A stretch of 60,130 nucleotides of DNA, filler included. It is 3 parts of 3 records of this genome, joined end to end, with 100 filler letters (N's around TTAATTAATTAA, not from the genome) between each part and the next. Parts side by side here need not be neighbours in the genome. Positions count along the whole stretch, not along the records: positions 31,122 to 46,171 come from SRR31156797_3296; 2 more parts are not named here. One strand, given 5' to 3'. Made by a program: the position numbers and the translations under genes. Below are positions 1 through 60,130 of the stretch, piece by piece (within the stretch, counting starts at the first letter, position 1; every line of letters starts with the position of its first letter). The notes below the pieces were generated by a model. That model was not told where the DNA came from. It saw only the letters and a program-made list of their open reading frames with translations, and ran no database searches.

Positions 1-149
1 TATTCGACGTGCAGGATTTAGGTAGAAGCTTTTTATCTGTAAGGGCCTTCTGGAATGGAGGCTCTGTTGTCAGCAATGAGGGGTGGGAAGCACTCCCTTT
101 CACAACACTTTACTCGTTGTATACGTTACTTTTTTACTCATAGATATGC

Positions 150-1427
150 ATGGCTGTTCCAAAAAAACTCTATATTGAATCAACCACCCGCTGTAATCTC
201 GCCTGTCATAAATGTATAAAGCAGATGCCAGGAAACTTTATTTCCAATGAAGATTTACCTCTTTCGTTGTTTGAAAAAATTCTCCCAGAGCTAGTAGAGG
301 TGGATACACTTATTTTAAATGGAATTGGTGAACCTCTGCTTCATCCCCATTTGGTAGAAATGGTAGCAAAAGCCAGGGCTGTGATGAAGAGTGACGGGAC
401 GATCGGTTTCCAAAGTAATGGGGTCCTCATGTCGGCCTCCATGGCAGAACAACTGGTGGATGCAGGACTTTCCACAGTGTGTTTTTCTGTGGATGGGTTG
501 CAGCGAGAAGGGGGCGACAATCCTGGCATGAGCTCACCCAGTTCCGTTACAGTTGCACGAGCGCTTGCTAATCTACGTCCTTTTATACGTCAAAAAAAGG
601 TAGAGGCAGGGCTCGAAATTGTAGTGAGCCAGGATAATGTTGAGGCATTACCCGAATTGGTACAATGGGGTGCTGACCATGGTGTGAACTATATTCTTAT
701 AAGTCACCTGTTTGCCTACGATAAGGAGATGGCTCAACAGAGTCTGTTTAGCCCCATTACTCAGGAAGTGCTTCACCTTTTTGTTAAATACCAGGAGCTT
801 GCCCAGCTGCAAGGAATTGATCTTGTGCAAGGCCTGCAGGCATACGTGAAGTTCAACAGAGCATCACAGGATAAGCAGGCACTGTTACTGCTCAGTGAAA
901 TGCGCAGGGAAGCCCAGGAAAAAGACATATATCTCCACTGGGCAGATCTGCTTGAATATGATGCGGAGCAGATAGAGCACACTTCGGCTTTTTTTGCTGC
1001 AGCCAAAAAGGTTGCGGAGGCACGAGGTATTGCTTTGGAGTTGCCGCCATTGCAGGCCGAACAAAACCGTTCATGCCTCTTTATTGAGGAGCAGGCAGCA
1101 TTCATTGGTACCAGGGGCGAGGTTATGCCCTGTCATTTTCTGTGGCATTCCTATTCCTGTATGGGTGGTAACGAGTTGATCGATGTGCAGCAGCGGGACT
1201 TTGGAAATCTTCATGACCTTTCGTTGGCTGCTATCTGGGAGTGCGATGAATATAGAAAGTTTCGTGATGAAGCACGCAGGGCAGAGTATTCCAGGTGCTG
1301 GAGTTGTCCCCAGGCTCCGTGTGCTGATATCGTCAATAATAACCTTCTCACGGTTAATGACTGCCATGGCAGTATTGTTCCCTGTGGCCATTGCCGCTGG
1401 TCTATTGGTGGTTTGCGGTGCCTTTAG
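150..1427 (+). CDS. Radical SAM/SPASM-domain putative metalloenzyme maturase
   Basis: CxxxCxxC motif (CNLACHKC), GIGEPLLHP motif, Cys-rich C-terminal SPASM region (SCLF, PCHFLW, CWSCPQAPC, DCHG..PCGHC). Resembles the deltaproteobacterial rSAM metalloenzyme maturase family. Confidence 0.85.
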   Translation: MAVPKKLYIESTTRCNLACHKCIKQMPGNFISNEDLPLSLFEKILPELVEVDTLILNGIGEPLLHPHLVEMVAKARAVMKSDGTIGFQSNGVLMSASMAEQLVDAGLSTVCFSVDGLQREGGDNPGMSSPSSVTVARALANLRPFIRQKKVEAGLEIVVSQDNVEALPELVQWGADHGVNYILISHLFAYDKEMAQQSLFSPITQEVLHLFVKYQELAQLQGIDLVQGLQAYVKFNRASQDKQALLLLSEMRREAQEKDIYLHWADLLEYDAEQIEHTSAFFAAAKKVAEARGIALELPPLQAEQNRSCLFIEEQAAFIGTRGEVMPCHFLWHSYSCMGGNELIDVQQRDFGNLHDLSLAAIWECDEYRKFRDEARRAEYSRCWSCPQAPCADIVNNNLLTVNDCHGSIVPCGHCRWSIGGLRCL

Positions 1428-1519
1428 ATCTGTTTGTTTTTGATTGAGTGTTTTTCAGTAAATAGTAGGAGGGGAAAACCAGACGGGCCATGGGGAAAAG
1501 GCTTTATTTTGGCGAACAG

Positions 1520-1560
1520 ACAGAAGGCTATCTCAATATTTGAGATAGCCTTCTGTTTTT
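1520..1560. terminator. Rho-independent terminator between convergent genes
   Basis: Perfect 17-bp stem ACAGAAGGCTATCTCAA / TTGAGATAGCCTTCTGT with 3-nt loop, followed by T run. Confidence 0.8.
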
Positions 1561-1629
1561 AGAGGTAAAGCCAGCAGCCGAGAATATCCTAGTAGGTACC
1601 TTGGGATGAAGTTTTACAACACCATCTTC

Positions 1630-2070
1630 TTACTTACTCGGGTTGTAGGTAAGGGTCGGGCATGGAGCGTTTTTAACCACCCTTTCCGCGACACTACCAA
1701 GCCACATTTTTTCCAGTCCTTTTCTGCCATGGGTGCCGATGATGATCATGTCCCCCTTATTTTTTTCGGCATAGGTACAAATACCTTCAACTACATCACC
1801 ATTAAGCACCTTGCCCACGCAGCGCTGCTCGCTACTGTTATACTTTTCAACCAGGGTATCCATCTTTTCCTGGGAGAGTTCCATCATTTGAGGGACAAAG
1901 TGTTTGATTCTTGGGCCCATGTAGTCACCGTAGATACTTACTTCCTCCACGACATGGAGAAAGTGGAGGGTGGCATTGAGTTTTTTCGCCATGTTGACAG
2001 CGTAGGCCGCAACCTTATCAGAGTGTGTGAGAAAATCGATCGGGACAATAATCGTATTGTTTGTTTGCAT
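1630..2070 (-). CDS. Universal stress protein (UspA family)
   Basis: IIVPIDF, LHFLHVV and DMIIIGTHGRKGLEKMWLGSVAERVVKNAPCPTL motifs. Start moved to 2070 because GAGGT precedes MQTNN. Confidence 0.92.
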   Translation of the reverse strand: MQTNNTIIVPIDFLTHSDKVAAYAVNMAKKLNATLHFLHVVEEVSIYGDYMGPRIKHFVPQMMELSQEKMDTLVEKYNSSEQRCVGKVLNGDVVEGICTYAEKNKGDMIIIGTHGRKGLEKMWLGSVAERVVKNAPCPTLTYNPSK

Positions 2071-2215
2071 GGTACACCTCATTAAATGGAGTGAGTTAAT
2101 GATGTTACCAACGGGACAAGTGATCAAACAACTATCAAAAATATTTTTTACACTTGTTAATATTATGTGCATTTTTGGCTGAAATCACAATGTAAAAATA
2201 AGGTAACTAAAAGAT

Positions 2216-2824
2216 TTACAGCCCTTGTCCCTGTAGAATAAGAGAGGTGCCCAAGGTAAACATAATGAGTCCAACCATCACATCGAGAATCTTCCACGAT
2301 AAAGCGTTTTGAAAAAAGGGCGCGAGTTTGCTGCCGCCAAAACCAAGGGTGAAAAACCAGATAAAAGAAGCCGATATGGCACCAAGGGTAAATAAGAGGC
2401 GTTCATTTCCACCAAAACGGCTGCCAATGCTGCCAACCAGAATCATCGTATCCAGATAAACATGGGGATTGAGGAGAGTAACCGCAAAAGTTGCTCCCAG
2501 AACGGCGGTGAAAGATCTGCAGGTAGGTTCGGTTTGATCTAATTTTTGCGAATCAAAGGCTGAACGTAGAGAGCGGAAGGCGTACCAGAACAGAAAAAGT
2601 GCTCCCCCCCACAGGGTTATTTCTGTGAGCAGAGCGTTACCCGAGATGGCTGCTCCAACACCTGAAACCCCGGCGATGATAAGCAGGGCATCACAGAAAC
2701 TGCATATAAGAACAATAACCAGTATGTGATTTTTTTTAATCCCGTTACTGAGTACAAAAGCGTTTTGTGCACCAATGGCGACGATCAGAGCCGCTCCTGT
2801 TGCCAGTCCGTTTAAATATGGCAT
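2216..2824 (-). CDS. argO: LysE/ArgO family arginine/lysine exporter
   Basis: LIVAIGAQNAFVL and TLLNPHVYLDT motifs, hydrophobic, divergent from an ArgP-type regulator. Confidence 0.9.
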   Translation of the reverse strand: MPYLNGLATGAALIVAIGAQNAFVLSNGIKKNHILVIVLICSFCDALLIIAGVSGVGAAISGNALLTEITLWGGALFLFWYAFRSLRSAFDSQKLDQTEPTCRSFTAVLGATFAVTLLNPHVYLDTMILVGSIGSRFGGNERLLFTLGAISASFIWFFTLGFGGSKLAPFFQNALSWKILDVMVGLIMFTLGTSLILQGQGL

Positions 2825-2925
2825 GATTATCCTCTATATTTTTACGATATCGGCTCGCAATCCGATTGGAAGTTTTTGCGTCATTAAGGTAGGCCCAAAA
2901 TATTCAAAAAAGTTTGTTTTGTAAA

Positions 2926-2960
2926 ATTAATAGTTTTTATCATTCATTAGTAATGCTAAT
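2926..2960. promoter_or_regulatory. Tandem LysR-type (ArgP/LysG) operator boxes
   Basis: Perfect dyad ATTAG-N5-CTAAT (2946-2960, T-N11-A) and a degenerate copy ATTAA-N5-TTTAT (2926-2940) 20 bp away, between argO and argP. Confidence 0.65.
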
Positions 2961-2969
2961 AATGGGGCT

Positions 2970-3854
2970 ATGTTTGATTATAAATTGATTAAAGCCATGG
3001 CCACTGTTGTCCTTGAACGAGGTTTTGAAAAAGCTGCTCAAAAGCTTTACATAAGTCAATCTGCTGTGTCTCAACGGGTGAAGCTGCTGGAAGAGCAGAC
3101 TGGAAGGGTTTTGCTGGTACGGTCAAATCCACCTGTGCCCACAGATGCTGGACGTCTTATTTTAAAGCATTACCAGCAAGTCATGAGCCTTGAAAAAGGA
3201 ATGGCAGAAATGCTGGATCAGGAAAACAAGAGCGCTTTTGTTCCCTTGACCATAGGGCTGAATGCAGACAGTCTGGCTACATGGTTTTTGGAGGCGGTCG
3301 TCCCGTTACTATTGACAGAGCAGGTAACTCTTGATCTTCAGGTAGATGACCAGGAACAAACTCTCAGTTATTTGAAAGCAGGGGAGGTTATGGGGTGTAT
3401 AAGCTCTCATGCAAAGCCTGTCCAGGGATGCACCATGCATCACCTGGGAACCATGCATTACCGGTTGCTGGCAACCGGGGAATTTTATTCGACTTGGTTC
3501 CCTGATGGAGTAACCCCAGAGGCTGTAGCAAAAGCTCCGGCGGTTATTTTTAATCGTAAAGATGGGCTGCATCAACGGTTACTTGAAGGGATTTCAACAG
3601 AGATGCCATCGTCATTTCCGATTCACTATATTCCCTCATCAGAGCAGTTTGTTGAATTGATACGAAAAGGTCAGGCTTACGGCAGCGTGCCGGAGTTGCA
3701 AGGGCGTCAGTATTTGCAAAGCCGAGAATTGCTGGAACTGGTACCAGGTAATACCTATCCGGTTCCCCTGTATTGGCATGTATGGAGCCATCGTGCGCGG
3801 TTATTGGAAAAAATTACCGAAATTTTGTCCGATGCAGGAGGGAAAATTTTTTAA
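2970..3854 (+). CDS. argP: LysR family transcriptional regulator ArgP/LysG
   Basis: HTH FEKAAQKLYISQSAVSQRVKLLE, NADSLATW, PLYWHVW. Confidence 0.92.
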   Translation: MFDYKLIKAMATVVLERGFEKAAQKLYISQSAVSQRVKLLEEQTGRVLLVRSNPPVPTDAGRLILKHYQQVMSLEKGMAEMLDQENKSAFVPLTIGLNADSLATWFLEAVVPLLLTEQVTLDLQVDDQEQTLSYLKAGEVMGCISSHAKPVQGCTMHHLGTMHYRLLATGEFYSTWFPDGVTPEAVAKAPAVIFNRKDGLHQRLLEGISTEMPSSFPIHYIPSSEQFVELIRKGQAYGSVPELQGRQYLQSRELLELVPGNTYPVPLYWHVWSHRARLLEKITEILSDAGGKIF

Positions 3855-3893
3855 TGGTAGACACCCATTTGCAATTCCTGGATAAAGAGACGC

Positions 3894-6800
3894 TCAATTA
3901 TATCTACGGCTGGCGTGTGAGGGACGGAGGCCAAAAAGATGGCGGATGTCCTCAAGGATGAGGTACAGGGACGGGATCAATACCAGGGTAATGGCAGTGG
4001 CGAAAAGTATACCAAAGCCCAATGAAATAGCCATGGGGATAAGAAAACGTGCCTGGCGGGAGGTCTCAAATATCATTGGTAGCAGACCAAAAAAGGTTGT
4101 CAGTGTGGTCAGGATAATGGGCCTGAATCTGGACACCGCAGCATTAATGACTGCTGCATAAGCAGTGTGCCCTTGACTGCGATTACGATTTGTAAGGTCA
4201 ATTAGAACCAGGGAGTCATTGACCACCACACCGGACAGAGCGACGATGCCGAAAAACGAGATTAGGCTAAGAGAATATCCCATCAGTAGGTGACCTATCA
4301 CCGCACCCACTATGCCAAAAGGAATTGCTGCCATGATAATAGTCGGTTGGCTGTAACTTTTAAAGATGATCGTGAGCAGTACATAGACAATCAGCAGAGC
4401 TATCAGCATTCCTCGAGCCAGTGCCTCCATGGATTTTTTTCGATCTGCCTGTTTTCCTTCAAAGGAAAAATTGAGCCCTCCATAGCGGTTTGACAGATCG
4501 GGCAATAATTCGGTCTTGAGTGCAGAAATGACCTGGTCTGATTTTTTGGCCGGGGTAATGTCAGCTGTCACTTGTATCGTTCTTCGCCCATCCCTGTGTT
4601 GGATAGACGTAAAGGCCCTGCCAGGGGTAATGGTAACAACACTTGGCAGAGGCACTTCACCACCATCAGGGGTGCGGAGCATCATTTGTTCCAGGGTTTG
4701 CAGTGTTTCTCGTTCATGGAGTGGGTAGCGAAGCATTATTTTCATTTCATCACGTCCCCGGAGCTGGCGGTTGATTTCATGCCCGTAAAAGGAGGCTCGT
4801 ATTTGACGAGCAACCGAATTTGGACTCAATCCCAGCCGATATCCCAGGGGGTTGAGTTGAAAATCATACTGTTGCTTTCCAAGTTCAAACCCATCCTCGA
4901 TTTCGCTGACAATGGGAAACGATTGTAAAAATGTGACGATTTCACGGCTGGCGCCATGCAGTACTTCAGGGTTGCGATGCTGGAGTTCAAGGGTGAGACC
5001 CGCTCCAGAGCCAGGACCACCGGAGTTTGATCGAAAACGTATCGATTCTATATCCGGCAGGGTACCCACCTCCTTTCGCCAAATTTTGGTAAATTCGTGG
5101 GTGGAAAGGGGGCGGATGTCAGGAGGGGTGAGGTAGATTCTAATCCATCCTTTGTTGTCATTAATCATCGATTGGGTGCCCTGTACCAGCTCGCTCCCTC
5201 CGTAGCCGTCAGCTATCTTTTTTGCAGAGTGAAGAAGAGTGTTAAGGGTGGCCTCTACTTTTTCACTGGCTGCCCCGACCGGCAATTCAAAAGTAACATA
5301 GGCCCTGTCTGATTCGACCTTGGGAAACATGGTCATGCCCATATGACCACTTTTGATATAAGAACCTGTCAAGAGCAGGATGGTCATAGCTATGGCTGTG
5401 CTGATGTAGCGATACCGGAGGGCCAAGATGATAAGGGGAGTGAAGTACTTTTTAATTATACGGGTTATCCCATTGCTGATGCGGGCTTGCAAATTCTCTA
5501 ACAATGACCCAATGCGTCCTTTAAGAGGGCGTTGGTGGCCAAGGTGGGCAGGTAAAACAAAAAGGGCTTCAATAAGCGAAATGAAAAAAACAACACCCAC
5601 CACAACCGGAATCGCACGAAAAATTTTACCCATCACACCGGGAATAAAATAGAGCGGCATAAAGGTGACAATGTTGGTCAATACTGCAAAGGTTACTGGA
5701 GCTGCCATTTCACGGGCACCTATCAGAGCTGCCTCAAGCGTATCGTGGCCTAGCTGGCGTAGGCGATAGACATTTTCTCCTACGATAATAGTGTCGTCCA
5801 CCACAATCCCAAGGGAAACGATAAAGGCGAACAAAGAGACCATATTCACCGAAACGTCAAAAAAAGGCAGAAAGAGCAGTGATCCTAGAAAAGAGACTGG
5901 GATTCCCATGGTTACCCAGAAAGCTAACCGTGGCTCAAGAAAAAGGCCGAGCAGGAGAAACACCAGTGCAAGCCCGAGAAAGCCGTTTTTCAGCAGTAGA
6001 TTCAACCGTTGTTGATAGATAAGGGAACGGTCATTGACCGTGTCAACGCTGAGTCCGTCCGGTAGTGTACCGCGTAGTGTTTGTAGTCGTTTTTTCACTG
6101 CGTCAGCTATTTCTATGGGGCCTTGGTCCCCAACCCGAAAAACCTCAATACCAATAGCTGGCATACCATTGTAACGCATGGCTTGGTCAGTTTCTTCAAA
6201 CCCGTCTATGATATCTGCAATGTCGTATAGTCGGAGCTGAGAGCCTTCCTCGGTAGTCAAAACTGGAATGGAGGCGAATTCACGGCCAAGGTTGCGACGT
6301 TCCTTCATTCGTAACTGCACATCACCACTACTGGTTTTTATAGTCCCGGCGGGGAGATCAATGGAACCGTTCTTGATTGTGCTGGCAAGGGTCTGCATGG
6401 ATAATCCATAGGCGCGAAGTGTTTCCTGGCTCACATTAATTGCTATTTCCAGCGGACGGTTACCCTGCAGTTCCAGCTGGGAAATGAGTGGATCAAGGAG
6501 GAGTTGATCCCTGACCATCTCTGCTGATTCCTTGAGTACGGAATCGGGAAGATCACCAAAGAGAATCAAAGTGATAACCGAACGACGGCGTGAGGGAATA
6601 GTCACCTTGGGTTCTTCTGCATCATCGGGAAAAGAGCTGATACGGTCGACTTCACTTTTGATATCAACAGCCAACTGCTGGAGATCGGTATCAACCAGTG
6701 CTTCTGCTGTCACTGTTCCCCGTCCCTCTACTGCATTGCTCTGTACCTGTTCAATGCCCTCCAGGGAGGAGATCGCTTCTTCCACGGGAAGGATAATGCC

Positions 6801-7010
6801 GTCTACCACTTCCTCTGGGCTCGCACCGGGGTAGGCAACACTTATGCGAACTTCATCACGTTCAAATTCAGGAAAGACTTCCTGCTTAATTTGAGTGCCC
6901 CAGTAGAGGCCACCAATCAGAAAAAACAGCATAAGGATGTTTGCTGCAACCGGATTGGTTGCCATCCAGTGAATGGGACCTGCATGGGTAGAGTAAAGTG
7001 TATTTTTCAC
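3894..7010 (-). CDS. RND efflux transporter permease (AcrB/AcrD/AcrF family)
   Basis: 1038 aa with YPGASPEEV, LGIVVDD, GVVVNDS, RFRPIILTTLTT motifs. Confidence 0.95.
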   Translation of the reverse strand: MKNTLYSTHAGPIHWMATNPVAANILMLFFLIGGLYWGTQIKQEVFPEFERDEVRISVAYPGASPEEVVDGIILPVEEAISSLEGIEQVQSNAVEGRGTVTAEALVDTDLQQLAVDIKSEVDRISSFPDDAEEPKVTIPSRRRSVITLILFGDLPDSVLKESAEMVRDQLLLDPLISQLELQGNRPLEIAINVSQETLRAYGLSMQTLASTIKNGSIDLPAGTIKTSSGDVQLRMKERRNLGREFASIPVLTTEEGSQLRLYDIADIIDGFEETDQAMRYNGMPAIGIEVFRVGDQGPIEIADAVKKRLQTLRGTLPDGLSVDTVNDRSLIYQQRLNLLLKNGFLGLALVFLLLGLFLEPRLAFWVTMGIPVSFLGSLLFLPFFDVSVNMVSLFAFIVSLGIVVDDTIIVGENVYRLRQLGHDTLEAALIGAREMAAPVTFAVLTNIVTFMPLYFIPGVMGKIFRAIPVVVGVVFFISLIEALFVLPAHLGHQRPLKGRIGSLLENLQARISNGITRIIKKYFTPLIILALRYRYISTAIAMTILLLTGSYIKSGHMGMTMFPKVESDRAYVTFELPVGAASEKVEATLNTLLHSAKKIADGYGGSELVQGTQSMINDNKGWIRIYLTPPDIRPLSTHEFTKIWRKEVGTLPDIESIRFRSNSGGPGSGAGLTLELQHRNPEVLHGASREIVTFLQSFPIVSEIEDGFELGKQQYDFQLNPLGYRLGLSPNSVARQIRASFYGHEINRQLRGRDEMKIMLRYPLHERETLQTLEQMMLRTPDGGEVPLPSVVTITPGRAFTSIQHRDGRRTIQVTADITPAKKSDQVISALKTELLPDLSNRYGGLNFSFEGKQADRKKSMEALARGMLIALLIVYVLLTIIFKSYSQPTIIMAAIPFGIVGAVIGHLLMGYSLSLISFFGIVALSGVVVNDSLVLIDLTNRNRSQGHTAYAAVINAAVSRFRPIILTTLTTFFGLLPMIFETSRQARFLIPMAISLGFGILFATAITLVLIPSLYLILEDIRHLFGLRPSHASRRYN

Positions 7011-8269
7011 AGGGAGGCACTGGGATTTTCAGGAATGTTGGGCGTGGTAATAGAAATGTCCATACCATCTATCGGGGCAGCTACATTGGAAACAATAACC
7101 AAATCTCCGTCGTGAAGGCCGTGGTCAATGTATGCCAGGTCTTTGTTTTGCCAGATAACAGAAACCGGTCGGATTTCAAGTGTTTTTTCTTTGGTGGCAA
7201 TAAGGAGGCTTTGGTCGGGGCGCACCGCGCTTCGCGGCACCTGAAAACAGTTTTTAAGCGGGATGCCTGTGATGGTCGCACGCACAACGGATCCTAAAAG
7301 CAGTGGCACTTTGCCAGTTGATCGATCAGTGGGGTTGGCAATTTCAATGAGTACCCTGGCCATGAGTCCTTTGGGATCTACGTCGCCAAGCAGGTGAATG
7401 ATTTTTCCCTGCCAATGGGCACTATTCTTTTGGTCGCTGATGGTGGTGATTTTGACAGAAGAACCGTATTTTCCACTTCCAGGGAGTACTATGTTTATAA
7501 GTTCTTCCTGGGCAAGGGTTGCCCTGACCCAGAAAACGTCAGTGCCTGCCAACGTGGCGATGGTTGTTTGACTGTTGACTTGTGCCCCTATTTCGACATT
7601 GGTATCAAGAACGACAGCGTTAAAAGGGCACTGCAGCTGGGTGCGATCAAGGTTAAGTTTAGCCATTGCAACCTCTGTCTCGGCAGCAGCTTTTGCAGCT
7701 TTTGCCTTTGCCAGCTGAGGTTTGCGAAGGGCCAGGTCGATTGGCGCATCTTTTAAGTTCATCCCTGAAAATTCAGAGATCAGTTCATATTCTCTGCGGG
7801 CAACAGACTGGCTGCCTTGTTCCAGGCGTAAATCCATGGCAGCTTTTTCAAGCTCATTGCGGTGCCGCTGATGGGCTAGTTTGTAGTCACGGGAATCCAG
7901 GTGAAGAACCGTCTCTCCTTTGTGGAGGATTCCTCCTGGAACGAGGCTTGGGTGAACTTTTTCAACAGTTCCTGCAATTGCAGGTTTAAGGGCCAGTGTG
8001 TGTGCGCTGAGTACTGTACCCAATGTCTCTAACTGACGGGGAAATGTTGCTTGATGAACAGGGATTGCCTGGACTAAAGTTTGCATCTTAAGCGGAGGCT
8101 TTCGGCTTGCCTTAGGTTTACTCTTGATAATTTTTTGAGCCATTACCAGGCCGGCTGCGCATATGAGAGCCACCATGCCAAGAGCCAGCAGGCGTTGTCC
8201 TGCTGTACGTTTGGGAGTGGGGGTGTCTGGATGAACGGGATTTTGAGTGGGTATCTGCTCTTTGGTCAT
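7007..8269 (-). CDS. RND efflux periplasmic adaptor (membrane fusion protein)
   Basis: N-terminal anchor, lipoyl/hairpin pattern (AKLNLDRTQLQCPFNAVV), 4-bp overlap with the permease. Confidence 0.92.
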   Translation of the reverse strand: MTKEQIPTQNPVHPDTPTPKRTAGQRLLALGMVALICAAGLVMAQKIIKSKPKASRKPPLKMQTLVQAIPVHQATFPRQLETLGTVLSAHTLALKPAIAGTVEKVHPSLVPGGILHKGETVLHLDSRDYKLAHQRHRNELEKAAMDLRLEQGSQSVARREYELISEFSGMNLKDAPIDLALRKPQLAKAKAAKAAAETEVAMAKLNLDRTQLQCPFNAVVLDTNVEIGAQVNSQTTIATLAGTDVFWVRATLAQEELINIVLPGSGKYGSSVKITTISDQKNSAHWQGKIIHLLGDVDPKGLMARVLIEIANPTDRSTGKVPLLLGSVVRATITGIPLKNCFQVPRSAVRPDQSLLIATKEKTLEIRPVSVIWQNKDLAYIDHGLHDGDLVIVSNVAAPIDGMDISITTPNIPENPSASL

Positions 8270-8311
8270 GAGCCTGTTTTGCCTGTTAACTGTTTGTATG
8301 TTATTTGTCTG

Positions 8312-9724
8312 CTATTGGGCTGTCGAAAGAGACATTCCCTCGCTGGGCACCAGTTTATCTGTCCACGTGCCTCCCAGAGCCTTATGCAGGGTCACCCTTG
8401 TCTGGATGAGATCTCTTTCGGTGGTTATTCTATCTTGTTCAGCAGCAATAAGATTGATTTGTTCCCTGATCACAGGAAGGTAGTCGCTGAGGCCGTTGAG
8501 ATATCTCCATGTTGCTTCCCGGTAAGCCATTTGCGCGAGTGTAATCTGTTGGTCGATATTGACGATGCTTTTACGGTGTTGGTGTTCGAACACCAATGCG
8601 TCTTCCACCTCTTTAAGGGCCAAAACCACGCTTTGGCGATAGGCTGCGAGTCTTTCTTCTGCAACTGCACGGGTTCGCAGGACCTCTGCCGACCTGGCAC
8701 CGCCATCCACAAGCGGTGCTGAAAAGCTTGCTGCCAGGCGCAGGAGCCAGGCGTCAAGGAGGGATTCGATGATACTGGAGTTGTACGTCAATGCCCCTGT
8801 CAAGCTGAGTTGCGGGAGCCGGTCGGCTTTTGCTGCTGCGATGGACCAGGTCGCTCCCTGCAGCTGTAGCCCCTTGGAGCGAATATCGGGTCGCTGTGCA
8901 AGAAGATCTGCGGGAAGGCCACCGGGAGGTAAGGCTGGGATTGATGGAAATAATGTTTGCATTGCATTGAGCGCAGCTGTTGGTGGACGGCCAATCAGGA
9001 CTGCCAGCCTGTGCAGCGCTGTTTGCTCTGTCCCTTCAATGATTATGAGTGCTCCTTTAATGCCGGTAACAGTTTGATTTTGTTGGTATAGATCCAGTGC
9101 GCTCGCTTTAGATGTAGCAAAGCGAAGTTCAATCAACTCTAGTAGACGCTTGTTGAGATCAAGCTGTTTCTTCAGTTGTTCTCCCTGTTGCCGGGCGCTG
9201 ATAAGATCCAGCCACGCTATCGCGATTTCAGCACTCAGGCTCAGCGCGGCGGCGTACACATCTTCGTTTTTGGCTTGTGCCTCAAATTGTGCCTGATTCT
9301 TTGCAGATTTGACTCGTCCCCACAGATCCGCTTCATAGGCTATACTAAGGCCTAATGAAAAATCATCATTGCTGGTTTCGCTGCCGTCTTGCTTGCCAGC
9401 ACGGTTGTGGGCTCCGCCGGCAGTACCGTTTATGTGAGGAAAGCTATCGGCTCCTGCTATGCGGGCGATAGCTTGTGCTTGAGAGAGCCTGGCCCATGTT
9501 TGATGTAAGGAAAAATTGTGCTGTAATCCTTCCTCTATAAGCCCTTCAAGTTCCTTGTTGTGAAATTGTTGCCACCAGGGTATAAAGGCATCTCGTTTCT
9601 CTGTGTAGAAACGGTAAGTTGGTGGGATGAGGTTTGCTGTTGGTTGTGTGAGTGGGGTATGGAAATCAGTACACCCAGCCAGCAAAACCACCACGAATAG
9701 GAGAATAAAAGAACTTTGATACAT
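8312..9724 (-). CDS. Outer membrane efflux lipoprotein (NodT/OprM/TolC family)
   Basis: Lipobox LLAGC, WWQQF, YEADLWGR, PADLLAQRPDIR, LHKALGGTW. Start placed at MYQSS. Confidence 0.92.
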   Translation of the reverse strand: MYQSSFILLFVVVLLAGCTDFHTPLTQPTANLIPPTYRFYTEKRDAFIPWWQQFHNKELEGLIEEGLQHNFSLHQTWARLSQAQAIARIAGADSFPHINGTAGGAHNRAGKQDGSETSNDDFSLGLSIAYEADLWGRVKSAKNQAQFEAQAKNEDVYAAALSLSAEIAIAWLDLISARQQGEQLKKQLDLNKRLLELIELRFATSKASALDLYQQNQTVTGIKGALIIIEGTEQTALHRLAVLIGRPPTAALNAMQTLFPSIPALPPGGLPADLLAQRPDIRSKGLQLQGATWSIAAAKADRLPQLSLTGALTYNSSIIESLLDAWLLRLAASFSAPLVDGGARSAEVLRTRAVAEERLAAYRQSVVLALKEVEDALVFEHQHRKSIVNIDQQITLAQMAYREATWRYLNGLSDYLPVIREQINLIAAEQDRITTERDLIQTRVTLHKALGGTWTDKLVPSEGMSLSTAQ

Positions 9725-9922
9725 GCTATTGCAGTCAGCGTGGCCAAATTGATGATTGACAAAATCCCTAAGATACGATTGACTTAAAGTTCGCCGTTCG
9801 CAACTCTGTGGTCGTTTCAATAGGTAAAAGAGTCTAACAGAGCATGTGGGAGATGGCAATCAACAACGGGATTGAAACTGCCGCGATTTTCAAGGCATAC
9901 CATATGTTCTCCGGTACATGTT

Positions 9923-10489
9923 ATGATTGATACATCAGGCCACCATTTAGTGTATGGGGTTCTCGAGGATTATTTAACTGGTGAGGAGTTACAAGACACC
10001 GATGATGAGCGAATTCGCCAGGACTTAATGCGCCTGCTGGTGGAAGATTTAGGTTTTTCCCGTCAGGAGCTGGAGCCGCGTTTACAGATTATATCGGAGT
10101 TTAATTCCAAGCGGGTGGAAACACTGATTGAACTGGCTGTGAGTATTAACGGTAAACGATTATTTGTCCTGCGTTATGGTCCAGGTTCGTTGGTGACCAG
10201 GGAAAAAGCGGCTATTGCTGCTGCCCGGCTTCTTGACCCGGAGTATGCTATACCACTGGCAGTGGTTACCAACGGCAGAGATGCCGAACTCCTTGAGACC
10301 AAAACCGGGAAAGTGCTCGCTACAGGGATGGACTGTATACCTAGTCGTGAGCAGGCAGAAAAAATGATGCAGGACTGTATCTTTGAACCCTATCAAGATA
10401 CTGAACAGCGGGAAAGGGCACTACGGATTCTTAATGTTTTTGATGAGGAAATTTGTTGTGTGGGACTTAAGTGTAAAAATACGGAATAG
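9923..10489 (+). CDS. Stand-alone type I restriction enzyme HsdR N-terminal-like domain protein
   Basis: DDERIRQDLMRLL..LGF and LAVVTNG motifs typical of HSDR_N_2-like domains. No helicase or methylase nearby. Start uncertain. Confidence 0.65.
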   Translation: MIDTSGHHLVYGVLEDYLTGEELQDTDDERIRQDLMRLLVEDLGFSRQELEPRLQIISEFNSKRVETLIELAVSINGKRLFVLRYGPGSLVTREKAAIAAARLLDPEYAIPLAVVTNGRDAELLETKTGKVLATGMDCIPSREQAEKMMQDCIFEPYQDTEQRERALRILNVFDEEICCVGLKCKNTE

Positions 10490-10494
10490 AGACA

Positions 10495-11844
10495 ATGAGT
10501 GATTTAAAACAATGGAGCAAGTCAAGCTGGCAGCAATACGAAGCATTACAACAACCTAACTGGCCGGATAAGGAAAAATATGAGGCCGTTGTCAGCGATC
10601 TTTCCACCTTGCCTCCCCTTGTTTTTGCTGGCGAAATTCGTGACCTGAAGGCCCTGCTGGGGAAAGCCAGTGCAGGTGAGGCTTTTTTGCTGCAGGGTGG
10701 CGACTGCTCAGAGGAATTTTCACGCTGTACCTCACCAAACATCAGGGAAACCCTGAAAGTGTTGCTGCAGATGGCTGTCATTCTTACTTATGCCGGGGAT
10801 AAGCCGGTTGTAAAGGTCGGGCGCATTGCCGGGCAGTATGCCAAACCTCGTTCCAGCGATACTGAAAATGTCGACGGGGTGGAAATGCCGAGTTATCGAG
10901 GCGACATGGCTAATTCAGCGGAACCTTTCCTGGAAGCTCGGGTTCCGGATCCGGAAAGGTTGATGAAGGGGTACAACATGTCAGCCGCAACCCTGAACCT
11001 GCTGCGTGCGTTTACACGAGGTGGTTTCAGTTCGCTGCACCGTGTACAAGCCTGGAATCAGGAATTTGTCAAACAGTCTCCCATGGGGCGCTCTTACGAA
11101 CGACTGGCCAAGCAAATCAGTCATGCTCTTAAGTTTATGGAAACCATCGGCATTGCCACTGATATACCGCAGATGAAGCAGGCGCAGTTCTTTACCTCTC
11201 ATGAAGCGCTGTTTCTTGGTTATGAAGAGGCCTTGACCCGCGAAGACTCTGTTGACGGCGGATGGTATGATTGTTCCGGGCATATGCTTTGGATAGGGGA
11301 CAGAACCAGGCAGCTTGACGGTGCCCATATAGAATTTCTACGTGGCGTCAACAACCCGTTGGGCATGAAAGTCGGTCCTAATCACAATGTAGATGAAATA
11401 ATGTCCATCCTTGATCGACTCAACCCCGAGAACGAACCGGGGCGGATGACGCTTATTACCCGGTTTGGTGCACAGGAGATTGCGAAGCATCTGCCGCCAT
11501 TATTGCGGGCTATTAAGTCTGCCGGTAAAGAGGTTCTCTGGAGCTGTGACCCTATGCATGCCAACACTTTTACAGCTGAAAGCGGTCATAAGACGAGGGA
11601 TTTTGAAAATATCCTCTGTGAATTGCGCTGTTTTTTCGAAGTGCACTGGTCAGAAGGCACTGTACCCGGTGGTGTTCATTTTGAATTGACCGGTGATAAT
11701 GTCACCGAGTGTATTGGCGGTGCAAGAAAGGTGTCTGATGCGCAACTCGGCCAGCGTTATCTGACAACCTGCGATCCACGTTTGAATGCAGAGCAATCAC
11801 TTGAAATGGCATTCCAGATAGCGGAGATGATCAGAACCTCATAA
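10495..11844 (+). CDS. Class II DAHP synthase (3-deoxy-7-phosphoheptulonate synthase)
   Basis: LLQGGDCSE, GRIAGQYAKPRS, WIGDRTRQ, WSCDPMH, GGVHFE, CDPRLN motifs. Confidence 0.96.
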   Translation: MSDLKQWSKSSWQQYEALQQPNWPDKEKYEAVVSDLSTLPPLVFAGEIRDLKALLGKASAGEAFLLQGGDCSEEFSRCTSPNIRETLKVLLQMAVILTYAGDKPVVKVGRIAGQYAKPRSSDTENVDGVEMPSYRGDMANSAEPFLEARVPDPERLMKGYNMSAATLNLLRAFTRGGFSSLHRVQAWNQEFVKQSPMGRSYERLAKQISHALKFMETIGIATDIPQMKQAQFFTSHEALFLGYEEALTREDSVDGGWYDCSGHMLWIGDRTRQLDGAHIEFLRGVNNPLGMKVGPNHNVDEIMSILDRLNPENEPGRMTLITRFGAQEIAKHLPPLLRAIKSAGKEVLWSCDPMHANTFTAESGHKTRDFENILCELRCFFEVHWSEGTVPGGVHFELTGDNVTECIGGARKVSDAQLGQRYLTTCDPRLNAEQSLEMAFQIAEMIRTS

Positions 11845-11878
11845 AAAAGTCTGGATAAACATCAGTCAGTCTTATTTT

Positions 11879-11914
11879 GCCCTGCAGGTTTGTTTTATCT
11901 GCAGGGCTTTTTTT
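11879..11914 (+). terminator. Rho-independent terminator
   Basis: GCCCTGCAG / CTGCAGGGC stem followed by T7. Confidence 0.75.
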
Positions 11915-12019
11915 ATGCTGTCTGCAAAATAGGAGTATATTATACCGTCTTTGGAAATCGCAGCTCTACCCGAGGTGACGACGTGATGCCTGCTGCTTGC
12001 AGCCGGGGAAATAATTGTG

Positions 12020-12472
12020 TTATTTCTTTTTAAGAGGGGGGGTGAAGATGGTGACGATTTCCTGGGTGGAGGAGCTTTGCAGGAGTTTAATTCGATTAGT
12101 TTGCTGCTTGAGCACGGTGCTGACATGGGCAAGTGCCTGCAAGTATTCAGAGGCGATGTTGGTTGGTGAGAGGAGAAGGGCAAAGAGGTGGACCGGTCGG
12201 TTGTCGATGGCATCAAAGCTGACGCCCTGGAGACTGCGGCCAAAACAAAAAATGATCTCCTTGAGCCCTTTAACTTTCCCATGGGGAATGGCAACCCCAT
12301 TACCCACACCGGTGGAACCAATCTGCTCTCGCTCAAGCAGGATAGAGTAGAGGTTACTACTGTCCAGGTAATGGTAATTATCTACAGCCATCTGTGCCAT
12401 TTCTTTGAGCGCAGATTCCTTGCTTATGGCCTGCATGTCGAGAAGAACGCACTGTTGATTGAGCTGTAGCAT
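12020..12472 (-). CDS. ptsN: PTS IIA nitrogen-regulatory protein
   Basis: LLEREQIGSTGVGNGVAIPHGK with phospho-His, directly downstream of rpoN. Confidence 0.92.
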   Translation of the reverse strand: MLQLNQQCVLLDMQAISKESALKEMAQMAVDNYHYLDSSNLYSILLEREQIGSTGVGNGVAIPHGKVKGLKEIIFCFGRSLQGVSFDAIDNRPVHLFALLLSPTNIASEYLQALAHVSTVLKQQTNRIKLLQSSSTQEIVTIFTPPLKKK

Positions 12473-12482
12473 GAGTGTGGGA

Positions 12483-13937
12483 TTATTTTCTTGCTTTTCT
12501 GCGGTGTTTAACGGGCAGGATTTTCAGTTGGTCACGATATTTTGCCACTGTGCGGCGTGCAACCTTAATATTCTCTTCCGCAAGCATCTGTGAAATTTTG
12601 TTGTCACTGAGAGGTTTTGTCGAGTCTTCCTGTGCCACCAATTGCCTGATCCTGTTTTTTATAGCTTCAGCAGCAACCGTATCACCGTTGGCGGTAGCAA
12701 CGGCAGTGCTAAAAAAATATTTCAGTTCATATATCCCTTGGGGCGTGTGGGCGTACTTATTTGATGTTACTCGGCTAACAGTGGATTCATGCATACCGAT
12801 ATCCTCGGCTACGTCCCGGAGTATCAGCGGTTTCATGGCACTTGCACCTTTTTCAAAGAAATCTCGTTGGAATTTTAACAGACTTTCCATAACCTTGTAG
12901 ATGGTGCGCTGCCGTTGTTCAATGGAGCGTATGAACCATTCAGCGTTACGCTTATTTTCTCGTAGGTAGCCTCGAGACTCAGCTGGCAGTTGTTTTCTTT
13001 GTTTGAGCAAATCAATATATTCTTTTGAGACCTGCAGCCGGGGCAGACCATCGTCGTTGAGCTGGATGACATACTCGTCGTCGATTTTATAAATATAGAC
13101 ATCCGGAGTGACGTAATTAGTTTGTTCGTTGCTGAACTCGTTGCCCGGATAGGGCGTGAGTTCCTGGATTATAGCAACCGCATCAGTGACTTTGCGAATG
13201 GTGGCCCCGGTTTGACGCGCAAGCAGCATGTAGTTTTTTGTTTCCAGCAAACTCATGTGCTGGTTGACTATTTGATAAGGGAGTGTGTCGTAGTAGCCAA
13301 GGCGGTCAAGCTGCAGAAGGAGTGCTTCTCTAATATCTCTAGCAGCTACTCCAGGAGGGTCAAGGCTCTGTACTATGCGTAGTGCTCCTTCAGCCTCCTC
13401 TTCGCTGCATTCACAGAAGGTCAATATGTCATTGATATCTGCATCAAGGAAGCCGTGACCATCGATATTGCCAAGTATGAAATTGGTTATTTGAGTGTCC
13501 TTCTCGTTGAGCTGGAGGTGGGTCAACTGCCACAACAAAAACTGTTCGAGGCCTGGGGCGCTGGAGATAAAATCAAATTGGGAGGGAGCGTCTGCGGGCG
13601 GTGTTTCCCGAGCAAAAGAAAAGTCAGCGTCAAAGTTGTTTGCATAGTCCTCCCAGTTGGTGTCAGGAACATTCTCCGTGCCGTCACCCTTAACCTGGCT
13701 GGTGATGATGGGTTCGCTGGTGTCGACTATTTCTTCGGCAGAAAGTGATTCTGGATTGTTTTCTTTTTGCTCCTGGGGCGGGGCCTCTTCGAGCATAGGG
13801 TTCTGTTCAATTTCAGCCTGCAAGGCTTCGGTGAGCTCCAGGCGGCCAAGCTGCAACAGTTTAATGGCTTGGCGCAATTGAGGCGTCATTACCAATTTTT
13901 GTGCTAACTTAAGGCTTTGTCGAAGTTCCAATACCAT
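12483..13937 (-). CDS. rpoN: RNA polymerase sigma-54 factor
   Basis: TPQLRQAIKLLQL, HESTVSRVT and RpoN box ARRTVAKYRDQL. Confidence 0.98.
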   Translation of the reverse strand: MVLELRQSLKLAQKLVMTPQLRQAIKLLQLGRLELTEALQAEIEQNPMLEEAPPQEQKENNPESLSAEEIVDTSEPIITSQVKGDGTENVPDTNWEDYANNFDADFSFARETPPADAPSQFDFISSAPGLEQFLLWQLTHLQLNEKDTQITNFILGNIDGHGFLDADINDILTFCECSEEEAEGALRIVQSLDPPGVAARDIREALLLQLDRLGYYDTLPYQIVNQHMSLLETKNYMLLARQTGATIRKVTDAVAIIQELTPYPGNEFSNEQTNYVTPDVYIYKIDDEYVIQLNDDGLPRLQVSKEYIDLLKQRKQLPAESRGYLRENKRNAEWFIRSIEQRQRTIYKVMESLLKFQRDFFEKGASAMKPLILRDVAEDIGMHESTVSRVTSNKYAHTPQGIYELKYFFSTAVATANGDTVAAEAIKNRIRQLVAQEDSTKPLSDNKISQMLAEENIKVARRTVAKYRDQLKILPVKHRRKARK

Positions 13938-14008
13938 GTGCTCGCCGATGGGGCGTTAGAGACGCCCGGTTAAATGAAAAGTTTTACTTATAAACTTAGA
14001 ATCAGTCC

Positions 14009-14740
14009 CTACATATGAAAATTATCGCCCAGGTACATTTTACGGGCAACAACACTTTCAATAATATCCGTGGCTACTCCGCTGGTTAAAATATTGCCGC
14101 TGTTCATAATATAGGCAAAATCGCAAACCTGGAGCGTCTCTCGTACATTGTGATCGGAGATGAGTACTCCTAACCCTTTCTTTTTCAAATCCCGAATAAT
14201 TTGCTGCAAATCGGCTACAGAGAGAGGGTCAACACCGGCAAACGGTTCATCGAGCAGGATGAACCGTGGACGAGTCGCAAGGGCTCTCATGATTTCCACC
14301 CGCCGTCGTTCTCCACCTGACAGAGCGTGCCCTTTGTTGTCGGCAAGGTGTTCGATCTTCAGGTCTGTTAACAGTTCGCTGATTCGGTTGTTGATTTCAT
14401 TTTTCGGCAGGCCAAGAGGCTCCAACACTATTCGAACATTTTCCTCGACTGTCAGTTTTTTAAAGACTGATGGCTCCTGAGCCAGATAGGTAATGCCCCG
14501 TCCCGCACGTTTATGTATCGGTAAGGCGGTGATGTCCTTGCCGTCAAGGTGGATAGACCCGCTGCTGGGCCTGACAAAACCAACGATGGAGTAAAAAGTT
14601 GTTGTTTTGCCAGCACCATTAGGGCCAAGTAAGCCGACTACCGATGAGTCTTTGACCTGGAGATTGATCTGGTCAACAACGCGTCGCTGCCGATACTCCT
14701 TGACGATGTTCCTTGTTTCAAGAAGGGAGGAAGATGTCAT
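14009..14740 (-). CDS. lptB: LPS export ABC transporter ATP-binding protein
   Basis: GPNGAGKTT, LSGGERRRVEI, LLDEPFAGVDP, SDHNVRETL. Confidence 0.96.
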   Translation of the reverse strand: MTSSSLLETRNIVKEYRQRRVVDQINLQVKDSSVVGLLGPNGAGKTTTFYSIVGFVRPSSGSIHLDGKDITALPIHKRAGRGITYLAQEPSVFKKLTVEENVRIVLEPLGLPKNEINNRISELLTDLKIEHLADNKGHALSGGERRRVEIMRALATRPRFILLDEPFAGVDPLSVADLQQIIRDLKKKGLGVLISDHNVRETLQVCDFAYIMNSGNILTSGVATDIIESVVARKMYLGDNFHM

Positions 14741-15282
14741 TTTTTCTTATCAGAATCAGGGTGAAGAACTGCCTTGACCCTGCCAGGCTTGCTCTCGTCC
14801 TGTTCGACGATGGATCGTTTTTCATCAAGATAATAAGTAATGGTTTTTCCGGTAACCATGTTCTGTCCCTGCCAGGCTTTGGCATTGCCGGTAAGGATAA
14901 CTTTACGATCTTTTGCAAAGTAGTCCATGCGGTTGCCGGTTCCAAGCCAATCCTCTTGGACAACCTCTACATTTTTTTTACAGATCAATCGATGTACCTG
15001 ACTCGAGCCTTTCTTGCCAGAGGAATTTTTTTGCTGAGTGTAGTAAACCGTCATTTCGTCGGAACGAATAATAATATCTCCCTGTTTGGCATCAACATTA
15101 CCGAGGAAGACAACCGAATTAGCGTCTTCTTGGGAAATCATCCGGTCGGCTTCTATATGGATCGGTGCGTCTGATTCATCAGCTACAGCCGTCAGGCAGC
15201 TCATGAAGAGCAGAATGAAAATGGTGGGCAGCGTCAGTTTTTTGCTGAAGTGCATTAAGGTGCGTTGCATGCGTGGCCTCAA
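14737..15282 (-). CDS. lptA: LPS transport periplasmic protein (start may be 15255)
   Basis: Signal peptide, PIHIEADRM, FLGNVDAKQGD, GRVKAVL. Overlaps lptB. Confidence 0.9.
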   Translation of the reverse strand: MRPRMQRTLMHFSKKLTLPTIFILLFMSCLTAVADESDAPIHIEADRMISQEDANSVVFLGNVDAKQGDIIIRSDEMTVYYTQQKNSSGKKGSSQVHRLICKKNVEVVQEDWLGTGNRMDYFAKDRKVILTGNAKAWQGQNMVTGKTITYYLDEKRSIVEQDESKPGRVKAVLHPDSDKKK

Positions 15283-15498
15283 AATATGCGCAAAATTAAA
15301 TTTTTGATGTCATGGATTGCTTCTTGCAGGATGAACATCTTACATGGTTCCTTTGGAAATGTAAAGAATTTACAAGAGGTTCGTTTTAATCCAGTAAGAT
15401 AAGACAACTGTTTACACCCTTTGGAACGGTGGGTACAGTACACAACAAAGTAATTGGCTGCAAATATCAAGTAACTCTCTTTGGGGCAAAGGAAAAGA

Positions 15499-16383
15499 AT
15501 GCAGGAAGGAATTGTTAAAGCAAAAGTGCTGGTGGAATCTCTGCCGTATATTCGTGAGTTTTATGGGAAAACGGTCGTCATAAAATATGGGGGCCATGCC
15601 ATGGTGGATGAGGAGCTGAAACGCAACTTTGCACTTGATGTTATTTTGATGAAGTATATCGGAATTAATCCGATTGTTGTCCACGGCGGCGGTCCACAAA
15701 TTAACAGATTTCTTGAGAAAATGCAGGTTACGCCCAATTATGTCCAAGGGATGCGAGTCACCGATGGAGAAACCATGGACGTGGTGGAAATGGTTTTAGT
15801 TGGTAAAGTCAATAAAGAAATCGTCGGCCTTATAAATCATTGCGGGGGGAAAGCCGTTGGCCTTTCCGGTCGTGATGGAGACCTGGTGCAGGCGAGAAAA
15901 CTTACCCTGCATGCCAAGCCTGAAGGAGTTGATCGACCACCGGAATTGATCGATTTGGGACGGGTTGGTGAGGTAACAAAAGTTAACCCAAAGATTCTTG
16001 CAACACTGGAGCAAGAGGATTTTATTCCTGTGATTGCTCCGGTTGGCGTAGGTGATGATGGGCAGGCATTTAATATTAATGCCGACCTTGTGGCCGGTGC
16101 CATCGCAGCGGAGTTGGATGCTGTTAAGCTTGTACTGCTCACTGACGTTGAAGGCGTAAAGGATGGTCAGGGTGAGTTGATCTCCACCATTCAGCATGAC
16201 CAGATTGAAGAGTTGATTGATACCGGAGTCATCAGCGGTGGTATGATTCCTAAGGTCAATTGCTGTCAGACATCGCTTGAAAATGGTGTGGGTAAGGCTC
16301 ACATCATTGATGGCCGGCAAGAACACGCAATATTATTGGAAATTTTCACCCGTGAGGGGATTGGAACGGAGATAGTGTCATGA
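15499..16383 (+). CDS. argB: Acetylglutamate kinase
   Basis: [35 protein letters not shown]. Confidence 0.97.
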
Positions 16384-17576
16384 GTAATGCAAGTTGGGCA
16401 GAGAGGGGGAACAAAGCTTTTATAGGTACTTATAGTCGCTTTCCTGCCATGATGGTGAAGGGCAGGGGATGTAAGCTTTGGGACGTGGATGGACAAGAGT
16501 ATCTTGATTTTTTGTCCGGAATAGCAGTCTGTTCCTTGGGGCATTGTCATCCTGCAGTTACCACAGCGATTACCGAGCAGGCCCAGACGCTTGTCCATGT
16601 TTCAAACCTGTTTCATACCCAGTCACAAATAGAACTGGCAGAATTGTTGACTAACAATACCTTTGCTGACCGGGTATTCATGTCCAATTCTGGTGCAGAG
16701 GCTAATGAAGCCGCTATTAAAATCGCCAGGCTGTATAGCGGTGAAGGGAGATATGAGATAATCAGCCTCTCCGGGTCCTTTCATGGAAGAACCATGGCAA
16801 CCCTGGCAGCAACCGGTCAACCTCAACTTCATGAAGGGTTTGAGCCCCTTCCTGCAGGTTTTGTCCATGCGGAGTTTGGTGATCCTCAAAAAGTCGAGGA
16901 GTTGATCACCGATAAGACATGCGCAATATTTTGTGAGCCGCTCCAGGGGGAAAGTGGCGTTCGTCCACTAGATGAAAACTACCTGCAGGCACTGCGAACT
17001 CTGTGCGATGATCACAATCTGCTGCTCATCTTTGATGAGATCCAGACCGGTATGGGGCGGACTGGGACGCTTTTTGCTTACCAACAGGCAGGCGTGGTGC
17101 CGGATATCATGACGTCGTCCAAAGCGCTGGGTAATGGGCTGCCTCTAGGGGCAATGCTCACCACAGATGAAATTGCAGCAGCCTTCGGAGTCGGGACCCA
17201 TGGCTCAACCTTTGGCGGTAACCCTGTGGCCGCAGCCGCTGGAGTGGCTGTGATGCGGGAAATGTTGGCCGATGATTTTCTGCCGGCAGTCCAGGAGAAG
17301 AGTCAGTATTTTATAAAGAAACTGGAAGAGGTGGCGGGCCAATTTCCTGCGCTCGCAACAGGGGTTCGGGGGCAAGGGCTGCTGCTGGGGCTCATTTTAA
17401 GTGAGAACGGCAGAGAGCATGGTGCTGGTATTGTGCAGCAAATGTTTGAACGTGGGGTGGTGATTAATTTTGCTGGTAGCAAGGTGCTTCGCTTTGTGCC
17501 GCCACTGGTTGTCACGCACGAGGAAATTGATAAGGTTATAGACGAGCTTGTCATGGTTCTGGCAGAGTTGGATTGA
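16380..17576 (+). CDS. argD: Acetylornithine aminotransferase
   Basis: [39 protein letters not shown]. Confidence 0.95.
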
Positions 17577-17600
17577 GTTTGTTGAAAGTATAGGTGCACG

Positions 17601-18158
17601 ATGGACTGGTTTTCACTCGTAGCCATAGCTGTTGCTCTTGCCATGGATGCCTTTGCGGTTGCTTTGGCCGCAGGGTCGATCCTGCGACCTTTAACGTTCC
17701 GTCCTTGTTTTCGGCTTTCTTTCCATTTTGGCCTGTTCCAGGGGATGATGCCTGTTGTCGGGTGGCTTGCCGGGCTGACCATCCAGGGCTTTGTTAGCAG
17801 GTGGAGCCACTGGATTGCCCTTTTGCTGCTTAGCGGCGTCGGTGGTCGCATGATTTACGAAGCTCTTCATGCTGAAGATGAAGATCGGCGAAGCACCGAC
17901 CCTAGTAAAGGGCTGACCATGGTGGCCCTTTCGGTTGCGACCAGTATAGATGCCCTGGCCGTTGGCATTACCCTGGCAATGATTGATGTGGTTGTCTGGG
18001 TTCCGGCTCTTGTCATAGGTGCTGTTGCCTGTATTTTTACAGTGATAGGATTGTTGCTGGGTTCTCGGGTCGGAGAGGTTTGGGGAAAGCGGGTAGAGGT
18101 AATTGGTGGGGCTGTACTTATCTTTATCGGACTAAAAATAGTCGCCTCCTCCCTTTGA
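17601..18158 (+). CDS. mntP: Manganese efflux pump MntP family
   Basis: ALAMDAFAVA, FGLFQGMMP, ATSIDALAVG motifs. Confidence 0.92.
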   Translation: MDWFSLVAIAVALAMDAFAVALAAGSILRPLTFRPCFRLSFHFGLFQGMMPVVGWLAGLTIQGFVSRWSHWIALLLLSGVGGRMIYEALHAEDEDRRSTDPSKGLTMVALSVATSIDALAVGITLAMIDVVVWVPALVIGAVACIFTVIGLLLGSRVGEVWGKRVEVIGGAVLIFIGLKIVASSL

Positions 18159-18306
18159 GGTCGCTATATCTGGAAAATCCCTTTGCAAAACTGCTGTTTT
18201 TTTGTATCAATTAAAGTTTTTACTTGGCGACTGGGTGGAGTTGTAAAGCAGCGTGATTTTTACAGACCCCAGTGCCGCAGCAGACCCGGAGCGAAGGGGG
18301 CAAAAA

Positions 18307-19218
18307 ATGAGCAAACATGTATTGGCATTGGAGCAGTTTAACCGACAGCAGTTGCAATCTATTATAGACAGGGCTATTGAACTCAAGACTGAACGTACAC
18401 AGGGTGCCCGTCATGAGCAGCTTGCTGGAAGGACAATCTGTCTGCTTTTTGACAAACCTTCAACCCGAACCCGAGTTTCTTTTGAAGCAGCAATGTACGG
18501 GCTGGGCGGGAATGTTATCTTTATGTCCAGTAAAGATTCCCAGCTTGGTCGCGGGGAACCTTTAAAAGACACCGCAAGGGTGCTGGCGCGATATGTCGAT
18601 GGTATCGTTGTCAGGACTTTTGGCCAGGAAATCGTTGAAGAGCTGGCTCGCTATAGCGATGTGCCGGTTATTAATGCCCTGACCGACCTGTATCACCCCT
18701 GCCAGATTCTCAGTGATGTAATGACCGTCATTGAAAAGAAAGGGGCACTGGAAAAATTAAAGGTTGTCTGGATCGGTGACGGCAATAACATGGCCAATTC
18801 ATGGATTGAGGCTGCCTCCATTTTTGGTTTTTCCCTCACCCTTGCCTGTCCGCAAGGTTTTGATCCCGATGAAAAGGTTCTGGCTCGATCAAAAGAGCGA
18901 GCATCGAAACCGATAACAGTGCTGCGTGACCCGGTTGAAGCAATTCAAGGTGCAGACGTTGTTAATGTAGATGTGTGGGCATCCATGGGCCAGGAAGATG
19001 AACAGGAAGAGCGGCTGGAGCTTTTTCAACCCTACCAGCTGAACCAGAATCTCTTGGCAAAAGCAAAAGACGACGCAGTTGTACTGCACTGCCTTCCAGC
19101 CCATCGTGGTGAAGAAATCACTGAAGATGTACTTGAGGGGTCGCAAAGTGTGGCCTTTGATCAAGCAGAGAATAAAATGCATATTCACAAAGCCCTTCTG
19201 GATCAGTTTATTGATTGA
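18307..19218 (+). CDS. argF: Ornithine carbamoyltransferase
   Basis: KPSTRTRVSF, HPCQ, WASMG, HCLPAHRG. Confidence 0.97.
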   Translation: MSKHVLALEQFNRQQLQSIIDRAIELKTERTQGARHEQLAGRTICLLFDKPSTRTRVSFEAAMYGLGGNVIFMSSKDSQLGRGEPLKDTARVLARYVDGIVVRTFGQEIVEELARYSDVPVINALTDLYHPCQILSDVMTVIEKKGALEKLKVVWIGDGNNMANSWIEAASIFGFSLTLACPQGFDPDEKVLARSKERASKPITVLRDPVEAIQGADVVNVDVWASMGQEDEQEERLELFQPYQLNQNLLAKAKDDAVVLHCLPAHRGEEITEDVLEGSQSVAFDQAENKMHIHKALLDQFID

Positions 19219-19280
19219 AAGAAGGCTGTGTGGAGTTGTGTGAATACGATAAGAGAATGAGTTAAGGTTGAAATTAAGCT

Positions 19281-20477
19281 ATGAGCGTAGATAAAATAGT
19301 GCTTGCCTATTCCGGCGGGCTGGATACATCGGTTATTTTAAAGTGGTTGAGTGAAGAGTATGGGTGCCCTGTTATTGCTTATGCTGCAGATATAGGACAG
19401 CAGGAAGACTGGGAGGCCGTACGCAGCAAAGGTATGGCAACTGGTGCAGAAAAAGTCATTATATCTGACTTGCAGGAAGAATATGTCCGCGATTTTATTT
19501 TTCCGGCATTCAGAGCTAACGCTATTTACGAAGGGTCCTATCTGTTGGGAACCTCCCTTGCCCGTCCGCTTATTAGCAAGGAGCAGGTCCGCATAGCTCA
19601 AGCAGAGGGCGCAGATGCCGTAAGCCACGGTGCTACGGGTAAAGGCAACGACCAGGTCAGATTTGAACTGAGTTATCTTGCACTTAATCCACGGTTGAAC
19701 ATCATCGCTCCATGGCGAACTTGGGATTTGAATTCCCGCAAGAAACTGGTGGCTTTTGCTCAAGAGCACAATATTCCAGTTCCGGTAACAAAAAAGAATC
19801 CCTACAGTTCCGATGAGAACCTGCTCCATATCAGTTTTGAAGGGGGAATCCTTGAAGATCCGTGGAACGAACCGGACGAAGATATGTTTAAGTTGTCGGT
19901 CTCTCCGGAAAAAGCACCAGATAAGCCCACCTACATTGAAATGGAGTTTGAACAGGGTACTCCTGTGGCCATAGACGGTGAACGCCTGGGGCCGGTAGCG
20001 CTGATGAAGCGTCTTAATACCCTGGGGGGAGAGAACGGAATTGGTCGTCTTGATCTTGTGGAAAATCGTTTTGTTGGGATGAAATCACGAGGAGTATACG
20101 AAACACCAGGCGGTAGTATTCTGCGTGTCGGGCACCGGGATCTGGAATCCATTACCATGGATAGAGAAGTTTTAAGTATCCGTGATTCTCTTGTTCCCCG
20201 CTATTCAACCCTTATTTATAATGGTTTCTGGTTCTCACCGGAAATGGAGTTGCTGCAGAAAACAATGGATGACGCCCAGGGAACTGTGAACGGAACTGTG
20301 CGTTTGAAATTGTATAAAGGTAACTGTATCCCGGTCGGTCGTAAATCAGATAATTCTCTGTATTCCGAGTCTCATGCCACATTTGAAGAAGACGAGGTAT
20401 ATAACCAGGGGGATGCCACAGGGTTTATCCGCCTTAATGCTTTGCGCCTGCAGATCCAGGCCTTGAACCGGAAGTAA
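19281..20477 (+). CDS. argG: Argininosuccinate synthase
   Basis: [40 protein letters not shown]. Confidence 0.98.
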
Positions 20478-20487
20478 GAGTAAGATT

Positions 20488-21879
20488 ATGAGCCAACAGG
20501 ATTCATCTACAAAATTATGGGGTGGCCGGTTTTCGGAGGCCACTGCTGCTTCAGTAGAGGACTTCAGCGCCTCTGTCCAATACGATGCTCGCCTTTATAA
20601 GCATGATATAATGGGCTCGAAGGCACACGCAAAAATGCTTGCCCAGCAAGGCCTGATATCTGATGAGGAGTGTAACTCTATCATTAATGGCCTGGATGAA
20701 ATTGAACAGGATATATCAAACGGTCGATTTCAGTTTAAACCAGAGCTTGAAGATGTGCACATGAACATCGAAAAAGCGTTGACTGATCGCATAGGCGCTG
20801 CAGGAGCAAAATTGCACACTGCCAGGAGTCGTAACGATCAGGTCAATCTGGATTTCCGAATGTATCTTCGGGACGAGGTAGCAGAGCTTGATCGATTACT
20901 TGAAAATGGGCAGCGATCCTTTGTGCGGCTAGGTAGAAAGTACCTGGGCACGATTATGCCAGGCTATACCCATATGCAGCGGGCGCAGCCTGTATTGCTT
21001 TCCCATCACCTGTTGGCCTATTTTGAAATGCTGAAGCGTGACAGGGAGCGGCTCCAGAGTTGCCTTAAACGTATCAATGTGCTGCCCCTTGGTTCGGCTG
21101 CGCTTGCTGGAACCGGTTTGCCTGTTGATCGTGCTTTTGTGGCACAGGAACTCGGGTTTCCTGAGGTGAGTGCTAACTCCATGGACACTTCCGGTGACCG
21201 CGATTTTGCCTTGGAATTATTGTTTTGCCTTAACCTGATTCAAGTGCATCTGAGCCGTCTTGCCGAGGAGCTGGTCTACTGGTCGTCCAAAGAGTTCGAC
21301 TTTGTGCGCATCGGAGATCGTTACTGTACCGGCTCTTCTATTATGCCGCAAAAAAAGAACCCGGATATTCCTGAACTCATTCGCGGGAAGAGTGGGCGGG
21401 TGACCGGTGCACTGGTTTCCCTGCTTGTCACTGTAAAGGGGCTCCCGCTTACCTACAATAGAGACCTGCAGGAAGACAAGGAGCCGGTCTTTGACGCATT
21501 GGATACCGTCAAAGCAAGTCTCTCTATCACCTCTGAGTTGCTCGACAATACGGATTTCAATGTCGATCGGTTGCAGGCGGCGACCTATGGCGGCTTCATG
21601 ACCGCAACTGATCTTGCCGATTATCTTGTTTGTAAGAATGTACCGTTTCGCCAGGCCCACGGAATTGTCGGTAAGGTGGTTGCTCATTGTCAGGAGCGGG
21701 ATATCGAGTTGATTGATTTGAACCTTGCCGAATTAAAGGAGTTCTCTGAACATCTGGAGGCGGATGTTTTTGACGTCTTGTCTGTTGAAGGATCAGTGAA
21801 CAGTCGGGTTTCAACCGGCGGTACAGCTCTGATCCGGGTTACCGAGGCCCTGGAGCAGGCAGAAATTTATTTGGGATAA
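20488..21879 (+). CDS. argH: Argininosuccinate lyase
   Basis: LWGGRF, HTARSRNDQ, GSSIMPQKKNPD, YNRDLQEDKE. Confidence 0.98.
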   Translation: MSQQDSSTKLWGGRFSEATAASVEDFSASVQYDARLYKHDIMGSKAHAKMLAQQGLISDEECNSIINGLDEIEQDISNGRFQFKPELEDVHMNIEKALTDRIGAAGAKLHTARSRNDQVNLDFRMYLRDEVAELDRLLENGQRSFVRLGRKYLGTIMPGYTHMQRAQPVLLSHHLLAYFEMLKRDRERLQSCLKRINVLPLGSAALAGTGLPVDRAFVAQELGFPEVSANSMDTSGDRDFALELLFCLNLIQVHLSRLAEELVYWSSKEFDFVRIGDRYCTGSSIMPQKKNPDIPELIRGKSGRVTGALVSLLVTVKGLPLTYNRDLQEDKEPVFDALDTVKASLSITSELLDNTDFNVDRLQAATYGGFMTATDLADYLVCKNVPFRQAHGIVGKVVAHCQERDIELIDLNLAELKEFSEHLEADVFDVLSVEGSVNSRVSTGGTALIRVTEALEQAEIYLG

Positions 21880-21883
21880 TACC

Positions 21884-22951
21884 ATGATCAGAAGCAGGAA
21901 GATTTCCACAACAGTGATTGGGTTTGCAACGGTTTTTCTCAGTGTTTTCGCTCTTGGCGGATGTGGTTTTAAGGATAAACCTGTACCTCCTCAGCAGGTT
22001 TTGCCAAGCCCAGTGAGCGATTTGCGCCATCAGCTCACTGAAAAAGGAGTTACTCTTTACTGGAGCTACCCTGTTGAAACTGTTACCGGGGACGACTTAT
22101 TTGACATCTCTGAGTTTGTTATGTTTCGTGCTGTGGTTCCGGTGGATAGTTATTGTGAAACCTGCCCTATTCCGTTTGGGTCTCCTATATCGCTGCCTGG
22201 CGGGGCCTTGCCTGATGAGGGCAAGAAAACAGCCAGTTACAAGGCAACACTCTTACGGCCGGGAAATCTCTATTTTTTCAAGGTCCGCAGTAAGTCTGGT
22301 TGGTGGGCGGAATCTGCGGATTCTAACACTGTCCGTTTCCTTTGGAATACCCCAGCACTTGCCCCGGAAGGGCTGAGTATAACCGCTGGTGACAGCAATA
22401 ACGTCCTTAAATGGCAACCTGTTGAAAATCATCTGGATGGCACTCCCCTTACAGAGGCTGTGAAATACCAGGTACTGCGGAGTGTCGGCGGCAGTTCTTT
22501 TCAGCCTGTTGGTGACCTGCTCAATGAAACCGGTTATGTGGATAACGACGTAATCAACAACCGGAAATACTTTTATCAGGTCCAAGCTATTAGCATGTAT
22601 CCGCAAGGATCTGTCGGTGGTGGTGTGAGTGATAATGTCGCGGCAACACCATTGGATAAAACACCACCTGCGGTCCCAACCGACGTAAGGGGGATTAAGA
22701 CAGGCACAGGCATGAAAATATTTTGGTCACCGGTAGAGGAAAAGGACCTGAAGGGATACAGGGTGTACAGAAGGGCGGCCGGTGATGATGCACCTCAATT
22801 AGTAGGCGAAGTATTGGTGCCGTATAATATGTTTATTGACAGAGAGGCACCAGCAGGTGCGTCCAGGGTCTATTATTCTGTATCCAGTATTGATAAACGG
22901 ACACCGGCTAATGAAAGTTCGAGTTCGCCTGAGGTCATGATCAAAAATTAA
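21884..22951 (+). CDS. Lipoprotein with LptM/LppL-like N-terminus and fibronectin type III repeats
   Basis: Lipobox LGGC then GFKDKPVPP, three Fn3-like repeats (LYWSYP, LKWQP, IFWSP; YFFKVRS, YFYQVQA, YYSVSS) and a CETCP motif. Confidence 0.75.
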   Translation: MIRSRKISTTVIGFATVFLSVFALGGCGFKDKPVPPQQVLPSPVSDLRHQLTEKGVTLYWSYPVETVTGDDLFDISEFVMFRAVVPVDSYCETCPIPFGSPISLPGGALPDEGKKTASYKATLLRPGNLYFFKVRSKSGWWAESADSNTVRFLWNTPALAPEGLSITAGDSNNVLKWQPVENHLDGTPLTEAVKYQVLRSVGGSSFQPVGDLLNETGYVDNDVINNRKYFYQVQAISMYPQGSVGGGVSDNVAATPLDKTPPAVPTDVRGIKTGTGMKIFWSPVEEKDLKGYRVYRRAAGDDAPQLVGEVLVPYNMFIDREAPAGASRVYYSVSSIDKRTPANESSSSPEVMIKN

Positions 22952-22997
22952 CCCTTTGGCCTGTAGTTGAGTCATCAGGCAGTTATTTGCAAGCTAT

Positions 22998-23858
22998 ATG
23001 GGGAGCAATGAAAGCGTGAAGAAAAAACTACCAGTTATTCCATTTGTGAAAATGAGTGGAGCCGGGAATGATTTTGTCATTATTGACCATCGTAAAGCCT
23101 TGCTTTCCGTGGATGAGGCTGCTGATTTTGCTCGACTTGTTTGTCGCCGTCGTTTTTCTGTCGGCGCTGATGGCCTTTTTTTGATAGAAGATTCAGAGAT
23201 AGCAGATTTTAAGTGGCATTTTTTTAATGCTGACGGCTCGCTGGCGGAGATGTGTGGTAATGGTGCCCGGTGTGTGGCTAGATTTGCATACATGCAGGGT
23301 ATTGCCTCTGCCAATATGCGGTTTGAAACCTTAGCAGGTATTGTAGAGGCACAAGTCGCAGATATACATGTGACCATAAGGATGCCGCAGCCTCATTCTC
23401 TGAGGCTTTCCACTCAATTGGCTGTGGGAGATGACGGTACCATTGAAATTCACACCCTTGATACAGGGGTACCTCATGTGGTCTGCTTTGTTGAAGACGC
23501 TGACAAAGTTGATGTTAAAGCCATGGGTGCCGCAATCCGTTATCATGAGGATTTTCAGCCAGCTGGTACTAACGTGAATTTTGTTTCCCTAGGCGATGAA
23601 GGGCTCAAAGTGAGAACCTATGAGCGAGGGGTGGAAGATGAGACCCTGGCTTGTGGTACCGGAGCAGCAGCGAGTGGCATAGTGGCATCATTACTCGATA
23701 AGGTGACTTCTCCAGTGGAGGTTATTACCTCGGGTAATAACCGATTGAACATCAGTTTCGAGGTGCAGGGGGAAGGAGCCATCGAAAATGTTTTGCTCAA
23801 GGGACCTGCCCATGTCATCTATAAAGGGGAGTTATCTCCGGAAGCGCTGGAAGAATAA
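22998..23858 (+). CDS. dapF: Diaminopimelate epimerase
   Basis: KMSGAGNDF, NADGSLAEMCGNG, RTYERGVEDETLACGTG. Confidence 0.97.
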   Translation: MGSNESVKKKLPVIPFVKMSGAGNDFVIIDHRKALLSVDEAADFARLVCRRRFSVGADGLFLIEDSEIADFKWHFFNADGSLAEMCGNGARCVARFAYMQGIASANMRFETLAGIVEAQVADIHVTIRMPQPHSLRLSTQLAVGDDGTIEIHTLDTGVPHVVCFVEDADKVDVKAMGAAIRYHEDFQPAGTNVNFVSLGDEGLKVRTYERGVEDETLACGTGAAASGIVASLLDKVTSPVEVITSGNNRLNISFEVQGEGAIENVLLKGPAHVIYKGELSPEALEE

Positions 23859-23990
23859 TAAAGTATTTTGCGGTTATAGTTGCTTGAATGAAATTATCGC
23901 GGGATTTGTCGGTGGGATAATATCAGGCCGATGGAATAAAGATTGTGTGGCATACTCAAACAGTGAAGAGTTTGCCTCAAGGAGAGGGAA

Positions 23991-24875
23991 ATGGGTAGGA
24001 TACAAGGCGCATTAACAGCAATGGTAACCCCTATGCTCAACGGAGAGATCGATGAGCAAGGGATGATTGATTTTATTGAGTTTCAGATCGAAAGCGGCAT
24101 TCATGGACTGGTTCCCTGCGGGACCACAGGAGAGTCCGCAACCTTGGGTTTTGCAGAGCATAAACGTGTCATCGAACTGACGGTTAAAACAGTCAATGGG
24201 CGGGTGCCGGTTATTGCGGGAACAGGAGCCAACAATACGTTGGAGGCAATAGAGTTGACAGCCTCGGCAAAGGAAAGCGGAGCTGACGGCGTGCTTTCTG
24301 TTGTGCCCTATTACAACAAACCCAGCCAGGAAGGCCTGTATCAGCATTTTAAAACAGTGCTTGATGCTGTCGATATCCCGACGATTCTCTATAACGTTCC
24401 AGGGAGAACGGTTACTAACATGCTTCCGGAAACTGTTGCTCGTTTGGCTCAGTTACCCAACGTGATCGGCATTAAAGAAGCCTGCGGCTGTCTTAATCAG
24501 GTAAGTCAGATTATACAGAGCTGTCCCAAGGATTTTGCCGTCCTTTCTGGTGACGATTTTACAGCAATGCCAACCGTTCTTGTCGGTGGTAAAGGGGTTA
24601 TTTCGGTTGTTTCCAACCTGCAGCCAGCAAAGGCCTCGGCAATGATGGAAGCGGCTCTTGGCGGTGATCTGCAGAAGGCAAATGAGTTGCACTACGAGCT
24701 TTTCTCTTTGATGGGGGCTATGTTCTGTTACCCTAGCCCTGGTCCAGCAAAGAAAGGGCTGCATCTCATGGGCCGAATTCAGTCCCCTGAAGTTCGATTG
24801 CCGATGACTGAAATTGATCAACCCGCCGAAGAACAACTGACTAAGTGTATGCGTGATTGCCAACTTCTCCCGTAA
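23991..24875 (+). CDS. dapA: 4-hydroxy-tetrahydrodipicolinate synthase
   Basis: CGTTGES, PYYNKPSQEG, YNVPGRT, GIKEA. Confidence 0.97.
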   Translation: MGRIQGALTAMVTPMLNGEIDEQGMIDFIEFQIESGIHGLVPCGTTGESATLGFAEHKRVIELTVKTVNGRVPVIAGTGANNTLEAIELTASAKESGADGVLSVVPYYNKPSQEGLYQHFKTVLDAVDIPTILYNVPGRTVTNMLPETVARLAQLPNVIGIKEACGCLNQVSQIIQSCPKDFAVLSGDDFTAMPTVLVGGKGVISVVSNLQPAKASAMMEAALGGDLQKANELHYELFSLMGAMFCYPSPGPAKKGLHLMGRIQSPEVRLPMTEIDQPAEEQLTKCMRDCQLLP

Positions 24876-24911
24876 ATTATCACTATATGCTTGCGCAAGG
24901 ATAGGTACATT

Positions 24912-25724
24912 ATGACAAAAGTAATTGTTGCCGGTGCCGGCGGCAGAATGGGACAGAGAATATCGCAGATGGTTCTGCAGCAGGAAGGGCTGGAACTGGC
25001 CGCTGCCTTTGAACAACCCAGTAGTTCTGTACTCGGAGAAGATGTAGGCGTTATAGGCGGGTTTGGTGCTACCGGAGTTACTATTGCTCCAGGCTTGGAA
25101 GCGGTAATAGAATCCGGTGATGTAATTATTGACTTTACCTACCATGAGGCAACAATGGCGTTTGCTAAGATTGCTGCTGCCCACGGAAAGGCGATGGTTA
25201 TTGGCACTACCGGTCTTAATCAGGAACAACTCTCAACGCTTTCCGGATTATCTGAGAAAAGTTTTCCCTGTGTCCATTCACCTAACATGGCAGTTGGAGT
25301 AAACGTCCTTTTTAAGTTGGTAGAGAAGGCCGCCGCTGTTTTAGGAGATGCTTATGACGTGGAGATTGTTGAGGCGCATCATCGAATGAAAAAGGATGCG
25401 CCATCAGGAACAGCGTTAAAACTTGGAGAAATGGCTGCTTCAGGGCTTGGTCGGGACCTTAATGATGTCGGGGTGATGGAACGTAACGGCATTATCGGTG
25501 AACGAACAGACACGGAAATCGGTATTCAGTCCATCCGTGGTGGTGATATTGTTGGCGAGCACACTGTGTATTATGCCGGTGCTGGCGAACGAATTGAAAT
25601 TAGCCATAGAGCCACCAATCGTGATAATTTCGCTAGGGGAGCCGTTCTTGCCGCAGCTTGGGTTAACGGGAAGGCGAACGGGATGTACACAATGTTTGAT
25701 GTGCTGGACTTGGATAATTTTTAA
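24912..25724 (+). CDS. dapB: 4-hydroxy-tetrahydrodipicolinate reductase
   Basis: GAGGRMG, VIGTTG, EAHHRMKKDAPSGTA, GDIVGEH. Confidence 0.97.
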   Translation: MTKVIVAGAGGRMGQRISQMVLQQEGLELAAAFEQPSSSVLGEDVGVIGGFGATGVTIAPGLEAVIESGDVIIDFTYHEATMAFAKIAAAHGKAMVIGTTGLNQEQLSTLSGLSEKSFPCVHSPNMAVGVNVLFKLVEKAAAVLGDAYDVEIVEAHHRMKKDAPSGTALKLGEMAASGLGRDLNDVGVMERNGIIGERTDTEIGIQSIRGGDIVGEHTVYYAGAGERIEISHRATNRDNFARGAVLAAAWVNGKANGMYTMFDVLDLDNF

Positions 25725-25772
25725 TCTGAGATTGCTTTCAGCAAACATCCTTTAGCTCTATTTAAAAGCATC

Positions 25773-26318
25773 ATGCAGCCTCCTTTTCGTGATTTACCCC
25801 ATCAGTTTTGTGTGAGCCTTGGCTCAAATATTGGGGACTCGCTGCACATTGTCTTGCATGCTTGGAAGCGACTGCAAGAGGAACCACGTATAGGTGCAGT
25901 CGAGCTTTCAAGCCCTTACCGTACCCAACCGGTAGGGATGGTAAGTGATAATCAATTTATCAACGCTGCAGCAGTAGGTCGGACATCGCTGGAACCTGAA
26001 GCATTATTGCTCCATATGCAGGGTATTGAGAAAGAGTTCGGCAGGGTGCGGGCGAATGGGCAGGTCGGTTATGTGGACCGTACTCTTGACCTGGATTTGT
26101 TGTTCTATGATGACCTGATTCTTAATTTGCCTTTGCTCGTAATCCCACATCTTGAAATACAGCATCGCATGTTTGTATTACAGCCGTTGGCAGAAATAGC
26201 TGCTTCTTTCCGGCACCCTGTATCAGAAAAAACCATAAGCCAGCATCTGGAGGTATTGATGCGGCAACCTGACGCTGATTTGGGCATTGAAAAGCTCACT
26301 TGGCCCAGTGGTAAGTAA
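25773..26318 (+). CDS. folK: 6-hydroxymethyl-7,8-dihydropterin pyrophosphokinase
   Basis: SLGSNIGD, FINAA, RTLDLDLL, IPH..RMFVLQPL. Confidence 0.93.
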   Translation: MQPPFRDLPHQFCVSLGSNIGDSLHIVLHAWKRLQEEPRIGAVELSSPYRTQPVGMVSDNQFINAAAVGRTSLEPEALLLHMQGIEKEFGRVRANGQVGYVDRTLDLDLLFYDDLILNLPLLVIPHLEIQHRMFVLQPLAEIAASFRHPVSEKTISQHLEVLMRQPDADLGIEKLTWPSGK

Positions 26319-26500
26319 ATATGAAATCGTTTCCCTACTCAGCCCGACCTGTACCTGTCTTGATGCGATGGCAACAATGATCAGGGACGGTTTTTGTTGA
26401 GTGGAAAGGATTTGATTAGACTTTTGTTGGCCTAAGGATATAATACCTTCATGTTGAAATATGTATTCCCTGCTGCAGCAGGAAAAAATATCTGAAATCG

Positions 26501-26770
26501 ATGACTCCATTTCGTCTCCTGATACTCGCCGTTCTCTTTTATATCGGCTATCGTCTGCTGCGCAGTGTACTGCTGGAGCAGTTCAAAAAAAAATCATCCC
26601 AAGTGAAAAAAGACTCTCAGGTACAGGATGTACTGGTGGAGGATCCTGTTTGTCATACCCTAATCCCTAAAAAACAGGCTATCCGTCTGCGAAAAGAGGG
26701 ACATACATACTATTTTTGCAGCGAGAAATGCTGCGATTTGTTTACAGAAAATTCGGAGGAAAAAGAATGA
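26501..26770 (+). CDS. YHS/TRASH-domain membrane-anchored small protein
   Basis: N-terminal TM helix, DPVC and YYFCSEKC motifs. Confidence 0.85.
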
Positions 26771-27411
26771 AGTTTTTTATAGATACAGCCAATATTGACG
26801 AGATTAAAAAAGGTCTCGAAATAGGCATGGTTGATGGTGTAACTACCAATCCTTCCCTTGTTTCAAAGGAACAGCGGCCATTCAATGATATTCTAAAAGA
26901 TATTTGTGCCATTGTTGATGGCCCGGTAAGTGCTGAAGTCGTGAGTTTGGAGGCTGATGGCATGGTTGCTGAGGCGCGCGAACTTGTCAAAATCAGCGAC
27001 AACATCGTTATCAAGGTACCGATGATTGAGGAAGGCTTGAAGGCCGTTAAACGTTTGGCAGCTGAAGACATCAAAACAAATGTCACCTTGATCTTTTCTT
27101 CTACTCAGGCATTGCTTGCTGCCAAGGCGGGTGCGACCTATGTTAGCCCGTTTGTTGGTCGACTTGATGATATTTCTATTAATGGTTTGGAACTTGTTGC
27201 CGATATAATGAGTATCTATCGCAATTACGGGTACGCAACTGAGGTCATCGTTGCCTCTGTGCGTTCCCCTATGCATGTATCGGAGTCTGCCCTTATCGGT
27301 GCAGACATTGCGACCATTCCTTATAAGGTTATTGCCCAGTTGGCAAAGCATCCTTTGACAGATATAGGTATGGAACAATTTCTTTCAGACTGGGAAAAAC
27401 GCCAGAAATAA
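26767..27411 (+). CDS. fsa: Transaldolase, fructose-6-phosphate aldolase-like subfamily
   Basis: [38 protein letters not shown] overlap with the YHS gene. Confidence 0.93.
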
Positions 27412-27424
27412 ATTCGGATAACCT

Positions 27425-28108
27425 ATGGAAAAAATCCTTCTTGTGTCCTTGGCGCTGATACTGGTAGTTTTGCCAGTATCAGCCGGTGCAGCGATTTACA
27501 CTTTTGTTGACCAACAGGGTGTGACCCATTATACCAATGTTCCTGCTGATAGCAGAGCGAGGCTTAGCGGCGGTGCTCCTGCGCAAGCCATCCAGCAGAG
27601 GCGCAAGAAGGTATCCAGTAGCCGATTTAATAACTCCTCGGTGATTGCTGGCGCTCAACGAAAAACTTCAACCAGTTCCCTGCATCGCCACATTGATCGC
27701 GCAGCAGCCGTCTATAAAGTTGACGCTTCCCTAATTAGAGCCATCATCAAGGCAGAATCGAACTTCAATCCTCGGGCCATCTCTTCACAAGGTGCTCAGG
27801 GGCTAATGCAGCTCATGCCTGGTACAGCAAGAGATTTGGACGTTGTAGATCCCTTTGATGTTCGTCAGAATATTGATGGAGGAACCCGATACTTCAGGCG
27901 CATGCTTGATAGTTATCATGGAAACGTCGAATTAAGTCTTGCAGCGTATAATGCCGGACCAGGTCGAGTAAAACCGTTTGGTAAAATTCCACGCATCCCT
28001 GAAACAAGAGCATATGTAACCAAAGTCATGCGTTATTACGACGCATATAAGAATGGTTTCTCACGGCTGACAAGTATTAATATCCGTCGCTTGGTTACAG
28101 TACGTTAA
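27425..28108 (+). CDS. Lytic transglycosylase (SLT domain, N-terminal DUF4124-like segment)
   Basis: Signal peptide, [42 protein letters not shown]. Confidence 0.92.
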
Positions 28109-28155
28109 TCCCTTTGTGTAGCATTTCCTTTTTGCTAAATTGCTTCGATTTTCTT

Positions 28156-28188
28156 CCTTCTAGAATGGGAAAGTCCCCTTCTAGAAGG
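28156..28188. terminator. Hairpin between convergent genes, probable terminator
   Basis: CCTTCTAGAA / TTCTAGAAGG 10-bp stem with inner GGG/CCC pairs. T tracts are weak. Confidence 0.5.
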
Positions 28189-28239
28189 CTAGCTGACTGC
28201 TCTTTTCTTAGTAATTATTCAGCAAATTACAATTCTTAG

Positions 28240-28956
28240 TTATCTCCAAACCATTAATCCGCCCATCATTACCAGAAATACGTAGATGCACTTGAGGTAG
28301 GTTCTGCGGTTAATCTTGTCGGTAAGGAAAGAGCCAATCGTTGTCCCTAAGAGTACCAACGGTATGGTCACTGTACAATACTTCAAGGTTAACAGTGTCG
28401 TCATTCCGCTGAGAGCGTGTACAATTGCGGTAAAAGCAGCGTTAAAAACAAAAAAACCCGTCAGAGTGGCCTTCATCTCGTTTTTTTTCCAGTCCGTCAA
28501 TGTGGTATAAATAATGGCGGGTGGTCCTCCTGCACTAAATAAAGCAGTGATAAAACCGGTACAAAAACCTGCGGAATATGCAACAAATGCAGGCATCTTT
28601 AAAGGCTTTGGTTGGGCTAGCAGATTGTAACCACTGTAGGTAATGAGAAGAATACCTAGGAAGGTCTGGATAACATCAGGGTTGATAAACGTAAGACACT
28701 GCGAACCAAGTATGCTCCCTGGGATCGAACCAACAAGCAAAGGCAGTATTTTTTTTTTGTCTAAAAAAAAACGTAACTTGTAAGCAAGAAAGATGGTTAT
28801 GGTAAGACCATTTAAGATGATGAGCGGTATAGCAGTTTTAACGTCAATGATAAGGCATAGAAGCGGAATGGCTACTAGGCCTGCACCAAACCCGGTGATA
28901 CCTTGGACAAGCCCAGCAAGAAGAAAAATTAGTCCGGCGAGAAGAAAAGAAGTCAT
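28240..28956 (-). CDS. Sulfite exporter TauE/SafE family membrane protein
   Basis: AGLVQGITGFGAGLVAIPLL and SAGGPPAI motifs, multi-TM. Confidence 0.88.
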   Translation of the reverse strand: MTSFLLAGLIFLLAGLVQGITGFGAGLVAIPLLCLIIDVKTAIPLIILNGLTITIFLAYKLRFFLDKKKILPLLVGSIPGSILGSQCLTFINPDVIQTFLGILLITYSGYNLLAQPKPLKMPAFVAYSAGFCTGFITALFSAGGPPAIIYTTLTDWKKNEMKATLTGFFVFNAAFTAIVHALSGMTTLLTLKYCTVTIPLVLLGTTIGSFLTDKINRRTYLKCIYVFLVMMGGLMVWR

Positions 28957-29283
28957 TGTTAGTGGGGGGATGGGATAAAGGTTATTTCGAAAAGCGGGAG
29001 CAGCTGTTTTTGGGAAAGTGGACCCTCTTGAGTACAAGATATTATGAGAGTAATAGAATCCATACCTTTGTAAAAGGCACTCTGTTTATGGCAGTAGCTT
29101 TTCTTTTTGTTGCCGAGGGTAAAATAAATGCTTCGAGTCAGGTGGTTTATCATTGAGGGAAGAGGTGGCATCTCTTCACATTTTCTGTGAGTGTGATATT
29201 CTGTACTGTAAAGGCTGATGTTAATGTAGACGTCATGGGGCGCTATTCTTTTGGGAGGCAGAAGAGGAGGTCTTATAATCAGA

Positions 29284-29643
29284 ATGGTTCAATCGCATCT
29301 TAGGAAAAAATCAAGACGCAAAGCGTACCGTTTTTTGGGAGACAATTTACCTGTTCAGTATAAAACAAGCTTTGAAGATGGCACAGCTATTTTGCAGGAC
29401 ATCTCAACCTCTGGTTGCGCCCTCTCATCTGTAACCGTACCGGTTGTCTTGCGAGAAAAAGTTTTGATAGCAATTGTTCTTCCGGGTGAAAAGGAAAAGA
29501 TTGAGGCGAAAGGAATTGTCAGCCGCTCTGAAATCGATAATTTTGCACTATCTTTTACATTGATAGAACCAGTAACGGTCAAACTGATCCAGGCTTTCTT
29601 TTTTCAGGCTCTCAGAAAGAAAATCAATAAAGAGCGCACTTAA
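29284..29643 (+). CDS. Stand-alone PilZ domain protein
   Basis: RxxxR (RKAYR) and DxSxxG (DISTSG) c-di-GMP motifs. Confidence 0.85.
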   Translation: MVQSHLRKKSRRKAYRFLGDNLPVQYKTSFEDGTAILQDISTSGCALSSVTVPVVLREKVLIAIVLPGEKEKIEAKGIVSRSEIDNFALSFTLIEPVTVKLIQAFFFQALRKKINKERT

Positions 29644-29675
29644 CTCGCGGGTAATAGAAGGTCAGTAGGAAGAGG

Positions 29676-30881
29676 ATGGAACAATATATTGCAAGGCAGC
29701 CGATTTTTAATCTGCATAAAAAGGTGTATGCCTACGAGTTGCTGTACCGTGGAGCCAAGCATTATTCACTTGATAAGGTGAGTGGTAATCGAGCAACAAC
29801 CAGCCTGCTTTCCAGCACGTTCCTTACCCGGGATATAAAGGATATCTCTAGTTTTAAACCATGTTTCATTAATTTTACACAAGACCTGCTAGAAAAGAGG
29901 CTTCCTGAATCTTTTTCCAAAGAAAGCCTTGTAGTAGAAATTCTTGAAGACGTGAAACCGACCCCAAAAGTAGTGCAGGCCTGTCAACAGTTGCACGACA
30001 AAGGTTATACTCTTGCCTTGGATGATTTTTTATATGAGAGGAAATTTATACCGCTGCTCAAACTTGCAGATATCGTAAAAATAGATTTCAGACGCACGCC
30101 TTATAAAACGATATTGCGAACCTTGGATATACTTGCCAGGTACAAAGTAAAACTTCTTGCAGAAAAAGTTGAAACTTTAGAGGAATTTGAGACAGCTGCC
30201 AAACTTGGATTTGTATATTACCAGGGCTATTTTTTTTCCAAGCCTGAACAGGTAAAAATTCAGGAACTTACCACTACCCAGGTTACCCATCTTCGGTTGC
30301 TGGCAGAAGTAACCAAAAAAAGTACGACCATTGAAAGTCTGCACAAGATAATTGCAAACGATATATCTGTGAGCTATAAGCTGTTGCGCTTTTTAAATTC
30401 TTCCTATTTTTACCGGTTGCAGGAAATCAAGTCAGTGAAGCAGGCAATCGCTTTTCTCGGAACAAGAGAATTACGCCAATTTGTGATGCTGGTGATCATA
30501 TCAGACATGACAACCAACAAACCGGGAGAGTTAATACGGCTTGGCCTTGTACGCGCAAAATTTTGTGAATTATTGGGAGAAAGCAGTGACCAGAGCATTG
30601 ATTCTTCCGAATTGTTTGTAGTCGGATTATTTTCCCTGCTGGACGCAATGTTGGATGCACCAATGACAGAAATTATGGGAAAGTTGCCGGTGAGTAGCGG
30701 GATAAAAGAAACACTTCTTGCCAGTACCGGACCATATTGTATTTATTTGGAACTCGTCAAAAGTTATGAGAAAAATAATGCGGCCCTTTTTATTCCCCTG
30801 TTTGAAAGACTGGAGCTTGGTCCAGAGAAGGTGAATGCGTGTTATTTAACGGCAATAAAATATGCCAACGGGTTACTGTGA
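29676..30881 (+). CDS. EAL + HDOD domain protein (YuxH/PdeH-like)
   Basis: YIARQPI, YELLYR, VVEILE, LALDDF, LLAEKVET, QGYFFSKP, then HDOD (SYKLLRFLNS, VGLFSLLDA). Confidence 0.92.
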   Translation: MEQYIARQPIFNLHKKVYAYELLYRGAKHYSLDKVSGNRATTSLLSSTFLTRDIKDISSFKPCFINFTQDLLEKRLPESFSKESLVVEILEDVKPTPKVVQACQQLHDKGYTLALDDFLYERKFIPLLKLADIVKIDFRRTPYKTILRTLDILARYKVKLLAEKVETLEEFETAAKLGFVYYQGYFFSKPEQVKIQELTTTQVTHLRLLAEVTKKSTTIESLHKIIANDISVSYKLLRFLNSSYFYRLQEIKSVKQAIAFLGTRELRQFVMLVIISDMTTNKPGELIRLGLVRAKFCELLGESSDQSIDSSELFVVGLFSLLDAMLDAPMTEIMGKLPVSSGIKETLLASTGPYCIYLELVKSYEKNNAALFIPLFERLELGPEKVNACYLTAIKYANGLL

Positions 30882-30935
30882 GCCGTTTTTTGTTAAAAGA
30901 GAGGGGATGGTTAGGGCCTGGAAATGGCTTTGTTC

Positions 30936-30964
30936 TTGACTTAGAGGAGCAATTAAGGTATCTA
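30936..30964 (+). promoter_or_regulatory. Probable sigma-70 promoter of the tRNA
   Basis: TTGACT-17 bp-TATCTA, 11 bp upstream of the tRNA 5' end. Confidence 0.5.
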
Positions 30965-30975
30965 GTTGAACCCAT

Positions 30976-31021
30976 GCCGGAGTGGTGAAACTGGTAGACG
31001 CACTGGACTCAAAATCCAGCG
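30976..31021 (+). tRNA. tRNA-Leu(CAA), 5' half only, cut by the gap
   Basis: GCCGGAGTGGTGAAACTGGTAGACGCA (acceptor and D arms), anticodon arm CTGGA-CTCAAAA-TCCAG. Confidence 0.93.
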
Positions 31022-31121
31022 NNNNNNNNNNNNNNNNNNNNNNNNNNNNNNNNNNNNNNNNNNNNTTAATTAATTAANNNNNNNNNNNNNNNNNNNNNNN
31101 NNNNNNNNNNNNNNNNNNNNN
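31022..31121. other. Artificial contig spacer
   Basis: N run containing TTAATTAATTAA (stops in all six frames) at 31066-31077. Confidence 0.98.
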
Positions 31122-33296
31122 AATATGAGTCACGAAATTCGTACGCCTATGAACAGCATCATTGGGTTCGGGCATTTGATGCAAAGTGCCGATCTCGACC
31201 CTGCACATCGTGAATACTTAAATAAGATGATGTCCTCGGCTGATTCTCTGTTGTCGATCATCGGTGATATCCTTGATTTTTCGAAGATTGAAGCAGGTAA
31301 ATTCGTATTGGAGGATGTTGAATTCCAACTGGACCATGTGCTGGAAAAAATTTGCAATATGGTTGCGGTCAAGGCGGAGTCCAAAGGGGTTGATTTTGTT
31401 CTTTCTGTTGATCCTGAAGTCCCTTTATATATGCGTGGAGACCCGTTACGTCTTGAGCAGGTGCTGACCAATCTTGTAAACAATGCGGTTAAGTTCACGG
31501 AGATGGGGGAAGTTAACCTGGTTGTCTCCTGTGAGGATAATTGCGCCGGCGAAGCATCAATAAAATTTATTGTCCGGGATAGTGGCATTGGTTTGAGTAA
31601 TGAGGAAATAACCATGCTTTTCAATTCCTTCACTCAGGCTGATGCTTCCACCACCCGAAAGTATGGTGGCACCGGGCTGGGGCTGGCTATTGCCCGCTCC
31701 CTTGTGGAATTAATGGGCGGTAACGTTAATGTTGAGAGTCAGCCCGGAGTGGGGAGTTCTTTTTATTTTACCGTGCAACTGACTGCTATGGATAAAGGCA
31801 GCATAATGTCTTTGCCTGCAGGGAAAGAGGGCTTGAAAGTTCTTGTGGTTGAGAGCAATAGACTGGCCCGTGAATTTATCCGCTCCGCATTGGAAAAATC
31901 CGGTTTTATGGTTGCGGTAGACAGTTCAGCTTCCGGTGCACTTGAAAGGCTTGAAGCACATGCGGATATGGATGATTTCGGTTTGATTCTTGTGTCCGGT
32001 AAATTGCAGGATATGCATGTGTTTAAGGTTGTTGAACGGATCAGGACTCTCTCCGCGCTGGAGCATGTGCCGATTGTTTTAATGGCCCCTGTGAACATTG
32101 ATGAATCTTTTCGCAAGGAAGCTGCTCTTATTGGTGTTGACGGGTTTGTTACCCGGCCGGTTTCTCGCATTTCATTGTATTCTGCATTGCAGGGTGAATT
32201 CAGTGAAGTTCAACAGGCGGTTCTTCCTGTTGCAGATTGGCAGGGTGCTGTTGAACTTGAATTGACTGGGCAGAAACCGAAAATTTTACTTGTGGAAGAT
32301 AATGAACTCAACCAGCAGGTTGCCCGGAGAATGTTGGAAGGCATGGGGCTTGAGGTTGATGTGGCCGATAATGGACGTAAGGCTTTGGAAGCCTTGGAGG
32401 CTGAGGCTTACAGTTTGGTCATTATGGATATTCAGATGCCGGAAATGGATGGGCTGACTGCGGCGAAGATTATCCGTTCCAACGAACGCTACAGCAACTT
32501 GCCTATTCTGGCTATGACAGCCCATGCCATGCCTGGTGACAGGGAGAAAAGTCTTGAGGCCGGTATGAATGAACATTTGACTAAGCCTATTGATCCGGAA
32601 GAATTAAGAAAAGCTTTGGGTAAATATCTGGACGCAGATGGTATAATCTATGTCCATGATTCCAACGATCTCTCAGCAATTGATGAAGATCTGCCGGACT
32701 TGCCCGGAATAGACTGTGCCAAGGGGCTGCGTAATATCGGGGGCAAGAAGGATAATTACCTGAAAGTATTACAAGGGTTCAAAGAACGATATGCAGATTT
32801 TCAAGATGAATTGAAAGAGGCTATAGCTGATTCAGAACCGGAACAGGCCTTGATAAAAATTCATTCTTTGAAAGGGGTTTCCGGAAATATCGGAGCTGTA
32901 AAACTTTATGAATTCTGTCGTATTCTGGAAGGAGATCTTCGCGAGGATGACCGTAAAGGATATGAAGATGATCTAGTGCTTTTTGTTTCTGAACTTGATC
33001 TGGTAATCAAGGGATTGCAGGGACTTAAAGTTGCCAGTGGTGATGGCTTCAGGGAATATGTGTACGATAAAGAAAAAAGTTTTAATCTTATTAATAAGCT
33101 GTATATAATGCTTGGCGAAGGTGATGCTGAGTGTGGCGATGTGCTTGACGAATTGCGAACCCATTTTAATCTGGAACGTTTTGAAGAACAACTTGCAGAG
33201 TTAACCCGCTATATTGAAAATTTTGATTTTGATGATGGACGTTCCCTGCTGGAACGAATTGCCGATAAACTGAATCTCACGCTGGATAAAGGGTAG
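31122..33296 (+). CDS. Hybrid sensor histidine kinase (HisKA-HATPase-pseudoREC-REC-HPt), 5'-truncated
   Basis: [33 protein letters not shown]. First REC degenerate, second [16 protein letters not shown], HPt [12 protein letters not shown]. Confidence 0.95.
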
Positions 33297-33301
33297 GAGT
33301 A

Positions 33302-34213
33302 ATGGAAGAGCGATCTAAAATTCTGATTGTCGATGATGAGCGGTTGAATCTTAATGTCCTTTCGGATCTGCTGCGACAGGATTATAAGGTTGTTCTGGCC
33401 AAAAACGGTAATCAGGCTCTTGACCGGATCAATTCTGATAATCCTCCGGATTTGGTACTTCTGGACGTGCTTATGCCGGAAATGGACGGGTATGAAGTTC
33501 TGCGCAAAATCAAATCTTTCGATAAAAGTAAGGATATCCCGGTAGTTTTTATCACCGCCCTTGATTCCGAGCATGATGAGGCCCGTGGTCTCGAAATGGG
33601 AGCTGTTGATTATATTCGCAAGCCTTTCCATCCTCCTATTGTCAAGGCAAGGGTCAAAAATCATCTGACTATTGCAAGGCAGCGCAAACTTCTGGAAGGA
33701 CTTGCCAATCTGGACGGGCTTACCGAAATGCCCAATCGTAGAAGTTTTGAGTTGGCTTTGGAAAGGGAGTGGCGCCGGTGCAGTCGTTCCGGGGATAAAA
33801 TGTCGCTGGCTATGCTCGATGTGGACTGTTTCAAGCAATATAACGACAACTACGGCCATACCGCTGGTGATGAGGTTCTGAAAAAGGTTGCTGATGTCCT
33901 GCAGGCCGAGGTCCAGCGGCCGGCTGATGTTGCCGCACGGTACGGAGGTGAAGAATTTGTTCTACTGCTGCCGGATACAGACTCCGATGGCGGCAGGTAT
34001 ATTGCTGAAAAGATCAGGGTCTTGATTTCTGAACTTGGTATCAAGCACGGTTTTTCTTCGGTAAGTAATGTGCTGACAGTAAGTCTTGGTGGAGTGACCG
34101 TGGTCCCGTCTACCTTTTCCAAAGTGAAGGATTTGACAGTTGGCGCGGATTCCATGCTCTACGAGGCCAAGCGCAGAGGAAGAAATATGGTCCTTTGGAC
34201 TGACCTGACCTGA
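33302..34213 (+). CDS. Response-regulator diguanylate cyclase (REC-GGDEF)
   Basis: ILIVDD, LVLLDVLMPEMDG, I-site RPAD, RYGGEEF. Confidence 0.95.
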   Translation: MEERSKILIVDDERLNLNVLSDLLRQDYKVVLAKNGNQALDRINSDNPPDLVLLDVLMPEMDGYEVLRKIKSFDKSKDIPVVFITALDSEHDEARGLEMGAVDYIRKPFHPPIVKARVKNHLTIARQRKLLEGLANLDGLTEMPNRRSFELALEREWRRCSRSGDKMSLAMLDVDCFKQYNDNYGHTAGDEVLKKVADVLQAEVQRPADVAARYGGEEFVLLLPDTDSDGGRYIAEKIRVLISELGIKHGFSSVSNVLTVSLGGVTVVPSTFSKVKDLTVGADSMLYEAKRRGRNMVLWTDLT

Positions 34214-34215
34214 TT

Positions 34216-36891
34216 TTATTCTCCTTCAGGAAACCAGATCTCGTATGAGGTTCCTTCTCCCGGAGTGCTCTGGCATTCAATAGTTCCTTTTAATGCTCTG
34301 GTCACAAGGTTGTATACCAGATGCATGCCCAGTCCTGTGTTCCCTGAACTTCTGGCCGTGGTGTAAAACGGTTCAAACACCTTCAGTATCTGCTCCGTCC
34401 CCATACCTATACCGTTGTCGGAAAAGATCAATTTGACTCCTTTGCCGCTACGCTGGGCAGTAATGGATATTTTGCCTTTATCCATATCCGGGAAAGCATG
34501 GGTCAGTGAGTTGGTCACAATATTGGTTATGACCTGCATTAAAGAGCCCGGCGAAATATTGATTTCCATTCCCTTGGGGCAATCTACAGTAAGTTCGTGT
34601 TTGTACCCCTTGAATTTAGGTTTCAATGATAGCAGTATCCCTTGAATGTATTCGTTCAGGTTAACCTGTCTGACATCGTCTGAGGCCTGATCCACTGCTA
34701 GTTGTTTGAAGTTGCTGATCAGTGTTGCAGAGCGTTCAAGATTTTTCATTATGTTGTTGAGGGCTTCGCTGCCTGTTTTCAGGAATTTTTCAAGGTCCGA
34801 TTTTTTCATCGTGCCGTCTTCAAAGCTGTGCTGTAGGGTTTCAGTCAATTCTTTAATAAAAGAAGCACTGGTCACGCTGATACCCAGCGGAGTGTTGATT
34901 TCGTGGGCTACCCCGGCAACAAGCTCCCCGAGGGATGCCATTTTTTCCGTTTCCACCAGCTTGTCCTGTGTCTGGCGCAGTTCATCCATGGATTTTAGCA
35001 GGGCGGAGTTGGCGTTTTCCAGTTCCGTGGTACGCATGGTAACCCTTTCCACCAGCTCCTTGTTTAAGGATTTCATTTCCTGTTCAACTTCTTTGATGCG
35101 GGAGATGTCTGTGGAAATGGTCAGGATAGCAGGGGTGTTGTTCTCAGCTGAAATATAGGGGACCCGTGTTGTTTCAATCCAGTGGGTGGTCCGGTTTTCA
35201 TCCCGGTAGCTTTCTTCAGTGAGCAGTTTTTCATTTCTTTCAATGACCATGCGGTCATCTTCAAGAATGCGGGTTACTTCCACCGGGTCTTTGATTATTT
35301 CAGGCAGGAATTTTCCGGTGATATCCTCAGTGGTAATCCCCATTTTCTCCGCTTTGATGCTGTTGACCAGCAGGAATTTACCTTCAAGGTCGTTGGCGAA
35401 AATGTCTTGTGGCAGCAAGTTGATAATCTGGCGCAGTCTTGCTTCACTCTCCTGCGCTTTCTGGGTTGCTTTCTTGCTTTCAGTGACATCAAGACCCTGT
35501 AAGAGGATGAAATCTGCATCTTCCTTGGCTCCCATCCGTACCGGAGAAAATGTCCAGATAAAATATTTTTCATCTCCTTCGGCTGGGCAAATGGGTAATT
35601 CTAGGACAGGAGTGAAATCTCCTTTCATGGCTTGTTGTAGTGCCATGTCTATCGTTTCATGATAGTTGTCCGGGAAAAAATTATTCAGTGTTTTGCTTAA
35701 AACCAGCTTGTCATCAAGGCCGATAAGTTTTGCAGCTGCCGGATTCATGTCAAGGATGACTCCGGTTGTGTCGCAGTTGATGATAGGTGCCTTTGCTGAT
35801 GAGAATAGCTTGGAAATATAGGCGCTATTTTCATCCAGTTTTGCAACCATGTTTTCCAGCATTAATCCCAGTTGGTTGAATTCCCTCACCCGGCCGGGGA
35901 TGAAATTTGTTTCCCCTTCTCCTGCTGCTACGCTCTGGGCATAGTCGGTCAGCATTTTCAGGGCTTTCAGGATTCTTTTCTGCAATCCCCAGGCTGTAAA
36001 AATGGCCAAAAGGGCTGCCAGTGAAAGCAGAATGCCCAGATTCTGCATGTAATTTTTTTTTAGGGATTGGAAGGCAGGGTTTTTCCTTACAAAACTGAAC
36101 AACAACGGGCTGTCAGCCTGGTGCGGGAGCAACTGGATGGTGGAGTATATCTGTTCTTCGTCGATTTTGAATTCCCCAGGTTTAATGCCAAGGGTCCAGT
36201 CGATGAGTTTTTTCATCTCCGTTTTGGATGGATTGGATGTGCTTATGATCAACCTGTTCCTGCTGACAAGGGCTGCATTGATTGCTGTGGACACTTTTTT
36301 CAGCCGATCGATGAAAGATACGTTGGAATTCAGGTCTATTCCGCCATAAAGAATGCCGGCAACTTCCCCTGTATGTTCGTTGAAGACCGGGACAGCACAG
36401 ACCAGCATCGTCCTGATATTGTTCAATGATCTGAATGAAAGATAACCCCACGCTGGAGAAGTGGTCATTGTGTTTTTGAATTTATTGCGCAGTTGTACGA
36501 TGGGCAGCTCAATGACTCCGGCCTCAACCCAGTTCCGCCCTTCCCGGTAAATGGTCAGGACATCCAGAAGATATCCTTGGCGGGAGTTCATGAATTCGTA
36601 CAATTTCTGGTCAAGGGATTCACTATCCCCGGAAATGATTGCACCCCGGAAACTTGCATCAAGGGTCATTTCAATGAGGTCATCTTTGATGTCTTCAAGA
36701 GTGTTGTTCAGAGATAGGGCAACAATGCTCTCGGTTTTTTCAATATCAATGGCGATTTCGTTTTCAAGGGTGGTCTTGGACAAGTAGAAAGACCATGAAA
36801 ATATGAATATTCCCATGACAACCACCAGCGCCAGCATCGGGGTCAGCAGTTGTATTGTCAGTCCGAGGGCCTTCCTTGAAAAAAGCTTCAT
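34216..36891 (-). CDS. Sensor histidine kinase with LuxQ-type periplasmic domain, HAMP-like linker, two PAS domains and NtrB-like kinase core
   Basis: Two TM helices flank a segment (RTMLVCAVPVFNEHTGEVAG..DLNSNVSFIDRLKK) resembling the Vibrio LuxQ periplasmic domain as recalled. EKMASLGELVAGVAHEINTPLG H-box, no receiver domain. Confidence 0.85.
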   Translation of the reverse strand: MKLFSRKALGLTIQLLTPMLALVVVMGIFIFSWSFYLSKTTLENEIAIDIEKTESIVALSLNNTLEDIKDDLIEMTLDASFRGAIISGDSESLDQKLYEFMNSRQGYLLDVLTIYREGRNWVEAGVIELPIVQLRNKFKNTMTTSPAWGYLSFRSLNNIRTMLVCAVPVFNEHTGEVAGILYGGIDLNSNVSFIDRLKKVSTAINAALVSRNRLIISTSNPSKTEMKKLIDWTLGIKPGEFKIDEEQIYSTIQLLPHQADSPLLFSFVRKNPAFQSLKKNYMQNLGILLSLAALLAIFTAWGLQKRILKALKMLTDYAQSVAAGEGETNFIPGRVREFNQLGLMLENMVAKLDENSAYISKLFSSAKAPIINCDTTGVILDMNPAAAKLIGLDDKLVLSKTLNNFFPDNYHETIDMALQQAMKGDFTPVLELPICPAEGDEKYFIWTFSPVRMGAKEDADFILLQGLDVTESKKATQKAQESEARLRQIINLLPQDIFANDLEGKFLLVNSIKAEKMGITTEDITGKFLPEIIKDPVEVTRILEDDRMVIERNEKLLTEESYRDENRTTHWIETTRVPYISAENNTPAILTISTDISRIKEVEQEMKSLNKELVERVTMRTTELENANSALLKSMDELRQTQDKLVETEKMASLGELVAGVAHEINTPLGISVTSASFIKELTETLQHSFEDGTMKKSDLEKFLKTGSEALNNIMKNLERSATLISNFKQLAVDQASDDVRQVNLNEYIQGILLSLKPKFKGYKHELTVDCPKGMEINISPGSLMQVITNIVTNSLTHAFPDMDKGKISITAQRSGKGVKLIFSDNGIGMGTEQILKVFEPFYTTARSSGNTGLGMHLVYNLVTRALKGTIECQSTPGEGTSYEIWFPEGE

Positions 36892-36903
36892 GAATGAATC
36901 CTT

Positions 36904-38004
36904 TTAGTTTCCGGAGTATCGGAAGCTCTCCTGTTGCAGTTCTTGCAGACGTTTCGCACTTATACCTTTTTCCAATATTTCAAACCTACCGGAAAATACA
37001 AGGGGGATTTGTGAATTTTTTTTAAGCAGATCAAGAATTACGGCATCGGCCATAGCAACTCCATTATCGTCATTAATACGCATTACCGTGACATCCAGTT
37101 CTCCTTTTTTAATGGCTTTTATTTCCGGTGTACCTCCACCCCAGCCGTTGACCATGATTCGGTCGAGCATGTTTTTTTCCTGCAATCCTTCTACAGCCCC
37201 GAGGGCTATGTCTGTGGAACAGGCATAAATAAATTTAACATCCGGGTGTTGTTCGGTAATCTTTGTGGCTGCCAGACGAGCTTTGCCTTTATTGATTCCG
37301 GTGCGGAAAATTGTTGCCAGTTTGAGAGCGGTTTGGCTGTCCATATACGAAATGAAAGTATTTCCCCTTTCTTCATTCAAATAACCGGGCTCCGGCAGAA
37401 GAATGGCATATTTGCCGCGTCCGCCAGTTTTGCGGGCGAAATATTCTGCAAGTATTTTTGTGCCCTGCGCATGGTCGAATCCTACGTACATGAAGGGCTG
37501 TTTTCCTTCCCATACCTTTAGCGGGGTGGTTATGTTCTGGAGTATTATTTTGGGTTTTCCGGTAATGAGGATAGGTTCAATCATCCTTTGGTGCCGCAAA
37601 GCATCAAGGGTGAAAAAAAGGTAGTCCGGCTCGGTTTCCAAAGCTTTATGAAAGGCGGCAGTCTGCTTGCCCAGTGTGTCTGAAGAATTGATGAAAAATT
37701 TTAGAATACGGGGGCTGGCACCGTATTGTTTCATCCTGTTTTCAAAGGATTCGCAGCTTCTTCGCCAGTAGTCCGAGACCTGTCCGCCTGGATATACAAT
37801 GGCTATTTTAGGGCTTAATTGTTTACTTAGCTGCTTAACGTCATTTCTTTTTACGAGTTTATAGAAATTATCTTCCAGAATTTTTTCGTTGGGATGAAGT
37901 TTTATGTATTGATCAAGAGTATAGTATTTCCCGGCCTTGGCAGGGATAGTGGGAAGCAGAATTGAAAAGAAAGCTATGACGGTCAGAAATTGTCTGAGAT
38001 TCAT
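36904..38004 (-). CDS. luxP: Autoinducer-2-binding periplasmic protein LuxP
   Basis: VYPGGQVSDYW, FTLD, ILQNITTP, QPFMYVGFDH, RGNTF, FIYACSTDIALGA, NGWGGG, DVTVMRINDD match Vibrio LuxP motifs. Signal peptide. Start at MNLRQ (GGAG upstream); 38016 is an alternative. Confidence 0.92.
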   Translation of the reverse strand: MNLRQFLTVIAFFSILLPTIPAKAGKYYTLDQYIKLHPNEKILEDNFYKLVKRNDVKQLSKQLSPKIAIVYPGGQVSDYWRRSCESFENRMKQYGASPRILKFFINSSDTLGKQTAAFHKALETEPDYLFFTLDALRHQRMIEPILITGKPKIILQNITTPLKVWEGKQPFMYVGFDHAQGTKILAEYFARKTGGRGKYAILLPEPGYLNEERGNTFISYMDSQTALKLATIFRTGINKGKARLAATKITEQHPDVKFIYACSTDIALGAVEGLQEKNMLDRIMVNGWGGGTPEIKAIKKGELDVTVMRINDDNGVAMADAVILDLLKKNSQIPLVFSGRFEILEKGISAKRLQELQQESFRYSGN

Positions 38005-38005
38005 T

Positions 38006-38050
38006 ACTGTCTCCATATTTCAATGTTTACACGAGAAATATGGAGACAGT
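38006..38050 (-). promoter_or_regulatory. Perfect 16-bp inverted repeat covering the luxP Shine-Dalgarno
   Basis: ACTGTCTCCATATTTC (38006-38021) / GAAATATGGAGACAGT (38035-38050), 13-nt loop. Confidence 0.7.
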
Positions 38051-38119
38051 GTATCAGAATAACAACTAAATGTAACTCCGCCGGCATGGGCCGTGGAAGA
38101 CATTTTCAGAGCGCGTAGA

Positions 38120-38758
38120 TCAGGAGGTGGCGGCCAGCGGAGTTCGTTGTCTGAGCAGGCTTACTCCGGCATAGACTAGTGGGGTGTCCAGAAAGGCAAT
38201 GCAGACCTTGGCGACCCATTGACCGATGATGATATCGGTTACGGGCATGACTCCGTAAAAGGCAACAGTGACAAAGATAGTTGAGTCAATGAGTTGGGAA
38301 ACGATGGTTGAGAGGTTGTTGCGCAGCCAGAGGTGGTTGCCCTTGGTTTTCTTGCGTAGCAGGTGGAAGAGCCAGACGTCGTTGGTTTGGCTGACAAGAT
38401 AGGCCAGCAGTGAGGCCAGCACGATGCGTGGGGTGTTGCCGAGTACGCTGGCAAAACCTTCCTGTCCGTGCCAGAAGGGGGCGGCTGTCCAGTGCAAGGC
38501 GGCCCATGAAAGGGCGATGGCGGTCAGCAGGGCGATGAATCCGCAATGGATAACTTCGTTTGCCCGTTCCTTTCCCCAGATTTCACTGATAACATCAGAG
38601 ACAATAAAGGTGACGGAGTATGCCAGTACTCCTGCGGGGGCGTAAAAGCCGAAGATACTGATGATCTTGGTTGATACAACCGCGGCCATGACCAGCGAGC
38701 CGATGAAAAGGCTCGTCAGAAGAGTGAACGCTTTGCGTTCAAATGATGAAGAGAGCAT
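38120..38758 (-). CDS. yhhQ: Queuosine precursor transporter (YhhQ/QPTR, Vut_1 family)
   Basis: TFIVSDVISEIWG, RIVLASLLAYLVSQ, LWLRNNLSTIVSQLIDS. Divergent from queF. Confidence 0.93.
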   Translation of the reverse strand: MLSSSFERKAFTLLTSLFIGSLVMAAVVSTKIISIFGFYAPAGVLAYSVTFIVSDVISEIWGKERANEVIHCGFIALLTAIALSWAALHWTAAPFWHGQEGFASVLGNTPRIVLASLLAYLVSQTNDVWLFHLLRKKTKGNHLWLRNNLSTIVSQLIDSTIFVTVAFYGVMPVTDIIIGQWVAKVCIAFLDTPLVYAGVSLLRQRTPLAATS

Positions 38759-38783
38759 TGGGTTCCCTTGTGTTGAATGTTCC

Positions 38784-38858
38784 TGTTTTGAAACGGATTC
38801 CGCCCGACACGAGCAAAAGGGAGAAAGTCCCGCGCCTCGACAAATCCGTTTCGGGGCA
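38784..38858. repeat. Long imperfect hairpin in the yhhQ-queF intergenic region
   Basis: GAAACGGATT (38790-38799) / AATCCGTTTC (38843-38852) perfect, inner CGAG/CTCG and GGGA/TCCC pairs. Confidence 0.55.
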
Positions 38859-38933
38859 AATGTTCAGGGTGCAGGGTTGCCAGCATTTGAGTGAAAAGTC
38901 AAAATGGAAATATGGCTCCGTGGAGGTTTTCTT

Positions 38934-38951
38934 TTGGCGTGCAAGCTGCTA
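38934..38951 (+). promoter_or_regulatory. Candidate sigma-54 (-24/-12) promoter upstream of queF
   Basis: TTGGCGT-GCAAG-CTGCTA with exact GG-N10-GC spacing. Confidence 0.45.
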
Positions 38952-39013
38952 ACAGCCGGGACTCGATTAAGGAACTTTTCAGATTAGACTGTTTATCTAT
39001 GGAGAAGATCACT

Positions 39014-39517
39014 GTGAAAACAACAAAAAGTCAGGATAAGACCGAAGCTCTTGTTTCTCTCGGTCAGGCCGGGGCTACAGAGTACAACTACAACACTCCC
39101 GGTCCCGAAATTCTTGAGACCTTTCCGAATAATTTCCCGGGTAGGCCTTACATCATCAGCATTGAATTTCCGGAGTATACCTCACTTTGTCCGGTGACCG
39201 GACAGCCGGATTTTGCGACTATCATTGTGGAATATATACCCGATGAACTTTGTGTTGAGTCCAAGAGCTTCAAGCTGTACATGGGAGCTTACCGCAACCA
39301 TCAATCTTTTATGGAAACCATCACTAATAATATTCTCGATCATTTCGTTGGCCGTCTTTCACCCCTGTGGATGCGGGTGAAAGGCATATTCTCTCCCCGC
39401 GGTGGAACGGCCCTGCACGTTTTTGCTGAGCACTATAAGAAAGAGAGCGCGCAGTATGAAGAAGTTCGGGAAATGGTTCGTGAATGGAAAATGGAATCAG
39501 CTAGACATTCCGCTTAA
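39014..39517 (+). CDS. queF: preQ1 synthase (type I nitrile reductase)
   Basis: EYTSLCPVTGQPDFA and QueF motif VESKSFKLY, FSPRGG. GTG start after GGAGA. Confidence 0.95.
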   Translation: MKTTKSQDKTEALVSLGQAGATEYNYNTPGPEILETFPNNFPGRPYIISIEFPEYTSLCPVTGQPDFATIIVEYIPDELCVESKSFKLYMGAYRNHQSFMETITNNILDHFVGRLSPLWMRVKGIFSPRGGTALHVFAEHYKKESAQYEEVREMVREWKMESARHSA

Positions 39518-39591
39518 TTTTATTTACGCGCTATATTGAATAGTTATCCTTTCTCAGTCTGTTGTAGGCAGATTCTTTTGATTGCTGCGAC

Positions 39592-39638
39592 TTGACAGAC
39601 TTGGATTAATTTTTATATTTTGCCAAACAGGAAAGTTT
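39592..39638 (+). promoter_or_regulatory. Sigma-70 promoter with overlapping putative ArsR operator
   Basis: TTGACA-16 bp-TATATT. TTTATATTTTGCCAAA (39612-39627) recurs inverted at 40037-40052. Confidence 0.6.
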
Positions 39639-39650
39639 GGAGAAGTTATC

Positions 39651-39980
39651 ATGACAGCAAATATCGAGACAAAATCAAAAGTGTTTAAGGCACTGGGCCA
39701 TCCAAGCAGGCTTGCCATTGTGGAAGCTCTGTGTGATGGCGAACTTTGCGTCTGTGATATTGTGCCCATTGTGGGACGGGATATTTCCACCGTGTCCAAG
39801 CACCTTTCTCTGTTGAAGGATGCAGGGGTGCTTAAAGACAACAAACGGGGGACCAACGTGTATTATCGTCTGGATATGGATTGTGTACCGGGATTCCTGA
39901 ATTGTCTTGAAAACTTTTTTGCCAGGAAATTTGAGGAGCAGGCCAAGGCCTATGCTGCAAGTTCCATAAAAAAATTGTAA
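39651..39980 (+). CDS. ArsR/SmtB family metalloregulator
   Basis: FKALGHPSRLAI, ELCVCDI, STVSKHLSLLK, NVYYRL, C-terminal CxxxFLxC. Confidence 0.93.
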   Translation: MTANIETKSKVFKALGHPSRLAIVEALCDGELCVCDIVPIVGRDISTVSKHLSLLKDAGVLKDNKRGTNVYYRLDMDCVPGFLNCLENFFARKFEEQAKAYAASSIKKL

Positions 39981-39984
39981 GCAG

Positions 39985-40019
39985 GAACAGTTGCAATTTT
40001 GTTGCAGCTGTTCTTTTTT
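39985..40019 (+). terminator. Rho-independent terminator after the ArsR gene
   Basis: GAACAGTTGCAA / TTGCAGCTGTTC stem followed by T6. Confidence 0.65.
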
Positions 40020-40066
40020 GAATAAATAGTTTCGTATTTGGCAAAATATAAAGACGGGAGAAAACA

Positions 40067-41203
40067 ATGGAAGAATTAAATATTAAACCATGTGCGTGTT
40101 CATCTGAACCCAAGGGGCTGAAGCCTCTGGGTATGAATTCTGAATCTGATGAGGTTGTTGAGGAACAGAGTAACCCTACACTGCCGATTAGCGGAAATGC
40201 GCTCTGGGCGGTAATGGCCGGAGCGTTGCTGCTCTGGTATGGACTCTATTCGCAGCTATTGCCATTCTCCAAGTATGCGGCCTTTGAATTATTCGGCCTT
40301 GTTCCGGGAAGTCACCTCGGTGAAGCCATACAATTCTTCATTTACGATACTCCCAAAGTGCTGATGCTGCTGGTGCTTGTTGTCTTTGGTATCGGCATTA
40401 TCCGTTCCTACGTAACCGTGGAGTGGACTCGAAAGGTGCTGGCCGGGAAACGAGAATCCTACGGTAATGTGCTTGCTGCCCTGCTCGGTGTTGTCACCCC
40501 GTTCTGTTCCTGTTCAGCAGTTCCTCTTTTTATCGGATTTGTGGCTGGCGAAGTTCCTTTGGGTGTGACTTTTTCTTTCCTGATTTCTGCTCCCATGGTT
40601 AATGAGGTGGCGTTGGTCCTGCTCTATGGGCTTATGGGCTGGAAAGTGGCAGTTCTGTATTTTGTTACAGGTATTTCTATCGCCATTGTGGCAGGTTGGG
40701 TTATCGGCAGACTGGGCATGGAGAAGCATGTTGAAGGCTGGGTAAAATTGGCTAGTGCTCAGAATAACGGTCCGCAGAATGGCATGAGCGTTGAGGACCG
40801 TGTTGTTTTCGGTCTTGATTCTGTTAAGGATATTGTGGGTAAGGTCTGGCTGTACGTTGTGGTCGGTATTGCAGCTGGGGCAGCCATCCACGGCTATGTT
40901 CCCGAAGACATGATGGCTTCTATTATGGGTAAAGGTGTTTGGTGGGCTGTTCCTGCTTCTGTTCTTCTGGGTATTCCCATGTACACAAATGCCGCCGGGG
41001 TTATTCCCATCGTCGATGCCCTGCTGGGCAAGGGGGCTGCTCTTGGAACAGTGCTCGCTTTTATGATGAGTGTGATAGCTCTTTCTTTTCCGGAGATGGT
41101 TATCCTGCGCAAGGTGCTTAAGCCGAAACTGATCGCTGTTTTTGTCGGGGTTGTGGCTTGCGGGATCCTTCTTGTGGGCTATCTCTTTAATATGATTATT
41201 TAG
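40067..41203 (+). CDS. ArsP-family (DUF318) permease
   Basis: FFIYDTPK, TPFCSCSAVPLF, SAPMVNE, GIPMY, ALSFPE motifs. Confidence 0.9.
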   Translation: MEELNIKPCACSSEPKGLKPLGMNSESDEVVEEQSNPTLPISGNALWAVMAGALLLWYGLYSQLLPFSKYAAFELFGLVPGSHLGEAIQFFIYDTPKVLMLLVLVVFGIGIIRSYVTVEWTRKVLAGKRESYGNVLAALLGVVTPFCSCSAVPLFIGFVAGEVPLGVTFSFLISAPMVNEVALVLLYGLMGWKVAVLYFVTGISIAIVAGWVIGRLGMEKHVEGWVKLASAQNNGPQNGMSVEDRVVFGLDSVKDIVGKVWLYVVVGIAAGAAIHGYVPEDMMASIMGKGVWWAVPASVLLGIPMYTNAAGVIPIVDALLGKGAALGTVLAFMMSVIALSFPEMVILRKVLKPKLIAVFVGVVACGILLVGYLFNMII

Positions 41204-41224
41204 TGTGATCTAAATTGTTTTTGT

Positions 41225-41267
41225 CAGCCGCACGGCCCCATCGGGCAGTGCGGCTGTTTTCTTTTTT
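41225..41267 (+). terminator. Rho-independent terminator
   Basis: CAGCCGCAC / GTGCGGCTG stem with inner GCCC/GGGC, followed by T-rich tract. Confidence 0.75.
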
Positions 41268-41331
41268 GGCTTTTTTCTATGGCGGGAGTTGTGTTATCGT
41301 TGATACGGAACATCTTCTTGGGAGGTATTGC

Positions 41332-41751
41332 ATGATAGATGAAGAATATGAAACCGGTTTTATGGTCGTCAGTTGTTCCGGCGGATCTGGTTCAGGTCAG
41401 GCTGCCAACAGTCTGGCGGTGGAGTTAAACAGGAGTGGTTTTGCAAAGATGGTCTGCCTTGCTGGGATCGGCGCCGGACTTGATGAGTGCGTAGAAGAAG
41501 CAGGTAAGGTGAGGGATCTCATTGTTATTGACGGTTGTGAAAAGGGCTGTTCCCAGATCATGTTGAGAAAAATGGGCATTGAACCTGTGCATACCTTTTG
41601 CTTGACCAAGATGGGAGTGGAATGTCCAGTTAATGAAGTTAATCCTGCCATGTTGGAAGAGTTGCGCAAGAAGATAAAATTATTGTTTGGGCAGCAACGG
41701 GCAGATTCAAAGTATGCAGTGTGCGGGTGCGATACCTGTGTCAGGGAATAA
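41332..41751 (+). CDS. Putative zinc-binding protein (DGC motif family)
   Basis: SCSGGS, MVCLAGIG, VIDGCEKGC, C-terminal CGCDTC. GGAGG RBS. Confidence 0.82.
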   Translation: MIDEEYETGFMVVSCSGGSGSGQAANSLAVELNRSGFAKMVCLAGIGAGLDECVEEAGKVRDLIVIDGCEKGCSQIMLRKMGIEPVHTFCLTKMGVECPVNEVNPAMLEELRKKIKLLFGQQRADSKYAVCGCDTCVRE

Positions 41752-41852
41752 AAGTATGACTTTACAAAATAATAATAGATCAAAACTAGCGATGTGATAG
41801 TTGTGAGGTTAGGCTTAACCTTTTTTTTTGATATAGCAGGAATCGGGAAGTT

Positions 41853-43091
41853 GTGAGTAGAGTTCTTATATTGGAGCCAAGTAAGGCTACGGCTAAGTTT
41901 ATTCGGGCTACTCTCTTGAAGGCGGGATTTGAGTGTGACATTGCCTATTCTTTTGATAGTGCGCAGAAATTGATTGCCGTAAATGAATATTTTGTCGGGC
42001 TGAGCAGCATGCTGCTTGATGATGCCGAGTACAGTATGGGTATAGATCTGTTGCTTGAGAACAGGATTCCTGCCATTGCAGTCACTGCATCTTTGGATGA
42101 GCAGGCTCTGAGTACTTTGGCGAAAAAGAGTATTGTGGATTACGTACTCAAGAAGTCTGATCAGGCGGAGTATATTGCCCGTATCGTCAACCGGGTTTAC
42201 AATAATCAGGGGATCAAGGTTCTGGTGGTTGATGATTCCACTTCTGTGCGGGACTGGATTGCCCGAATTCTTAAACGGCAGGGCCTGACTGTATTGCAGG
42301 CTGAAAACGGGGCTACTGCAAGCAAGGTCTTTTATAAAAATAGTGATATCAAGCTGATTCTGACCGACTATAATATGCCGGAGATGGATGGGCTTGAACT
42401 TACCGCGCACCTGCGTTCCATCCGTTCTATGGATGAACTGAGTATTATTGTTCTTTCTTCAGATACAAAATCCCGTACAGCACCGCTCTTCCTCAAGCAG
42501 GGGGCTAATGATTTTATTCAGAAGACCGCTTCTGTTGAAGAGATTCTCTGCCGTGTAAACTCCAACCTTGAATTTCTCGAGTTAATTCAAGCTTCCCGCG
42601 ATCGTGCTAACAAAGATTTTCTTACCGGACTGTGGAACAGGAGATACTTTTTTGAGCATGGCACTCCCCTTTACGAGCAATCAATTGTCGGAGGGAGTGA
42701 GCTTTGTGTGGTCATGCTTGATATCGACCATTTTAAAATGGTTAATGACACATACGGGCATGATGCCGGGGATGAAGTCTTAAAGGCGTTTTCCGCATTG
42801 TTGGCGGAATATGTAGGTGATGCCGGACTGGTTTCAAGGTTTGGTGGAGAAGAATTTACGGTTCTTCTTGATGAAATTCAGGCAGATGAACTTTCTGATT
42901 TTCTTGAAGATTTTAGGGAACAGGTTGAGCGTTTTTCTGTGGACTTCAAGGGGCAGGTGATAAAACTTACTGTCTCTATCGGGGCCACGGTAAATATGGA
43001 TGAATCCCTTACTGCAATGTTAAGCCGTGCTGATGACAAGCTTTATGAGGCCAAAAGAACAGGAAGGAATAAAGTCCTTTGTGATTGGTAA
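41853..43091 (+). CDS. pseudoREC-REC-GGDEF diguanylate cyclase
   Basis: Second REC VLVVDDS..LILTDYNMPEMDG, DFLTGLWNRR, DIDHFK, RFGGEEF. Confidence 0.93.
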   Translation: MSRVLILEPSKATAKFIRATLLKAGFECDIAYSFDSAQKLIAVNEYFVGLSSMLLDDAEYSMGIDLLLENRIPAIAVTASLDEQALSTLAKKSIVDYVLKKSDQAEYIARIVNRVYNNQGIKVLVVDDSTSVRDWIARILKRQGLTVLQAENGATASKVFYKNSDIKLILTDYNMPEMDGLELTAHLRSIRSMDELSIIVLSSDTKSRTAPLFLKQGANDFIQKTASVEEILCRVNSNLEFLELIQASRDRANKDFLTGLWNRRYFFEHGTPLYEQSIVGGSELCVVMLDIDHFKMVNDTYGHDAGDEVLKAFSALLAEYVGDAGLVSRFGGEEFTVLLDEIQADELSDFLEDFREQVERFSVDFKGQVIKLTVSIGATVNMDESLTAMLSRADDKLYEAKRTGRNKVLCDW

Positions 43092-43117
43092 CGGAATCTT
43101 TTTTCTGTATTTAAATG

Positions 43118-43148
43118 ATCCGGCACGTTTCTCGTGCCGGATTTTTTT
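43118..43148 (+). terminator. Rho-independent terminator
   Basis: ATCCGGCACG / CGTGCCGGAT perfect 10-bp stem followed by T run. Confidence 0.85.
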
Positions 43149-43249
43149 GTGCAATGGTTTTGAAAATTGACTTTGAATCGCTGTTGTTGTGCGCTATACT
43201 TTGTATAATGAGTGATAACGCCTAAATGGTTCAAGCAAAGGGGGAGACC

Positions 43250-43552
43250 ATGTTGCCAATGAAGGATTTTTTTAAGACCGATGAAATCGTGAACCTTGCT
43301 GAAGAGATAGTATATGATGAGTTACAGGCACTTATCGGGCGGGCGGAAATCGAGTTTTGTCAATGTGACAAGTGTCTGTTTGATATTGTCTGTGTGGTTT
43401 TGAATAAGATTCCGAGTTTGTATTCTTCCAGTGTTGTGGACCGTACTTATCCCAGCAAAGACTTCAAAGCTGAATATGATAATTTAAAGTTGCTGGCTGC
43501 AGCTGAGATTCCGTTGGCAATTGAGCAGATCAGGGACAGATTACATCATTAG
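43250..43552 (+). CDS. ComFB family protein
   Basis: NLAEEIV, FCQCDKCLFDIVCVVLNKIPSLY, C-terminal RLHH pattern of ComFB. GGAG RBS. Confidence 0.85.
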   Translation: MLPMKDFFKTDEIVNLAEEIVYDELQALIGRAEIEFCQCDKCLFDIVCVVLNKIPSLYSSSVVDRTYPSKDFKAEYDNLKLLAAAEIPLAIEQIRDRLHH

Positions 43553-43699
43553 TTTCTTAAGTTCGATACATAATAATTTACTTTTTTTTGAAATAGTAAT
43601 CGGTTAATGTCTCCTTACTTTTTATTATAAACGTGATTGGGAGTGGATTACTGTTTCAAGGGTAGTCCCTTTCATCGAAATATTACTCAGGGGGAATTT

Positions 43700-44878
43700 G
43701 TGAAATCATTTTTTCGTGCGGTTGCTGAATTGAGAGCATCCGTTGTTTTTCTTTTTGTCCTGCTGACCATGTCGGTTGTTTTGGGCGGATGTTTTGGTGA
43801 TGAAAAAGAGGAGCAGGCGGCAGCTAAAGCCATGCCTGTGAAAGTTATCAAAGTTACAGAACATCAGTTTCCTGTGATGGGAGAATATGTTGCCCAGATC
43901 GAAGCTTTGAAGACCGTAGATATCAAAGCCCGGGTGCAAGGACATATTAAGGAAAGACTGTTTAACGAGGGGCAGAAGGTTAAGAATGGTCAACTTCTTT
44001 TCATAATTGATCCCCGTCCATACAATGAAGCCCTGAAAAAAGCTGAGGCTGAACTTGCCAGTACTAGGGCTACTCTTGCCAAGGCTAAGAAGGATTACAA
44101 GCGGTTCAAGGCTCTTTTTGATCAAGGTGCGGTCAGTCGCGAAGAGTTTGATTCCAAGATTACCGACAAGCAGGTGCTTGAGGCTAACGTCAGTAACGCC
44201 AAGGCACAGGTGGAACAGGCCAATCTGGACTTGGGATTTACTCAGATTAAGTCTCCCATGGACGGAATTATCGGTAGAACTCAAGTGGAGCCGGGAACTC
44301 TTGTTGCTGCTGAAGCAACAATTCTGGCAACGGTTTCTGCCGTGGACCCTGTTTATGTTAATTTCAGTATTCCTGAAAAGGAATATCTTGTAGCCATCCG
44401 TGAAATAGAGGCTAACAGGAAAGCAGGTAAGCCAGAGAGGGGGTCTAATCTTCAGATAATTCTGGCTGACGGCGGCTACTATGATTATAACGGTACCTTC
44501 AACATGGCTGACCGTGCCGTGGATTCTTCTACCGGGACCCTCGGTATTCGGGCTGAATTTCCCAACCCGGAAAGGATTCTGCGTGATGGTCAGTATGCCA
44601 AGGTTGTGGTTTGTCTTAAAGATTACCCCAGTGCATTGGTTGTTCCCACAAGGGCTCTGCTTGATGTTCAGGGACGTAAATCTTTGCTGACCGTTGCTAA
44701 CGGTACTGTAGTCGAAAAGCCGGTAACCATTGATTATACTGATGACCGTAACACAGTTATCAAATCCGGAATCGAGTCCGGGACTCTGATTATTGCTGAC
44801 GGCGTGAACAGGATTCGCCCCGGAACTCCGGTCAGCCCCGAAATCTCGCAAGAAAGCTCCAAAATTAAGAAACAATAA
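43700..44878 (+). CDS. RND efflux periplasmic adaptor (AcrA-like lipoprotein)
   Basis: LGGC lipobox, VDIKARVQG, LFIIDPRPY, IKSPMDG, RAEFPNP. Confidence 0.93.
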   Translation: MKSFFRAVAELRASVVFLFVLLTMSVVLGGCFGDEKEEQAAAKAMPVKVIKVTEHQFPVMGEYVAQIEALKTVDIKARVQGHIKERLFNEGQKVKNGQLLFIIDPRPYNEALKKAEAELASTRATLAKAKKDYKRFKALFDQGAVSREEFDSKITDKQVLEANVSNAKAQVEQANLDLGFTQIKSPMDGIIGRTQVEPGTLVAAEATILATVSAVDPVYVNFSIPEKEYLVAIREIEANRKAGKPERGSNLQIILADGGYYDYNGTFNMADRAVDSSTGTLGIRAEFPNPERILRDGQYAKVVVCLKDYPSALVVPTRALLDVQGRKSLLTVANGTVVEKPVTIDYTDDRNTVIKSGIESGTLIIADGVNRIRPGTPVSPEISQESSKIKKQ

Positions 44879-44896
44879 TCCCATTTAATACAGTAA

Positions 44897-44920
44897 ATCT
44901 CCCCGCATAAGCGGGGAGAT
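44897..44920 (+). other. Intercistronic hairpin in the RND operon
   Basis: ATCTCCCCGC-ATAA-GCGGGGAGAT perfect 10-bp stem between adaptor and permease genes. Confidence 0.6.
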
Positions 44921-44940
44921 AATTTTTCGCAGGAAGAACC

Positions 44941-46171
44941 ATGGTCAATTTCTTTATCGACAGACCCATTTTCTCGTCCGTTATCTCCATCATTATTACA
45001 ATGGTGGGCTTGCTGAGTATTTTTACCCTGCCTATTGCCCAGTATCCTGAGATCGCACCGCCTACGGTACAGATTGCGGCCCAGTACACCGGAGCAAGTG
45101 CGGATGTTGTGGAACAAACTGTTGCGGCCCCCATTGAGGAGCAGGTCAACGGTGCGCAGGATATGCTTTACATGAACTCTATCAGTTCCAACGACGGACG
45201 CATGGTGCTCAACGTCACCTTTGATCTGGGGCGTGATCTTGAGCTGGCTACTGTTGATGTTCAGAACAGGGTAAGTCTTGCTAGTCCTCAGCTTCCAGCC
45301 GAGGTTACCAAGTCCGGGGTAAGTGTTAAGAAACAATCCCCGAGCATGATCTGTGTCATCAGCCTGCTTTCCCCTGATGGAACTTATGATTCCTTATTTC
45401 TCAACAACTACGCCAAGATCAATCTTTTCGATGCCATTTCCCGTATCCCTGGTGTGGGTAGTGTAACTCTTTTCGGTGATCAGGATTACGGTATGCGTCT
45501 CTGGCTGGACCCGGATAAGATGGCCCGGCTGGCGATTACTGCTGATGATATCATAGCCGCTGTACAGGAGCAGAATTTACAGGCTCCGGCAGGGCAGGTC
45601 GGGCAGCCCCCGGCTTCTTCCGGGCAGCAGTTCCAGCTGACTGTAAGGGTTAAAGGGCGCCTCAGTGAACCTGATGAGTTTGGCAATATCATCGTTAAGG
45701 CCAACCCGGACGGAAGTACCGTTCACATCCGTGATGTAGCCCGGGTGGAAATGGGCTCCAAATCTTATTCCGCTTTCGGTAGACAGGGCAAAAGTGACGC
45801 CGCCATGCTGCTGGTTTACCAGCTTCCCGGTGCGAACGCCCTTGATATTGTGGAACATGTCCGTTCCACCATGAAGGAACTCTCCGGCTATTTCCCGACC
45901 GGTATGCAATATGACATTCCTTACGATACCACTCTGTTCGTAACCGCCTCCATCGACGAGGTTATGGATACCCTTTATGAGGCCATGGCCCTCGTATTTA
46001 TCGTGGTTTTTATCTTTTTGCAGAACCTGCGGGCTACCATCGTACCCATGATTGCGGTCCCGGTTTCACTGGTCGGTACCTTTGCCTTTTTTCAGGTTCT
46101 GGGATTCTCCATCAACACCCTGACCCTTTTCGGGATGGTTTTGGCCATCGGTATTGTTGTTGATGACGCCA
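44941..46171 (+). CDS. RND efflux permease (HAE1/AcrB family), 3'-truncated by gap
   Basis: FFIDRPIFS, LPIAQYPEIAPP, SINTLTLFGMVLAIGIVVDDA. Confidence 0.95.
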
Positions 46172-46271
46172 NNNNNNNNNNNNNNNNNNNNNNNNNNNNN
46201 NNNNNNNNNNNNNNNTTAATTAATTAANNNNNNNNNNNNNNNNNNNNNNNNNNNNNNNNNNNNNNNNNNNN
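46172..46271. other. Artificial contig spacer
   Basis: N run containing TTAATTAATTAA at 46216-46227, same design as the first spacer. Confidence 0.98.
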
Positions 46272-46484
46272 ATATTTAAACTGGTATTCTTTACCCGTTT
46301 CAAGGTTAAATGTTTGAGTAAAATCACCACTTTTTAGTTTATTCATCGGTTTGGTGTCTTTATCCCACTCGTTAAATTCTCCAACAATTTTAATTGAATC
46401 AGCATCTTGTGCTTCTGCTTTTGTTACTCTGAAAGTTAGCTTACATTCAGGTTTGCTTTTTAAATATTGCTTCTTAATACTCAT
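46272..46484 (-). CDS. Isoamylase early-set (CBM48-like) domain protein, 3'-truncated
   Basis: MSIKKQYLKSKPECKLTF, IVGEFNEWD, MNKLKSGDF, LETGKEYQFKY. Confidence 0.88.
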
Positions 46485-46505
46485 AGTTCTTTTTGTTTTT
46501 GAGAT

Positions 46506-46655
46506 GCAGATTGGTCTGCTATACGTCAATCTTCAGAAATATTTACGGTTTTCTCCTTATTCACGATAAGGCCCTAAAACAAATATAGTGGAACAATCTC
46601 AGCTATCCGGCGCCTGACAGGGAGCTTGTTATCTTCTAATTGTCAATCTAGCGTA
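46506..46655 (-). ncRNA. Candidate structured leader RNA (family not recognised)
   Basis: Hand-folded nested stems forming a three-way junction plus a small hairpin, downstream of a TACATTTG promoter element at 46745-46752. Confidence 0.4.
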
Positions 46656-46937
46656 ACTAATCTGAATCGTTTTTAATTCAATTTTTATTCTCGAGTTTTA
46701 GTATTCCCGGTTCGGGATGATGTTTGCTTTTTTGGTTTACCAATCAAATGTATGATATTAACATTGATTAACATATGCAGGATAGATGATATATCTCATT
46801 ATTTAACACTGAGATAAGAAATAAAACGAAACTATCTTATTGTAAATCACACATATTCGGGCAAAGGAATTTTCATGTTTTTTGTTGAAAACAGAATATA
46901 TGAATGTAGCTTGTTTGCTTTAAAACGTTCCAATATT

Positions 46938-47726
46938 TTATTTTCGAAACAATTTAACAGTTTCTATTAATTTTTTAACCCGTTTAGACTCCACCGTATT
47001 TTCCCAATTTCCATCCAACTTAAATGAGGAACCAATTATAAAGCCATCGGCGTGTTCCCAGTAATTCCTGATATTGGTCTCGTCTATTCCTGACCCAATA
47101 AGTACCGGCACCTTAACTGCGTTTTTTACGGCTATCACCTCTTTAACCGACGTAATCTCACCTGTTGCATTACCAGTTACAATTACACCATCTGAGAGGA
47201 AAAATTCAGCAGCCTTTGCCGTTTCTTCAATCGTAATATCAGAAGAAATAGAATGGGAAGAGTGTTTCTTTTTTACATCGGTATAAATTTTAATATTGCC
47301 GGCTCCAATTTGTTTACGGTAGCGAAGCAATTCTCCGGCATCGCTGTTCATCATGCCTTCATCAGCCAGGTGTCCAAACACATATCCTTCAGCACGGATA
47401 AAATTAAAATCTGCAGCAAGTGCTACAGCTAATGCTTCTTTGTTGGCACCAGCCAGAATTTGTATTCCGAGTGGTAAAGAAACGGTATTCCGCAGTGCAC
47501 AGGCCACAGCAGTCATGGTTGCAACAATCTCCGGACCAACCTTTTTGTTTAGGTAAGGACGGTCCTGCATGTTTTCCATCATTATTGCATCAACTCCTTC
47601 CTTTTCAAGGATTTTTGCATCTGAAACCGCACTATTAATTAACTGATCAACCGACTGATTGTTTTTTGGTGTTCCGGGTAAAGCACCAATATGTACCATC
47701 CCGATTATTGATTTCTTTAATTTCAT
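46938..47726 (-). CDS. BtpA/SgcQ family TIM-barrel protein
   Basis: IIGMVHIGALPGTP, MENMQDRPY, FIRAE, DVKKKHS, DGVIVTGNATG, IGSG. Confidence 0.93.
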   Translation of the reverse strand: MKLKKSIIGMVHIGALPGTPKNNQSVDQLINSAVSDAKILEKEGVDAIMMENMQDRPYLNKKVGPEIVATMTAVACALRNTVSLPLGIQILAGANKEALAVALAADFNFIRAEGYVFGHLADEGMMNSDAGELLRYRKQIGAGNIKIYTDVKKKHSSHSISSDITIEETAKAAEFFLSDGVIVTGNATGEITSVKEVIAVKNAVKVPVLIGSGIDETNIRNYWEHADGFIIGSSFKLDGNWENTVESKRVKKLIETVKLFRK

Positions 47727-48028
47727 TTGTAAATAAATTCTTTAATGCATAATAAATCAGTACCTAAAAGTAAGTAGGGGATTAATTCTGCTCCTGGCAG
47801 ATGGAGCCCGCTTGATTAAGATGTTTATTCCCTTTTGTGTGGGTTTTAATAAAATTATTTTGCTCCACATACTCGTTTCATTGTTTTATTTTGAAGATGT
47901 TTAAAGATACAGAATAATGGAAATAGAAAAGGCATACCATTTTTGACTTGTACAGGATAAAAGGTGTTGCAAAATTCAGTTGGGAATTTGTAATTTTACC
48001 ACCGGTTTAAACCTAAATCTAATTAGAA

Positions 48029-48742
48029 ATGAAAAACTTGGTCTATTTGTTAATCGTATCCGTTTTTACCCTGTTTTTTTCCTGTTCACACACTAAAAGC
48101 AATAAATTGAATGTATTAACAAAAAAGGAAATTGATGAAGGGTGGGAGTTGCTCTTTGATGGTACTACGCTTGAAAACTGGAAAACATTTAATGCCGGAG
48201 AGGTAACCGGTTGGAAAATAGTTGAAGGGATAATGCATAATTCGGGTGACGGTTCCGATCATGGCGGCGATATTATTACAAAAAAACAATACACCAATTT
48301 TGAACTTTACCTGGAGTGGAAAATTGCACCGGAGAGTAACTCAGGTATATTTTTTCATGTTCAGGAAGGATTAACCAATGCTATTTATGAAAGCGGACCG
48401 GAGTATCAGCTTTTAGACGATAAAGGGTGGCCAACAAAATTAGAAGATCATCAATATTCAGGAGCGAACTATGCAATGCATGTTCCGCAAAATGCCCACG
48501 TAAAACCAATTGATGAATGGAACACCACCCGCATTATCGTGAATGGGCCAAAAGTAGAACACTGGCTTAATGGGGTAAAAATTCTTGAATATGAGCTTTG
48601 GACTGATGAGTGGTATAACTTAAAGAATAAAGGGAAATGGGCTGAAATGCCAGAATATGGTATGGCTAAAACTGGTCATATAGGTTTGCAGGACCATGGA
48701 GGATTAACTATGTTCCGAAATATGAAAATTCGTGAACTTTAG
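48029..48742 (+). CDS. DUF1080 (3-keto-disaccharide hydrolase family) lipoprotein
   Basis: Lipobox FFSC, GWELLFDG, NSGIFF, GPEYQLLD, GHIGLQDHG, FRNMKIREL. Confidence 0.9.
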   Translation: MKNLVYLLIVSVFTLFFSCSHTKSNKLNVLTKKEIDEGWELLFDGTTLENWKTFNAGEVTGWKIVEGIMHNSGDGSDHGGDIITKKQYTNFELYLEWKIAPESNSGIFFHVQEGLTNAIYESGPEYQLLDDKGWPTKLEDHQYSGANYAMHVPQNAHVKPIDEWNTTRIIVNGPKVEHWLNGVKILEYELWTDEWYNLKNKGKWAEMPEYGMAKTGHIGLQDHGGLTMFRNMKIREL

Positions 48743-48878
48743 AATATAATAGCGGTTAGGGCTGTAATTAGATTGAATTATAATCTGAAAGTATCTAAAG
48801 AGGAGTGACTCTTCTGTTTTAATAGCTCTGTTTTTGCTGAGACTTTTCTTCTATCTTTGCCGCAATAAATCTTAAACT

Positions 48879-49814
48879 ATGGCATTCACTGCTTTCAGAG
48901 ATATGAAACCCTTTTCGCAATTGTTTTTTGCTGCCTTTGTAATCGTTGTTAGTGTAATCGTTTTTTTCTTTATTGCTTTTGCTATTGCAACACCAATTTG
49001 GGGATTAGAAACGGTTTTACATCTTCCGAAAATTGATTCAGAAACACCAGCCGAAATCATTAATTTGTATAAGCTGATTCAAGTTACGCAGGCAATCGGT
49101 TTTTTTATCGTTCCTCCATTTATTCTTGGTTATCTCTTTAAGGGAAATTCGGGAAAATATTTATACCTCGACCAAAGCTTTAACGCACAGAGTGTAATTC
49201 TGGTTATTGCGTTGATGTTTTTTGCTGGTCCTTTTATTAATTTGATAGGTGAAATCAATAGTAATATGTCTTTGCCGGAAGGATTGGCGGAGATAGAAAA
49301 ATGGATGAAAGATGCAGAAGAAAATGCCGCAAAAATTACGGAGGTTTTTCTAAATGTACAGACCTTGCCTGGTTTGGCATTTAATATTTTTATGATAGCC
49401 CTTCTGCCTGCTATCGGAGAAGAGTTATTGTTTCGCGGAGTAATTCAAAAAATATTTACAAACTTAACTCGCAATCATCATTGGGGAATATGGATATCGG
49501 CCATACTTTTTAGTGCCTTGCACATGCAGTTTTATGGTTTTGTTCCGAGGGTATTGCTGGGAGCTATGTTTGGTTACCTGTTGGTTTGGAGTGGATCGAT
49601 TTGGTTGCCCATTCTTGCCCATTTTCTAAATAATGGAATTGCAGTTATTGCCATGTTTTTTATAAATAAAAATATGCTGAGTCGGGAGTATGAAGAAATA
49701 GGATCGAACAGCGATAGTTATTATTTGGCAGGTGTAAGTTTGGCTTTGATTCTGGTTTTTATACTAATGATAAAGAAGCAGAATGCTGGTAGGCAGCTTT
49801 CAGTTTCAGAATAA
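48879..49814 (+). CDS. CPBP family intramembrane glutamic endopeptidase (CAAX protease II)
   Basis: GEELLFRG, FSALH, AHFLNN motifs. TATCTTTG promoter element at 48852-48859. Confidence 0.92.
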   Translation: MAFTAFRDMKPFSQLFFAAFVIVVSVIVFFFIAFAIATPIWGLETVLHLPKIDSETPAEIINLYKLIQVTQAIGFFIVPPFILGYLFKGNSGKYLYLDQSFNAQSVILVIALMFFAGPFINLIGEINSNMSLPEGLAEIEKWMKDAEENAAKITEVFLNVQTLPGLAFNIFMIALLPAIGEELLFRGVIQKIFTNLTRNHHWGIWISAILFSALHMQFYGFVPRVLLGAMFGYLLVWSGSIWLPILAHFLNNGIAVIAMFFINKNMLSREYEEIGSNSDSYYLAGVSLALILVFILMIKKQNAGRQLSVSE

Positions 49815-49885
49815 TATTGATCAAAAAAAATCCCAAACCAGTTAGTGTTGATTTGAGATTCTGATGATATCTGAATTATTTGTCT

Positions 49886-50623
49886 TTAAGCAAATTCAAA
49901 CAGCAAGTCGGTTTGCATTTCTTCCGCATTCATCTTTTTCTTTTCATTTCGGCGGAAAACGTAAACAATGCCGTATTCTTGAGCCAATTGGCGTTTGACT
50001 TTTGGCGTTTCGGCTTCTATACCTTCTTCAATTTCAGTCCAAAGTTTACTGATAAATTCGTTGGTGATTTTTCGAAGCGCTTGCATTTTATCGAACGAAC
50101 GTAATGTATTTCGTTTTAAAGTTTGCTGAAAAACAGCAGCATCATGCAATTCCTGTACCTTAAATTTTACCAGGGCAATGGAAGGATTATAAATGGCACT
50201 TCCACCATGTTGCATGCGCTTTTGCTCGCCTTCTATCATTTTATTACCCCACTCAAGAATATCATTCTCGTTATTTAAAGGTGGTACCTTGCCTTCATAG
50301 TCCGGCAGGCCATCGTAATATTTAATCCCACCATTTATTTCACCACGCTCCGAAGCAAACAACAATACTTGTATAAAGTGCGAAACATACATTTTAGCCC
50401 TGTCGTAGGCTTCCTTGTATTCTTTAATGTTTTCCGATTGTAATTTAGTATCCAGCTCGTATTGGGTAAGATGATTTTCAAAATTATTTTTGGTATTCTG
50501 AAGTTCTTCCACCGAGTGATTAGAAAATGCAATTTTGTTACCGTTCTTAATCACTTTTGCCAACGCAGCATTCAACGCGCGTATCCTTGCTTTATCTGTA
50601 GTTGGTAAACGTCTGTAAGGCAT
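49886..50623 (-). CDS. Conserved Bacteroidota hypothetical helical protein
   Basis: 245-aa clean ORF starting MPYRRLPTTD and ending with EYGIVYVFR, a pattern I recall from Bacteroidales hypotheticals. TATCTTCG promoter-like element upstream. Confidence 0.75.
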   Translation of the reverse strand: MPYRRLPTTDKARIRALNAALAKVIKNGNKIAFSNHSVEELQNTKNNFENHLTQYELDTKLQSENIKEYKEAYDRAKMYVSHFIQVLLFASERGEINGGIKYYDGLPDYEGKVPPLNNENDILEWGNKMIEGEQKRMQHGGSAIYNPSIALVKFKVQELHDAAVFQQTLKRNTLRSFDKMQALRKITNEFISKLWTEIEEGIEAETPKVKRQLAQEYGIVYVFRRNEKKKMNAEEMQTDLLFEFA

Positions 50624-50867
50624 ATTCTTAAAGTGTTTATGCGAAGATATCGAATCGTCAGTTCAAATCCTTTTGTTCGCAAGTTCACTTATGCACATAT
50701 GGTTGTGAATTAAGGAAGAATAATACCCTTATGTCTCATTTTAATTGTCCCCGACTGATAAGCAGGTCGGTGTTATTAACTATAAATCTATCACTTAACA
50801 GTTTTCAACAAACAGAAAACCCGATCCAAATAATGAACCGGGTTTTGATGTATCTTAGTTGTTGCTA

Positions 50868-52064
50868 TTATTCTCCGCGAACTGCAGCAACACCTGGAAG
50901 TGTTTTCCCTTCTAGGTATTCTAACAATGCACCACCGGCCGTTGAGATGTACGAAACGCCATCGGCAAAACCAAACTGGTTTACACAAGCTACTGAGTCA
51001 CCACCACCTACAAGCGAGAAAGCACCTTTTTTGGATGCTTCCACAATGGAAGTGCCAATTGCTTTCGATCCGTTAGCAAATTTATCCATTTCGAAAACAC
51101 CTATAGGTCCGTTCCAAAGGATAGTTCCTGAGTTTTCAATTACTTTATTAAAAACTTCAACCGTTTCAGGTCCGGCATCCAGTCCCATCCATCCATCAGG
51201 AATTTCATCAACAGGAATTATTTTGGTATTAGCGTCGTTACTAAAAGCATCTGCTGCAACAACGTCGGTAGCCATGTATAATTTTACACCTTTTTCCTTG
51301 GCTAGTTTTTCAATGTTTAATGCAGTTTCCAGGAAATCATCTTCACAAATCGAGCTACCTACTTTCCCTCCGTGTGCTTTTATGAATGTAAATTTCATTC
51401 CACCACCCAGAATCAGGTTGTCAACTTTGTCGAGCAGGTTTTCGATGATCGTAATTTTCGATGAAACTTTAGCCCCACCCATAATTGCAGTAAGTGGGCG
51501 TTTTGGTGCTTTTACAACTTTATCCAGGCTTTCTACTTCGCTCTCAATTAAGTAACCAAACATTTTATCGTTAGGGAAAAACTTAGCGATTACAGCTGTT
51601 GAAGCATGTGCACGATGAGCTGTTCCAAAAGCATCGTTTACCCAGCAATCGCCGTTTTCAGCTAGTTTAGCAGCAAATTCTTCATCGCCTTTTGTTTCTT
51701 CCTTATAAAAACGAAGGTTTTCCAATATCAAAACTTCACCAGGTTGAACAGAGTTGGCCATTGCTTTTACTTCCTCTCCAATACAGTCAGGAGCAATTTT
51801 AACTGTTGCACCACCAAGCAATTCCGATAAATGGTTTACTAAAGGCTTTAACGAAAATTTTTCTTCCGGTCCGTTTTTCGGACGACCAAGGTGTGACATG
51901 ATAATTGGAGAACCACCACCCTCAATTATTTTCTTAATTGTAGGAAGTGCTGCACGCATACGTGTATCGTCAGTAATCTCAAAATTCTCGTTTAAAGGTA
52001 CGTTAAAGTCAACGCGGATTAGAGCCCTTTTTCCTTTAAAATCGTAGCTGCTAATAGTTTGCAT
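50868..52064 (-). CDS. pgk: Phosphoglycerate kinase
   Basis: [50 protein letters not shown] element at 52102-52109. Confidence 0.98.
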
Positions 52065-52333
52065 GATATTATTATTTTTAGTGTTTTTTGAAAAATTCAA
52101 CCAAAGATAGGAATTAATAGCTCGATAAAACAGGGGATATTTTATCGGCTTTATAATTTAATGTTGGGGTAAACTATAAAATTGCAGCCTGAACTCTTCT
52201 AAAACCATACATTTTCTACTTTTCTTTCTTAAAAGAATCACTTTAATACAAGCGCTGGCGATATTTTGGTATTCCTACTTCTTCCTTTTTAATACGCATT
52301 GTAGGAAACGATAGAAAGTGCTATTTTTGGCTT

Positions 52334-53458
52334 ATGTTTTTCAAAAATGTAGTAGGACAAAACGATATAAAAAGCCGCCTTATTCGCTCGGTAAAAGAGG
52401 AAAGAATCAGTCATGCACAGTTGTTTTCGGGCCCTTCGGGAACAGGTAAGCTGGCTATGGCCCTGGCTTATGCGCAATACATTTCATGTACGAATCGTAA
52501 CGATGAAGATTCATGTGGTGTATGCGCAAGTTGTCATAAATACCAAAAACTGGCTCACCCCGATTTACATTTTGTATATCCGATATTTAATGCCAAACAA
52601 TTTAACAAACCAGTAAGCGACGATTTTCTTCCGCAATGGCGCGAAAAGGTAATTGCGAATCCTTACTTTCAGTTAAGCGACTGGTTAAGCTACATTGATG
52701 CCGGGAATGCACAGGGAGAGATTTATGAGCGCGAAAGTGAATCCATCTTGCGAAAACTAAATTTGAAATCGTTTGAGTCGGAGTTTAAGGTAATGATTAT
52801 TTGGTTGCCCGAGAAAATGAATATCGCTTGCTCCAACAAACTCTTAAAAATGATTGAAGAGCCACCCAACAAAACGTTGTTTCTTTTGGTGACTGAAAAC
52901 GAAGAAGGGGTGATTGGAACGATTCGGTCGAGAGCGCAACTGGTTAAGTTTCCTTTTGTTGATAATCAATCGTTGCAAAATGCTTTGTTGCAAATTGATG
53001 GAATAGATCCGGAAATTGTACCCGACGCTGTGCATTTGGCTTCAGGGAGTTACATCAGGGCATTGGAATACCTGAATCCCGGCGACGATGAACAGTATTA
53101 TTTTCAAAAATTTCAAGAAATGATGCGTTTTGCCTACGCCCGCCAGGTAAAAGATTTAATTGACTGGGCCGATGAAATGGCCGGTATTGGCCGCGATAAA
53201 CAAAAGGCATACTTTGCTGCTGCATTGCGGTTGGTGCGTGAATATTTTATTTCGAATATGAAACGAAGTGAAATTGTATACATGAACCGCGCCGAAAAAG
53301 AGTGGGGGAAAAAATTTGCTCCTTTTATAAACGAACGTAACATTGTAGCATTTGCCAACGAATTTGAACTGGCCATAAAACACATTTCAATGAATGGTAA
53401 TCCGCGTATTGTTTTTATGGATACCGGACTGCGGATGGTGCGGTTGATAAAACGGTAA
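52334..53458 (+). CDS. holB: DNA polymerase III subunit delta-prime
   Basis: HAQLFSGPSGTGK, zinc module C..CGVCASC, HPDL, NKLLKMIEEPP, TIRSR. Confidence 0.9.
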   Translation: MFFKNVVGQNDIKSRLIRSVKEERISHAQLFSGPSGTGKLAMALAYAQYISCTNRNDEDSCGVCASCHKYQKLAHPDLHFVYPIFNAKQFNKPVSDDFLPQWREKVIANPYFQLSDWLSYIDAGNAQGEIYERESESILRKLNLKSFESEFKVMIIWLPEKMNIACSNKLLKMIEEPPNKTLFLLVTENEEGVIGTIRSRAQLVKFPFVDNQSLQNALLQIDGIDPEIVPDAVHLASGSYIRALEYLNPGDDEQYYFQKFQEMMRFAYARQVKDLIDWADEMAGIGRDKQKAYFAAALRLVREYFISNMKRSEIVYMNRAEKEWGKKFAPFINERNIVAFANEFELAIKHISMNGNPRIVFMDTGLRMVRLIKR

Positions 53459-53790
53459 ATATTATTGAACCTGGATACTGTTACGGAAGTGTAGAATCTT
53501 CCTATTTTAGATTCATTTTAAAAACCAGCACTTTGTAAATCAAATTGCTATTAATCATTATTTTTGCAGACTATACCAATTGTTCTCAAAGTGAGCCATA
53601 TGCAAAACTTTGTAGTTGTTCCAATGTACACTGGTGATTGGTGTTGATAGACAATTGAAAAGGCTTAAGGAGTGAAAAGATCTTAGGGTTTAATTCAGTT
53701 GCTAATCGGTATTAATTGCTTATATTGGCATTGCCGGATAAAAAGGCTTTTAAGTTTTTAGTTAAAAATCACGGTGCTTAAGCCTAAAAA

Positions 53791-55068
53791 ATGAAAGATA
53801 TAAACACTACAGATAGAGGAATTTGTCAATCGAAAAAAGGAGGAACCTGCGGAAAACTTCAGGTAACCGACTGGCTTGGCGATGTTCAGCCTGCTTATAA
53901 AGGTGAAGACATTGTTGAGGTTCGGTTTAAAAATACCCGGAAAGATTATTATAAAAACGTAAACAACCTAAAACTAAAGGTTGGTGAGTTAATTGCTGTT
54001 GAGGGTAATCCGGGACACGATATTGGTATTGTTTCGTTGATGGGTGATTTGGTTTATCAGCAGATGAACCGCCATAAAGTTACTCTGAACAACGGCGAAT
54101 ACCGAAAGATTTACCGACACGCCAAACCTGTTGACATCGATAAATGGAAAGAAGCCATCTCGCTGGAACACGAAACAATGATCAAATCGAGACAGATTGT
54201 TAAAGACCTGGGGCTTGAGATGAAAATTGGTGATGTGGAATACCAGGGAGACAGAACCAAGGCTATCTTTTATTATATCGCCGACGGGCGTGTAGATTTT
54301 CGCCAGCTGATTAAAGTTTTGGCCGAAACTTTCCGCATTCGTATTGAAATGAAACAGATAGGTGCCCGCCAGGAAGCCGGTCGAATTGGCGGGATTGGCC
54401 CATGTGGCCGAACTTTATGCTGCTCTACCTGGATGAGTAACTTTGTTTCGGTTACCACCAATGCTGCCCGTTACCAGGAAATTTCGTTAAATCCGCAAAA
54501 ATTAGCCGGACAATGTGGTAAGCTGAAATGTTGCCTGAACTTTGAAGTGGATGCCTATATTGATGCACAAAAAAAGTTTCCTCCCAACAATATACCGCTT
54601 GAAACAGAAAACCGGATCTATACTTTTTTAAAGTCGGATGTGTTTAACGGACTGTACTGGTATGCACCAAAAGGAGATGGCCCGGCAAGTTTGGTTGCAG
54701 TACCTGTTGAACGTGTTGAAGAGGTACAACGTCTAAACCGAAAAGGGAAAAAACCAGAAAAACTGGTAACCGAAAAATATGAAGAAGGAATAAGAAAACA
54801 TGAAACCTTCCACAATGTGGTTGGTCAGGAAGATCTGGACCGTTTCGATAAAGCAAAGAAACAAGGACGAAACAAAAAGCGAAGCAACCGCAGGAGCTCG
54901 GCACATGCACAAGGACAAAACCAGCAGGGGCAAGGACAACGGCGGTCTAATCAACCCAAAAAGCAAGGACAAAATCAATCTAAAGGTAAAAATCAAGGAG
55001 CGGGACAGAAATCAAACCGCGGATCAAATCAAACTCAAATCTCAAATCGAAATCCAAGACGAAAATAG
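53791..55068 (+). CDS. ricT: PSP1-domain protein RicT/YaaT
   Basis: RVDFRQLIK, RIEMKQIGARQEA, GGIGPCGRTLCC, KLAGQCGKLKCCLNFE, low-complexity basic tail. Confidence 0.92.
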   Translation: MKDINTTDRGICQSKKGGTCGKLQVTDWLGDVQPAYKGEDIVEVRFKNTRKDYYKNVNNLKLKVGELIAVEGNPGHDIGIVSLMGDLVYQQMNRHKVTLNNGEYRKIYRHAKPVDIDKWKEAISLEHETMIKSRQIVKDLGLEMKIGDVEYQGDRTKAIFYYIADGRVDFRQLIKVLAETFRIRIEMKQIGARQEAGRIGGIGPCGRTLCCSTWMSNFVSVTTNAARYQEISLNPQKLAGQCGKLKCCLNFEVDAYIDAQKKFPPNNIPLETENRIYTFLKSDVFNGLYWYAPKGDGPASLVAVPVERVEEVQRLNRKGKKPEKLVTEKYEEGIRKHETFHNVVGQEDLDRFDKAKKQGRNKKRSNRRSSAHAQGQNQQGQGQRRSNQPKKQGQNQSKGKNQGAGQKSNRGSNQTQISNRNPRRK

Positions 55069-55269
55069 AGGTACAACAATTATGATTTTAAAGTACATTT
55101 GCCAAAATTAAAATCAAAAGAGTTACGTCCGTAAAAAAACAGACAATTAGAAACAGATGAAACGAGCATGGTAGAACTTTACCACACAGGAGAATGACTA
55201 TCGTGAGAGTTACCTGCCTACCGGAACTGGCAGGCATCAGTCACTTTTAAAATAAACAATTATTGACGA

Positions 55270-55740
55270 ATGAAATATATCTTTCAGACCGTATTATTGT
55301 TATTGGTTATAACAATTATTTCAGCCTGCGACACTAAACGTGTTTTTGATGAATATATACCTTTAAAAAATCAAACCTGGCATAAAGATTCGTTGGTGAT
55401 CTTTTCTGTTCCTGTAAACGATACTGTTTTAAATCACGATTTATATTTAAACATCCGTAACGATATAAATTATAGTTTCAGCAATTTATGGTTGTTTATT
55501 AAAATTGAACAACCCAATGGTGAAGCAATAAGAGACACTTTTGAAATGGTTTTGGCCGATCCGTCGGGCAAATGGCTCGGTAAGGGTTTTGGAGGATTAA
55601 AAACACGAGAGGCAATTTACAGACGCAATGTGTATTTTCCCCGATCGGGGAACTATACCATTAGTGTTCAGCAAGGTATGCGGGAACAGGAGCTGGAAGG
55701 TATAACAGACGTTGGATTACGCATTGAAAAGATAAATTAG
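55270..55740 (+). CDS. gldH: Gliding motility lipoprotein GldH
   Basis: Lipobox ISAC, YSFSNLWL, DTFEMVLADPSGKWLGKG, QQGMRE, GITDVGLRIE. Confidence 0.9.
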   Translation: MKYIFQTVLLLLVITIISACDTKRVFDEYIPLKNQTWHKDSLVIFSVPVNDTVLNHDLYLNIRNDINYSFSNLWLFIKIEQPNGEAIRDTFEMVLADPSGKWLGKGFGGLKTREAIYRRNVYFPRSGNYTISVQQGMREQELEGITDVGLRIEKIN

Positions 55741-55759
55741 TTTTATAAGATAGTTAAAA

Positions 55760-56500
55760 GTGGGTAAGGGGAAGCTGAAGAAATTTAATGAAATGAAGGA
55801 CTTCGACCATGTGGTACAGGTTCCGTTTCATATTATCGAACACAACGATTTTGATTTAAAAGGTAAGTGGGCAGAAGAGTTTTTTAAGAATGAGAATTCC
55901 ATTGTTTTGGAGCTGGGATGCGGGAAAGGTGAGTATACAGTAGAACTGGCTACAATAAATCCCAATATTAATTACATTGGTGTTGATATTAAAGGGGCTC
56001 GTTTGTGGAAAGGTGCCAAACTGGCCAAAGAAAGAGGCTTAAAGAATGTTGGTTTTCTGCGCACCAACATCGAACTTATAACGCAGTTTTTTGGGGAAGG
56101 AGAGGTATCGGAAATTTGGTTGACTTTTCCCGATCCGCAGATGAAACGCGTACGAAAACGTTTAACCTCAACAACTTTTCTGAATAAGTACCGAAACTTT
56201 TTAATAAAGGAGGGTATCATTCATTTAAAGTGCGACAGCAATTTTCAGTTTATCTATACTTTTGAAATGGCAAAACTGAATCAGTTTGAGATTCTGGCAA
56301 AAACAGATAACCTGTATGAATGGGAAGGATTAAACGATGTTTTACGGATTAAAACCTTTTACGAAAAACAATGGCTCGACCGAGGGATATCGAGTAAATA
56401 CCTTGCATTTAAACTTCACGATGGAAAATATGTGGAGCCGGAAATTGAGATAGAGCGGGATGAGTACCGGAGTTTTGGTAGAAGTGCGCGGGATTTATAA
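55760..56500 (+). CDS. trmB: tRNA (guanine-N7)-methyltransferase
   Basis: LELGCGKGEY, GVDIKGAR, WLTFPDPQ, KTFYEK. Confidence 0.95.
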   Translation: MGKGKLKKFNEMKDFDHVVQVPFHIIEHNDFDLKGKWAEEFFKNENSIVLELGCGKGEYTVELATINPNINYIGVDIKGARLWKGAKLAKERGLKNVGFLRTNIELITQFFGEGEVSEIWLTFPDPQMKRVRKRLTSTTFLNKYRNFLIKEGIIHLKCDSNFQFIYTFEMAKLNQFEILAKTDNLYEWEGLNDVLRIKTFYEKQWLDRGISSKYLAFKLHDGKYVEPEIEIERDEYRSFGRSARDL

Positions 56501-56560
56501 ATGGTACGATTATCATGATGGTCAGCTATTCCGGCATTTTAATATTCTAATATCTGAACA

Positions 56561-56884
56561 GTGAGCGATTTTTTCAATCAGGTTTACGAAGTGGTTAAAA
56601 TGATACCGGCAGGGAGGGTAACTTCCTATGGTGCCATAGCACGTTACCTTGGTTCGCCGGGAGCTGCACGAATGGTGGGCTGGGCCATGAACGCATGTAG
56701 TTCTCACCACGAATTTGTTCCGGCACATCGTGTTGTTAACCGAAACGGATTGCTTACCGGGAAAGCGCACTTTGATAGTCCTGAAGCCATGGTTGAACTT
56801 CTGGAAGCAGAAGGAATAAAACTAAAAGGTAACCAGATCGTTGATTTTCAGGAAAAATTTTGGAATCCGGAAATAGAACTATAA
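56561..56884 (+). CDS. MGMT-family alkyltransferase-like (ATL) protein
   Basis: IPAGRVTSYG, ARMVGWAM, VPAHRVV (active-site Cys replaced by Ala), LLEAEG. Confidence 0.9.
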   Translation: MSDFFNQVYEVVKMIPAGRVTSYGAIARYLGSPGAARMVGWAMNACSSHHEFVPAHRVVNRNGLLTGKAHFDSPEAMVELLEAEGIKLKGNQIVDFQEKFWNPEIEL

Positions 56885-57010
56885 ATCCGGAAACAATCAA
56901 AAGTTCATATGGATTAGAAAAACATTTCATCTTGAAAAATGTTCTTCTAATTGCAATTGTTACATTTGCATGTTTTAATTTAAATAATCGTTCATCAATA
57001 ATAAATTGAT

Positions 57011-58126
57011 ATGGCTGATAGTCAAAAAAAATTAATTGTTCCTAAAGATGTTACTGATGCCTTGCGTACAGTAAACTATCCGAGAAGTGAAGAAGACATT
57101 GTTCAATTGGAAATGCCCCAGGAAATTCGTATTGCGGGACAACGGATAAGCTTTTCGCTGGTTTTTCAACGAAGCAACGATCCGCATATACAAGAATTGG
57201 TTTTAGCCAGCGAGGCTGCCATTAAGAAATACCTGGGAGAACAGGTTGAAATTGAGGACAATATAGCTGTGAAGTTCATTCATGACATGGAGCGTCCGGT
57301 ATTACCAAATGTAAAAAATATTGTTGCTGTAGCTTCGGGTAAAGGTGGTGTTGGAAAATCAACGGTTGCTGTAAACCTGGCGGTTGCTCTGGCAAAATCG
57401 GGAGCAAAAGTTGGATTATTGGATGCTGATATTTTTGGCCCGTCAATTCCTAAAATGTTTGGTGCCGAAAGTGAGCGTCCGGCAGGTATAAAAATTGATG
57501 ATCGTGAAATGATCAATCCGCTTGAAAAATTCGGGGTAAAGTTTCTTTCTGTTGGTTTTTTTGTTGATTCCGACAGTGCGATAATATGGAGGGGGCCAAT
57601 GGCTTCAAATGCATTAAAACAATTAATTTCGGAAGGAAACTGGGGTGAATTGGATTATTTGTTGATCGATTTGCCTCCGGGTACCAGCGATATTCATTTA
57701 ACCCTTGTTCAGTCGGTTCCGGTAACAGGTGCTGTAATTGTTACTACTCCTCAAGATGTGGCATTGGCCGATGTAATACGTGGAGCCAGTATGTTTCAAA
57801 GTAAATCGGTAGATGTGCCGGTACTTGGATTGGTTGAAAATATGGCCTGGTTTACACCTGCAGAATTACCAGAAAATAAATATTACATTTTTGGTAAAGA
57901 GGGGGGTAAAAAACTGGCCGATAAACTAGGATTACCATTGCTGGGGCAAATTCCCATTGTTCAAAGCATTCGCGAAGGTGGCGATAGCGGATTACCGGTG
58001 GCTGCAAACGGCGATACCATTACAGGAGCAGCTTTTGCCGAAGTGGCAGAAAAAGTGAAACACCGGGTTCATGTACGTAACATTCAGTTGGCGCCTACTA
58101 AAAAGGTTAAAATTACCAGAAAATAG
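57011..58126 (+). CDS. mrp: Mrp/NBP35 (ApbC) family P-loop ATPase
   Basis: ASGKGGVGKST, LLDADIFGPS, WRGPM, DLPPGTSD, VTTPQ, VENM. TACATTTG element at 56961-56968. Confidence 0.95.
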   Translation: MADSQKKLIVPKDVTDALRTVNYPRSEEDIVQLEMPQEIRIAGQRISFSLVFQRSNDPHIQELVLASEAAIKKYLGEQVEIEDNIAVKFIHDMERPVLPNVKNIVAVASGKGGVGKSTVAVNLAVALAKSGAKVGLLDADIFGPSIPKMFGAESERPAGIKIDDREMINPLEKFGVKFLSVGFFVDSDSAIIWRGPMASNALKQLISEGNWGELDYLLIDLPPGTSDIHLTLVQSVPVTGAVIVTTPQDVALADVIRGASMFQSKSVDVPVLGLVENMAWFTPAELPENKYYIFGKEGGKKLADKLGLPLLGQIPIVQSIREGGDSGLPVAANGDTITGAAFAEVAEKVKHRVHVRNIQLAPTKKVKITRK

Positions 58127-58161
58127 AATTGAATATCAATCGATCAAGCATTGGTATGGTG

Positions 58162-58215
58162 CAAATTCCAGTTTCCGAAAACAACATAAATTGAGGAAAT
58201 TGGAATTTGTTTTTT
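58162..58215 (+). terminator. Probable terminator after mrp
   Basis: CAAATTCCAGTTTCC / GGAAATTGGAATTTG 15-bp stem (one G-U) with an 18-nt loop, followed by T6. Confidence 0.6.
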
Positions 58216-58372
58216 GCAATTTATTTCGAATTTAGCCCTTGTTGTTTGTATTTTCTAAATGGCATTCATTTTTTCTTATTTTTGCAGCGTTTACAAAACG
58301 AACAAAATAAGGATAAACAAACAATATTCTTTTGAATATTGAGTTTATTCAGTGAGTTAACAAAATACCCGT

Positions 58373-60130
58373 TTGAAGCGAATATTTTTACATACCATAT
58401 TTCTTGTACTACTGGTTTCGATTTTTAGCGGTTGTTCTACCGAGAAGAACACTCGTACGTCGCGAACTTTCCACAATGTAACATCAAGGTATAACATCTA
58501 TTTTAATGCCAACGAAAGTGTTAAAGAAGGTGTTGCAACCATTGAAGAACGAATTGAGGATGACTTTACACATATTTTACCAATTTACAAAGAAAGTGAT
58601 CCGTCAACCATTCGAATGGTAAAGTCGGATATGGATTATGCGGTGGTAAAATGTTCCAAATTAATTGAGATTCATTCAATAACACATAAGCCAAAACGGA
58701 AACGAGGAGGGGGCTCAAGAAAATACCAGGAATTTGCCAGCAAAGAGGAGTTTAATAAGTGGATTGATGACAGTTACCTGTTAATGGGTAAAGCCTATTT
58801 TTATCAGCATAATTATTTTGCAGCCATAGATAACTTCTCGTATGTGGTGCGTAAATACCCCAACGAAGAAACGGCCGACGAAGCTCAGGTTTGGATGATT
58901 AGGGCGTATACCGAGATGGAGCGTTATATCGAAGCCAACGAAGTTATTCAGGCAATTCAGGCATACGAAGATTTTCCTAAAAAATTCGAACGTGATTTTG
59001 CGGTTGCTACAGCTTATTATCATATGAAACAAAAGGAATATGATAGTGCAATTCGTATGTTGGATATTGCCGTTAAAAAAACATTCTGGAAAAAGGATAA
59101 AGCACGTTTGCAATATATCCTGGCTCAGCTTTACCAGGAGATAGGGCAAGGTGCTGCAGCATCGGAAGCATTCCGGAAGGTTACAAAAATGAGTCCCGAT
59201 TACCGAATGTCTTTTAACGCACGTATCAATGCTGCAGGTGTTTTTTCGGGAGAAGGGAATACCGAAGAATTTAAAAAGGAGCTTAATAAAATGCTTCGGG
59301 ACAAGAAGAATACTGATTTCAGGGATCAGATATATTATGCGCTTGGTAATATCTATTTCCGTGAGGGGAATCGCGATTTTGCCAAAGAAAACTACAGACA
59401 ATCGGTAGCTGCAAGTTTTAAAAATCAGTATCAACGAGCACTTTCGTCGATTACTCTGGCCGATATTTATTACGAAGATTTGAATTATCGGGGTGCCCAG
59501 TCGTATTACGATAGTGCCATGATAATTATTGATGATAACTATCCGGATTACGAAAATGTTTCGGCCCGCTATAAAAGTTTAACTACGTTGGTTGAAAACT
59601 TGTTAATGGTTGAACGGCATGATAGTTTGCAGCGCGTAGCTCAGATGCCCGAAGCCGAACGCGAAGCATTAATTGCAAGTTTAATGAAGAAAGAACAGGA
59701 ACGTCAGCGAAACATGGAAAATGTTGCCATACAGGGAGCCCAGAATTCGGGTTACTATCGCTCGAACCGCAACCGCATGGGAATGGGGAACAGTAGTGGA
59801 AGTGGCTGGTACTTTTATAATCCGCAAACGGTTTCGTATGGGCGTGTCACCTTCCAACAACAATGGGGAAGACGTACTCTTGAGGACGACTGGCGAAGAT
59901 CGAATAAAAACTCGATGTCGTTTGAAGAAGGAGAAGAGTTGGCCGAAGAGCTTGCTGAGGAGGAACAACGTGTTGAAGATCCGTTGAAGAAAGAATTTTA
60001 CACCCAGGATTTACCCTTAACAGACTCGTTAATGGAGGTTTCGCACGGGAAAATACGCGACGCCTTGTATAATGCAGGAAAGATATTTAAGGCTGAATTT
60101 GAGGATTATCCGCGTTCGGCAGAGTCGTTT
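58373..60130 (+). CDS. sprE: T9SS TPR lipoprotein SprE/PorW, runs off the window end (absent from the ORF track)
   Basis: Manual translation from TTG: MKRIFLHTIFLVLLVSIFSGCSTEKNTRTSRTFHNVTSRYNIYFNA, TPR-like repeats, and WYFYNPQTVSYGRVTFQQQWGRRTLEDDWRRSNK. TATTTTTG element at 58277-58284. Confidence 0.85.
   Translation, partial: MKRIFLHTIFLVLLVSIFSGCSTEKNTRTSRTFHNVTSRYNIYFNANESVKEGVATIEERIEDDFTHILPIYKESDPSTIRMVKSDMDYAVVKCSKLIEIHSITHKPKRKRGGGSRKYQEFASKEEFNKWIDDSYLLMGKAYFYQHNYFAAIDNFSYVVRKYPNEETADEAQVWMIRAYTEMERYIEANEVIQAIQAYEDFPKKFERDFAVATAYYHMKQKEYDSAIRMLDIAVKKTFWKKDKARLQYILAQLYQEIGQGAAASEAFRKVTKMSPDYRMSFNARINAAGVFSGEGNTEEFKKELNKMLRDKKNTDFRDQIYYALGNIYFREGNRDFAKENYRQSVAASFKNQYQRALSSITLADIYYEDLNYRGAQSYYDSAMIIIDDNYPDYENVSARYKSLTTLVENLLMVERHDSLQRVAQMPEAEREALIASLMKKEQERQRNMENVAIQGAQNSGYYRSNRNRMGMGNSSGSGWYFYNPQTVSYGRVTFQQQWGRRTLEDDWRRSNKNSMSFEEGEELAEELAEEEQRVEDPLKKEFYTQDLPLTDSLMEVSHGKIRDALYNAGKIFKAEFEDYPRSAESF

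Follow-up and report, generated by a model that had tools for sequence, protein, structure and literature searches.

The window, the whole stretch of 60,130 nucleotides that was analysed, is composed of three contigs joined by N44-TTAATTAATTAA-N44 linkers, and the locus described here lies on the 15 kb contig at 31122..46171. The source organism is a Maridesulfovibrio, a marine sulfate reducer. On this contig a gene for a LuxP-like binding protein precedes a gene for a LuxQ-like sensor kinase, with the following features.

36904..38016, minus strand: luxP-like gene whose product, counted from the first ATG, is a type-I periplasmic binding protein of 370 aa
36892..36903, minus strand: spacer of 12 nt separating the stop codon of luxP from the start codon (ATG) of the kinase gene, containing AAGGA (ribosome-binding site)
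34216..36891, minus strand: LuxQ-like sensor histidine kinase of 891 aa, with TM1, periplasmic domain, TM2, PAS, PAS, DHp and CA in that order
36046..36780, minus strand: LuxQ-type double-PAS (dCache-like) periplasmic domain of the kinase, residues 38–282
35467..35814, minus strand: first cytoplasmic PAS domain (PAS1), residues ~360–475, with Pfam PAS_4 at 363–473
35074..35454, minus strand: second PAS domain (PAS2), residues ~480–606, with TIGR00229 at 480–605
34219..34974, minus strand: DHp and catalytic ATPase core, residues 640–891, HisKA and HATPase_c
33302..34213, plus strand: convergent REC-GGDEF (PleD-like) gene, given as context only, its stop 2 nt from the kinase stop

The initial annotation had a LuxP gene 12 bp upstream of a kinase gene, and both reading frames and the 12-nt gap were found at these coordinates. 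As the spacer holds AAGGA, the two genes are probably carried on one transcript. An internal ATG of the luxP-like gene at 38004, with GGAG 6 nt upstream, would yield 366 aa and coincides with the end coordinate of the initial annotation; judged by its sequence context, it is a likelier start than the first ATG. An Rfam scan of the contig gave no match; in particular, the queuosine-precursor transporter gene that lies upstream is not preceded by a preQ1 riboswitch. Simple promoter and terminator scans of the sequence returned counts not above those of shuffled sequence.

LuxP has the ribose-binding-protein fold, and Peripla_BP_4 is the Pfam family of the LuxP-like protein, whose N-terminus resembles a Sec signal peptide ending, as read from the sequence, around residue 27/28 (between AKA and G). 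A phmmer search of the PDB aligned residues 31–370 with the V. harveyi LuxP structures 1zhh, 4yp9, 1jx6 and 2hj9 (E 9e-84, 285 bits; 144 identities with V. harveyi LuxP in 340 aligned positions, ~42%), the next-best matches being generic ribose-type binding proteins with E-values of 2e-11 or worse. V. harveyi LuxP numbering along this alignment equals the chain index plus 21. The window protein shares the residue at each of nine V. harveyi positions, which we take to be the AI-2 pocket set and whose list is reportedly that of Chen et al. 2002: Q77, S79, W82, N159, R215, T266, D267, W289 and R310 correspond to Q79, S81, W84, N161, R217, T268, D269, W292 and R313. The six LuxP motifs quoted in the initial annotation are likewise all present. 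Two of the nine, R215 and R310, are described in a review as the arginines of LuxP that bind S-THMF-borate (PMC3794749), and a docking paper names the other seven among the residues of the pocket (PMC9920117).

In the kinase, hydrophobic segments at ~8–38 and 282–304 flank the sensor domain, in which Pfam LuxQ-periplasm matches residues 38–231 with 63.2 bits (gathering score 25.7). The AF2 model of this domain reached a pLDDT of 80.9, and a Foldseek search with it returned LuxQ periplasmic domains as all six top matches (TM-score by target 0.75–0.79), at ~17% identity to the solved LuxQ periplasmic domains. Family match and fold together bear out the LuxQ-like periplasmic domain proposed initially. 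Identity to LuxQ periplasmic domains outside the genus is only 15–20%, and the interface with LuxP is therefore not readable from sequence; a co-fold of LuxP 28–370 with periplasmic domain 38–282, built from 72-row alignments and run without controls, gave ipSAE values of 0.23 and 0.28 against a mark of 0.32, which speaks neither for nor against binding.

The neighbours of luxP were surveyed in the best 80 of 183 confirmed relatives, a second set comprising the best 80 of 174 confirmed relatives. Across several phyla, the gene after luxP encodes a LuxQ-periplasm protein at 71 of the 80 loci (best 80 of 183), and six of the nine exceptions are loci cut by a contig end. Pfam confirmed the LuxQ-periplasm domain in 20 of 20 representatives, 19 of them above the gathering score. 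Such recurrence bears directly on whether the binding protein could be an ordinary sugar binder that serves an ABC transporter or chemotaxis and stands beside an unrelated kinase by chance, as its weak NCBIfam matches, 37 bits to the allose and 36 bits to the ribose binding protein, might suggest. These matches, however, fall far below the cut-offs of 335 and 337 bits, and no ABC-transporter permease or ATPase genes were found among the neighbours of luxP on the contig. With the conserved luxP/LuxQ-periplasm pairing effectively ruling it out, we regard chance adjacency of a sugar binder as extremely improbable.

A second question concerns the ligand itself. The shared ribose-binding-protein fold and a family identity of about 40–48% across phyla would be compatible with a different ligand (for example a furanone, a sugar or another borated diol), which would make the system a nutrient or environment sensor and not a quorum sensor. 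Against this stand the identity at nine of nine AI-2-contacting positions and their persistence in the family: 72 of 80 homologues retain all nine, and each of the remaining eight differs by one conservative change (best 80 of 183 relatives), while an alignment of 72 sequences has 44 invariant columns. In addition, three of three randomly chosen non-model LuxP homologues, from Proteobacteria and Deferribacterota, are reported to have bound AI-2 in a survey of 2025 (PMC12268683). We consequently rate another ligand as improbable.

The cytoplasmic part of the kinase retains intact boxes (H663, N790, G1 825, F839 and G2 850), with an H-E-x-x-T motif in the H-box HEINTPLG. Pfam gave no Response_reg match in this protein, which ends at the CA domain. 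Its best named NCBIfam matches are AtoS (144 bits), PnpS (134 bits) and ZraS (100 bits), all far below their cut-offs, and in the PDB it matches ZraS with E 4e-21. Together with the Pfam HisKA and HATPase_c assignments, these matches agree with the orthodox NtrB-like core, preceded by two PAS domains and lacking a receiver, that the initial annotation described. The domain shuffling it claimed could be mapped on both halves: residues 15–481 align to positions 8–460 of the NCBIfam model LuxQ_Vibrio (NF041947; 204 bits, the equivalog cut-off being 1200), and residues 461–889 are 37% identical by BLASTP (E 1e-91) to an sCache_2-PAS-PAS kinase of the closest genome. On these alignments the kinase is a chimera of a Vibrio-LuxQ-like portion (15–481) and a PAS-kinase cassette (461–889), with a junction at about residues 460–480, such that PAS1 is the last Vibrio-LuxQ-homologous part and PAS2 the first of the lineage-typical transmitter cassette. 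The nearest genome encodes one close kinase-core paralogue, which is 46% identical and also an orphan, all others being at most 34% identical.

The initial annotation further implied that this wiring is unusual, a view that the wider family does not sustain. Among the 71 luxP-adjacent LuxQ-periplasm proteins (best 80 of 183), 34 are also receiver-less kinases, 19 are GGDEF/EAL proteins and 14 are hybrid kinases; of the remaining four, two are PP2C phosphatases, one is a chemoreceptor and one has PAS domains only. The hybrid form, with a receiver, was present in four of the four Vibrionaceae loci examined. Collectively, the LuxP/LuxQ-type sensor pair is common in marine bacteria outside Vibrio and is joined to many different outputs.

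No co-directional response regulator gene for the LuxQ-like kinase was found on the contig, including no adjoining NtrC-type regulator, and a regulator within 3 kb is missing in 23 of the 34 receiver-less relatives (best 80 of 183). A stand-alone receiver gene lies directly downstream in three distant receiver-less relatives (L008, L035 and L046). NtrC-type regulators abound in this family, in numbers too high for one of them to be assigned. The convergent gene at 33302..34213 encodes a REC-GGDEF protein with GGEEF at 215 and an RxxD I-site at 206, and phosphorylation of this protein by the kinase would place c-di-GMP under control of the sensor. Intact GGEEF and I-site motifs favour this output, as do the adjacency of the gene to luxPQ in the window and in four of six Maridesulfovibrio loci and the direct fusion of the sensor to GGDEF-EAL in 19 of 71 relatives (best 80 of 183). 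However, the gene is convergent and not co-transcribed with the kinase; an Hpt-containing hybrid kinase of 1450 aa, encoded upstream and followed after a 5-nt gap by REC-GGDEF, is its obvious phosphodonor; and its position is not conserved, the REC-GGDEF orthologue (80–81%) lying ~1 Mb and ~20 kb from luxPQ in the other two Maridesulfovibrio genomes. REC-GGDEF is thus a weak candidate, and a c-di-GMP output through it appears unlikely.

Regarding the source of the signal, the initial annotation pointed to the lack of luxS, luxU and luxO in the fragment and proposed quorum sensing or eavesdropping. None of the three genes lies on the contig, but the fragment is one 15-kb contig, and their absence from it is therefore uninformative. 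In the five closest Maridesulfovibrio genomes carrying luxPQ, which share the same synteny and have LuxP proteins 60–87% identical to that of the window, luxS is present without exception (178–194 bits), and from these we infer luxS in the window organism. With luxS in all five, self-produced AI-2 would be at least as likely as eavesdropping, and these genomes argue against pure eavesdropping. Across the family, luxS occurs in only 6 of 12 LuxP-carrying Desulfovibrionaceae genomes examined and in 3 of 151 sampled Desulfovibrionaceae genomes, where it is found in two of eight LuxP carriers and one of 143 others (Fisher p 0.007, uncorrected for relatedness). A system that only listens, making no AI-2 of its own and detecting that of other marine-sediment bacteria around it, for instance Vibrio or Arcobacter, would accord with the missing luxS on the 15-kb contig, with the six of eight LuxP carriers in the 151-genome sample that lack a luxS match, and with a 2008 survey in which Oceanospirillales and deltaproteobacteria that lack luxS have LuxP homologues (PMC2561040). 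The presence of luxS in all five closest genomes, and its enrichment among LuxP carriers in a family where it is otherwise rare, speak against listening only, which we consider doubtful.

The locus is a real and probably AI-2-sensing variant of the known LuxPQ system. In the reading that we favour, and hold to be quite probable, the luxPQ-type pair would be a two-protein periplasmic sensor for borated AI-2 whose orthodox core acts without a LuxU-type relay. Secreted LuxP would bind S-THMF-borate and rest on the LuxQ-type domain that the membrane kinase exposes to the periplasm. As in Vibrio, ligand-driven closure of LuxP would alter the LuxQ dimer, and the signal would then pass via TM2 and the LuxQ-type PAS1 to the second PAS and on to a presumably bifunctional (kinase/phosphatase) HisKA core, which would act directly on a separate regulator encoded elsewhere; this regulator and its regulon are putative, as is the sign of the response. 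The closest relatives of the Maridesulfovibrio source organism probably make AI-2 themselves.

More tentatively, LuxP and the LuxQ periplasmic domain could constitute a portable borated-AI-2 cassette, plugged, in marine bacteria from at least four phyla (Thermodesulfobacteriota, Campylobacterota, Pseudomonadota and Moduliflexota), into lineage-specific kinases, c-di-GMP enzymes, a chemoreceptor and PP2C phosphatases. In luxS-positive Maridesulfovibrio, this possible cassette would form a complete, self-contained AI-2 circuit that bypasses LuxU/LuxO and joins AI-2 with cytoplasmic PAS input, and Vibrio LuxPQ would be only one branch of the family.

The debate over AI-2 as a genuine interspecies signal has turned largely on the rarity of its receptors. 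The present data add a LuxP with an intact pocket in a sulfate reducer whose closest relatives bear luxS, and a sensor pair that marine bacteria connect to at least five kinds of output. They offer AI-2 circuits open to testing in anaerobes that matter for the sulfur cycle of sediments and for biocorrosion, a field in which quorum quenching has been proposed on BLAST matches alone (PMC5187520). The junction at ~460–480 represents a natural sensor/transmitter swap that could guide receptor engineering. The initial annotation had guessed that luxP-like genes might already be annotated, and related genomes do carry LuxP annotation. LuxP homologues with PAS-domain partners outside Vibrionales were described in 2008, as was the orphan Dde_3311 of Oleidesulfovibrio alaskensis (Rezzonico and Duffy 2008, PMC2561040). 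A 2016 paper lists LuxS, LuxP, LuxQ and LuxO homologues of Desulfovibrio hydrothermalis (PMC5187520), while a 2020 paper still gives LuxP as confined to Vibrio (PMC7584622). Since LuxP is already annotated in related genomes and the evidence presented here is computational, the advance is best regarded as incremental. Our literature search, which covered few subscription journals, found no paper characterizing a non-Vibrio LuxPQ pathway, in agreement with the initial annotation, and none on the output diversity of luxP-adjacent LuxQ-periplasm proteins.

Compared with known systems, the closest counterpart is LuxP–LuxQ of V. harveyi/campbellii and V. cholerae (1JX6, 1ZHH, 2HJ9, 2HJE, 3C38), which has the same nine pocket positions, a common periplasmic double-PAS LuxQ fold and the same luxP-then-luxQ order with a short gap, the homology between the kinases running through TM2 and the first cytoplasmic PAS. 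In contrast to Vibrio LuxQ, a hybrid with a receiver, the window kinase has no receiver, carries an extra second PAS and has a core nearest to AtoS/PnpS/ZraS; lacking the receiver, it would therefore not need a LuxU/LuxO-type relay. The LuxP proteins of Oceanospirillales and Desulfuromonas reported by Rezzonico and Duffy are ~36–41% identical to V. harveyi LuxP and, as here, lie in an operon with a PAS signalling protein; in that account, which pre-dates the Maridesulfovibrio genomes, the LuxQ-type periplasmic domain of the partners went unrecognized and the cases were deemed marginal (PMC2561040). TorT–TorS, XylFII–LytS and HptA–HptS likewise use a transporter-less binding protein as co-sensor, encoded beside the kinase, but differ from LuxPQ in binding-protein family, ligand and sensor fold (PMC8050422). 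Finally, dCache_1 (CahR-type) receptors such as PctA, TlpQ and KinD are described as feeding AI-2 into MCP, GGDEF/EAL, kinase and PP2C outputs, as the LuxP/LuxQ-periplasm family may do, yet in these receptors, unlike LuxPQ, the Cache pocket itself binds AI-2, in unborated form and without a binding protein (PMC7584622).

The luxP-like and LuxQ-like genes lie on the middle contig of the window, where they adjoin two further signalling genes.

The luxPQ genes and their convergent neighbours (window coordinates)
36904..38016, minus strand: luxP-like ORF, 370 aa
34216..36891, minus strand: LuxQ-like kinase ORF, 891 aa, 12 nt after the luxP-like ORF
33302..34213: PleD-like REC-GGDEF gene, convergent with the kinase gene
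31125..33296: hybrid kinase ORF upstream of the PleD-like gene, N-terminus cut by the contig start

The 12-nt spacer reads AAGGATTCATTC ahead of the kinase ATG, a ribosome-binding site. Translation of luxP more likely begins at an ATG inside the ORF, at 38004 and preceded by GGAG, which coincides with the end coordinate of the initial annotation.

A phmmer search of the LuxP-like protein against all PDB chains placed four V. harveyi LuxP sequences on top (E ~9e-84, 285 bits, residues 31–370), with ~42% identity (144/340 positions, counted along the phmmer alignment), followed by binding proteins of designed or ribose type, none better than E 2e-11. Pfam returned Peripla_BP_4 only, and NCBIfam only allose/ribose matches below threshold. 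The nine positions that we take to form the V. harveyi AI-2 pocket (Q77, S79, W82, N159, R215, T266, D267, W289 and R310; numbered as chain index + 21 along the alignment) recur unchanged in the window protein (Q79, S81, W84, N161, R217, T268, D269, W292 and R313). Binding of S-THMF-borate by Arg215 and Arg310 is described in a review (PMC3794749), and the remaining seven are given as pocket residues in a docking paper (PMC9920117). Among the best 80 of 183 relatives, 72 keep all nine, and the other eight carry one change each (Q→E, S→T or D→S). The proposed LuxP homologue with intact AI-2 ligand positions was thus borne out.

The kinase carries Pfam LuxQ-periplasm at residues 38–231 (63.2 bits, cut-off 25.7), followed by two PAS domains, HisKA and HATPase_c, with no Pfam match to Response_reg; both the LuxQ-like sensor and the orthodox, receiver-less core behind two PAS domains had been proposed in the initial annotation. 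Hydrophobic segments were found at ~8–38 and 282–304. An AlphaFold2 model of residues 1–300 (72-row alignment, mean pLDDT 80.9) retrieved LuxQ periplasmic domains as its top six Foldseek matches in the PDB (3C38, 3C30, 2HJE, 1ZHH_B and 2HJ9_C/D), with E 1.8e-11 to 3.3e-9 and TM-scores by target of 0.75–0.79 for this predicted model; generic dCache domains ranked next (TM-score ≤0.55). The kinase boxes H (H663, HEINTPLG), N, G1, F and G2 are intact, and the H-E-x-x-T motif is a mark of bifunctional kinase/phosphatases.

The two halves of this protein have different affinities. NCBIfam LuxQ_Vibrio aligns with residues 15–481 (model positions 8–460) at 204 bits, the equivalog threshold being 1200, and the kinase half is closest to AtoS, PnpS and ZraS in NCBIfam and to ZraS in the PDB (E 4e-21). 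One protein of the closest complete genome, a 773-aa sCache_2-PAS-PAS-kinase, is a close paralogue of the kinase core (46% identity, 254 bits), the other 33 matches reaching ≤34%; in BLASTP of the full protein against this paralogue, residues 461–889 alone align (37% identity over 431 residues, E 1e-91). The LuxQ_Vibrio and paralogue alignments together therefore define a two-module protein, a LuxQ sensor-TM-PAS1 module joined at about residues 460–480 to a PAS-DHp-CA cassette that recurs elsewhere in the lineage, which supports the suggestion of domain shuffling. The two kinases have the PAS2-DHp-CA cassette in common and may converge on one regulator. The paralogue (L175:7145-9466, in the nearest Maridesulfovibrio genome, G001) is an orphan kinase between protease genes and adjoins a 1511-aa RTX-repeat protein.

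Scanning 185,579 species genomes for LuxP yielded 183 confirmed relatives, of which the best 80, a set biased to LuxPs closest to the query, were analysed. They comprise Maridesulfovibrio (55–87% identity) and, at 41–51%, Desulfobacteraceae, Desulfocapsa, Arcobacteraceae, Roseibium/Labrenzia, Terasakiella, Oceanospirillaceae and others. In 71/80 of these loci a large co-directional ORF begins no more than a few bases from the luxP stop; six of the nine exceptions (L019, L023, L026, L030, L070 and L072) end at a contig edge, and L055, L068 and L080 have flank but no such ORF. LuxQ-periplasm was recovered in 71/71 partners with iterated profiles seeded from the window, and by Pfam in 20/20 representatives (19 over the gathering score, L060 at 24.1). 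The same profiles assigned the output classes, agreeing with Pfam in 20/20 checked.

Output classes of the LuxP partners (71 loci among the best 80 of 183)
Receiver-less kinase: 34/71
GGDEF/EAL: 19/71
Hybrid kinase: 14/71
PP2C (SpoIIE): 2/71
HAMP-MCP: 1/71
PAS only: 1/71 (L077)

A second scan, seeded with Oceanimonas LuxP, added four Vibrionaceae loci, whose partners are all hybrid kinases (848–877 aa). By sequence, the window system belongs to a large family and is not a one-off.

Several loci depart from this arrangement. In three Oceanisphaera species (L092:2915-3853, L093:2811-3749, L099:2878-3816) the post-luxP gene encodes exactly 312 aa, with LuxQ-periplasm between two TM segments and no cytoplasmic output domain; no continuation in another frame and no Ns were found. 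Short forms of this kind (307–636 aa) occur in thirteen Aeromonadaceae rows, and could be output-less LuxQ or gene decay. L055, L068, L080, L105 and L149 (Psychromonadaceae, Motilimonas, Curvivirga) have ample flank, no LuxQ-periplasm gene was found directly downstream of luxP, and their LuxPs are orphans. Roseibium L059 (4983-7772) and L069 (4988-7768) encode a second protein of ~927 aa with a LuxQ-periplasm-like N-terminus upstream of luxP, besides a GGDEF-EAL partner downstream, so that one LuxP may serve two receptors.

In a quick, unrooted IQ-TREE analysis (LG+G4, 124 LuxP rows, SH-aLRT the only support; 36/79 second-scan rows removed as duplicates of first-scan loci), LuxP clades mostly track taxonomy. 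The window protein groups within a seven-row Maridesulfovibrio clade (support 100%), whose partners are all receiver-less kinases; the sister of this clade (99) is a Desulfovibrio sp. with a GGDEF-EAL partner, and Arcobacteraceae are placed nearby (87); Vibrionaceae form a single four-row clade. Well-supported branches force at least 8 changes for receiver-less, 7 for hybrid and 5 for GGDEF/EAL partners.

A block of HlyD, ComFB, REC-GGDEF, DGC-domain protein, ArsP permease, queF, queuosine-precursor transporter, luxP and luxQ is kept in 6/6 Maridesulfovibrio loci. Within this genus (L001–L005 and L010 vs the window), LuxP is more diverged (55–87% identity) than LuxQ (71–91%) and than almost all flanking genes (62–97%). 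The convergent REC-GGDEF gene (33302..34213) was considered as part of the luxPQ system and set aside: with its hybrid kinase it adjoins luxPQ in 4/6 loci, the REC-GGDEF orthologue lying ~1 Mb and ~20 kb away in the other two genomes, and the gene was therefore treated as a separate module. Orthologues of that hybrid kinase are ~1450 aa with an Hpt domain; the window ORF begins exactly at the H-box because the contig starts there. The stops of the REC-GGDEF and kinase genes are 2 nt apart (34213..34216) with no terminator-like hairpin between them, and the 3' ends of the predicted transcripts must overlap. Of the 34 relatives with receiver-less kinases, 23 lack any ORF with a receiver within 3 kb; in three, the gene directly downstream encodes a stand-alone receiver. 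Many c-di-GMP genes occur in the window (29251..30881, 33302..34213 and 41215..43091): the first contig has PilZ and EAL-HDOD genes, and the luxPQ contig has two REC-GGDEF genes and one for a DGC-domain protein.

N44-TTAATTAATTAA-N44 linkers at 31022..31121 and 46172..46271 identify the window as three contigs artificially joined end to end. The luxPQ contig (31122..46171, 15,050 bp) aligns over its full length with a Maridesulfovibrio MAG chromosome (G001, locus L002) at 86% DNA identity; against this genome the left piece has only short matches at 64–83%, and no DNA match was found for the right piece. GC is 35–40% in the third piece vs 41–50% in the luxPQ contig. With only the middle piece collinear and GC low at the right, the pieces may derive from more than one organism. 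A tRNA-like sequence at 30975..31021 is truncated by the first contig's end; ARAGORN called no tRNA there.

For the signal itself, luxS (PF02664) was found in 5/5 genomes behind the closest loci (178–194 bits). In a sample of 151 Desulfovibrionaceae genomes covered by both searches, 8 carry LuxP (E ≤1e-40), 3 carry luxS and 2 carry the two together (Fisher p 0.007, uncorrected for relatedness). As luxS is present in 6/12 LuxP-carrying genomes examined, LuxP carriers include 'talk and listen' as well as 'listen only' types; the closest relatives of the window belong to the former.

Rezzonico and Duffy 2008 (PMC2561040) reported LuxP homologues beside PAS-domain regulators in Oceanospirillales and Desulfuromonas, and an orphan LuxP in 'D. 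desulfuricans' G20. Scarascia et al. 2016 (PMC5187520) listed D. hydrothermalis BLAST homologues of LuxS, LuxP, LuxQ as well as LuxO, and suggested knock-outs, and a cold-seep preprint (10.1101/2024.11.15.623595) linked luxS, luxP and luxQ in Desulfobacterota MAGs. A Cache paper (PMC4822843) counted 112 kinases and one c-di-GMP enzyme among 115 LuxQ-periplasm proteins. A 2020 paper (PMC7584622) describes LuxP as confined to Vibrio; a 2025 survey (PMC12268683) compiled 267 RefSeq LuxP proteins, mainly marine, with AI-2 binding reported for three tested, and in its available sections handles LuxP as a transport protein and leaves LuxQ unmentioned.

The original observation of a LuxP and a LuxQ-type sensor on a different transmitter is confirmed. 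The system is best read, from these comparisons, as an AI-2(borate) sensor whose input half is of Vibrio type, as in LuxPQ; Vibrionaceae LuxQ is a hybrid kinase in 4/4 loci, whereas the transmitter of the window kinase is receiver-less and appears lineage-specific.
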